A stretch of 34,265 bases of DNA from a virus (taxonomy: Duplodnaviria > Caudoviricetes). Position numbers and translations under genes: made by a program. The DNA lies in the IMG/VR virus record IMGVR_UViG_3300027808_000086, positions 1-34,265 of that record; one strand, given 5' to 3'. The notes beneath the pieces are model-generated. The model did not search any database. It saw nothing but the letters and a program-made list of their open reading frames with translations, and had not been told where the DNA came from. How positions within the stretch are numbered: position 1 is the first letter of the stretch; each line of letters opens with the position of its first letter. Positions 1 through 34,265 of this stretch are shown here, one piece after another.

Positions 1-837
1 AGTTAGCAGAGCAATACGAGCACAATGAAATAATAGCAATTGCAAAAGGAAAATATGAATATCCTAAATCAAACTATCAACTTTTTAAGAAGTTATTAAA
101 AATAAAATTAAATAAATAAGATATGGCAATTGAGAAGGTTATAGATTTACAAATAAAAAGCAACACAGACCAAGCAGTAGGTAGTCTTAAAAGCCAATTG
201 CGGGAAGCGCAAGCTGAGGTTGCTACATTATCGGACAAGTTTGGGGCAACTTCACGAGAAGCGATTGAAGCAGCTAAAAAAGCAGGAGAACTTAAAGACA
301 AAATTGGAGATGCAAAAGCATTGACTGAGGCATTTAATCCAGACGCGAAATTCAAGGCTTTAAGTAGTTCATTGAGCGGTGTAGCGGGTGGATTTGCAGC
401 GGTGCAAGGTGGTATGGCTTTATTCGGTAGTCAATCGGAAGACGTAGAAAAGACTTTATTAAAAGTTCAGTCTGCAATGGCACTTTCTCAGGGTTTACAA
501 TCGATTGGCGAAAGCGTAGATTCATTTAAACAACTTGGAGCGGTTCTTAAAAGTACGTCTATAGTTCAAAAAACATTATCGGTTGCTACAGCTGCTTATA
601 CTTTTGTAACGGGAGCAGCAACTACAGGAATGAAACTTTTTAGATTAGCTTTAATTGGTACGGGCGTAGGTGCTTTAGTAGTTGGAGTTGGTTTATTGAT
701 TGCTAATTTCGACAAAGTAAAAAAGGTAATAATGAACCTTATACCTGGTTTAGCTTCGGTTGGAGAATTTATAGGTGGTATTGTAGATTCAGTTACTGAC
801 TTCGTAGGTGCAACTTCCGATGCTACAAGAGCCGTTG
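1..837. repeat. Left copy of imperfect terminal direct repeat (circular overlap)
   Basis: Matches 33420..34265. Positions 1-127 and 726-837 are identical; the middle has many mostly synonymous substitutions and a 9-bp indel. Confidence 0.95.
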
Positions 838-1835
838 ACAAACTTAAAAAAGAAGCTGAAAATACACTTTCGGTTAATAAAAAGTTTATGCAGGAACACG
901 GAGACCAAGTTGATGAATATACTAAAAAGAAAATAGATGCAAAAAATGCGTATGCTGAAGCGGTAAAAGAGGATGGAGCAAATCAAACTGAATTAGCTAA
1001 AAGGCTAAATAGAGAATTAGCAGAAATAGAATATTCAAGAGGCGACGAAAAACGTAAAATTCAAAAAGAGGCAAACGAAAAAGCAAACGCAGATAAAAAA
1101 GCGGATAATGAAAAAGCAATTGAATTAGAAAAAGAAAACCAAAAGAAATATGCTGAAGAAACAAAAACAGGATTACAAATATTAACCCAAGCAAATTTAG
1201 ATAATCAAGCTCAAATAAAATTAGATAAAAGAAATTTATTAGATGAACAAATAGCATTATTAAACGAGGGCGTTGACGCTGAACAACAAGCTGAAACAAA
1301 AATAACTGAAAATTCAAAAACAAACGCAGATGCAAGGGTAAAACTTTCAGAGGCTGAAGCAGCAGCAAAACAAGCTTTATTTGCAAAAAGTGCTGAAACA
1401 TTATCAAAGGGTGCTGATTTGTTAGGTAAGAATACAGCAGCAGGAAAATCAATGGCAGTTGCAGCAGCATTAATAAACACTTACCAAGGTATTACAACTG
1501 AATTAGCAACTAAAACAGTTACGCCATTTGAGATAGGTTTAAAAATAGCGAACGTTGCTATAATAGCAGCTACAGGATTTAAGGCGGTTAAAGATATTAT
1601 TTCCGTTAAAGTGCCTGGAGGTGGTGGAGGTGGAGCAGTACCAAGCGGTGGAGCTATGGGTGGCGCACCAAGTCCACCAAGTTTTAATATCGTAGGTGCA
1701 AGCGGTACTAACCAAATAGCCCAAGCAATCGGAGGGCAACAACAACAACCCGTACAAGCCTATGTAGTTGCAGGAGCAGTTACAACGGGTCAAGCCTTAA
1801 ATCGTTCTATTATTAGTAACGCATCAATGGGCTAA
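123..1835 (+). CDS. Tail tape measure protein (short, 570 aa)
   Basis: Ala/Gly-rich helical protein with hydrophobic and charged coiled-coil stretches; follows the tail hub genes on the circular map. Confidence 0.7.
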   Translation: MAIEKVIDLQIKSNTDQAVGSLKSQLREAQAEVATLSDKFGATSREAIEAAKKAGELKDKIGDAKALTEAFNPDAKFKALSSSLSGVAGGFAAVQGGMALFGSQSEDVEKTLLKVQSAMALSQGLQSIGESVDSFKQLGAVLKSTSIVQKTLSVATAAYTFVTGAATTGMKLFRLALIGTGVGALVVGVGLLIANFDKVKKVIMNLIPGLASVGEFIGGIVDSVTDFVGATSDATRAVDKLKKEAENTLSVNKKFMQEHGDQVDEYTKKKIDAKNAYAEAVKEDGANQTELAKRLNRELAEIEYSRGDEKRKIQKEANEKANADKKADNEKAIELEKENQKKYAEETKTGLQILTQANLDNQAQIKLDKRNLLDEQIALLNEGVDAEQQAETKITENSKTNADARVKLSEAEAAAKQALFAKSAETLSKGADLLGKNTAAGKSMAVAAALINTYQGITTELATKTVTPFEIGLKIANVAIIAATGFKAVKDIISVKVPGGGGGGAVPSGGAMGGAPSPPSFNIVGASGTNQIAQAIGGQQQQPVQAYVVAGAVTTGQALNRSIISNASMG

Positions 1836-1843
1836 AGTTTATA

Positions 1844-1864
1844 ACAATTAATTTATAAAACGTT
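1844..1864 (+). promoter_or_regulatory. Putative late promoter ACA-N14-CGTT
   Basis: Same spacing at 4573 and 27946; each CGTT lies 8 nt before an ATG. Confidence 0.65.
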
Positions 1865-1872
1865 TTAAAATT

Positions 1873-2940
1873 ATGGAAACTTATACAGTGCTTTTTAACG
1901 AGGAAGATAATCAGGGGGTTTACGCTATATCATTAGTTAACGATCCTGCAATAGGCGTTAATTTCATTACACTATCTAATCAAAAGGAATTAAAACTAGC
2001 TACTGTAAACGAGGAACAACGTATTTTGATGGGTGCTATTTTAATTCCTGAACAGCCTATTTATAGAAATCAGGATGGTAAAGAATTTAACATAGTTTTT
2101 CCAAAAGAAACTATTAAACAAGTTCAACAAAATTTTGCTTTAAAAGGCTATCAAAATAATTCAACATTAGAACATTCAGGAGAACAAATCGAAAATGTAA
2201 CGTTTGTTGAAAGTTGGATAAAAGAGGATGAGGTACACGACAAATCAGTGCATTATGGTTTCAATGAACCCGTAGGCACTTGGTTCGGATTAATGAAAAT
2301 AAATAACGATGTTATTTGGAACGAATATGTTAAAACAGGAAAAGTAAAAGGCTTCAGTATTGACGGAGTCTTTGATATGCAGAAAATTAACTTAAACAAT
2401 GAACAAATGGATTTAAAAACAATCGTAGAGGCGATTAAAGACGGGTTTGCTTCGGTAAAATTATCGAATGAAACCGAACAAGTAGCAGTTGTAGAATTGG
2501 CTACAATGAAGTTAAAAGACGGAGTAACCGTATTAGAAGCAGAAAGCTTTGAAGTAGGTCAATCAGTATTTATCGTTGCTGAAAATGGCGACAAAGTACC
2601 AGCACCAATTGGAGAACACGAATTGGAAGACGGTAGAATTTTGGTAATTACTGAAGAGGGTAAAATTGGAGAAATTGCAGACGCTAAAACTGAAGCAGTT
2701 GAGGAAGAGGTAGCAATGACAAATACCGACCAATTTACTGAAATGATTAAACAAATTATTACTTCTATGTCGGTTGAAGTTGCTAGACAAATTGAAACAG
2801 TAAAAACCGAATTAAAAGCTGAAATTGCAGAAACAAAAAATGTTGAGGTAAAAGCTTCGACAAAATCAAAACCACAAACAAAAAGCGAGCCTACAACGGC
2901 TTATGAAAAATTTAGAGAATTTAACAAACAATTTAATTAA
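1873..2940 (+). CDS. Prohead protease (XkdF-like) fused to scaffolding-like domain
   Basis: AISLV..PAI, STLEH, VESW, GTWF and VKTGKVKGFSIDG motifs typical of XkdF-like phage serine proteases; acidic coiled-coil C-terminal half; directly upstream of the capsid gene. Confidence 0.8.
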   Translation: METYTVLFNEEDNQGVYAISLVNDPAIGVNFITLSNQKELKLATVNEEQRILMGAILIPEQPIYRNQDGKEFNIVFPKETIKQVQQNFALKGYQNNSTLEHSGEQIENVTFVESWIKEDEVHDKSVHYGFNEPVGTWFGLMKINNDVIWNEYVKTGKVKGFSIDGVFDMQKINLNNEQMDLKTIVEAIKDGFASVKLSNETEQVAVVELATMKLKDGVTVLEAESFEVGQSVFIVAENGDKVPAPIGEHELEDGRILVITEEGKIGEIADAKTEAVEEEVAMTNTDQFTEMIKQIITSMSVEVARQIETVKTELKAEIAETKNVEVKASTKSKPQTKSEPTTAYEKFREFNKQFN

Positions 2941-2946
2941 AAAATT

Positions 2947-3948
2947 ATGGCAGTTACTTACACAGGTGCAGTTGTACCAACAGATTACAAAGCGGATATT
3001 ATAGCCGAAATTTTATTCAAAAACAAAACCGTTGAAGATGGTTTAGTGGCTTTTGAAACAGGTATTAAAGCGGGTCGTATTATTACTGAAAATATTAATT
3101 CAGTAACTATGCAAGCGTGGAGTGTTAATCCAACAGGTTCAGAAGCTGGAGCAATTGGTTTAGAAGACACAACAGTTACACCCGTAAAAGTTGAATTTAT
3201 TGATAAATTTACACCAGATGATTTAAGAAGTTCACGTTTCAATCGTGATATGGCACCAGGTGCAATCAACGATGTATCAGATGAATTTAACAGACTTGTT
3301 TTAAATGGTGTTGCACCTTTGATTTCTAACGATGCTGAGAATAAGTTTTGGAATGGAGCAACAGCAGCAACTAAAACAGCAGTAGCAGCATTAACAGCAG
3401 GAACAGGACAAACAGCAGTTGGAGCAGCAGAAAAAACTTTAGTAGCTGCAATGCCTACTACTTTGTTTGATTCTTTGACTACTAGAATGATTTATAATAA
3501 AGCAGCAGTAGGTAAAAGAATTAAAGTTGCAGGAACTACTTTAACAGCTAGTAACATTGCAACTGAAATGGCTTTGGTTTACAATGCAATTCCTGATGAA
3601 GTTTTAGCTAATGGAGATAAACCTTACATTTATGCACCTAGAAATGTTAAAAAATTCATTAACAATTTTAACAAAGCACAAACTTATAGAGACACATTTA
3701 CAGTTGATTTAACTACAGGTAAATACTTCTATTTGGATGTAGAGATTGTGTTCATTCCTTTGGCTTCAAATGTATTGATTGCAGGAGTACCTACTAACTT
3801 TATGTGGTGTACTGATTTGATGGATGACTATTCAAATATCAATATTGCGCCTTACCCAGCACCTAGAAAAGATTACTTCTACGATGTAGTATTTACAATC
3901 TTTGCTCACGTAGTAAATCAAAAATTCAACGTGTTATACGTAGGATAA
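2947..3948 (+). CDS. Major capsid protein
   Basis: 333 aa, downstream of protease/scaffold and followed by a strong terminator; size and composition fit an HK97-fold capsid. Confidence 0.75.
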   Translation: MAVTYTGAVVPTDYKADIIAEILFKNKTVEDGLVAFETGIKAGRIITENINSVTMQAWSVNPTGSEAGAIGLEDTTVTPVKVEFIDKFTPDDLRSSRFNRDMAPGAINDVSDEFNRLVLNGVAPLISNDAENKFWNGATAATKTAVAALTAGTGQTAVGAAEKTLVAAMPTTLFDSLTTRMIYNKAAVGKRIKVAGTTLTASNIATEMALVYNAIPDEVLANGDKPYIYAPRNVKKFINNFNKAQTYRDTFTVDLTTGKYFYLDVEIVFIPLASNVLIAGVPTNFMWCTDLMDDYSNINIAPYPAPRKDYFYDVVFTIFAHVVNQKFNVLYVG

Positions 3949-3956
3949 TATTAATC

Positions 3957-3985
3957 AAAACCGCTTATTAATTTAAGCGGTTTTT
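3957..3985 (+). terminator. Intrinsic terminator after the capsid gene
   Basis: AAAACCGCTTA-ttaatt-TAAGCGGTTTTT hairpin with T tract. Confidence 0.85.
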
Positions 3986-3998
3986 AATAAAAAAAAAT

Positions 3999-4523
3999 AT
4001 GAGTTGTTTAATTAGCAAGGGTAAATTGTTGGCTTGTAAAGACCAACGAGGTGGGATTAAGAATATATATTTTGCAAACTATCAAGACTATTCATTTGTA
4101 ATTGCAGCACACGCTGTTACAAGTTTAGGTTCTTTAGATGAAGTTTTCAAATATGAAGTTAAAGCGACTACAAACGCTTTGACTGAAACAGGTACAAGTT
4201 CTGAAGATAATGGAACATTTTTAAATGCGCAATCTTTAGCAGTAACTTTACCAAAATTAGGTACTGACTTACAAGCTCAAGTACAATTGATTTGTCTAGG
4301 AAGACCTTATGTTTTCATTGAAGACTATAACGGAAACGTTTTATTGGTTGGAGCAACGAATGGAACAATGGCGAATTGTACTAAGGCTTCAGGCGGTGCG
4401 GGTGGTGATTTAAGCGGGTATACTTTGACTATAACAGCTGAAGAGGGTAATTTGTCACCGTTCTTAGATGCTACTGCAAAAACAGCGTTACAAGCGTTGG
4501 TTTCAGATGTCGTAGTTTCTTAA
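3999..4523 (+). CDS. Major tail (tube) protein
   Basis: MSC...CKD..GGIKNIYF N-terminus and G...GDLSGYTLT.TAEE C-terminus, resembling Bacteroidota siphophage tail tube proteins; followed by a terminator. Confidence 0.65.
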   Translation: MSCLISKGKLLACKDQRGGIKNIYFANYQDYSFVIAAHAVTSLGSLDEVFKYEVKATTNALTETGTSSEDNGTFLNAQSLAVTLPKLGTDLQAQVQLICLGRPYVFIEDYNGNVLLVGATNGTMANCTKASGGAGGDLSGYTLTITAEEGNLSPFLDATAKTALQALVSDVVVS

Positions 4524-4542
4524 ATTACAATACATTAAAATT

Positions 4543-4569
4543 AAAAGCTCCTTATTGGGGCTTTTTTTT
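4543..4569 (+). terminator. Intrinsic terminator
   Basis: AAAAGCTCC-ttatt-GGGGCTTTTTTTT hairpin with T tract. Confidence 0.85.
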
Positions 4570-4572
4570 GTT

Positions 4573-4593
4573 ACATTTTTTAATTAATTCGTT
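4573..4593 (+). promoter_or_regulatory. Putative late promoter ACA-N14-CGTT
   Basis: ACA 4573-4575, CGTT 4590-4593, ATG 4602; sits right after a terminator, where re-initiation is needed. Confidence 0.65.
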
Positions 4594-4601
4594 AATCTTT
4601 T

Positions 4602-4910
4602 ATGAACATATTTAATTTAACAAAACCGTACAAGCTAAATTGCATACCTAGAGCATATAATGATGGTGTTATTACGTTGCTTTTAAGAGACGAATTAAAG
4701 GATTTAACGTACACTATTGCGGTAGATAGCATATACTACCAAAACAGCGTTTTAATGCTTGAATTTAGCGATATAACACTAAAAGAGGGGCAGTCATTTG
4801 AGGTAATAATCAAAGAAAACGACCAATTAATATATCGAGGTAAAGCATACGCAACAGCACAAACAGATTTTGAGAATTTTGAACTAAATAAAGGGGTTTT
4901 AAAAGCCTAA
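4602..4910 (+). CDS. Hypothetical virion protein (possible head closure)
   Basis: 102-aa beta-rich ORF between tail tube and portal genes. Confidence 0.5.
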   Translation: MNIFNLTKPYKLNCIPRAYNDGVITLLLRDELKDLTYTIAVDSIYYQNSVLMLEFSDITLKEGQSFEVIIKENDQLIYRGKAYATAQTDFENFELNKGVLKA

Positions 4911-4915
4911 AATAT

Positions 4916-6652
4916 ATGGAAAAACTACAATTATTAACACTTTCAAACTATATAAGACCAGAAATTAAGGAAGTTTCTGGCAAAAAGTGGGTATTAAACG
5001 GTAAAAACAACGAATTTTATAAGACTATTATAGATGCTTATAATGGTTCGCCTACAAATTCCGCTATTATAGATAGTTATAGTCAGTTTATTTACGGCAA
5101 AGGATTGACTTCAACTGACAAATTAGCTAAGACTTCCGAATGGGCAACTATTGTTTCTTTATTTTCTAAAAAAGACTTAAGAAAAATTTGTAAGGATTTT
5201 GAAATGTTTGGGGAAGCTTCAATAGAAATCAATTATTTAAACAATAAAATACAAAAGTGTTTCCACGTTGCAAAACAAAAGATTGCGCCTGAAGTTGCTA
5301 ATGAAGATGGCGACATATCAGGGTATTATTTTAGCTATGACTTTACAAATACAAATAAATATAAAGCTGAAAGATTTGACGCTTTTGGATTTGGTTCAGG
5401 CGGTGGCGAACGTTCTGAAATTTACGTAATTAAAGACTATCAGGTAGGACAATTTTACTACAGTAACCCAAGTTATGTTTCAGGGATTTCGTGGGCTAAA
5501 ATGGAAGAAGAAATAAGTAATTATTCTATAAACCATATCCAAAATGGTTTAAGCTTCGGTCATATCATAAATATGAATAGCGGGGTTCAACAAAGCGAAG
5601 AAACTATTATTGAAAATACAAGAGCAATTAGAGACAAACTTACAGGCTCAAGTAATGCGGGAAAATTCTTTTTAAATTGGAATGATAATAAAGATAGCGC
5701 AATTACAATTGAAGCTTTAGAAGTTTCAGAAGCACACCAACAATATATTTATTTAAGTACTGAAGCACGTCAGCAACTTTGCACGTCTCACAAACTTACT
5801 TCGCCTATGTTGGTTGGAATAAAAGAAGCAAGCGGTTTTAGTTCTAATGCTGAAGAGATAAAAGTTGGTTTTGCTGAATTAATGATAAATGTAATTAAAC
5901 CAAAACAAGAAATTATTTTAGATGGATTAATGGAAATTTGTGCGGTAAACGGAATTACGTTACAATTGGATTTTGAAAGTTTAAGAAGTGAAGAACCGAT
6001 TTTACCAACTTCAGAAACGCCAACGGTTGCACCTATCACACAATTAGAAAATCAAAAAGTATGTTGTTCAAACGATAATACAGACCTTACAAGCATAGCT
6101 GATGCACTTATTGAAATGGGGGAAGTTATAGATGAAAATGAATGGGAAGAAGTCGATGCAATACCCGTAACAGAACAATTAGAAATAAACGAAATCACTT
6201 TAAATTTGGCTAAAACATTTTCAAGTTTTCCAAACGTAAAAAGCGACCAAGATACTTCATTATTTAAAATTAGATATTCTTACGAGGGTGCGCTTGGAGC
6301 AAAAAGAGACTTTTGCCAAAAGATGGTAAGTGCGAGTAGAACTTATAGAAAAGAAGATATTACGTTGGCAGAAACTAAAACAGTTAACAAAGGTTTTGGA
6401 CCAGAAGGAGCAGACAACTATTCTATTTGGTTATATAAAGGTGGAGTTAATTGTAACCATTTTTGGATGCGTAAAATATACTTAAGAAAAAACAATACAC
6501 AACTTACGGTTAATGAAGCTAGAAAAATGATTTTAGAACTTGACCCGAAAGACAGACCAGAGGCAAAGTGGCAACAAAATGAAAATGAAGTAGCGCAAAT
6601 TGCAAGTGCAAGTAATAACTTTTGGAGCTTAAAACCTAACTACAGAAAATAA
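4916..6652 (+). CDS. Portal protein with C-terminal extension
   Basis: Y..SPTNSAII, TGSSNAGKF and H.LTSPMLVGI motifs typical of portals; Pro/Thr linker, then about 200 extra aa with FC...GGVNCNHFW. Confidence 0.8.
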   Translation: MEKLQLLTLSNYIRPEIKEVSGKKWVLNGKNNEFYKTIIDAYNGSPTNSAIIDSYSQFIYGKGLTSTDKLAKTSEWATIVSLFSKKDLRKICKDFEMFGEASIEINYLNNKIQKCFHVAKQKIAPEVANEDGDISGYYFSYDFTNTNKYKAERFDAFGFGSGGGERSEIYVIKDYQVGQFYYSNPSYVSGISWAKMEEEISNYSINHIQNGLSFGHIINMNSGVQQSEETIIENTRAIRDKLTGSSNAGKFFLNWNDNKDSAITIEALEVSEAHQQYIYLSTEARQQLCTSHKLTSPMLVGIKEASGFSSNAEEIKVGFAELMINVIKPKQEIILDGLMEICAVNGITLQLDFESLRSEEPILPTSETPTVAPITQLENQKVCCSNDNTDLTSIADALIEMGEVIDENEWEEVDAIPVTEQLEINEITLNLAKTFSSFPNVKSDQDTSLFKIRYSYEGALGAKRDFCQKMVSASRTYRKEDITLAETKTVNKGFGPEGADNYSIWLYKGGVNCNHFWMRKIYLRKNNTQLTVNEARKMILELDPKDRPEAKWQQNENEVAQIASASNNFWSLKPNYRK

Positions 6653-7164
6653 TGGAAACGACTATTTTATTACGAGAAAACGAATTAACTAAAAACACTT
6701 TGTTGGGCGGGAATATTGATATTGACCTTTATATTCCTTGCATAAAAGATGCTCAAATTATAAGACTTGAGGAAATTTTAGGGGAAACATTATACGATAA
6801 AATTTGTTTAGACTTTGAAAACGACGATTTAAGCGGTTTATATTTAACTTTGCACGAAAAGTATATCGTACCATTTTTAATTGCAGCAGCAGCCGTAGAA
6901 TACCTTTTAATAGGTGCTTACAAAGTAAATAACAATGGTATCTTTAAAGCACAGCCTGAAAATAGCGTTGCAATCGAAAAAACCGAAGTAGATTATTTAG
7001 TTAACAATATGCGGTTAAAAAGCGAAATGTATAGCGATAGAATGACAAGGTGGTTAATTTTAAACAATCTACCTGAATGGCAACCGAACGCTACAAACGT
7101 TGTAAATCCTTTGAGTAGCAATTTGATGTTTGGGCGTTGGTTTATTGGCGAAGATAAAATTTAA
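6652..7164 (+). CDS. Putative head-tail adaptor
   Basis: Helical 170-aa protein translationally coupled to portal (TAATG); GNID...I..AQ...LG..LY pattern. Confidence 0.55.
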   Translation: METTILLRENELTKNTLLGGNIDIDLYIPCIKDAQIIRLEEILGETLYDKICLDFENDDLSGLYLTLHEKYIVPFLIAAAAVEYLLIGAYKVNNNGIFKAQPENSVAIEKTEVDYLVNNMRLKSEMYSDRMTRWLILNNLPEWQPNATNVVNPLSSNLMFGRWFIGEDKI

Positions 7165-7169
7165 AGATA

Positions 7170-7304
7170 ATGAGAAAAACAGATAAAAGAACAATCGAAA
7201 ATATTAAAAAACTAAAACAATTTATAAAAGATGGGAACATTAAACTTAACAGCCAAACGGAGCGACACATTTTACGCAGTGCCGTTTCAAATAGCAATCA
7301 ATAG
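7170..7304 (+). CDS. Small basic hypothetical protein (44 aa, not in ORF track)
   Basis: MRKTDKRTIENIKKLKQFIK...; fills the gap after the adaptor gene and overlaps the next gene. Confidence 0.45.
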   Translation: MRKTDKRTIENIKKLKQFIKDGNIKLNSQTERHILRSAVSNSNQ

Positions 7305-7554
7305 CGTACTATTAGATTTAACTGATGCGGTTATTAATATGCAAGTTCGCAAAGATGCTGGAACACCTATTATTTTTGAACCCACAATCACTATTACAAA
7401 CGCTTTAACGGGTAGTTTTGAAATTGATGAACAGATTTTCAATGTACCAGCGTGTGTTTATAAATACGATATTCAAATTACTTTAGATAACGGGGAAGTT
7501 CACACGTGGATTAATGGAATTTTTGAAATTACTAACGATATAACAAGACCGTAA
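7231..7554 (+). CDS. Baseplate/fibre-attachment Ig-like protein (BppU N-terminal-like)
   Basis: R.DTF...DLT.A.I.MQVR...G.F...Y.YDIQIT...TW..G.F.I..DIT pattern. Confidence 0.6.
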   Translation: MGTLNLTAKRSDTFYAVPFQIAINSVLLDLTDAVINMQVRKDAGTPIIFEPTITITNALTGSFEIDEQIFNVPACVYKYDIQITLDNGEVHTWINGIFEITNDITRP

Positions 7555-8912
7555 TGAGTGAAATTATAGATATAAATGTAAGTCAAACAGTTGAAGAGGT
7601 TACTATAATTGCAACTCCTACAAACTATATTGTTAATATTAATAAAATTGAAGCAGGAAGTGCGGTCACTTCTGTAAATGGATTGACGGGTGCGGTTGTT
7701 TTAACTATTCCAGATGCTACTGATTTTGTGCCTTATTCTGGTGCCACAAGCGACGTTAATTTAGGGGAGTTTGGTTTACAAACTGGAAACATTGAATTTG
7801 ATTTAACACCTACAAACGCACCTACAGGAGTTGGTTCAATGGTTTGGAATGATACAGCGGGAACTTTAGATTTAAAGTTAAAAGGAGGCAACACTACTTT
7901 ACAAATAGGTCAGGAAACAGTTGCAAGAGTAGTAAATAAAACATTTACAAATATAACTCTATTAGAATCCAATTATCAAGCTGTAAGAGTTACAGGAGCA
8001 CAAGGCGGAAGGCCGAAAGTAGATTTAGCTTTAGCGAATAATGATTTGAATAGTACTACAACTTTAGGTTTAGTTACAGAAACAATTTTAAATAATCAAG
8101 AGGGATTTATAACTACAAGCGGTCAAGTTCAAGAAATAAATACAACGGGTTCACTTCAAGGAGAAACGTGGGCTGATGGCGATGTGCTTTATTTGAGTGG
8201 AACGGTTGCTGGTAGAATTACTAATATAAAACCTATTGCACCTATTCACACGGTAATAATTGGGTTTGTAGAATACGCACATATTAATCAGGGAAAAATA
8301 TTTGTAAAGGTAGACAACGGTTATGAATTATACGAATTACACAATGTTAGTGCAATTGCACCAAACAATAACGAGGTTTTAACTTATGACACACCTACTT
8401 TATTATGGAAGCCTAAAACCGTTGTTTCTGCTTTAGGATATACACCTATAAAATCAGTTATTAAAGATACATTTCAAGGCTCAACAGTTACTGGAGTTAC
8501 TACTGAAACTTTAACGGGTACTTATTTAATTGAAGCGGGTACTTTTAATGCAAACGATATAATGAGAATACCTTCTTTTTTTGCTGAAAAAACTGGTACT
8601 GCTGGTACTTGTACAATACGAGTAAAGGTTGGAACTACTAATGTCTTTTCAAGCGCAACTTTATTAGCAAGTCACGCTTCGACAACAGCGAATTTGAATA
8701 TTGTACTGCAAAGGTCATCTATTACTTTAAGAGGTGGGAATATCAGAACTATTAATCCAGCTGGAAATATTTTAACAGACATTGTATTGTCATCAACTGC
8801 ATTATCATCTATAACTTTTAATCCTGCAATTGATAATTATATTTTTACAAGTTTGCAATTGTCGAATGCTAATGATAGTGCTTTTCAATCTAATTTTATA
8901 ATGACAAACTAA
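7554..8912 (+). CDS. Tail fibre / receptor-binding protein
   Basis: VTSVNG.TGAV motif, Thr/Gly-rich beta segments, ELHNV...L.Y...W.P fibre repeat, distinct C-terminal domain. Confidence 0.7.
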   Translation: MSEIIDINVSQTVEEVTIIATPTNYIVNINKIEAGSAVTSVNGLTGAVVLTIPDATDFVPYSGATSDVNLGEFGLQTGNIEFDLTPTNAPTGVGSMVWNDTAGTLDLKLKGGNTTLQIGQETVARVVNKTFTNITLLESNYQAVRVTGAQGGRPKVDLALANNDLNSTTTLGLVTETILNNQEGFITTSGQVQEINTTGSLQGETWADGDVLYLSGTVAGRITNIKPIAPIHTVIIGFVEYAHINQGKIFVKVDNGYELYELHNVSAIAPNNNEVLTYDTPTLLWKPKTVVSALGYTPIKSVIKDTFQGSTVTGVTTETLTGTYLIEAGTFNANDIMRIPSFFAEKTGTAGTCTIRVKVGTTNVFSSATLLASHASTTANLNIVLQRSSITLRGGNIRTINPAGNILTDIVLSSTALSSITFNPAIDNYIFTSLQLSNANDSAFQSNFIMTN

Positions 8913-9058
8913 TGATAACAATAATAAATAAAGAAACGGGCGAAGTTTTATATTGCACATTTTTAAAAGCTTTTTTGGCTGAAAATGAAATAGTAATTGA
9001 TGAACTACCAACAGGTAATTTTTATGATTTTGAAACAAAAACATTTTATGATAAATAG
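8912..9058 (+). CDS. Small fibre-associated protein (48 aa, not in ORF track)
   Basis: MITIINKETGEVLYC...FYDFETKTFYDK; coupled to the fibre stop by TAATG. Confidence 0.6.
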   Translation: MITIINKETGEVLYCTFLKAFLAENEIVIDELPTGNFYDFETKTFYDK

Positions 9059-9236
9059 AAACCATATTGTACCTTTTATTTTGGTAGTACTTGGAATACT
9101 TGACCAATCGACAGACTTATTTACAGACCTTTTAACGCAATTAAATGCACCTTTGTATGTTGGTACTATATTTAAGATTTTAATCATTATTTTAGGTGCT
9201 GTTAAGATTTATTTAATTAAACCTATTGAAAAATGA
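9048..9236 (+). CDS. Membrane protein, holin/antiholin candidate
   Basis: Two hydrophobic segments; likely start is ATG 9048 rather than 8997, which would overlap the preceding ORF. Confidence 0.55.
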   Translation: MINRNHIVPFILVVLGILDQSTDLFTDLLTQLNAPLYVGTIFKILIIILGAVKIYLIKPIEK

Positions 9237-9397
9237 AACAGACTATAATCGATTTAAAATTAAGTTTACTAACAACTACTTATTTCGCATTAACTTTGGC
9301 TGATACAGATTTTATAATGAAATTAGTAGTATTTTTGCTTACAGTTGGATATACTATTCGACGTTGGTATTTATTAGAAAAAAATAAAAAGGATTAA
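9233..9397 (+). CDS. Holin candidate (54 aa, not in ORF track)
   Basis: MKQTIIDLKLSLLTTTYFALTLADTDFIMKLVVFLLTVGYTIRRWYLLEKNKKD: two hydrophobic stretches and a basic C-terminus, immediately before the endolysin. Confidence 0.6.
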   Translation: MKQTIIDLKLSLLTTTYFALTLADTDFIMKLVVFLLTVGYTIRRWYLLEKNKKD

Positions 9398-9399
9398 TT

Positions 9400-9846
9400 A
9401 TGAAATTAAATGAAAAAGGTTATTTAATGATTTGTGAGTTTGAGGGTTTAAGTTTAAAGCCTTATTTATGTCCTGCAAAAATTCCAACAATTGGCTATGG
9501 AAATTGCTATTATAGTAATGGTAAAAAAGTAACGTTATTAGACAAGCCAATTACAAAAAAAGAAGCTTTTGAGCTATTTAAAACAATTGCTGATAAATTT
9601 GGTTTGGCTGTTTTTAAATGTTTGAAACAAGAAGTAAACCAAAATCAATTCAATGCTTTGGTATCTTTTGCTTATAATGTTGGAGTGGCTAATTTTATGA
9701 ATAGTACACTTTTGAAAAAAGTAAATGTAGAACCAAATGATGAGACTATATTTGATGAGTTTTGCAGATGGAATAAGGTAGGTAAAAAAGAGGTGGCAGG
9801 TTTAACAAAAAGGAGAAATTATGAAGCAGTTAGTTATTTTAGTTAG
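9400..9846 (+). CDS. Endolysin, phage lysozyme (GH24)
   Basis: FEGL..KPYLCPA.IPTIGYG, QNQFNALVSFAYNVG, STLLKK and GLTKRR..E motifs. Confidence 0.92.
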   Translation: MKLNEKGYLMICEFEGLSLKPYLCPAKIPTIGYGNCYYSNGKKVTLLDKPITKKEAFELFKTIADKFGLAVFKCLKQEVNQNQFNALVSFAYNVGVANFMNSTLLKKVNVEPNDETIFDEFCRWNKVGKKEVAGLTKRRNYEAVSYFS

Positions 9847-10303
9847 TTTAATTTTAATCGGTTGCGGTAGCCGCAAAGTAGCTATTCAAGAAACAAAAAA
9901 AGATAGTTTGTCACAAATAGAAACTAAAATTGTTACAGATGAAAAAAGCAAAGAAAATAAAGCAATTGAAACAAATATAAACACAATTTCAGATGCTGAA
10001 GAAACTATTTTCACACCTATTGATAATAATAAAGAAATAATAATAAATGGTAAAAGCTATTTTAACGTAGTTTTAAAGGTTAAAAAAGTTAAAAGCAATA
10101 CTTTGTATAACAATAAAGAAACTATTGCTAAAACAGCCTTAAAATCAACTAAAACGGCTACTAAAGCTAAAACTTTGGTAAAAGAAAACAGTAAAATTAA
10201 AAATATAGACAAAAAAGCTAATTATTGGGGTTGGTTATGGTTGCTATTAATTCCTATTGGATATTACGTTTACAAAAAATATTCTTTCTTTAATATAATT
10301 TAA
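9821..10303 (+). CDS. Unimolecular spanin-like lipoprotein
   Basis: Lipobox LILIG-C at the N-terminus plus C-terminal transmembrane segment (WGWLWLLLIPIGYY); follows the endolysin. Confidence 0.75.
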   Translation: MKQLVILVSLILIGCGSRKVAIQETKKDSLSQIETKIVTDEKSKENKAIETNINTISDAEETIFTPIDNNKEIIINGKSYFNVVLKVKKVKSNTLYNNKETIAKTALKSTKTATKAKTLVKENSKIKNIDKKANYWGWLWLLLIPIGYYVYKKYSFFNII

Positions 10304-10313
10304 ACAAATAAAT

Positions 10314-11144
10314 ATGAATTTTGACTATTACAAATTAGAAGCGATAAAACATTTTGGTACTAACTTAAATAACAAACAAATAGCAGAAAAGATAATAGTT
10401 GAAAAAAGCGAACTTACAGTTAATACTTTAAGGAAGAAAATCGGTACTTTAAGAACAAAGCAAAATGAACTAAAACCATACGTTGGCACTAATTTAGATA
10501 ACATTTTAATAATTGGGGATTTACATTCCCCTTTTACTTTGCCTAAATATTTAGAATTCTGTAAAGAACAACAAAAAAAATACAATTGTGGACGTGTTAT
10601 TTTTATCGGAGATATAATTGATAATCATTATAGTTCATACCACGAAAGCGACCCCGATGGAATGAGCGCAGGAGACGAACTTGACAAAGCAATACAAGAT
10701 ATACAGGCTTATTACGAAGCATTTCCAACAGCAACTGTTATAATAGGCAACCACGATAGGTTAGTTTACCGTAAAGCCTTTAGCGGTGGTGTTTCAAAGC
10801 GTTGGGTAAAAGAATATAAAGATGTTTTAAAAGTACCAAATTGGGATTTTGTAGAAAGTGTAGAAATATTCAATGTTAATATCAATCACGGTGAGGGTGG
10901 AACTGCAAGAAGTAAAATGAAAAAAGATTTACAAAGCCAAATACAAGGGCATTTACATTCAGATTTTTATTTAGAATATATAGTCGGTAAAAACTTTAGA
11001 ATATTTGGAATGCAAGTAGGATGTGGCGTGGACCATCATAGTTACGCTATGGCTTATGGTAAAAATTTTAAAAAACCTGCAATAGGTTGTGGAGTTTTAC
11101 TTAATAAAGGAACACTTCCGATTTTAATTCCTATGATACTATAA
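10314..11144 (+). CDS. Calcineurin-like metallophosphoesterase with N-terminal HTH-like segment
   Basis: GDLH, GDIID, GNHD, HG and GHLH metal-binding motifs. Confidence 0.9.
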   Translation: MNFDYYKLEAIKHFGTNLNNKQIAEKIIVEKSELTVNTLRKKIGTLRTKQNELKPYVGTNLDNILIIGDLHSPFTLPKYLEFCKEQQKKYNCGRVIFIGDIIDNHYSSYHESDPDGMSAGDELDKAIQDIQAYYEAFPTATVIIGNHDRLVYRKAFSGGVSKRWVKEYKDVLKVPNWDFVESVEIFNVNINHGEGGTARSKMKKDLQSQIQGHLHSDFYLEYIVGKNFRIFGMQVGCGVDHHSYAMAYGKNFKKPAIGCGVLLNKGTLPILIPMIL

Positions 11145-11171
11145 AAAGTGGTTTGATTACCTATCTTTTTT

Positions 11172-11201
11172 AACCTGCAATTAATTTGTGGGTTTTTTTT
11201 T
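11172..11201 (+). terminator. Intrinsic terminator ending the late region
   Basis: AACCTGCAA-ttaat-TTGTGGGTT followed by a long T tract. Confidence 0.8.
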
Positions 11202-11234
11202 GATATAAAGTATTGTTTATCTAAATATTAGTTA

Positions 11235-11242
11235 TATATTTG
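11235..11242 (+). promoter_or_regulatory. Bacteroidota primary-sigma -7 element (TAnnTTTG)
   Basis: TATATTTG immediately upstream of a structured non-coding leader. Confidence 0.7.
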
Positions 11243-11244
11243 TA

Positions 11245-11347
11245 AAATCAATTTGACTAGACACTTATTGATTTAAGAGGTCAAATTGTAAAAGCAAAAC
11301 ACACCCTTAGCAAAGTAGTCTAGTCCTTTGTTAAGGGTTTTTTGTTT
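11245..11347 (+). ncRNA. Candidate two-hairpin kissing-loop RNA / attenuator
   Basis: Stem 11245-11252/11267-11274 with loop GACTAGAC; terminator-like stem 11303-11315/11326-11338 with loop GTCTAGTC; T tract follows. Confidence 0.6.
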
Positions 11348-11372
11348 CCTAAAAACAATCGTAATAAGAAAT

Positions 11373-11558
11373 TAAGGGGAAAACTTCAACAATTTGGCTT
11401 ATTATTAAAGTACTAAAATGGGTTCAATGGTACAACTGTAAACGAAACTACGACGGGCTAACTAAGTAAATTTCAAACAGAGGAAAAAGGTATAAAATGA
11501 AAAATATTTATATCTGGATTAACGAGAAATCAGTTTTTCCCTTAGGCTTCCTCTGTTT
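11373..11558 (+). ncRNA. Candidate pseudoknotted structured RNA
   Basis: Crossing helices 11373-11385/11532-11544 (13 bp, one G-U) and 11475-11485/11548-11558 (11 bp); no long ORF. Confidence 0.5.
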
Positions 11559-11633
11559 ACTCACCAACTTTAAACTTCAAAGTAATATAATAATTAAATA
11601 AATAAGTATATAATAATTAATATATAATAGTAT

Positions 11634-11768
11634 ATGAAAAATATATCTGACTATTTATTCAATAAGTATTTTAACTGCACATTAGCAAGTAAACAATATT
11701 GGTTTGATTTGTATTTAAAAGCATACTTTAAAGAACAGAAATTAAAGCAAGGAATAAAAGTTAAATAA
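11634..11768 (+). CDS. Small hypothetical protein (44 aa, not in ORF track)
   Basis: MKNISDYLFNKYFNC...KQYWFDLYLKAY... Confidence 0.5.
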   Translation: MKNISDYLFNKYFNCTLASKQYWFDLYLKAYFKEQKLKQGIKVK

Positions 11769-11856
11769 ATGTTAAAGATTAATTAACTACTATTATATTA
11801 ATAAAGTAGTTGTATATTTGTACCAGCAATAAAGCTAAAGAAAAACAAATATTATG
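11760..11856 (+). promoter_or_regulatory. Early promoter module 1
   Basis: GTTAAATA..TGTTAAAG, TATTAATA, TATATTTG (11813-11820); leader nearly identical to 21728-21775. Confidence 0.75.
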
Positions 11857-11979
11857 AAAGCATCTAAACAAACAGTTAAAATATTCGGACAAACAGTAAC
11901 TGTAGGAACTAAACTTCACGCTAAATTAGTTCAACAAAAAAAACAATTTGACGATTTAAATACTTACGAAAATAACTAA
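11854..11979 (+). CDS. Small early protein (41 aa, not in ORF track)
   Basis: MKASKQTVKIFGQTVTVGTKLHAKL...; first ORF after the promoter module. Confidence 0.6.
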   Translation: MKASKQTVKIFGQTVTVGTKLHAKLVQQKKQFDDLNTYENN

Positions 11980-11994
11980 TAAAATACTAAAAAT

Positions 11995-12375
11995 ATGAAA
12001 TTAATATCAATGACAGATTTTTTGCCAAAGCATCCGTATTCAATATTCCTAAAACAACCTTTAGAGATATGGATGTTTGTTCCGTGTGATGAGAATGGGA
12101 ATGTTTTTGAAAAACCAATAGATTTTGATTATTTTGAAACATTTAACGTAAGTACTTTGACTAAACAGCCAACACAAAAACAATATAAAGAATGGCATAC
12201 TTTTAAAGATGCAAAAGAAAGATGTTTGTTTGAAGGGTTTGAGTTTGACAATCCTTATGTAAAATCAATCAATTATGGGTTTCACGTAAAAGCCGCTGAT
12301 AAAATAATGATTGAAGATTTAGTAAAATACAATTTACAACTAACCCAAACAGCAATTAAACAATTAGGATTATGA
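11995..12375 (+). CDS. Hypothetical protein
   Basis: 126-aa ORF with A-rich start context. Confidence 0.65.
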   Translation: MKLISMTDFLPKHPYSIFLKQPLEIWMFVPCDENGNVFEKPIDFDYFETFNVSTLTKQPTQKQYKEWHTFKDAKERCLFEGFEFDNPYVKSINYGFHVKAADKIMIEDLVKYNLQLTQTAIKQLGL

Positions 12376-12497
12376 AATACATTACACGAAATTTAGAACC
12401 ATTAATTATAGGCTTTACAGTAGCTTTATTAACTGTTAATATAATTAATATAATAGTTGATATTATTTTAAAAATAGCAATACTTAAATATAAATAA
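12372..12497 (+). CDS. Small membrane protein (41 aa, not in ORF track)
   Basis: MKYITRNLEPLIIGFTVALLTVNIINIIVDIILK...; ATGA coupling to the upstream gene. Confidence 0.55.
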   Translation: MKYITRNLEPLIIGFTVALLTVNIINIIVDIILKIAILKYK

Positions 12498-12500
12498 ATT

Positions 12501-12854
12501 ATGAAAATTAGCGAGTTACCGAAAGAGATTAGAGAAAAAGCATTGAAGTATCAAAAAAGAGATGGTAAAGATTTAGAAACAGATATCTTATTAAGAGCAT
12601 TTATTTGGATAGATACAAAAGAGGGTTCAATTTATTGGAGGGGATTGCATCACCAAGAGCCAAAAAAAGAGCTAAAAGATACAATAGTTGAGAGCGTTAT
12701 AAATCAATTTAAACAGCGTTCTAAAGTAGGAATAGAAAAATACGGTGTTACGTTAGATAGAACTGATTTGAGTACGTTAGAATGGCTACAACACGCACAG
12801 GAAGAAGCAATGGATTTAATATTATATTTAGAAAAACTAAAAAATGAATTATAG
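12501..12854 (+). CDS. Hypothetical protein with C-terminal all-alpha NTP-pyrophosphatase-like segment
   Basis: G.EKYG.TL.R.DL...EWL.HAQEE.MD..LY acidic helical motif resembling the MazG-like superfamily. Confidence 0.5.
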   Translation: MKISELPKEIREKALKYQKRDGKDLETDILLRAFIWIDTKEGSIYWRGLHHQEPKKELKDTIVESVINQFKQRSKVGIEKYGVTLDRTDLSTLEWLQHAQEEAMDLILYLEKLKNEL

Positions 12855-13101
12855 AATTAAAGAATATCAGAAATTATTTTACATTCAAGTATATGAAAAA
12901 GAAGTAATAACAAGCGGTTATTTATGGTGGGAAAAAACTAAAATAATACCTAAATGGACTAGGGTTGATAATCGTGGAATTGGTTTATTTTCAATGCGTT
13001 ATTTATCAAATTTAGATAAAGTTCTTGATGGATTTGAAACACTTGAAGAAGCAAAAGAGCAAATAGAAATATTTAAATCAGAGCCAAAATATTACTATTA
13101 A
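12844..13101 (+). CDS. Hypothetical protein
   Basis: 85-aa ORF in a coupled gene string. Confidence 0.6.
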   Translation: MNYRIKEYQKLFYIQVYEKEVITSGYLWWEKTKIIPKWTRVDNRGIGLFSMRYLSNLDKVLDGFETLEEAKEQIEIFKSEPKYYY

Positions 13102-13272
13102 ATGGAATTAAATAAACACATTAAAGAAATTATTATGAATGATACAGAAGAGCTATTACTACTTTATTCAAAGCGTAAAAAGCTATATTTAAAAGGTGGG
13201 AATGACGAGAAATTAAACGATAAAATTCGTGAGTTACAAAAGATTACTAATTACAAAATCAAAGAGCAATGA
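13102..13272 (+). CDS. Small hypothetical protein (56 aa, not in ORF track)
   Basis: MELNKHIKEII...KIKEQ; abuts the upstream stop and is ATGA-coupled downstream. Confidence 0.55.
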   Translation: MELNKHIKEIIMNDTEELLLLYSKRKKLYLKGGNDEKLNDKIRELQKITNYKIKEQ

Positions 13273-13538
13273 ATCCTTACGAAAAAATATTAAAAGAGAT
13301 AGCAACAGGACTTTTAGAAGTTGCAGAGATTAAACCTAATTTTTCAAACGATGCTCTATTAGATGCGACTTTTATTTTTCAGACTGTATTTATGGATAAG
13401 TTTTATGATAATTGGAAACATTATAGATTAGAAACTCAGGAATATTTTGCAGTACAAGCTGGAGAAAGATTAAGAGAATTAATAATAGAATTTACAGGAT
13501 TAGATACACACGAACTAACTAAAAATTACGGGAAATGA
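13269..13538 (+). CDS. Hypothetical protein
   Basis: 89-aa ORF, coupled at both ends. Confidence 0.65.
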   Translation: MNPYEKILKEIATGLLEVAEIKPNFSNDALLDATFIFQTVFMDKFYDNWKHYRLETQEYFAVQAGERLRELIIEFTGLDTHELTKNYGK

Positions 13539-13696
13539 AAATAACAGTAAATAAAATAGTAAGAGAATTAGAAAAAAATAATGTTTGGTCAAAACCTTAT
13601 TTAGACCAACTAATTATTAGAGAATTAATAAAAGACGTTCACACAATTATAGACGAACAATTAAGAGTACTAAAAAACATAACTATAAAGAAATGA
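13535..13696 (+). CDS. Small hypothetical protein (53 aa, not in ORF track)
   Basis: MKITVNKIVRELEK...; ATGA overlaps on both sides. Confidence 0.6.
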   Translation: MKITVNKIVRELEKNNVWSKPYLDQLIIRELIKDVHTIIDEQLRVLKNITIKK

Positions 13697-13944
13697 GTCC
13701 AAAAAAGAAAAACATAGAAATGACAAAGTTATATTGTTTAAGTCAATTACTTTTAGAAAGTTTGGATATACTTAAACCAACTACCGCTAATATGGTTAAA
13801 TATAAGGCTGATTTAACAGCTCTTTGTGAGGAATTGAATAACGTAACTGCAAATAGTGAAACAGTGCTTAAAAGTACTTATTTTAGCTCTATTTGTTCAA
13901 AAGTAGATACGATTTTGAGAAAACAATTTGAAAAAAATATGTAA
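13693..13944 (+). CDS. Hypothetical protein
   Basis: 83-aa helical ORF coupled to the methyltransferase gene. Confidence 0.6.
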   Translation: MSPKKKNIEMTKLYCLSQLLLESLDILKPTTANMVKYKADLTALCEELNNVTANSETVLKSTYFSSICSKVDTILRKQFEKNM

Positions 13945-14726
13945 TGATAAAAATAACAAATGAATGTAATATGGCTCTTATGGCATCACAAGAAAGCGAA
14001 AGTGTAGATTTAATTTATTGTGATATTCTTTATGGAACTGGTAGAAATTTTGGAGATTATAAAGACTTAAATCCAATTAGAAGCGAAATAGAAACCCATT
14101 ATTTACCACGATTAAAAGAAATGTATAGAGTTTTAAAACCAACAGGAACTATTTATTTACAAATGGATACAAGGATTAACCATTGGATACGTTGCATTAT
14201 GGATGATATTTTTAATTATAAAAATTTTAAAACTGAAATAGTTTGGTTTTATAATTCACAAGGTAAATCAAATAAAGAATGGAATAGAAAACACGATGTA
14301 ATTTTACATTATACAAAAGGAAAACATTGGACTTTTAACGCAAAAGATGTAATGGATAGTATTACAGATTTAACTTATAAAAGATTTAAAAGTGAAATTG
14401 ATAAAAAAGGATATTATACTTGTTTTAAAAATGGCAAAGAATACAAATACTATTTAGAAAATGGAAGTTTACCAAAAGATTGGTTTGAAGATATTACATA
14501 TATAAGTAGAGATAATAAAGAACTTACTGGATATGCAACACAAAAACCAAAAGCATTAATTGAAAGACTTATAAAAGCAAGTTCAAACGAAGGAGATACA
14601 GTTGCAGATTATTATTTAGGTTCTGGAACAACAGCAGTAGTTTGTAAACAATTGAATAGAAATTTTATAGGTTGCGATATTAATTCAAAGGCTATTGAAA
14701 TAACAAATAATAGATTAATAAAATAA
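13944..14726 (+). CDS. DNA amino-methyltransferase (N6A/N4C, beta class)
   Basis: VDLIYCDILY (motif IV variant), RVLKPTG, YATQKP..LIERLI, DYYLGSGTT (motif I), IGCDI. Confidence 0.88.
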   Translation: MIKITNECNMALMASQESESVDLIYCDILYGTGRNFGDYKDLNPIRSEIETHYLPRLKEMYRVLKPTGTIYLQMDTRINHWIRCIMDDIFNYKNFKTEIVWFYNSQGKSNKEWNRKHDVILHYTKGKHWTFNAKDVMDSITDLTYKRFKSEIDKKGYYTCFKNGKEYKYYLENGSLPKDWFEDITYISRDNKELTGYATQKPKALIERLIKASSNEGDTVADYYLGSGTTAVVCKQLNRNFIGCDINSKAIEITNNRLIK

Positions 14727-14732
14727 ATTAAA

Positions 14733-14981
14733 ATGAAACAAACAGCAGTAGAATGGTTCGAAAAAGAACTACAAAAAAACTTTAATATTGAAGGAATTCA
14801 ACTTTTATATGATGATATTTTAGAAAAAGCCAAAGAAATGGAAAATGAACAAAAAGCAGATTTTGCTATAGAATTTAAAAGATGGTATGAAACAGAATGT
14901 ACTGTATATAATGGTAGAATAAATAAAAATACAGAATTATTATTAAAAGATTTTAAAGAAGAATACTATGATATTGATTAA
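14733..14981 (+). CDS. Hypothetical protein (MKQTAVEW-type)
   Basis: 82 aa; FAI.F..W and ELL motifs shared with 20322..20552. Confidence 0.6.
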   Translation: MKQTAVEWFEKELQKNFNIEGIQLLYDDILEKAKEMENEQKADFAIEFKRWYETECTVYNGRINKNTELLLKDFKEEYYDID

Positions 14982-15028
14982 TATTCATAAAATAAATAAT
15001 CATATAGCACAGCAAAAACTATTTTAAT

Positions 15029-15574
15029 ATGAAACCTAAAAAATGCAAAGTATGCCTAACAACTTTTGAGCCTAAACAATTTGCCCAGTCTGTTTGTTCG
15101 CCAATTTGTGCAATTAAGCATTCTAAAAACTTAAAACTATCAAAAGCATTAAAAGAATGGAATGCAGAAAAGAAAATAATTAAAGATAAAATTAAAACAC
15201 TTTCTGAATATGAGAAAGATGCAAAAAAATCATTTCAACATTGGATCAGATTAAGAGACAAAAATTTACCTTGTATTTCGTGCGGTAATTCAAACACAAC
15301 TGATTGGGCTGGGGGTCATTTTTATTCAGCTGGAATGTATAGCGGGTTTATGTTTGATGAGCGTAACGTACATAAGCAGTGTAATACGCATTGTAATAAA
15401 CATTTAAGCGGTAATTTATTAGAATATAGAAAAGGATTGATTAAACGGTACGGTAATGCGTTTGTAGATGAGTTAGACAGCATAAGCGACAGCAAAAGAA
15501 ATTATAAATACACAAAGGCTGAGTTAATAGCAAAAAAATTGAAGTACGATATAAAGATTAAAGAAATAAAGTAG
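15029..15574 (+). CDS. ninG: NinG/Rap-like recombination endonuclease
   Basis: KKCKVC...F.P.....VCS..CA, WIRLRD..PCISCG, GGHF, FDERNVHKQC..CN..LSGN..EYR.GL..RYG. Confidence 0.9.
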   Translation: MKPKKCKVCLTTFEPKQFAQSVCSPICAIKHSKNLKLSKALKEWNAEKKIIKDKIKTLSEYEKDAKKSFQHWIRLRDKNLPCISCGNSNTTDWAGGHFYSAGMYSGFMFDERNVHKQCNTHCNKHLSGNLLEYRKGLIKRYGNAFVDELDSISDSKRNYKYTKAELIAKKLKYDIKIKEIK

Positions 15575-15646
15575 TATATTTGTATTTCATAATAAAAGTG
15601 TTTGTAGTAATTAATCCGATTAGTTGAGGGACTAGTCGGATTTTTT
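15575..15646 (+). ncRNA. Candidate small RNA unit: promoter, anti-start-codon seed, terminator
   Basis: TATATTTG 15575-15582, then TTTCATAATAAAAGTGTTTG, then a 12-bp hairpin 15613-15642 with T tract; no ATG-initiated ORF on +. Confidence 0.6.
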
Positions 15647-15660
15647 ATTTATACCTACTT

Positions 15661-15769
15661 GTTAAATATTTGTTAAAGAATAATATAATAGTTGTATATT
15701 AATAAAAGAGTTATATATTTGTACTCAGATAACAACAACGAAGTTTTTATCACTAAAAAAAATATAATG
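15661..15769 (+). promoter_or_regulatory. Early promoter module 2
   Basis: GTTAAATA-TT-TGTTAAAG, TATTAATA 15697-15704, TATATTTG 15714-15721; same spacing as module 1. Confidence 0.7.
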
Positions 15770-15883
15770 GCATATTCAAAAAAACCACTACCAAAAAGAG
15801 TCACAATTTTTGAACAAGAGAAATTAAACAGACTAAAAGCAATTGAATATTTAAAACGAATAAAAGAATCAAAATCAAAATGA
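15767..15883 (+). CDS. Small basic early protein (38 aa)
   Basis: Likely start ATG 15767 (MAYSKKPLPKR...); the track start at 15692 lies inside the promoter. Confidence 0.55.
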   Translation: MAYSKKPLPKRVTIFEQEKLNRLKAIEYLKRIKESKSK

Positions 15884-15969
15884 AAAAGCAAACACAACTA
15901 AACATAGGCTTTATAATAGCAACTTATTTTATCGGTAGAATTTTACTAACATTAATATTTAACATTTAA
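15880..15969 (+). CDS. Small membrane peptide (29 aa, not in ORF track)
   Basis: MKKQTQLNIGFIIATYFIGRILLTLIFNI; ATGA-coupled. Confidence 0.5.
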   Translation: MKKQTQLNIGFIIATYFIGRILLTLIFNI

Positions 15970-15986
15970 ATGGAAAAAAATAAATT

Positions 15987-16571
15987 ATGTGGAATAAAAC
16001 TATTGACGTAAAAATTTGTGGAGATTGCAAAATAAAATTTCCTAAAACAGAAGAATATTTTTTTAAAAGAGTAATAAATCAAACATTAAAAACAGGAGAA
16101 GTAAAAACATATTATTGTTTTAAATCTAAATGCAAAAAATGTCACGGATTGCAAGGAAATAATATAAGGATTAAAAAAAGATGTGAAGAAATGAATTGCA
16201 ATGTTTTAGATTATAGAGAAAACTGGAAAAAACAATATTATGAAACACGAACACTTTTTAAAGAATTTAAGGAATATGCTTTAGACACAAGAAAAAGAAT
16301 GTATAAATATAAAAATGAAGGTAAAGATGTTTCTACTTATGAAAATTATAAAAAATTAGGGAGATTAAAACAAAGTAAAAATAAGAGAAAATACGATTAT
16401 GGAAATACCGATTTTGTACCAAAAGAAAAACTTAGCAAAAGTGGAATTGTAAATTTAACCGATGCATATATTGCTCTTACCTTAAAAGCAAAAGTAAAAG
16501 AAGTTCCAAAAGAAATGATAGAGTTTAAAAGATTAACAATACAATTAAAAAGAGAATTACAAAACAATTAA
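15987..16571 (+). CDS. Basic protein with Cys4 zinc finger
   Basis: KICGDC...EYF...SKCKKC; Lys/Arg-rich; no catalytic HNH motif seen. Confidence 0.6.
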   Translation: MWNKTIDVKICGDCKIKFPKTEEYFFKRVINQTLKTGEVKTYYCFKSKCKKCHGLQGNNIRIKKRCEEMNCNVLDYRENWKKQYYETRTLFKEFKEYALDTRKRMYKYKNEGKDVSTYENYKKLGRLKQSKNKRKYDYGNTDFVPKEKLSKSGIVNLTDAYIALTLKAKVKEVPKEMIEFKRLTIQLKRELQNN

Positions 16572-16582
16572 AAACAAAAATT

Positions 16583-16807
16583 ATGGAAGTTAAGAGAGAT
16601 TTAAATTTTGAAGTAAACAATGCAAAGCAATTGAATGAAATGCTTACAGGAGTGTTGATGGATGTTAGACGTGGAACTTTAGATCACGATACAGTTAAGA
16701 GCATTACGCTTGTTGCTGATAAAATAAATAAAAACAATGTTAATATTTTAGAATACAAAAAGATTACTAAAAATAAAAAGGATATTGAATTTTTTGAACA
16801 AATATAA
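16583..16807 (+). CDS. Hypothetical protein
   Basis: 74-aa helical ORF. Confidence 0.6.
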   Translation: MEVKRDLNFEVNNAKQLNEMLTGVLMDVRRGTLDHDTVKSITLVADKINKNNVNILEYKKITKNKKDIEFFEQI

Positions 16808-16814
16808 ATAAATT

Positions 16815-16961
16815 ATGAAACACGAAAGGGCGGGAAAGCCAAACAAATTTAAAACAGGTACAGCGGTAAAAAGACTTCAAACTTTAGTACCAATTGAAAA
16901 ATTAGAGCAAGTAAAAAACTGCATAGAAGTGATTTGTGCAGATGAATTAAACAAAAAATAA
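16815..16961 (+). CDS. Small putative DNA-binding protein (48 aa, not in ORF track)
   Basis: MKHERAGKPNKFK...KRLQTLVPIEKLEQVK: basic arm then strand-helix, RHH-like pattern. Confidence 0.5.
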   Translation: MKHERAGKPNKFKTGTAVKRLQTLVPIEKLEQVKNCIEVICADELNKK

Positions 16962-16967
16962 ATTAAA

Positions 16968-17171
16968 ATGGAAGAATATACATATAAAATTTATCCTTAT
17001 TATGATAAGGTAAAAGCAGAAATAACTAAACAAGTCGGCACATTTAAATTACACGCTTTAGACAAATCTTTTGGTTCTAATTTTAGAAAGCCAATTGAAA
17101 AAGATTATTTAGATGCTGAAATTTGGGCAAAGAATCAATTAAAATATATTAATAACGCAAACAAAAAATAA
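16968..17171 (+). CDS. Hypothetical protein flanked by 23-bp direct repeats
   Basis: AAACAAAAAATAAATTAAAATGG at 16949-16971 and 17159-17181. Confidence 0.6.
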   Translation: MEEYTYKIYPYYDKVKAEITKQVGTFKLHALDKSFGSNFRKPIEKDYLDAEIWAKNQLKYINNANKK

Positions 17172-17177
17172 ATTAAA

Positions 17178-17393
17178 ATGGCAAAAGCACACGAAAATTT
17201 GGGAAGTAAAGAAGTTAATCACTTTTTACATTTAAGAATAGAAGCTTTAAGGATAGAAAACAGTCGTTTAATGGACGAAAACGAAAGGTTGATAAATAGT
17301 ATTGAAGTTGTAGATGCAATGACCGTAGGCAACGAAATGAGCCACTATTATCAGTTTATGAATAACTTTAATTACACACTAAAAAAACAATGA
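17178..17393 (+). CDS. Hypothetical coiled-coil protein
   Basis: 71-aa ORF. Confidence 0.6.
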   Translation: MAKAHENLGSKEVNHFLHLRIEALRIENSRLMDENERLINSIEVVDAMTVGNEMSHYYQFMNNFNYTLKKQ

Positions 17394-17614
17394 AAATGGA
17401 ACAAGATTTATTACACGAAATTTTAAAAGACACTTCTTATAATGGTAAGTTCGTTAAATTCTATGAAATTCTACAAGATGAATTAGATGAATATACAGAT
17501 GAAAAAATTAAAGATATGACTGGAACTTTAATTTATGTTTATCCAGAAAAATTAAATGAAATTAAAAATTACGATAAATTAAGAATATTATACGAATACT
17601 CAAAACTTTTATAA
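17390..17614 (+). CDS. Hypothetical protein
   Basis: 74-aa ORF, ATGA-coupled. Confidence 0.6.
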   Translation: MKMEQDLLHEILKDTSYNGKFVKFYEILQDELDEYTDEKIKDMTGTLIYVYPEKLNEIKNYDKLRILYEYSKLL

Positions 17615-17615
17615 A

Positions 17616-18020
17616 ATGAAAAAAGCAATAGCAATGAAATGCACTCAACAACAATTTTATTTGGTTAGAGATAAATTAGTAGGATTGAAAATTGAAGTAA
17701 GCAGTTTTAAAAGATGTAATTATTTATTGAACCAATATACTTCAGAAAACTTAATAATAAATGTTGAATTAACAGATTTAATAGGTTGTGATAGTGAAGT
17801 CCACGAAACTTGGAACGAAGAAACATTCTTAAACGCTTGTGGAATTGAAACTGAAAGGATTTTTAAAGGAAGTGAATTGCAGTATTATAGTGGTGGAAAA
17901 TGGATTGACATTAATTATACTGACACTATGGAATACAGATTTAAACCCGCTAATCTAATAAAAAAGCAAGAATTAGAAAGTCAAATTTTAGAATTACAAA
18001 ACCAATTAAAAAACTTATAA
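17616..18020 (+). CDS. Hypothetical protein
   Basis: 134-aa ORF. Confidence 0.65.
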   Translation: MKKAIAMKCTQQQFYLVRDKLVGLKIEVSSFKRCNYLLNQYTSENLIINVELTDLIGCDSEVHETWNEETFLNACGIETERIFKGSELQYYSGGKWIDINYTDTMEYRFKPANLIKKQELESQILELQNQLKNL

Positions 18021-18551
18021 ATGAAAGCAATAGCAACAGCTTTAGTAAAAGCACAATCGGAAATGAGCAACCCCGCAAAAGGAGCTACAAATCCTTTTTT
18101 CAAATCAAAATACGCTGATTTAAATGCAGTACGTGAAGCAGTTATTCCTGTACTAAATGCGAACGGAATAAGCGTACTACAGCCAATTAAAAATGTAGAT
18201 GGGAAAAACTATGTTAATACAATATTATTACACGAAAGCGGTGAAAGTATTGAAAGTTTCACTGAAATAATCTACAGTAAAATTAACGATGCACAGGCGC
18301 AAGGTTCAGGAATTACGTATGCAAGGCGTTACGGTTTACAATCATTTGTTTGCGTTGGAGCAGATGATGACGATGGGAATAAAGCAACTCAACCAGCTAA
18401 AAAAGAGCCAATACAAAAGCCTACTTTATTACAAGATAGTGAATCATTTAGAAAAGCATTAAAATATATGTCTGAAGGTGGCGATATTCAAATAATTGAA
18501 ACTAAATATATATTAACAGCTGAAGTAAAAACAGCACTAACAAATAAATAA
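18021..18551 (+). CDS. erf: ERF-family single-strand annealing recombinase
   Basis: NPFFKSKYADL, T.LLHESGE, Q.QGSGITYARRY.L....G..DDDG signature. Confidence 0.92.
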   Translation: MKAIATALVKAQSEMSNPAKGATNPFFKSKYADLNAVREAVIPVLNANGISVLQPIKNVDGKNYVNTILLHESGESIESFTEIIYSKINDAQAQGSGITYARRYGLQSFVCVGADDDDGNKATQPAKKEPIQKPTLLQDSESFRKALKYMSEGGDIQIIETKYILTAEVKTALTNK

Positions 18552-18552
18552 A

Positions 18553-18789
18553 ATGAAAAAAGTAATAATAATTTTAGCAATAGCATTGTTTGCAAGTTGC
18601 ACACCAGAAGATACAACAACAAATACAGATTGTAATTGTTGGACTGTTGTAAGCCGAGATAGTTTTAACATAATAAACGGTCAAGGTGGAGTAACTGTAA
18701 TTTATAATAATAGATTACGCAATGATTGTACTTATGAGCTAAGAACTCAAAGCACAAATTTACCAATGTGGACAAAGGTTTGTAATTAA
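18553..18789 (+). CDS. Small Cys-containing lipoprotein
   Basis: MKKVIIILAIALFAS-C lipobox; four further Cys. Confidence 0.75.
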   Translation: MKKVIIILAIALFASCTPEDTTTNTDCNCWTVVSRDSFNIINGQGGVTVIYNNRLRNDCTYELRTQSTNLPMWTKVCN

Positions 18790-18807
18790 TAAATAAAATA
18801 AATAAAA

Positions 18808-19074
18808 ATGGAATTAAATAAAAATTATAGAATAGTTTACGACTCAGAAAATACAATTTTGCAATTTTTCGAGCAAAGAGAATCATTTAAAAAAGATGAC
18901 AAATTAAAAGTTGCAGGAACAGGCGAAGTAAAAGAATTTATAGAAAATTCATACTATCCAAATTTAAAAACAGCATTGACAGGATTTTTAAATAAATGCA
19001 CGTGGGATTTACAAACAGCCAAAGAAATTTTAGAAGCATTAAATAAATTAGAAACATTAATAAATAATTTGTAA
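18808..19074 (+). CDS. Hypothetical protein
   Basis: 88-aa ORF. Confidence 0.6.
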   Translation: MELNKNYRIVYDSENTILQFFEQRESFKKDDKLKVAGTGEVKEFIENSYYPNLKTALTGFLNKCTWDLQTAKEILEALNKLETLINNL

Positions 19075-19092
19075 TTATTAAATAAATAAAAT

Positions 19093-19413
19093 ATGGGAGC
19101 ATTAATTAATTTGAGTTTAAGAGTAGACAAACTACCAAAAGAAAAGTTTGTACAGGGAAAAGATGGAGCGGTATATTATAATTTCACAATTGGAATTAAC
19201 GAAGATACAAATCAATTTGGGCAAAATGTAACAGCAACGGATAGCCAAACAAAAGAGGAACGAGAGGCTAAAAAACCAAAGTCTTATTTAGGAAATGGAA
19301 CAGTTGTATGGACAGATGGAAATATTAAAGTAGCTGATAAAAAAACAGATACAAATCAAAAGCCAATAAATAACGCTTTGCCACAAGTTGAGGAAGACAA
19401 CCTTCCGTTTTAA
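19093..19413 (+). CDS. Single-stranded DNA-binding protein (putative)
   Basis: Beta-rich core with acidic EEDNLPF C-terminal tail typical of SSBs; near erf. Confidence 0.7.
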   Translation: MGALINLSLRVDKLPKEKFVQGKDGAVYYNFTIGINEDTNQFGQNVTATDSQTKEEREAKKPKSYLGNGTVVWTDGNIKVADKKTDTNQKPINNALPQVEEDNLPF

Positions 19414-19428
19414 AATAATAAATTTAAC

Positions 19429-19448
19429 GGGGTGTAAAAGCCCCTTTT
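19429..19448 (+). terminator. Weak terminator / hairpin after the SSB-like gene
   Basis: GGGGT-gtaaaa-GCCCC-TTTT. Confidence 0.6.
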
Positions 19449-19460
19449 AAAATAAAATAA

Positions 19461-20294
19461 ATGGATGCAGAAGGTTTAAGAGAATTAATGATAATGTACG
19501 AGGACGACTGTTTTATAAATCCTTTAGAAAAAATAGAGCATCCAGAACCAGCAATTTCATTTGGATTTAAAAGTTACGAAACAAAAGATGGAAATGTTAA
19601 TTATCCAACTCCAATTGGAACTTACGGAAATTTTAGTTTTATTCAAGCACCACCAAAGAGCAAAAAAACATTTTTTGTAAGTTTATTATCGGCTGTTTAT
19701 TTAGCTGAAAATTTAGATTCATTTTGTGGCGATTTAAGAGCAAATAGAAACGGTAAACATCTTATACATTTTGATACCGAACAAGGAAATTTTCACGCTG
19801 CTATGGTATTTAAACGCCCAATTGATATGACTGGAATTAAAACAGACAAATATCATACTTTAGCTTTAAGGCAGCTATCTTTTAAAGAGCGAATAGATTT
19901 TATAGAATATTATCTTTATGACAAATTAGAAAAAAAAGATATAGGTTTGGTTATTATAGATGGAATAGCGGATTTATGCTCGGATGTAAATAATATTGAG
20001 GAATCGAATGCAGTAGTTCAAAAGTTAATGAAATGGACAAAAGAATTAAATTGCCACATAATAACGGTTATTCATTCAAATTTTGGGACTGATAAACCAA
20101 CAGGGCATTTAGGTTCATTTTTAGAAAAGAAAGCAGAAACACAAATACAATTAGAATTGAACACTGTAAATAAAGGATTGGTTACAGTAAGTTGCAAAAG
20201 AAGTAGAAATGCATCGTTTGAAAATTTTAGCTTTAAAGTTAATAAATCTGGATTACCACAAATGGAGGGTGCATTTTACGACCCGTTAAAATAA
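19461..20294 (+). CDS. RecA-fold AAA_25 / RepA-like helicase
   Basis: Variant Walker A APPKSKKT, HFDTEQG, Walker B LVIIDG, VIH, GHLGS...KKAET. Confidence 0.8.
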   Translation: MDAEGLRELMIMYEDDCFINPLEKIEHPEPAISFGFKSYETKDGNVNYPTPIGTYGNFSFIQAPPKSKKTFFVSLLSAVYLAENLDSFCGDLRANRNGKHLIHFDTEQGNFHAAMVFKRPIDMTGIKTDKYHTLALRQLSFKERIDFIEYYLYDKLEKKDIGLVIIDGIADLCSDVNNIEESNAVVQKLMKWTKELNCHIITVIHSNFGTDKPTGHLGSFLEKKAETQIQLELNTVNKGLVTVSCKRSRNASFENFSFKVNKSGLPQMEGAFYDPLK

Positions 20295-20321
20295 AAGAAT
20301 CACAATTAAACTATTTATAAA

Positions 20322-20552
20322 ATGACACTAAAAGATAAAATTTACGAAACAATTCATTTAGAAATTTACAAAAATGAAAGTGATTGTATTGATGGTATTC
20401 AAGACGCGGCTAATGGTGCAGAAAAAATAGCAGATGAATTTGCTATTGGATTTGCAGAGTGGTTAGTAATTAGATATAATGAAGATATTATATTTGATGA
20501 ATACACAACAAAAGAACTATTAGAAATCTATAAAAAAGAAAAACAATTATGA
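20322..20552 (+). CDS. Hypothetical protein
   Basis: ADEFAIGFAEW...TTKELLEIYKKE motif. Confidence 0.6.
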   Translation: MTLKDKIYETIHLEIYKNESDCIDGIQDAANGAEKIADEFAIGFAEWLVIRYNEDIIFDEYTTKELLEIYKKEKQL

Positions 20553-20740
20553 AGCACAATTTATACAACCAATTTAGCCCAATAGAAAGAGCACAATTAT
20601 TACTAGACAAATATCCATTACAATATGTAAAAGATACGGTAAACGGTAATATTGAACAAGCTAAAAGAAACACTGAAATAGACACATTAAACTACTGGAA
20701 TGAAGTTAGTTTATCAATTAAATCAATAATAAAATTATGA
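20549..20740 (+). CDS. Hypothetical protein
   Basis: 63 aa; P.E.A..L and YWNEV resemble the MTPKEKA family. Confidence 0.6.
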   Translation: MKHNLYNQFSPIERAQLLLDKYPLQYVKDTVNGNIEQAKRNTEIDTLNYWNEVSLSIKSIIKL

Positions 20741-20949
20741 AACCAATATTTGTATGTAGTTTGCCAATTACCGATTTATCTCCAGAAACGATTGAAAATA
20801 TTAAATTTAATTTAAAAATGGAATTATCGGAAAATTATCACGGTTTAATTGTGTCTGATGATACAATTACCAAAATAGGATTTGAGTTATACAATTCAGA
20901 ACTTGAGGAAAAAGATTTTGAAGATTTAAAACTAAAATTAAAATTATGA
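20737..20949 (+). CDS. Hypothetical protein
   Basis: 70-aa coupled ORF. Confidence 0.6.
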   Translation: MKPIFVCSLPITDLSPETIENIKFNLKMELSENYHGLIVSDDTITKIGFELYNSELEEKDFEDLKLKLKL

Positions 20950-21167
20950 CACCAAAAGAAAAAGCAAAAGAGTTAATATTAAAATACACTAATTTAACTG
21001 ATAAATGTGATTGTTTAGAATATATGTGCGTATGTTTTTCGATGTATGATTTTAAAGCCAAACAATGTGCATTAATAGCTGTTGATGAGGTATTAAGTGT
21101 TCCTTATTTATTAAAAAGTGAAAGTTGGTTTTACAAAGAAGTTAAACAAGAAATAGAAAAATTATGA
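20946..21167 (+). CDS. MTPKEKA-family paralog 1
   Basis: MTPKEKAKEL...AKQCALIAVDEV...EVKQEIEKL. Confidence 0.7.
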   Translation: MTPKEKAKELILKYTNLTDKCDCLEYMCVCFSMYDFKAKQCALIAVDEVLSVPYLLKSESWFYKEVKQEIEKL

Positions 21168-21271
21168 CACCAAAAGAGAAAAAAGATTTTCAGATAGTAA
21201 CGTTACAATTTTTAACAGTTGCTTCAATTTCAGTAATTATAACAGCAATAATAGTAATGATATTATGTTAG
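21164..21271 (+). CDS. Small membrane peptide with MTPKEK start (35 aa, not in ORF track)
   Basis: MTPKEKKDFQIVTLQFLTVASISVIITAIIVMILC. Confidence 0.55.
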   Translation: MTPKEKKDFQIVTLQFLTVASISVIITAIIVMILC

Positions 21272-21672
21272 ATAAAACCCACTTATGGGAACAAGGAATT
21301 GTCCAGCTTTTAAACCTTGACGGTTGGGAGTTGGAGTGGTGCGGGGGAGCATTTGAGCATTACGATGCAATAGGTAAGACCCCTAAAGGATTTGATTGTA
21401 TAATTGAATTTAAATTAAGAAGTGCATACTATCCGACAAAGGTATTAGAAGTTTATAAATACGATAAGCTAATGAGCGAAAATAAAGCACATAAATTTTA
21501 TTATGTATTTGATTGTAAAGGAAACTATTTGTATCATTTAAACACGCTTAAACTACCTGAAACAGAAACATTAACAGCAAGCGTTAAGACTTACTTTGAG
21601 AATAAAAATAAAATAAACAAGCCAGTGTATATGCTATCAGAAAGCCAAGCGAGTATATTAGTTAAATACTAA
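21265..21672 (+). CDS. PD-(D/E)xK-family nuclease
   Basis: E...HYDA...IIEFK.R catalytic pattern. Confidence 0.65.
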   Translation: MLDKTHLWEQGIVQLLNLDGWELEWCGGAFEHYDAIGKTPKGFDCIIEFKLRSAYYPTKVLEVYKYDKLMSENKAHKFYYVFDCKGNYLYHLNTLKLPETETLTASVKTYFENKNKINKPVYMLSESQASILVKY

Positions 21673-21775
21673 ATGTTAAAGTTTTCTTAATTTATTTAAT
21701 AAGATAGTATTTTATTAATATAGTTGATGTATATTTGTACCAGCAATGAAGCTAAAGAAAAAAACAAATATTATG
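21661..21775 (+). promoter_or_regulatory. Early promoter module 3
   Basis: GTTAAATA...TGTTAAAG, TATTAATA 21713-21720, TATATTTG 21730-21737; leader TACCAGCAATGAAGCTAAAGAAAAAAACAAATATTATG nearly identical to module 1. Confidence 0.75.
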
Positions 21776-21940
21776 ACAACTCTAGAATATAAAAACCAAG
21801 CATTAATTTATAATAGAAATTTAAAAACTATTAAAACACAATTGAATCAAAAACAAATATCTGAATTAAAAACAAAATATAATTGTATTGATGATGGTCA
21901 TTTAGCTAAAATTACAATGTTAAGAGGAATAATAATTTAA
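21773..21940 (+). CDS. Small early protein (55 aa)
   Basis: Likely start ATG 21773, by analogy with the module 1 leader. Confidence 0.6.
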   Translation: MTTLEYKNQALIYNRNLKTIKTQLNQKQISELKTKYNCIDDGHLAKITMLRGIII

Positions 21941-21949
21941 TAAAAATAC

Positions 21950-21975
21950 ACAGAGGGACATCAGTGTCCCTCTGT
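21950..21975. other. Perfect 11-bp hairpin before the tRNA-like element
   Basis: ACAGAGGGACA-tcag-TGTCCCTCTGT, without a long T tract. Confidence 0.8.
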
Positions 21976-21980
21976 TAAAA

Positions 21981-22045
21981 TGTGGATTGACTGAAATAGG
22001 ATATAGTTTAAATAGTGTATTGGTTCGAATCCAATATCCACATCA
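21981..22045 (+). ncRNA. tRNA-like RNA lacking the anticodon arm
   Basis: Acceptor TGTGGAT/ATCCACA, D arm ACT-GAAATAGGATAT-AGT, T arm ATTGG-TTCGAAT-CCAAT; only 11 nt between D and T arms. Confidence 0.7.
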
Positions 22046-22066
22046 AAAACAATAAACATAAAAATT

Positions 22067-22288
22067 ATGATACCAAAAGAAAAAGCAAAAGAAATAATAA
22101 ATAAATTAATTTTCATTCCTAATGGAGAAAAATTTCAAATTATATCAATGGAAGATGAAAAAAGAGCAATAAAATCTGCATTAATTGCAATTGATATAGC
22201 TTTAGAATTTATTAATAATAGAGAAGCATTTAATAAAAATATTTATTTGCTTGAAGTTAAAAATGAAATTAAAAAATTAAACAACTAA
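22067..22288 (+). CDS. MTPKEKA-family paralog 2
   Basis: MIPKEKAKEII...SALIAIDI...EVKNEIKKL. Confidence 0.7.
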   Translation: MIPKEKAKEIINKLIFIPNGEKFQIISMEDEKRAIKSALIAIDIALEFINNREAFNKNIYLLEVKNEIKKLNN

Positions 22289-22298
22289 AACAAATAAA

Positions 22299-22514
22299 AT
22301 GAGAACACTATTAGAAAGATTAAAGCCAGAGTATTTAGAATTATTAGAAGCAGATGCAGAAAACTTTATATTTTTAGTTGAAAATGTTAAAAAAGAATTA
22401 AGCGAAAATAATAACGTACATACATTAAAATTTATAACGGCATATCGGATGTCTCTATTTTGCGAAGTTTCTTTAGGAATTGTAGAAATTAATAACTTAT
22501 TTTTAAAAGAGTAA
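22299..22514 (+). CDS. Hypothetical protein
   Basis: 71-aa ORF. Confidence 0.6.
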   Translation: MRTLLERLKPEYLELLEADAENFIFLVENVKKELSENNNVHTLKFITAYRMSLFCEVSLGIVEINNLFLKE

Positions 22515-22515
22515 T

Positions 22516-22683
22516 ATGAAAACATTTGAAGTCGAGGGTTGGTATCGTTATAACGGTGGAGACGAAAAAGATTATGAAATTGAAACTATTGTAGCATTAA
22601 CGCCAGAATGTGCAATTATAAGTTTTTTAAAAATGTTTGAAGTAATTAGATTTTTTAAAATTGATATAAAAGAAATAGTATGA
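22516..22683 (+). CDS. Small hypothetical protein (55 aa, not in ORF track)
   Basis: MKTFEVEGWYRYNGGDEKDYE...; ATGA-coupled to the next gene. Confidence 0.6.
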   Translation: MKTFEVEGWYRYNGGDEKDYEIETIVALTPECAIISFLKMFEVIRFFKIDIKEIV

Positions 22684-22868
22684 CTTACGAGCAATGGCAG
22701 ATAGTAGAAGCAGAAATGCGAGAGCTATACGCAAAAGACAATACGCTCACACATTTTGATATTACTATTCAAATAAAAAAAGTAAACATAGAACCAAAAA
22801 GAGCAAGAATTAATATAAAAACTTATAATGATGAGCGAAAAAAATCGATGGGTACTATTAGAAAATAG
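22680..22868 (+). CDS. Hypothetical protein
   Basis: 62-aa ORF. Confidence 0.55.
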   Translation: MTYEQWQIVEAEMRELYAKDNTLTHFDITIQIKKVNIEPKRARINIKTYNDERKKSMGTIRK

Positions 22869-23031
22869 CGAACCACATACAATTTTACTAACTGAAGAGG
22901 AAGCAATGAAATTAATTGCGATACAAAGGTTCGATAAGTCAAAATGGGAAATATTCTTTGACGAATACTACGAATACATAGAATACTATTCCGAAGAAGA
23001 GAAAGAACAAATAAACCGTTTAATACCTTGA
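22828..23031 (+). CDS. Hypothetical acidic protein
   Basis: 67-aa ORF. Confidence 0.55.
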   Translation: MMSEKNRWVLLENSEPHTILLTEEEAMKLIAIQRFDKSKWEIFFDEYYEYIEYYSEEEKEQINRLIP

Positions 23032-23034
23032 ATT

Positions 23035-23253
23035 ATGACACCAAAAGAAAAAGCAAAAGAATTAGTAGAAAAAATTTATGAAGAAATAGCATATTATCCA
23101 GAAAAATCATTGTGTTATTTTGAATGGAATAATGCAAAAGATACTGCTTTAATAGCAGTTGATGAAATTATTAATAGTGTAGCTAATGAACACGTTTCTG
23201 ATATATATGATAAGTATTGGAATAAAGTTAAAAAAGAAATAAAAAAAGTATGA
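23035..23253 (+). CDS. MTPKEKA-family paralog 3
   Basis: MTPKEKAKELV...AKDTALIAVDEII...YWNKVKKEIKKV. Confidence 0.7.
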   Translation: MTPKEKAKELVEKIYEEIAYYPEKSLCYFEWNNAKDTALIAVDEIINSVANEHVSDIYDKYWNKVKKEIKKV

Positions 23254-23960
23254 TAGTTTTAGTAGATGCAGACAGCCTTATTTGGTCAAGCTGCTATAAG
23301 CAAAAAGAGCACCCAGAAGACGAACAATATCATTCGATAGAAAATGCTAAGTTAAAGTTTGACGAAGTGTTTATGGCTATTATAAACACCATTGAAGAAA
23401 TCCACGAAATAGACAAGGTTTTGACTTTTGCAAATGCTTTAGGTAATTTTCGTAAACAAATTTCTAAGAGCTATAAAGCAAATAGAATAGGACGTGAAAT
23501 ACCACCTATTTTAAACGAATTGCAATCGTACGTAAAAGAGCAATACGAAAGCATAGCAGGTTATGGAGTTGAAACTGATGATGTAGTAGCCACGTACTGG
23601 ACAAACTTAACTAATACGTTTGGGCGTAATGAAGTTATAATAGTTTCAATAGACAAAGACTATAAGCAATTACCCTGTTTGATGTATGATTATCATATTA
23701 AGAAACAATGTTATTACGATATAAGCAAAGAGCAATCATTATACAACTTTTACGAGCAAATGATAATAGGAGATACAGCAGACAATGTTAATTTTTGCAA
23801 AGGTTATGGTTCAAAGTATGTTGAGAAAGCATTTAAAGACTGTTTAAGCGAATATTCTTTAATTAAGGTAACATTTAGCCTATTTAAAAAGATATACAAG
23901 CACAAGGCACGTGAAAAGTTTATTGAATGTAAATTATTATTAAAATTAAAAACAGACTAA
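23250..23960 (+). CDS. 5'-3' exonuclease / flap endonuclease (PolI N-terminal, T7 gp6-like)
   Basis: VDADS, NFR....SYKANR, ETDDV, SIDKDYKQ, GDTADNV..CKG.G motifs. Confidence 0.9.
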   Translation: MIVLVDADSLIWSSCYKQKEHPEDEQYHSIENAKLKFDEVFMAIINTIEEIHEIDKVLTFANALGNFRKQISKSYKANRIGREIPPILNELQSYVKEQYESIAGYGVETDDVVATYWTNLTNTFGRNEVIIVSIDKDYKQLPCLMYDYHIKKQCYYDISKEQSLYNFYEQMIIGDTADNVNFCKGYGSKYVEKAFKDCLSEYSLIKVTFSLFKKIYKHKAREKFIECKLLLKLKTD

Positions 23961-24095
23961 CGTCCGTCCTGTGGCTTTGTCTTGTTGCCGATTAAACACA
24001 AGACCAACTTTAAATTAAAAACAGAAAATGGAAAGTACAAAACCAACATTAAATGAAGCCGAAAACGGCAATAAGTCAAAACCGCTGTTAGTGGC
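23955..24095. mobile_element. Integron attC-like imperfect inverted repeat
   Basis: CTAAC 23957-23961 ... GTTAG 24087-24091 cores; 20-nt arms 23971-23990 and 24066-24085 pair with 2 mismatches and 2 G-T. Confidence 0.6.
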
Positions 24096-24249
24096 TGGGC
24101 AAATTGTTTGGTTAGATTATGACTTAGCAAACAAATCAAAGGTTGAAGTTGTAGAGCAAACACCCCAAAGAATGTTTACTACGGTAAAAGACCCTAAAGG
24201 TGATTATATATGGTCGGTTATGACATATCGTCTGATGCCTTGCCACTAA
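24028..24249 (+). CDS. Cassette-borne hypothetical protein (SH3-like beta pattern)
   Basis: Starts inside the hairpin loop, reads across GTT, and stops in the TAA of GCCACTAAC. Confidence 0.65.
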   Translation: MESTKPTLNEAENGNKSKPLLVAGQIVWLDYDLANKSKVEVVEQTPQRMFTTVKDPKGDYIWSVMTYRLMPCH

Positions 24250-24282
24250 CTATTTGCTAACCGCTATAAATACAAATCTTTT

Positions 24283-24465
24283 ATGAAGTCATATACTAAA
24301 AATATTACGGTTAACGTTTCTGAAATTCAGTTTAACACTTTAGAAAAAATAAGAGCTAATAACATAAAAGTAGGCAATTTTATACGTGAAGCAATAGCCG
24401 AAAAGATTAAACGAGATTACAAACAATTAATATTAAAACCTAAAAAATCGGAATGTCCTTTTTAA
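24283..24465 (+). CDS. Ribbon-helix-helix regulator (putative)
   Basis: KNITVNVSE..F..L...GNFIREAI.EK pattern. Confidence 0.65.
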   Translation: MKSYTKNITVNVSEIQFNTLEKIRANNIKVGNFIREAIAEKIKRDYKQLILKPKKSECPF

Positions 24466-24475
24466 AAATAAAGCA

Positions 24476-24700
24476 ATGAAATTATATACAGCAAAAGAAA
24501 TGTGTAAAATTTTAGAAATAAAATTAACAACTTTTTACAAGTTACGATTTGAAAAAAATATAAAGCCAGTAAAAACAGTTAAGAATTTCAATTACTTTTA
24601 CAAAGAGCAATTTGAAGATGACGTACCAAGATATTATCCTATTAAAACACACGAGGTTTATTATATTTACGAATCTAAAATGAATACAAATAAATTATGA
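24476..24700 (+). CDS. Excisionase/MerR-like HTH protein
   Basis: LYTAKEMCKILEI..TTFYKL...IKP pattern. Confidence 0.6.
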   Translation: MKLYTAKEMCKILEIKLTTFYKLRFEKNIKPVKTVKNFNYFYKEQFEDDVPRYYPIKTHEVYYIYESKMNTNKL

Positions 24701-25314
24701 TTACAATTACAAACGAGGATAATATGCTTTTAATGTCACGTTACCCTGATAATTATTTTGATTTGGCAATAGTTGACCCGCCTTATGGATTAGGAAATAA
24801 ATTAACTCAAGGCGGTACTTGGTCTAAAAAATGGCAAACAAAAGGAGCTGATTGGGATAAATTACCAAATAAAGAATATTTTGATGAATTAAAAAGAGTA
24901 AGTAAAAATTGGATTATTTGGGGCGGAAATTATTTTATTGAATACTTACCAAATTGCAGATGCTTTTTAGCGTGGCATAAACCTTATATGGATGGAATGC
25001 ACTCAATGAGCAATGTTGAATTAGCTTTAACTTCTTTTGATACAAACGCTAAAAAAGTTTCTATAAATAAAGATTTAGGAGGTGAAGAAAGAATCCATAT
25101 TACTCAAAAACCAATTAAGTTGTACAAATGGATTTTAGAAAATTATGCAAAAGAAAATGATAAGATACTGGATACACATTTAGGTTCAGGTTCAATTGCA
25201 ATAGCTTGCCACGATTACGGATTTGAATTAACCGCTTGTGAATTAGATAAAGAGTACTTCGACAAAGCAATGCAAAGAATAAACAATCATATAGCACAAC
25301 AAAAACTATTTTAA
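24697..25314 (+). CDS. DNA amino-methyltransferase (N6A/N4C, beta class)
   Basis: DLAIVDPPY, IIWGGNYF, H.TQKP..LY.W, ILDTHLGSGS, ACELD. Confidence 0.92.
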   Translation: MITITNEDNMLLMSRYPDNYFDLAIVDPPYGLGNKLTQGGTWSKKWQTKGADWDKLPNKEYFDELKRVSKNWIIWGGNYFIEYLPNCRCFLAWHKPYMDGMHSMSNVELALTSFDTNAKKVSINKDLGGEERIHITQKPIKLYKWILENYAKENDKILDTHLGSGSIAIACHDYGFELTACELDKEYFDKAMQRINNHIAQQKLF

Positions 25315-25349
25315 AACAGCGCAAATAAGCAACTATAAAATAAAAGTTG

Positions 25350-25357
25350 TACATTTG
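25350..25357 (+). promoter_or_regulatory. TAnnTTTG promoter for the phage sigma gene
   Basis: TACATTTG, 3 nt before ATG 25361. Confidence 0.6.
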
Positions 25358-25360
25358 TAT

Positions 25361-25792
25361 ATGATATTAAAAGAATTAGCTAAAAGTGATGTTAAATGGC
25401 GTGAAATGGCATACAACATTTGCCGTGATAAAACGTTGGCCGATGAGTTGGTACAAGATATGTATATTAAGTTACATAGCATAGATAAAACCGTAACCGA
25501 TGGTTATATTTTCGTTACGTTACGGTCAATCTTTTACGATGGAATTAGAAAGAGCAAAAAAGAAATACTGTTTGAAGATTTTGATAGGTTTGTAATAGAA
25601 GATGAGCCGTATATCGAAGAGCCACAACCCGACTACCAAGAACTAATAAAAGATTTAACTTGGTACGAAAAGACTACATTTGAATTATCAACTTTAGTAG
25701 GACAAAGAGAGTTAGCAAGACAAACAGGCATACATTTACAAACTATACACCGAGTAGCGAAAACAGTTAAAAATAAATTAAAAAATAAATAA
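25361..25792 (+). CDS. Phage ECF-like sigma factor
   Basis: Region 2-like A..I....LADELVQDMYIKL...Y....LRS.F.D and C-terminal HTH RELARQTGI..QTI; ATG 25361 preferred over TTG 25355. Confidence 0.75.
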   Translation: MILKELAKSDVKWREMAYNICRDKTLADELVQDMYIKLHSIDKTVTDGYIFVTLRSIFYDGIRKSKKEILFEDFDRFVIEDEPYIEEPQPDYQELIKDLTWYEKTTFELSTLVGQRELARQTGIHLQTIHRVAKTVKNKLKNK

Positions 25793-25793
25793 A

Positions 25794-25982
25794 ATGGCAG
25801 TATTAAAAGGGGAGTTTAAATGTGTTAAATTTGAATATGAACCACATAATCAAACTGAAGATGAAGGTTCTGGAATTTTAATAATAAAATTATCAAACGG
25901 GGTAGAAAGTACCCATATTATAAAAAATTGGGGTTATTCGAGAATATTTCAATATATAGAATCAATGAGTAATTTAATTTAA
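25794..25982 (+). CDS. Hypothetical protein
   Basis: 62-aa ORF. Confidence 0.55.
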   Translation: MAVLKGEFKCVKFEYEPHNQTEDEGSGILIIKLSNGVESTHIIKNWGYSRIFQYIESMSNLI

Positions 25983-25996
25983 TTAAAATAAATAAG

Positions 25997-26368
25997 ATGG
26001 CAAAGAGAAAAAAAGAAATACAAGGGCTTGGAGACGTAATAGAAAACATTACTTCAGCAATTGGAATTGAAACGTGCGTAGGTTGCACCGAAAGAAAATT
26101 TACTTTAAATAGGTTGTTTAATTTTAAGAAACCTAAAAGCGAAATGAGCCAAGATGACAAAGATACTTTTGATAGTTTTTTAGAAACAATAGGGCACGAT
26201 GTTATTAATGGAAATAGAAGTAAATTAGACAATGAGCAAGTAGAATTTTTAAATGAGCTATACTTAAACTATTTTAATTTAGACTTAACAGAAACAACAA
26301 CATTTTCTAAAATTCACATTACTATTATTAAAGACTTAATAAAATTATCTAGCTATGGGGAGGTATAA
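25997..26368 (+). CDS. Hypothetical protein with GLGD...CxxC motif
   Basis: GLGDVIENIT..IGI..CVGC.ERK..LN; lies between sigma and terminase genes. Confidence 0.65.
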   Translation: MAKRKKEIQGLGDVIENITSAIGIETCVGCTERKFTLNRLFNFKKPKSEMSQDDKDTFDSFLETIGHDVINGNRSKLDNEQVEFLNELYLNYFNLDLTETTTFSKIHITIIKDLIKLSSYGEV

Positions 26369-26759
26369 ACTAATAGAAACACCTGAGCTACTTTGGGAGT
26401 ACTTTAAAGAGTATAAAAAAGCCACAAAGAGCAAACCTTACATTATAAAAGATTGGGTAGGTAAAGACTCAAACGAAGTATATAGAGAGAAAGAAAGACC
26501 ATTGACAATTGAAGGCTTCGAATGTTGGTTATTAGACAACGATATTATAGGCGATTTAAGCCACTATTTTGCAAATACTAATAACAAGTATGAAAATTAT
26601 TTAACTATCTGTTCACGGGTCAAGAAAGCGGTCAGACAAGACCAAATCGAGGGAGGTATGGCTGGAGTTTACAATCCAAGCATCACACAAAGATTAAATA
26701 GCTTGGTTGAGAAAGTTCAAACAGATATAAGCGTTACTAAATTTGAATTTGATGAGTAG
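26355..26759 (+). CDS. terS: Terminase small subunit (P22 gp3-like)
   Basis: TPE.LW..F.EY, RPLTIEG, G...G.YNPSITQRL; directly upstream of terL. Confidence 0.8.
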   Translation: MGRYKLIETPELLWEYFKEYKKATKSKPYIIKDWVGKDSNEVYREKERPLTIEGFECWLLDNDIIGDLSHYFANTNNKYENYLTICSRVKKAVRQDQIEGGMAGVYNPSITQRLNSLVEKVQTDISVTKFEFDE

Positions 26760-27945
26760 TGTAAAAGGATATAAACCGCATATAAATCAAAAAGTAATAC
26801 ACGATAGTATAAACAACGACCCGTATAAATATTATATCTTAAACATAGGTAGGCAGTTCGGAAAAACTATGTTAGGAATTAATCAAATGTTATATTGGGT
26901 TATTAATAACAAAGGTTGTAATATAGCGTGGGTAACACCAGTTTATAAGCAAGGTAAAAAAGTATTTGCGGAATTAGAAAAGGCTACTCGATTGAGTGGT
27001 CTTTTTGAGTTTAATCAAAGCGAACTAACAGTAAAAGGTTTTGGAAGTACTATATCTTTTTTCTCAGGTGAGAGACCCGATAATATTCGTGGTAATACAT
27101 TTGATTATTTAATAATAGATGAGACCGCATTTACACGTGAGGAACTTTGGAGTGAAGTTTTAAGTGCAACTGTATTGGTTAAGGGTAAAAAAGTTTTGTT
27201 TATATCTACACCCAAAGGTAAGAACCATTTTTATAAATTATCATTACAACCTAATTATGATAATAGATACAAGTACTTTCACTTTACTTCATACGACACA
27301 CCATTTATAAATGAATTGGATTTAGAAGAGCGTAAAAGAAGTTTACCAAGTCATATATTCAAACAGGAATATTTAGCTGAATTTTTAGATAATGCAAGTG
27401 GTTTATTCTCAAACGTTAGGGAGTGTATTAAAGAGCCTACAGACTCAACTAAATATCACGGTGGTTTAGATATTGGACGGGCGGATGATTACACTGTATT
27501 GACTATCATAAACGAACATAAACAAATAGTATTTATAGAACGTTGGAGACAAGATGAGTGGACCAGCATTATAAATAAAGTAGCAGCTAAAATAAATGAA
27601 TATAACGCAAGGGTATTTGTAGAGGTAAACAATCAGGGTGACGTATTTTATGAAATGTTAAAAAAGTTATGCGGACAAAAAGTATATCCTTTTGTAACTT
27701 CAAGTAAAAGTAAACCGATAATGATTGAAGAGTTGGCAGTTTGCTTTGAGCAAAAAGATATAAGTATATTAGATATTAATTGGCTTATAGATGAGTTAGA
27801 AGCATTTACTTACATATACAACCCAAACACTCGTAACGTTCAATACAGCGCACCTACAGGCGTACACGACGATAGTGTTATAAGTTTAGCATTAAGCATA
27901 CAGGCACATAAGCAATTAAGAGCGAGAGAAGTTAGAATAACATAA
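26743..27945 (+). CDS. terL: Terminase large subunit
   Basis: GRQFGKT Walker A, IRG...LIIDE Walker B, ISTPKG, QEY.AEF, GLDIG..DDYT, HDD nuclease motifs; true start may be ATG 26752. Confidence 0.95.
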   Translation: MNLMSSVKGYKPHINQKVIHDSINNDPYKYYILNIGRQFGKTMLGINQMLYWVINNKGCNIAWVTPVYKQGKKVFAELEKATRLSGLFEFNQSELTVKGFGSTISFFSGERPDNIRGNTFDYLIIDETAFTREELWSEVLSATVLVKGKKVLFISTPKGKNHFYKLSLQPNYDNRYKYFHFTSYDTPFINELDLEERKRSLPSHIFKQEYLAEFLDNASGLFSNVRECIKEPTDSTKYHGGLDIGRADDYTVLTIINEHKQIVFIERWRQDEWTSIINKVAAKINEYNARVFVEVNNQGDVFYEMLKKLCGQKVYPFVTSSKSKPIMIEELAVCFEQKDISILDINWLIDELEAFTYIYNPNTRNVQYSAPTGVHDDSVISLALSIQAHKQLRAREVRIT

Positions 27946-27966
27946 ACAAACATAAATTAAAACGTT
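27946..27966 (+). promoter_or_regulatory. Putative late promoter ACA-N14-CGTT
   Basis: ACA 27946-27948, CGTT 27963-27966, ATG 27975. Confidence 0.65.
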
Positions 27967-27974
27967 ATAAGATT

Positions 27975-28064
27975 ATGAAGATAATTGCAATTTTTAGTTT
28001 ATTCATTCCTTTATATTTTATTTTAGGATATGCAATAATAAAAATAATTTATAAAAACAAATAA
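27975..28064 (+). CDS. Small membrane peptide (29 aa, not in ORF track)
   Basis: MKIIAIFSLFIPLYFILGYAIIKIIYKNK; stop abuts ATG 28065. Confidence 0.55.
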   Translation: MKIIAIFSLFIPLYFILGYAIIKIIYKNK

Positions 28065-28757
28065 ATGAAAGTAATAATTCCAACAGAGCTAAAAGATATA
28101 AGATTGTCGCAGTACTTGAGATATGTTCAAGTGGTAAAAGATAACCCAGACGACGAGACTTTTATTTGTATTCAAATGGTATCTATATTTTGTAATTTAG
28201 ATGTAAAAGAAGTAATGACAATTCCAGTCAATGATTTTGCTGAAATAGTAGAAACGATTGCTAAAATGTTAGATAGTAAGCCTAAATTAGTTCACACGTT
28301 TAAACTAAATAAAATCGAATATGGTTTTATACCAAACTTTGATAAAATTAGCTTAGGAGAACACGCAACGATTGATACGCTACTTGGAGATACAGATAAT
28401 TTAGCATTATTAATGTCAGTTCTTTACAGACCAATAACAAAGAAAGCATTACCATTTTATTCGATTGAAACATACGATGGAGACGAAAGTAAATGCGAAC
28501 TATTCAAAGAGGTTACAATGGATGTTGTAAATGGTTCACTACTTTTTTTTTGGACTTTAAGCAAAGAATTATTGAGCAATATCCTTTGGCATTTGGAGAG
28601 CAAATCGAAGAGGGAGGGCGTGAATTTGGAGGAGGTTTTGGCGAAAGGTGGGGTTGGTATTGGGCATTTGTTAGACTTGCGAGAGAGCTTGGAATCAATG
28701 TACGAGAAGTTGGAAAAGAGCCTTTACACGAATCACTCACGTTACTATCTTTCTTAA
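28065..28757 (+). CDS. Tail assembly chaperone (frame-0 product)
   Basis: Contains slippery T TTT TTT at 28544-28550; overlapping -1 ORF extends to 28807. Confidence 0.65.
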   Translation: MKVIIPTELKDIRLSQYLRYVQVVKDNPDDETFICIQMVSIFCNLDVKEVMTIPVNDFAEIVETIAKMLDSKPKLVHTFKLNKIEYGFIPNFDKISLGEHATIDTLLGDTDNLALLMSVLYRPITKKALPFYSIETYDGDESKCELFKEVTMDVVNGSLLFFWTLSKELLSNILWHLESKSKREGVNLEEVLAKGGVGIGHLLDLRESLESMYEKLEKSLYTNHSRYYLS

Positions 28758-28807
28758 CTGACGAATCAAATGAAGAGCAAAAGAACATTAAAAAACATAT
28801 AAAATGA
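28550..28807 (+). CDS. -1 frameshift extension of tail assembly chaperone (GT-like)
   Basis: -1 frame reads ...DFKQRIIEQYP.AF...FGERWGWY... and ends ATGA-coupled to the next gene. Confidence 0.7.
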   Translation: MDFKQRIIEQYPLAFGEQIEEGGREFGGGFGERWGWYWAFVRLARELGINVREVGKEPLHESLTLLSFLTDESNEEQKNIKKHIK

Positions 28808-29265
28808 AAGCATTCTATAACGCAATAGATTACATTAAAACTACGCTTGAGAAAGCACCACTTTTAAATACAATAACACACGGTACGGATATAATCGATA
28901 ATACTAAAAAAAGCATTTTTCCATTAGCACATATAAACATATTAAGTTCAAACATTGGATCAGGTGAAGTTAAATTCACTTTTGAAGTTGCAGTAGTAGA
29001 TATAAGAAACGTATCTAAAATCAAAGTAGCTGACAAGTTTTTAGGCAATGATAATGAACTTGACAATCTAAACACGTGCCACGCTATATTAAATTTTATG
29101 ATAACTAATATGCGTTTGCAAAGAAATGAATTTGATATTGAATTATTAAACGAGCCTAACTTACAACCGATATTAATGGCATTTACTAATATGTTAGATG
29201 GATGGAAATGCGAGATTGAATTAAGTGTACCAAACAATCAAATAGAGGCTTGTAATGGATGCTAA
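28804..29265 (+). CDS. Tail terminator/completion protein (putative)
   Basis: FPLAHI, F.F.V.V.D and L.GW...I.L.V pattern; position in the tail module. Confidence 0.55.
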   Translation: MKAFYNAIDYIKTTLEKAPLLNTITHGTDIIDNTKKSIFPLAHINILSSNIGSGEVKFTFEVAVVDIRNVSKIKVADKFLGNDNELDNLNTCHAILNFMITNMRLQRNEFDIELLNEPNLQPILMAFTNMLDGWKCEIELSVPNNQIEACNGC

Positions 29266-29779
29266 ACTAACTGAACAAGCATTAGCTGAGTTCGGAAATT
29301 ACGTAATCGAAAGAGCCCAAGACAATCTTAAAAAGGGCGGGAAATACGGAACGCATAATGCAAGCGGTAATCTTTCACGGTCATTAACTTTCAAATCAAA
29401 AGTAAGTAAAAATTCAATTGCTTTTGATTTCTTTGCTGAGGACTATTGGAAAGAATTAGACTTCGGAACAAAGGGAAGTAAAAAGAGTACAAAAGCACCG
29501 AACAGCCCTTACAAAGCACACGCTGAAAGAGCAAAGATTGATAAATGGGTAGTTCGTAAAGGATTGCAAGGGGTACGAAATCCAAACGGTAAATTTACAG
29601 CACGAAAAATGATGGTAGCAAGTATTACAAAATCAATAAATGAAACAGGAACGCCTGAAACAAAATTCTTTAGAAGTGCATTTGATTTAGAATACAAGAA
29701 ATTTGATGAAACAATAGCTGAAAAATATGGTTTAGATTTAGAAACCTTTTTAAAATTCACATTAAAAGAAATAAAATGA
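29255..29779 (+). CDS. Tail completion / neck protein (HK97 gp10-like)
   Basis: Basic; ASGNLSRSL, Y...DFGT and G.P.TKFF motifs. Confidence 0.6.
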   Translation: MDAKLTEQALAEFGNYVIERAQDNLKKGGKYGTHNASGNLSRSLTFKSKVSKNSIAFDFFAEDYWKELDFGTKGSKKSTKAPNSPYKAHAERAKIDKWVVRKGLQGVRNPNGKFTARKMMVASITKSINETGTPETKFFRSAFDLEYKKFDETIAEKYGLDLETFLKFTLKEIK

Positions 29780-30840
29780 ATATAGTACAAGTTAGAAGTC
29801 CGTTTAAAATAGTTATAAATCAAGGTGGGCAGTTATTTACACAAGTGAAATTATACATTTGGAATAAAGGAAATACAGAGCCAATAATACCAACTTATAC
29901 ATTTAGTAAAGCCGTGCCAAGTTTAGCAAATAGGGAATGCGTGTTTAATATTTCAAATCAGTTGCAAGAATTTGTAAATCCTATTGCTGCTGAAACAGTT
30001 ACTGCAATTACAGAAGAAAATCCAAAAAGTTGGTGTTTTTTTAAAGTTGAAAGATATACTGGCACAGATGCAAAAGATTTAGCATTATTAGATACTACAA
30101 ATTATATTGGCTTAAATGGATTTACGCAGTATATGGATGGAAATCAAGGAGGAGAAACCGCAAATTATAAAACATTAGTAAATGTAAATGATTTATATAC
30201 TGATAATAATAAGGCTTATTTTAATTTGCTAATTGATGCAGATGTCGTTAATTATTCTTTATTATATAGTGCTTACGATTACGAATATATTATTAATGAT
30301 TATTTTACTGGAATTGTTTTATTAAAAATACCTTTTATATTAGAAGCACTTGAACCTTCGTTATACAATCAATTTAATATAACATTAGTTGATCCAAGTA
30401 TTGAAAAGGGTGATTTATTTAGAATTACTTCTATTCCAACCGAAGAATGTAAATATACGCCAGTAACTTGCACCTTTCAAAATTCATTAGGAGGTTGGCA
30501 GTATTTAACGTTCTTTAAAGCACAAACTAATAGCATAACTGTAAAAGGTTCGGAATTTAATTTACTTCCAAATGATACCGATTACAATCCATTAAGAGGT
30601 CAAACAAAAGTATTTAATTTAAACGGAAATCAATCTGTAAAATTAAACACTGGATGGGTAGATGAAAGTTATAATATATTAATACGTGATTTATTATTAA
30701 GTGAAACTGTTTTAATTGATGATAAACCCGCAATGGTTAAGAGCAAAAGCCAAACTTATAAAACACAATTAAAAGATAAAATGATTAATTACGAAATAGA
30801 ATTTGATTATGCTTTTGACTTAATAAATAATGTAGTATGA
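29776..30840 (+). CDS. Distal tail / baseplate protein (putative)
   Basis: F.NSLGGW..L.F, LNTGWV.E and LLLSE.V in the C-terminal part; tail module. Confidence 0.55.
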   Translation: MNIVQVRSPFKIVINQGGQLFTQVKLYIWNKGNTEPIIPTYTFSKAVPSLANRECVFNISNQLQEFVNPIAAETVTAITEENPKSWCFFKVERYTGTDAKDLALLDTTNYIGLNGFTQYMDGNQGGETANYKTLVNVNDLYTDNNKAYFNLLIDADVVNYSLLYSAYDYEYIINDYFTGIVLLKIPFILEALEPSLYNQFNITLVDPSIEKGDLFRITSIPTEECKYTPVTCTFQNSLGGWQYLTFFKAQTNSITVKGSEFNLLPNDTDYNPLRGQTKVFNLNGNQSVKLNTGWVDESYNILIRDLLLSETVLIDDKPAMVKSKSQTYKTQLKDKMINYEIEFDYAFDLINNVV

Positions 30841-33395
30841 TAAATGTAGGATTGTTTGTAAAAAAAGAAAAGGTATTTGAAAGTGGTGTTAATAGCTATA
30901 CTGAAAACAATTATATTGTTGATGATACTAAAGTTTGGATAGAGCAACAATGGGTAAATTATTATATTAGAATTATTGAAGGAACTGGAAAAGGATATTT
31001 TTTTAAATGCACATATAGTGGTGAAAATATATTATTCTTTGACCCGCTTCCATTTACATTAGATATTACATCACAATATGAAATATACACGCAAGTAAGC
31101 GAACGTGTTGAATTATTCCAAGATGAAAAAATAAGCGTTACAAGTTCTATTCAAAATTCAAATGATATAGGTAAATTGTTTACTGACTATTCTCAAAGTT
31201 TTACAGTTCCAGCTTCTAAGCATAATAACGCATTATTCTCACATTGGTATGAAAGCGATGTAGATAATGGATATGATCACAGAAAGCGTTACGATGCTTA
31301 TATCGAATTAGATACATTGACTTTTAAAGTTGGAAATGTACAATTAGAAAAAGCAAATAAAAAGAACGGATATATTGAAAGTTATAGCATTACTTTTTAT
31401 GGAAATTTAACACAATTAAAAGACAAATTTAAAGATATTAAATTAAGGGATTTACCAACGGGTATAGATGCTGATTATTGGGAAACTGATAATTTTTGGG
31501 GAATATTCAATCATACCTATAATTCAACAGAAGTTAAGGGCAGAATAATGTCGGGAGCTGGGAATGTGCTATATCCGTTAATAGGTTCACAAAAAAAATA
31601 CTATTATAAAAATGGCGTGGCTTTAGAAGATATAACTTTAGCAACTGCCCCAATAGTATGGAATGAATTGTTCCCAACTGTTCCTATGACTTCAATTTTA
31701 TATATTATTCAACAATGTTTTAAAATTACTTTTACGGGTTCATTTTTTGATTTAGACCAATGGACAAAATTACATTTATATTTAAAAAACGCTGAAAAAT
31801 TAAAAGTAAATACTTTAGCAATAATTATTAAACCAGATTCAATAAGTGGAAGTTTTCCAGAATGGAATCCAACCACTGGTTTATTAACAACAAATTGGAC
31901 TTATACAACGGGAACTCCTACGGGTTTATATAGACGAATTAACGTAACTATTACACCTACTAATACAGCGATACCATATACTATATATATATATAAAAAC
32001 AGTTCTTTATTTTCAACATTACAAGGTTTAGGAAATAGGATGTATTTAGTTGACCAACACTACAAATCAGAAGAACCAAACGATAGTATTTATGAAATTA
32101 AAGTTTCATTTGATGCTCCAAATACCTACACTTCTAAAATATGGTATGATAGATTTTTAAACGGTAGTTTCTTTTCACGAGCAAGTGCAACAAATTCTTC
32201 GTCACAATCAACTGTTTCAACAATAGAATTGGAAAATTACGTGCCAGATATTACTATTTCAGATTTTATAACTGGAATTATTAAGGCGTTCAATCTTATG
32301 GTTATTCCTACTGGAATAGATACTTACGAATTTATACCATTAGAAATGTTTTATAATTCTGGTAAGATTACAGATATAACTAAATATGTTGATGCAAAGG
32401 AATTGGATATTAACAGACCGAAATTATTTAAGGCTATTAATTTTCAATATGAAAAGAGCACGAATATACTTAACAACGCATATAAAGGCATTTATAACAC
32501 TGAATACGGAGATTTAATTTATAACGCTACAAATGCAAACGAAAGTTCTAATTATGATATTAAACTACCATTTGAGAATGTTATGTTTGAAAGAACAGTA
32601 GGCGAAAATTTTGAAACTGCATCGATAATTGATAAGGATTTAAAGCCTTATATTCCAAAGCCTATGTTAATTTATTGCAATGGAATTAGCGAAGTTTCAG
32701 ATGCTATAAGAATGACAACAGAAACAACTGAAACTACATTTACAAATTATACAAGATTTTCAAATGAGTATAATAGTTTGCCAACAGATGCAACGTTATC
32801 GCAATTGATGACAATGAATTTTAACAACGAGCAATCGCCTTGGTATAACGTAATAGCACCTCAAGGATTGTATTATAGGCATTATTCAAATTACATTGAT
32901 AATCTTTATAATATTAAAACAAGAAACATAAAAGTAAAAGCTATTTTACCACCAAGTTTATTATCAAAAGAATACGGAATTGCTTTAAACGATAGGCTTG
33001 TAATAAGTGGTAAAAGATATATTATTAATTCTTTTACAACAGATTTAACCACTGGAGAAACAAACTTCGATTTAATTTCAGATTATCGAAATATAGATGC
33101 ACGTTCAACGGTTGGTTATAGGTTTGCAAATATGAGCCAAGTACAAACAGACCGAACAGCACAAACAGTTGAACTAATAATTTATAAAAATGATTATGAC
33201 AGTTTTAATATTAAAGGTGCTGAAAACTATTTAACTTATACAACGAGCACTGATAACGTTACAGATTTAGAATTAGTAGTAACTATACCATACAATAGTG
33301 GAGTAGATAGAACCGATAGAATAGGCATTGAATATTTAAGAAATGGAGCAATAGAAACAACGGAATACATAACATTTTTACAAACTCAAATATGA
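30837..33395 (+). CDS. Tail hub / tip protein (852 aa)
   Basis: YSQSFTVPAS..NN..F, YPLI, PDI.I.DF..GI.K.FNL and L.D.....G..Y.IN pattern; largest tail gene. Confidence 0.6.
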   Translation: MINVGLFVKKEKVFESGVNSYTENNYIVDDTKVWIEQQWVNYYIRIIEGTGKGYFFKCTYSGENILFFDPLPFTLDITSQYEIYTQVSERVELFQDEKISVTSSIQNSNDIGKLFTDYSQSFTVPASKHNNALFSHWYESDVDNGYDHRKRYDAYIELDTLTFKVGNVQLEKANKKNGYIESYSITFYGNLTQLKDKFKDIKLRDLPTGIDADYWETDNFWGIFNHTYNSTEVKGRIMSGAGNVLYPLIGSQKKYYYKNGVALEDITLATAPIVWNELFPTVPMTSILYIIQQCFKITFTGSFFDLDQWTKLHLYLKNAEKLKVNTLAIIIKPDSISGSFPEWNPTTGLLTTNWTYTTGTPTGLYRRINVTITPTNTAIPYTIYIYKNSSLFSTLQGLGNRMYLVDQHYKSEEPNDSIYEIKVSFDAPNTYTSKIWYDRFLNGSFFSRASATNSSSQSTVSTIELENYVPDITISDFITGIIKAFNLMVIPTGIDTYEFIPLEMFYNSGKITDITKYVDAKELDINRPKLFKAINFQYEKSTNILNNAYKGIYNTEYGDLIYNATNANESSNYDIKLPFENVMFERTVGENFETASIIDKDLKPYIPKPMLIYCNGISEVSDAIRMTTETTETTFTNYTRFSNEYNSLPTDATLSQLMTMNFNNEQSPWYNVIAPQGLYYRHYSNYIDNLYNIKTRNIKVKAILPPSLLSKEYGIALNDRLVISGKRYIINSFTTDLTTGETNFDLISDYRNIDARSTVGYRFANMSQVQTDRTAQTVELIIYKNDYDSFNIKGAENYLTYTTSTDNVTDLELVVTIPYNSGVDRTDRIGIEYLRNGAIETTEYITFLQTQI

Positions 33396-33538
33396 TACAA
33401 CACATAATGGAAATGCTAAAGTTAGCAGAGCAATACGAGCACAATGAAATAATAGCAATTGCAAAAGGAAAATATGAATATCCTAAATCAAACTATCAAC
33501 TTTTTAAGAAGTTATTAAAAATAAAATTAAATAAATAA
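33392..33538 (+). CDS. Small protein preceding tape measure (48 aa, not in ORF track)
   Basis: MIQHIMEMLKL...EIIAIAKGKY...; ATGA-coupled; its 3' part recurs at 1..119. Confidence 0.6.
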   Translation: MIQHIMEMLKLAEQYEHNEIIAIAKGKYEYPKSNYQLFKKLLKIKLNK

Positions 33539-34265
33539 GATATGGCTATTGAGAAAGTAATAGATTTACAAATAAAAAGCAATGCAGACCAAGCTGAAAA
33601 ATCGGTTGGAAGTTTAAAAAGCCAATTAAGAGAAGCACAGGCTGAGGTTGCTACATTATCCGACAAGTTTGGAGCAACTTCACGAGAAGCGATTGAAGCA
33701 GCTAAAAAAGCGGGAGAGCTTAAAGATAGGATAGGGGATGCAAAAGCATTGACCGAAGCATTTAATCCAGACGCTAAATTCAAGGCTTTAAGTAGTTCAT
33801 TAAGCGGTGTAGCTGGTGGATTTGCAGCGGTGCAAGGTGGTATGGCTTTATTTGGTAGTCAATCTGAGGATGTAGAAAAGACTTTATTAAAAGTACAATC
33901 CGCAATGGCACTTTCGCAAGGTTTACAATCGATTGGCGAAAGCGTAGATTCATTTAAGCAATTAGGAGCTGTTTTAAAAAGCACTTCCGTAGTTCAAAAG
34001 GTAATGACAGCCGCAACAGCAGCTTATACATTTGTTACTGAAGCATCAACAGCGGGTTTAAAACTATTCAGATTGGCTTTAATTGGTACGGGCGTAGGTG
34101 CTTTAGTAGTTGGAGTTGGTTTATTAATTGCTAATTTCGATAAGGTTAAAAAAGTAATAATGAACCTTATACCTGGTTTAGCTTCGGTTGGAGAATTTAT
34201 AGGTGGTATTGTAGATTCAGTTACTGACTTCGTAGGTGCAACTTCCGATGCTACAAGAGCCGTTG
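33420..34265. repeat. Right copy of imperfect terminal direct repeat
   Basis: 846 bp versus 837 bp at the left end. Confidence 0.95.
33542..34265 (+). CDS. Tape measure protein, second allele, truncated by window end
   Basis: MAIEKVIDLQIKSNADQAEKSVGSLK...; open to the window edge. Confidence 0.8.
   Translation, partial: MAIEKVIDLQIKSNADQAEKSVGSLKSQLREAQAEVATLSDKFGATSREAIEAAKKAGELKDRIGDAKALTEAFNPDAKFKALSSSLSGVAGGFAAVQGGMALFGSQSEDVEKTLLKVQSAMALSQGLQSIGESVDSFKQLGAVLKSTSVVQKVMTAATAAYTFVTEASTAGLKLFRLALIGTGVGALVVGVGLLIANFDKVKKVIMNLIPGLASVGEFIGGIVDSVTDFVGATSDATRAV

What the first reader, a model, noticed from the sequence alone, without database searches (positions are those of the whole stretch)
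15575..15646. Self-contained small RNA whose 5' end is antisense to translation start regions
Seen: a promoter element (TATATTTG) and a 12-bp terminator enclose about 60 nt with no ORF. The 5' part (TTT)CATAATAAAAGTGTTTG is the reverse complement of a typical start context, CAAACACTTTTATTATGAAA. In-genome complements include TATTATGAAA (11850-11859, first early gene, with AAACA upstream), ATTATGAAATAC (12369-12380) and ATTATGAAAT (9397-9406, endolysin). Established: Bacteroidota initiate from A-rich regions without Shine-Dalgarno sequences. Inference: a trans-acting anti-start-codon sRNA silencing phage or host mRNAs. Short matches are common in AT-rich DNA, so the targets are tentative.
Basis: partly seen in the sequence, partly recalled or inferred. 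Interest (0 to 1): 0.7.

Follow-up and report, generated by a model that had tools for sequence, protein, structure and literature searches.

The report
Phage RNA masking early start codons
Right after its ninG gene this Flavobacterium-type phage, like many relatives, keeps a promoter-to-terminator unit predicted to make a 63-base RNA whose free front end is complementary to start-codon regions, so it likely damps translation of the phage's own early genes, though this copy pairs more weakly than its relatives' and no transcript has been seen.

Summary
A Bacteroidota -7 box (15575-82) abuts the ninG stop, and a strong terminator follows (15613-42). The predicted RNA is about 15587-15649, with 19 unpaired 5' bases that mirror a start region (p=0.01 against shuffles). 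The layout recurs after ninG in related phages with unrelated hairpins and no conserved minus-strand ORF. Across the family, seeds pair better with their own phage's downstream early starts than with other phages' (20 units, p=0.00005; 9 lineages, p=0.01), host starts (21 of 23) or own late starts (11 of 13). This copy is an exception. Three substitutions (15595-97) roughly halve predicted pairing to its two main early leaders against a sister allele (-9 versus -15 to -17 kcal/mol), and its own starts pair no better than controls. The unit works like Bacteroides FopS/GibS but is not a FopS member (no Rfam hit). No conserved host target was found and no RNA data exist. This scan noted the same kind of unit before on other genomes (8 notes shown). 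Verdict: a real, untested, phage-borne anti-start sRNA variant.

The parts
15029..15574 (+). ninG/Rap endonuclease gene, last gene of the upstream operon; its last codons hold the promoter's upstream region
   Evidence: PHROG 171, E 3.9e-59; sequence
15575..15582 (+). Bacteroidota primary-sigma -7 promoter box TATATTTG (predicted)
   Evidence: fits TAHHTTTG (PMC6847099 section 14); a box at the same place in NinG-selected relatives
15587..15649 (+). predicted ~63-nt small RNA (start 15587 or 15588)
   Evidence: spacing; fold; no transcript seen (one search lists no RNA holder)
15587..15612 (+). single-stranded anti-start seed; 5' UCAUAAUA pairs over AUG
   Evidence: first 19 nt unpaired in the MFE structure; antisense score against start profile p=0.01; 7 or more perfect pairs over AUG at 14 of 68 window starts
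15595..15597 (+). three-base allele difference (AAA here, TTT in L717, L009, L018) that weakens pairing to the phage's own early leaders
   Evidence: no difference from the window listed here in contigs of runs X2, X7, X14
15613..15649 (+). intrinsic terminator hairpin and U tract; would also end the operon that finishes with ninG
   Evidence: 1 of 17 pairs changed on both sides among 4 close copies; unrelated hairpins in distant copies
15714..15721 (+). next -7 box, heading the early/recombination operon (small ORFs, Erf, AAA ATPase)
   Evidence: a second box 125-180 bp downstream in many relatives
11840..11857 (+). candidate target: start region of the first gene after the -7 box at 11813
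   Evidence: 8 perfect pairs; dG -9.3 with this allele, -17.0 with the L717 allele
21759..21776 (+). candidate target: start region of the first gene after the -7 box at 21730
   Evidence: 8 perfect pairs; dG -9.0 with this allele, -14.8 with the L717 allele
24262..24287 (+). best-pairing start region for this allele (60-aa ORF at 24283); not kept in the homologous gene of G006
   Evidence: dG -15.0; stronger hits lie inside coding regions

Best explanation
The unit likely makes a ~63-nt RNA from a host-sigma promoter, and its unpaired 5' end would pair over the A-rich leader and AUG of several of the phage's own early mRNAs and damp their translation, as FopS and GibS do to Bacteroides mRNAs. 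Shown: the box, the terminator, the complementarity, the recurrence across relatives and the family-wide bias towards own early starts. Inferred: transcription, pairing in vivo, and the purpose. The likely purpose is a brake that builds up during infection and frees ribosomes for late mRNAs, whose starts pair less well. This copy is predicted to be an attenuated allele that keeps a 7-8-nt anti-AUG seed but has lost the continuous pairing its sister alleles have with the main early leaders.
For: Layout: among 58 distinct low-GC NinG loci (one, L001, the window's twin), 12 have box plus terminator just after ninG by script; 8 of those carry CAT, 3 are a U-rich lineage without CAT, 1 is a leader. 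Two more (L006, L100) show box, CAT and hairpin by eye. Seeds score as mirrored starts in 15 of 29 hand-picked units, against 1 of 19 other promoter-terminator units once 4 copies of seed-type units are set aside from the 23 controls. Own downstream starts pair better than host starts in 21 of 23 units, own late starts in 11 of 13, other phages' in 16 of 23. Matched-pair test: diagonal -1.85 kcal/mol, p=0.00005 for 20 units; p=0.010 for 9 lineages; shuffled seeds give -0.82 to +0.10. Phages whose seed has TTAGTG carry CACTAA in 34 of 320 starts against 20 of 690 in the others and 7 of 676 host starts. G006 and G008 seeds pair at -19.7 and -16.8 with a first gene behind one of their own promoters, beyond the host 5th percentile. 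Precedent: FopS-10 blocks translation by pairing next to the start codon (PMC11697453 sections 12-13).
Against: For this copy own starts are no better than pooled ones (p=0.51; p=0.64), own downstream starts tie with host starts (-7.8 and -7.8), it ranks 9 of 20 and 24 of 27, and its best genome-wide duplexes lie inside coding regions. The first-gene-only matched test is not significant (p=0.085). No orthologous target gene recurs across phages. The 29 units were hand-picked, several from scans that required CAT or TTTTAGT. Eleven of the 20 units fall in one lineage, and shared start style between kin could produce part of the signal. Duplex energies ignore target structure. Early and late labels are inferred from gene content.
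Confidence: 0.5

Rival explanations
1. The RNA is made but its main targets are host mRNAs: a broad anti-start RNA that lowers host translation or silences defence or surface genes early in infection.
For: A host-sigma promoter implies expression on entry (inference). FopS targets are cellular mRNAs. This allele pairs with 26.5% of 200 sampled host starts at the -8 kcal/AUG-covering threshold, near the 32% for own starts. A few of 676 host starts reach -15 to -18.
Against: A wobble-tolerant 19-nt complement occurs 33 times in 31 of 301 Flavobacterium-genus genomes, with the reversed control ringing at least as often by eye; only 8 of 30 checked matches open an ORF. The CACTAA start style mirrored by sister seeds is rare in hosts. 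The true host is unknown, so a host-specific target is not excluded.
Confidence: 0.18
2. The RNA acts on related phages: a resident genome blocks the early starts of an incoming or co-infecting relative (RNA-based exclusion), and seed alleles diverge to spare self.
For: This seed pairs slightly better with other phages' downstream starts than with its own (-8.7 against -7.8; same direction for G006 and G008). The allele that spares its own leaders is seen unchanged in contigs of three other studies. One contig in run X1 shares the early promoter region and continues with a start region ending TTTTTATTATGG (loose end at 15751).
Against: Most family members match self better than kin. The best kin starts reach only -14.8. 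The exact 17-nt complement in viral contigs comes mostly from copies of a few unrelated genes.
Confidence: 0.1
3. It is only the terminator and 3' end of the ninG operon; the U-rich segment is a relic (for example an inverted copy of an early leader) without regulatory effect, at least in this copy.
For: The hairpin would end the upstream operon. TTCATAAT also follows -7 boxes in ordinary Bacteroidota mRNA leaders. This allele shows no target enrichment.
Against: The box is kept at the stop codon across phages whose hairpins are unrelated. CAT lies 5-37 nt from the box in relatives, so it is not only a start-site preference. The unit stays intact behind a different upstream gene (G008; runs X2, X7, X14).
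Confidence: 0.13
4. The U-rich single strand works by titrating an RNA-binding protein (an RbpB-like RRM protein or ribosomal protein bS1) rather than by pairing.
For: RbpB binds the 5' part of FopS and AU-rich sequence. One lineage and the unit of phage P12024S lack CAT but keep the U-rich tract.
Against: Seeds track own start sequences in register with AUG, which protein titration does not need.
Confidence: 0.07
5. The CAT starts a minus-strand micro-gene (MKYKYTTLFL), and the mirrored start region is simply its ribosome-binding region.
For: The reverse strand reads as a good start region and opens 10 codons.
Against: The frames opened in relatives run from 1 to about 20 codons with no shared sequence beyond the promoter box. 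No minus-strand -7 box lies between 15646 and 15714.
Confidence: 0.02

Closest known systems
FopS family of paralogous sRNAs, Bacteroides thetaiotaomicron (Rfam RF04319; PMC11697453: abstract, sections 8, 10-14, 28, passages, rows of supplementary file 4; figures not seen)
   Same: Primary-sigma promoter, single-stranded 5' seed, terminator hairpin; the 5' end holds an anti-AUG (the FopS-10 primer has TTTTTCATAG); blocks initiation by pairing at start regions; the paper reports one copy in a Bacteroides phage.
   Different: No match of this unit to RF04319 at E<=10; single copy; phage-borne in a Flavobacterium-type phage; predicted targets are phage early genes, not SusC transporters; seed and hairpin vary between phages. 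A sister unit in G022 scores 27.4 bits (cut-off 56).
GibS sRNA, B. thetaiotaomicron (PMC7366714: passages read)
   Same: Unstructured 5' seed that spans the start codon of target mRNAs in an organism without Shine-Dalgarno sequences.
   Different: GibS is longer, has two seeds and its own promoter motif, and is chromosomal; no Rfam match in the window at E<=1.
Rfp18 sRNA, Flavobacterium psychrophilum (PMC9723704 section 20)
   Same: Trans-acting sRNA in the likely host genus.
   Different: Structured, pairs through a third stem-loop, and supports rather than lowers protease mRNA levels; sequence not compared here.
Phage regulatory antisense RNAs: lambda OOP, P22 sar, P1 C4, P4 CI (recalled, no call)
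   Same: Short promoter-to-terminator phage RNAs that control phage genes by pairing.
   Different: Those act on one or two defined transcripts, mostly in cis-antisense; this one mirrors a start style shared by many genes.

Membership tests
FopS (RF04319) | Score over the Rfam gathering cut-off (56 bits) | tested here: not met
   No match at 15575-15650 at E<=10 in G000; 0 of 5 phage records over the cut-off; best 27.4 bits for the G022 unit; no family at E<=1 in the window
FopS (RF04319) | R1/R1' seed sequence at the 5' end | tested here: inconclusive
   Shares TTTCATA with the FopS-10 primer by eye, then diverges; Fig. 3a with the seed limits was not visible
FopS (RF04319) | [quoted passage not shown] | tested here: met
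   (prediction only)
FopS (RF04319) | Canonical primary-sigma promoter | tested here: met
   TATATTTG at 15575; sequence match only
FopS (RF04319) | Multicopy in the genome | tested here: not met
   One seed-type unit in the window; two in G005
FopS (RF04319) | Binds RbpB and represses susC-type mRNAs | not testable with these tools
   needs bench work
Trans-acting anti-start sRNA (functional class) | A discrete transcript exists | not testable with these tools
   no RNA holder listed among 19 runs
Trans-acting anti-start sRNA (functional class) | Seed complementary to start regions beyond chance | tested here: met
   p=0.01 against shuffles; AUG-covering duplexes at 32% of own starts against at most 23.5% in 60 shuffles
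Trans-acting anti-start sRNA (functional class) | Specific targets that stand out from background | tested here: inconclusive
   met for the family, not for this copy
Type I toxin-antitoxin antitoxin | Long specific pairing with the leader of a neighbouring small hydrophobic peptide | tested here: not met
   The 29-aa peptide at 15880 pairs at -10.8 with no AUG pairs; homologous peptides range from -8 to -24

The most novel reading that the evidence does not exclude
Flavobacterium-type phages share a widespread class of one-RNA master switches that exploit the lack of Shine-Dalgarno sequences by mirroring the phage's own early start style, and seed alleles such as this one are retuned to spare self and block kin or host: RNA-coded timing and exclusion without a repressor protein.
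Probability: 0.2. Interest if true: 0.8.

Novelty: new variant of a known kind. Interest (0 to 1): 0.52.

Why it matters
How phages of Bacteroidota switch from early to late protein synthesis is little studied. If true, a 60-base RNA aimed at a shared start-region style would be a simple regulon-wide brake, extend the FopS/GibS mechanism from gut Bacteroides chromosomes to aquatic phages, and give a programmable knock-down scaffold for flavobacteria. Cultured phage 11b carries a clear unit, so the idea is directly testable.

Tried and rejected
Rfam scan of the window: 0 matches at E<=1. Sequencing runs: no RNA holder listed among 19. Run X11 laid nothing. Chromosomal homologues: a promoter-TCATAA-TTTTAGT pattern hit 9 of 151 Flavobacterium-genus genomes, fewer than the reversed control by eye; of 120 genome matches to the box-plus-TTCATAAT pattern only 4 had a terminator by script, so a host-coded twin was not found in those searched. 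Conserved host target: not found; two matches open an ORF whose N-terminus looks like ribosomal protein S6 (name recalled), too few to count. The 60-aa gene at 24283 as a specific target: rejected, because the G006 homologue has a different leader and coding-region hits are stronger. Type I toxin-antitoxin with the 29-aa peptide: rejected. The scan for box plus TTTTAGTGA was mostly noise: 8 of 120 with a terminator. Exact 17-nt complement in viral contigs: 46 of 80 sit at plausible starts but are mostly copies of a few unrelated genes. In phage 11b the best-pairing leader (-22.3) opens only 5 codons, and the adjacent early gene pairs at -14.3, short of the host 5th percentile of -15.2. Literature: searches listed no description of such a phage unit (listings only; subscription journals are not covered). 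Supplements: only PMC11697453's were searched; Table S8 of PMC9723704 (85 F. psychrophilum RNAs) was not read and may hold a similar RNA.

Full report
Setting. The window is a 34,265-bp virus record, 30% G+C, with nearly all genes on the + strand. It has terminase, endolysin, Erf, exonuclease, two methyltransferases and NinG. Its nearest cultured matches are Nonlabens phages P12024S/L (40% in a structural protein) and Flavobacterium phage 11b (61% in Erf). A Flavobacteriaceae host is therefore inferred, not shown. Promoter-like TATATTTG boxes in intergenic positions lie at 11235, 11813, 15575, 15714 and 21730. A weak sigma-70 region 2 hit at 25361 (E 0.0003, under the cut-off) precedes the packaging and structural genes, so I label those 'late' and the rest 'early' by inference.

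Observation. The box at 15575-82 follows the ninG stop directly, and a 13-pair hairpin with a T tail lies at 15613-42. In flavobacteria this box spans -12 to -5 (PMC9723704, passages), with 4 or 5 bases to the start site (PMC6847099, section 14). The RNA would thus run from 15587-88 to about 15649. Its first 19 bases are unpaired in the best fold, and no shuffle of 200 folds as well. From 15587 the perfect pairing is 8 bases at 11854 and 21773 (the first genes behind two early boxes) and 7 bases at twelve more starts, 14 of 68 in all. ATTATGA occurs 23 times on the + strand, 13 of them at starts, and once on the - strand.

Recurrence. I collected loci by NinG similarity alone. Of 58 distinct low-GC loci, one being the window's twin, 12 have a box and terminator just after ninG by script: 8 with CAT, 3 of one U-rich lineage without CAT, and 1 leader that runs into a gene. 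L006 and L100 show the same layout by eye. Other phages carry the unit behind a different gene (G004, G005, G008, G009, G019, G022). Distant copies have unrelated hairpins; among four close copies 1 of 17 pairs changed on both sides. Frames opened by the CAT on the minus strand range from 1 to about 20 codons and share nothing beyond the box, which removes the micro-gene reading. Contigs of runs X2, X7 and X14 (three studies) cover the unit with no difference listed between 15575 and 15700, and diverge just upstream of 15562. Cultured phage 11b has a clear unit at 30326 ahead of its Erf operon; P12024S has a U-rich one without CAT.

Is the seed a mirrored start? Against a profile built from the start regions of 1,121 called phage genes, the window's seed scores 9.3 (shuffles 2.5 +/- 1.9, p=0.01). 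Fifteen of 29 hand-picked units reach p<=0.05. Of 23 control units, 4 were copies of seed-type units; 1 of the other 19 reached p<=0.05. Several of the 29 came from scans that required CAT or TTTTAGT, so this count is biased upward.

Whose starts? With simple duplex energies (no accessibility term), starts downstream of the unit pair better on average than 250 sampled Flavobacterium starts in 21 of 23 units, than own late starts in 11 of 13, and than other phages' downstream starts in 16 of 23. A matched-pair test on 20 units gives -1.85 kcal/mol on the diagonal (p=0.00005), p=0.010 on 9 lineages, and -0.82 to +0.10 for shuffled seeds. Using only the first gene, the test is not significant (p=0.085, 27 units). 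Phages whose seed has TTAGTG have CACTAA in 34 of 320 starts, the others in 20 of 690. Hosts have it in 7 of 676, and ATCACTAAAA..ATG occurs 0-8 times per genome in 41 genomes. No single orthologous target recurs. The seed follows a start style shared by early genes.

This copy. It does not follow the family trend. Own starts are no better than pooled ones (p=0.51; p=0.64), own downstream starts tie with host starts, and the best duplexes lie in coding regions. The nearest sister unit (L717) differs in the seed only at 15595-97. Its allele pairs with the window's leaders at -17.0 (11854), -14.8 (21773), -20.3 (24283) and -17.2 (22067), against -9.3, -9.0, -15.0 and -12.6 for the window's allele; only 17616 improves clearly. 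G006 and G008 seeds give -20.0 and -17.6 on the first two. L009, L018 and L717 share TTT there, so the window's allele is probably derived. The window also lacks a gene that in L717 follows the same leader with a well-matched start (-14.8). This allele still covers AUG at 32% of own starts at the -8 kcal threshold (38% early, 22% late; internal ATGs 20.5%, host 26.5%; shuffled seeds at most 23.5%). I read it as attenuated; retargeting to host or kin is not excluded.

Host targets and host twins. A wobble-tolerant 19-base complement occurs 33 times in 31 of 301 genomes, no more than the reversed control by eye, and 8 of 30 checked matches open a frame. A chromosomal version of the unit was not enriched in 151 genomes.

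Comparison. FopS and GibS of B. thetaiotaomicron have the same anatomy and a demonstrated block of initiation (PMC11697453 sections 8, 10-14, 28; PMC7366714 passages). The FopS-10 primer shows an anti-AUG near the 5' end, and the paper notes a copy in one Bacteroides phage. The window's unit does not match RF04319 at E<=10, while the G022 unit scores 27.4 of 56 bits. So it works like FopS by prediction but is not a member. Five searches (listings only) showed no description of such phage units. This scan's earlier notes describe the same kind on other genomes; they are unchecked and not counted as support.

Verdict. A real, conserved promoter-to-terminator unit, most likely an anti-start sRNA that damps the phage's own early translation (0.5). 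Rivals are host targets (0.18), inert terminator (0.13), kin exclusion (0.10), protein sponge (0.07) and micro-gene (0.02). New variant of a known kind; interest 0.52.

Noticed in passing
window 11235-11345 +: Second promoter-terminator unit of another kind: the leader holds a stretch complementary to the terminator loop (GACTAGAC / GTCTAGTC), like an attenuator. Similar units occur in G006, G007, G020, L003, L097, L100, L101. It does not score as a mirrored start.
   Followed up: partly
window 15880-15969 +: 29-aa hydrophobic peptide among the first early genes; look-alike 25-34-aa peptides sit at the same place in G001, G006, G008, G009, G010, G012, L003, L022, L025, L096, L097. No Pfam hit. 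Candidate membrane effector or exclusion peptide.
   Followed up: partly
window 15742-15769 +; L717:420-630: The window appears to have lost an early gene of about 58 codons that L717 carries between the same leader and the next ORF.
   Followed up: partly
window 15660-15677 +: Direct repeat TTGTTAAA spaced one helical turn apart upstream of the early box; similar repeats in L009, L010, L096 and at 11760. Possible transcription-factor site.
   Followed up: no
window 11144-11200 +: Terminator after the phosphoesterase gene is preceded by a U/G-rich stretch resembling the seed's middle, but no -7 box precedes it.
   Followed up: no
window 33392-34265 and 1-1835: The record ends overlap imperfectly: the 570-aa gene at 123 and the 48-aa gene before it recur at the 3' end with substitutions, suggesting a circularly permuted assembly from more than one strain.
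   Followed up: no
G005:10484 and 10626 (-): Two anti-start units in tandem, 142 bp apart.
   Followed up: partly
L801 (phage 11b) 28738 +: A strong early leader, the best match to 11b's seed among those tested (-22.3), opens only 5 codons.
   Followed up: partly

Follow-up and report, generated by a model that had tools for sequence, protein, structure and literature searches.

A gene cassette whose reading frame begins inside its hairpin site, very probably part of an integron-like system in Bacteroidota and their phages

To our knowledge, the origin of integron cassettes is unsolved. Bacteroidota are among the phyla with integrons according to the accessible part of PMC8618304, and attC clusters have been reported in virulent phages, including Polaribacter phage P12002L (Qi et al. 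2023, PMC9892861); in the accessible text of that report, P12002L_attC1 is the one of six sites that was not recombined by IntI1. In integrons, as described in the available excerpt of PMC5027507, the folded strand is cut at AAC and the other strand at the opposite box, and removal of extrahelical bases favours the other (top) strand. Reading frames within integron sites have also been described: ORF-11 and ORF-18 of attI1, and short ORFs in attC sites, act mostly by translational coupling (PMC8876359, from the portion available). Our literature search, with subscription papers and preprint supplements beyond its reach, found no account of the recombinase system or of the shuffling of site-encoded leaders described below. 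We report here a phage segment that is very probably a genuine cassette with one gene, belonging to an integron-like system found in Bacteroidota hosts and in their phages.

The window, which is the whole 34,265-nt record IMGVR_UViG_3300027808_000086, is a near-complete phage genome of Flavobacterium type with a GC content of about 30%. Its ends (1-471 and 33420-33899) repeat each other, with 97% and 90% identity only; such an imperfect overlap may derive from two different strains or from an assembly error. The earlier note had described the phage as integrase-less, and indeed a profile search found no tyrosine recombinase (PF00589) in this one record, with all 14 control genomes positive. 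Several of the small early-region genes (20933-23074) have near-identical first ~35-50 nt (families D4, D5, D9 and D12), and an AT-rich repeat ending in TATATTTGTA at 11216, 11760, 15661 and 21677 (D3, D7 and D8) is probably the phage's host-type promoter. Two DNA methyltransferase genes (13944-14726 and 24697-25314) lie outside any site and have a common 45-nt end (D13); genes similar to them are cassette cargo in related phages.

The locus lies on the forward strand. On its left is a 5'-3' exonuclease gene (23250-23960; phrog_107, E 3e-41; PF02739), whose stop codon TAA (23958-23960, within GACTAAC) doubles as the TAA of the left core, TAAC (23958-23961); breakpoints in sequence pairs and contig pieces point to this core as the place of the main crossover, TAA|C. 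The left core opens a 133-nt attC-like hairpin site (23958-24090), defined by family search, covariation and geometry, that ends in the right core, GTTA (24087-24090), where breakpoint profiles and contig pieces place a second exchange point, the switch from leader to cargo. A start codon and 21-codon leader (24028-24090), identified from the ORF and family comparison, occupy the loop and 3' arm of the site. They are followed by 52 codons of cargo (24091-24246) encoding a small protein without assigned function, which is delimited by other phage contigs, homologues and the outer-arm pattern of its ends. The complete ORF, of 73 aa from the ATG at 24028, stops in the TAA of a second TAAC (24247-24250). 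This TAAC begins an attI-like dock (24247-24270) that is not a hairpin and consists of TAAC, 12 nt and GCTATAAA, as judged by conservation, spacing and contig pieces; the motif CTAAC-tatttg-CTAAC lies at 24246-24261. The constant right neighbour of the dock is a 60-aa gene (24283-24465), probably ribbon-helix-helix according to homologues, a model and fold searches. The positions given in the earlier note for the exonuclease stop, the hairpin arms, GTTAG (24087), the ATG (24028) and the right boundary were all verified.

A BLAST search with 351 nt found matches to the hairpin only, in ten records representing four cultured Flavobacterium phage types; the remaining ten of the 20 hits were short and at chance level. 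All four phage types carry arrays of TAAC...GTTA sites. The window's genome has a single site and so does not count as a CALIN, which takes at least two sites and no integrase. A 24-nt pattern from the 3' arm recovered 78 viral stretches and 17 genome stretches, and a site caller at a score of at least 28 made 344 calls in 870 kb of real loci compared with 5 in 177 kb of shuffled DNA, such that about 7% of calls are expected to be false. The arrays alternate hairpin modules (TAAC...GTTA) with cargo modules (GTTA...TAAC) and end at a conserved non-hairpin dock. Among 60 aligned sites, 16 of the 18 predicted pairs are altered on both sides, and 92.8% of paired cells are complementary, against 55.8% for shuffled sequences (none of 500 shuffles reached the real value) and 37-44% when the arms were slid; these covariation values are partly circular and overstated, since most of the 60 sites were chosen by arm-pairing score. 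The family thus shows attC-type inverted AAC/GTT cores closing a covarying hairpin. Arm pairing is gap-free over at least 16 positions, with at least 11 Watson-Crick pairs in 316 of 350 sites. Single extrahelical bases, of which attC sites characteristically have two or three on the arm opposite the cleaved AAC, are absent from these 350 sites, which instead have a bulge of 2-4 nt on the AAC arm, and the sense strand forms the more stable fold at 298 of them. Sites in inverted orientation are rare (2 of 162 adjacent pairs), and in 165 of 169 viral inter-site segments the longest ORF is on the other strand than in the classical attC layout, where the gene lies upstream of its site on the top strand, meaning that the phage cassettes are inverted.

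The window's own copy is a poor representative of this family. Its arms (23971-23990 and 24066-24085) form Watson-Crick pairs at 16 of 20 positions by manual count, its arm score of 22 is inside the shuffled background, and the site alone folds no better than shuffled sequences (z of -0.21 and -0.54). Owing to a duplication of GTCC (23962-23969), its left core is followed by 8 extra nt, compared with 2-4 in 335 of 350 sites of the family. We attribute the weak hairpin of this copy to the 4-nt duplication, which may have fixed the window's cassette in place. The complementarity of the cargo ends, 9/9 in the core and 12/14 when extended, occurs once in the window, exactly here, compared with 0.26 times per shuffled window; this count is by itself modest evidence, and the main support is comparative.

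Comparison also shows that the leader and the cargo each occur with other partners. The window's 21-residue leader stands letter for letter on P0011, on P0013 and on the YopX-domain proteins P0014-P0016, and with one substitution on P0012; these other partners amount to four unrelated C-termini. Reciprocally, the window's cargo is found behind at least five other leaders (P0003; P0004; P0005; P0006-P0008; P0009), and the switch between leader and cargo is always at the GTTA core. The cargo DNA is present in three other phage contigs, where the preceding site differs each time and brings an in-frame ATG of its own, and there are nine further cargo homologues besides these; a metagenome scan with the cargo returned the window's own sequence only. 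In 71 contexts of the window's site family, the leader frame enters the cargo in the window's frame in 56 and in a second frame in six, and there is no fusion in nine (the left end being doubtful in four); the 58 fused ORFs of this family fall into 31 cargo groups that BLASTP finds unrelated. Across all site families, an in-site ATG opens a frame that extends at least 90 nt past GTTA in 108 of 238 sites, compared with 9 of 238 on the opposite strand. The larger set of 356 sites has 147 with such a leader frame, 30 of them with a Met within the next 10 codons, and 209 without a long leader fusion; in the window's ORF, the earliest Met within the cargo is residue 49. The frame class is constant within each of the ten leader-bearing cargo clusters, and the remaining six clusters are leaderless in every member. 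A stop codon lies in or near the core in 83 of 99 leader ORFs. In L147:2722 and L160, one cargo family stands behind leaders of two frames, with the register restored just past the core. The claim of a site-encoded N-terminus on interchangeable cargo is therefore borne out, with one leader on many domains and joints exactly at GTTA. The open frames predict that the in-site ATG is the translation start of the fused genes, and the leader is likely to be merely a portable translation start. Of the three findings that the earlier note named as fatal to its proposal, two (no cargo exchange, a peptide always attached to one domain) are plainly contradicted; the third was a lack of covariation, and the hairpin covaries across the family.

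The earlier note had read the segment from GTT to AAC as the cassette, fusing to the site at G/TT. In its strict form this reading makes the cassette the cargo plus the downstream site, with a routine crossover at G|TT and a new fusion at each insertion, and it draws on the complementary cargo ends and on the switch of the fusions at GTTA. Complementary ends fit a crossover at either core, so we tested the linkage of the site to each flank, using 356 oriented sites with 80 nt on both sides and dropping sites nearer an end; the pairs compared are not independent, and the loci were fetched with one site pattern and one dock pattern. Fifty-three pairs share only the upstream end, 30 share the site and the downstream start, 28 share only the downstream start and one shares all three, while no pair among the 356 sites shares the upstream end and the site alone. 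Likewise, one site family is kept in none of 16 clusters that share an upstream end and in 7 of 16 clusters that share downstream cargo. Since the site often stays with its downstream cargo and never with its upstream neighbour, the mobile unit appears to be the site plus the downstream gene, crossing over at TAA|C; such a crossover moves site and gene together, and routine insertion would therefore make no fusion. The absence of any shared upstream cargo and site without the downstream side, set against 53 upstream-only pairs, largely refutes the strict form; in addition, it is on the right-hand side of TAAC that the dock shows conservation, and host genes are on the other strand in chromosomal arrays. 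We consider the strict form very unlikely. What stands of the claim is that swaps do occur at G/TT. The reverse simplification, in which the site moves solely together with the gene downstream and fusions do not occur, was our early reading, and it is ruled out by the leader/cargo swaps and the linkage data.

Breakpoints lead to the same two positions. Identity breaks at the cores in all three pair comparisons (21, 103 and 44 pairs): in the 44 pairs that share the upstream end and whose sites are unrelated it ends right after TAAC-G, and the profiles of the 21 and 103 pairs break at GTTA. Contigs from seven public runs of seven studies gave a similar picture; run X1, from which the window itself may come, was left out. 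Among the matches listed, pieces end at 24090 in X2, X3, X4, X8 and X15, at 24250 in X5, X14 and X15, and at 23960-23962 in X3, X5 and X8, and begin at 24247 in X4, X5 and X8; the other pieces listed end inside the site or within 10 nt beyond it. The earlier note had also suggested looking in related phages for empty sites or swapped cargo, and swaps at the cores were found. The exonuclease gene is a constant left neighbour, and in 7 of 79 other loci (L010-L012 and L016-L019) its relatives have the same stop followed by other hairpin sites; the exonuclease gene is joined directly to the dock, as in an empty site, in none of 80 exonuclease loci. A contig of X2 that joins 23956 to 24475 was considered as an empty site and rejected, having about 750 other bases between, and is a replacement. 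The comparative data contain no recombination reaction or excised circle. These data suggest that both cores are used, with the left core, TAAC, apparently the faster exchange point of the two.

The swaps could alternatively be explained without a second crossover, if leader and cargo were joined once, at the birth of a cassette, from a small pool of template sites, and cassettes later moved by TAA|C only; different pairings would then be separate births. A common template would be expected to leave near-identical sites in unrelated surroundings, and 26 of the 29 site pairs with at least 95% identity differ on both sides (three share the downstream side and none the upstream side); sites with common cargo are also more alike (median 0.88, compared with 0.80). 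Near-identical sites on different cargo can thus arise from cassette making, and this counts against the main mechanism that we favour. On the other hand, 21 pairs have cargo starts that are 86-96% identical, outer arm included, behind unrelated sites, and the cargo is 84-89% identical among the window, L086 and L087 when the L086 site is only 61-64% alike, such that births alone would need repeated joining at one base. We regard separate births as unlikely, and continue to favour exchange at both cores.

The cargo ends have a structure of their own. The first and last 11 nt of the window's cargo pair as outer arms (5 bp, T-T, G-T, 4 bp), and positions 6 and 7 account for the two mismatches in the 12/14 noted earlier. 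In 211 segments, namely those of 244 in which four of the first five positions are complementary, the ends pair over 6 bp, have a T at position 7 in 211 of 211 (paired in one) and pair again over 4 bp, beyond which pairing ceases; the ends flanking one site on its two sides are not complementary to each other. This pattern bears on the possibility that single-strand annealing proteins of the phage swap modules at short common sequences, with selection for hairpins and frames cleaning up the joints. The phage does encode an ERF-family protein (18021-18551), and related sites have long arms in common, but unrelated sites have little beyond TGTTA in common at the joint, the invariant T points to protein recognition, and the dock is left unexplained. 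Annealing as the source of the exchange therefore seems to us quite unlikely. The cargo protein itself has no PHROG or Pfam match, its AlphaFold model is unusable (pLDDT 47), and its Atlas neighbours (DsrB, DUF1918, DUF3104 and R67 DHFR, all below 0.9) are leads only.

Sequence conservation at the dock lies on the right side of TAAC, the left side being variable. In 26 of 28 rows (some of them duplicates) a homologue of the 60-aa gene follows the dock, and the cargo end to the left differs every time. A search with the dock pattern yielded 95 distinct matches, among which there are 81 different left flanks; about 15 of the matches look by eye like chance matches with no cassette end; an intact homologue of the 60-aa gene follows 55 of the 95. 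The model of the 60-aa protein has a pLDDT of 85, and its best fold matches are CopG, AtaR, ParD and Arc, all with E > 0.4 and none significant; modelling and homologues together suggest that the product is probably a ribbon-helix-helix protein. The 10 nt past the dock TATAAA (24270-24282; L192-L307) co-vary with the N-terminal strand of this ribbon-helix-helix-like protein, in four classes of DNA/protein combination, two of whose DNA classes are palindromic; a co-varying operator and reading head suggests that the small protein regulates its own gene.

In the window, this small DNA-binding gene and not a recombinase gene follows the dock. In phage loci L097 and L113, a gene for a 267-aa tyrosine recombinase comes directly after the last TAAC of the array, and in Flavobacterium gillisiae (L312) a 347-aa tyrosine recombinase is encoded beside the array; a motif scan across the loci found four recombinases, L130 among them. 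All three Flavobacterium genomes searched encode close homologues of the recombinase, and in two of them (L327 and L328) the site beside the recombinase gene is TAAC, 12 nt, GCTATAAA, like the window's dock. A simple site of attI type thus lies by the recombinase gene in L097, L113, L312, L327 and L328, and the conserved dock, with the same spacing as at the host recombinase gene, supports the view that the window's right boundary is attI-like. The matches of three array-linked recombinases to TIGR02249 are broken into two stretches and reach 140-201 bits, below the cut-off of 265, and the L312 enzyme has 21 residues where VchIntIA spans 63, about 40 fewer; the IntI-specific insertion is absent from the array-linked recombinases examined. 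As for the idea that the phage relies on a host tyrosine recombinase, the candidate is a small tyrosine recombinase encoded beside arrays and docks, and it is not of IntI type. The recombinase link is one of adjacency, in two phage loci and four host loci, from which we infer that an array-adjacent enzyme acts on the window's phage, and that a recombinase rather than another process would make the G|TTA swaps.

Hosts carry the same kind of cassettes. A leader-bearing cassette of the window's family is present in the host arrays of L312 and L320, and in the L312 chromosome the place next to the dock is taken by a leader-bearing cassette; for this reason we think that phages and hosts share a cassette pool. 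Most genes in host chromosomal arrays are on the strand opposite to that of the phage genes, which is the classical layout. Locus L308, in Flavobacterium caseinilyticum, has eight sites; its cassette genes all run in the phage orientation, and it is probably a prophage. The host arrays also bear on whether the hairpin might chiefly be an RNA element governing how the following gene is translated, with mobility incidental. G-T pairs on the sense strand (57 of 60 at one position) and the start codon in the loop would suit such an element; the same sites are antisense to host genes, the cores, outer arms and dock would go unexplained, and Rfam gives no match in the window and chance-level hits only in four related loci. 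We consider a primarily RNA-level function extremely unlikely; RNA effects could be a side effect. The Flavo-1 RNA motif (RF01705; PMC2864571) is likewise a repeated structured element of Flavobacteria, but we rejected identity with it given the same Rfam result and aligned sequences that, in the accessible part of that paper, look unrelated.

We propose that the folded gene-sense strand is cut at TAA|C, which would insert site and gene together at the dock without a fusion. Occasionally the opposite strand would be used and cut at G|TTA, more rarely or more slowly than TAA|C, presumably because these hairpins lack the extrahelical bases that enforce strand choice; weak strand choice is a likely explanation of the two-ended exchange. 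Between two sites, recombination at G|TTA would connect the leader of one with the following cargo and set free a circle carrying the reciprocal joint, and selection would retain only in-frame joins. A phage without a recombinase would borrow the enzyme from its host or from a co-infecting phage. Since only 2 of 162 adjacent pairs contain an inverted site, opposite-strand events against the dock are presumably absent or purged, and the second event would run site by site or be strongly selected against. The whole mechanism, in which the site supplies the start and 21 residues and a host tyrosine recombinase exchanges modules at both ends, has in our judgement somewhat better than even prospects. 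A further-reaching version, in which a Bacteroidota Xer-like recombinase moves hairpin sites and cargo separately, both ordering cassettes at the dock and re-pairing leaders with gene bodies, and itself builds the cassettes and fusions, is a tentative proposal that we rate a little short of even.

This system is like integrons in its AAC/GTT cores, covarying hairpin sites, non-hairpin dock by a tyrosine recombinase gene in hosts, one-gene cassettes, stop codons often in or near the core, and a cleaved strand that is the more stable one. It is unlike them in that the neighbouring recombinases lack the IntI insertion and fall below the TIGR02249 cut-off, the sites have a 2-4 nt bulge in place of single extrahelical bases, the 11-bp outer arm is cargo-specific, the genes of phage cassettes have an inverted orientation and their start codon within the site, and exchange appears to take place at both cores. 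The cassette system proposed in the earlier note gains support from this exchange, but with neither extrahelical bases nor an IntI insertion it is not an integron proper. The available text of the P12002L report treats its sites as ordinary attC sites and does not mention leaders, a dock or another recombinase, and in it HattCI called one site of the window's family (PMC9892861). P12002L_attC1 has the layout of the window's family on the gene strand and precedes a methyltransferase gene, and P12002L_attC2 (L325:29160-29260) is an array-end site on the opposite strand, where other arrays have the dock. Like ORF-11 and ORF-18, to judge from the excerpt of PMC8876359 available, the hairpin site gives translation signals to the gene behind it through an ORF that overlaps the crossover point; unlike those ORFs, which belong to one attI site, the present frames are fused in frame at roughly four of every ten mobile sites and fall into three frame classes.

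The reciprocal examples that start from the window's gene indicate that a recombination site can be a reusable front end for unrelated proteins, which in related phages include many DNA methyltransferases. The system also suggests a reason why the only site of the family to have been tried with the standard IntI was not recombined. Should the second crossover be enzymatic, a gene body would gain both its start codon and a recombination site at a single stroke, a point relevant to the origin of integron cassettes; and a two-ended system, if true, would make the birth of cassettes directly testable.
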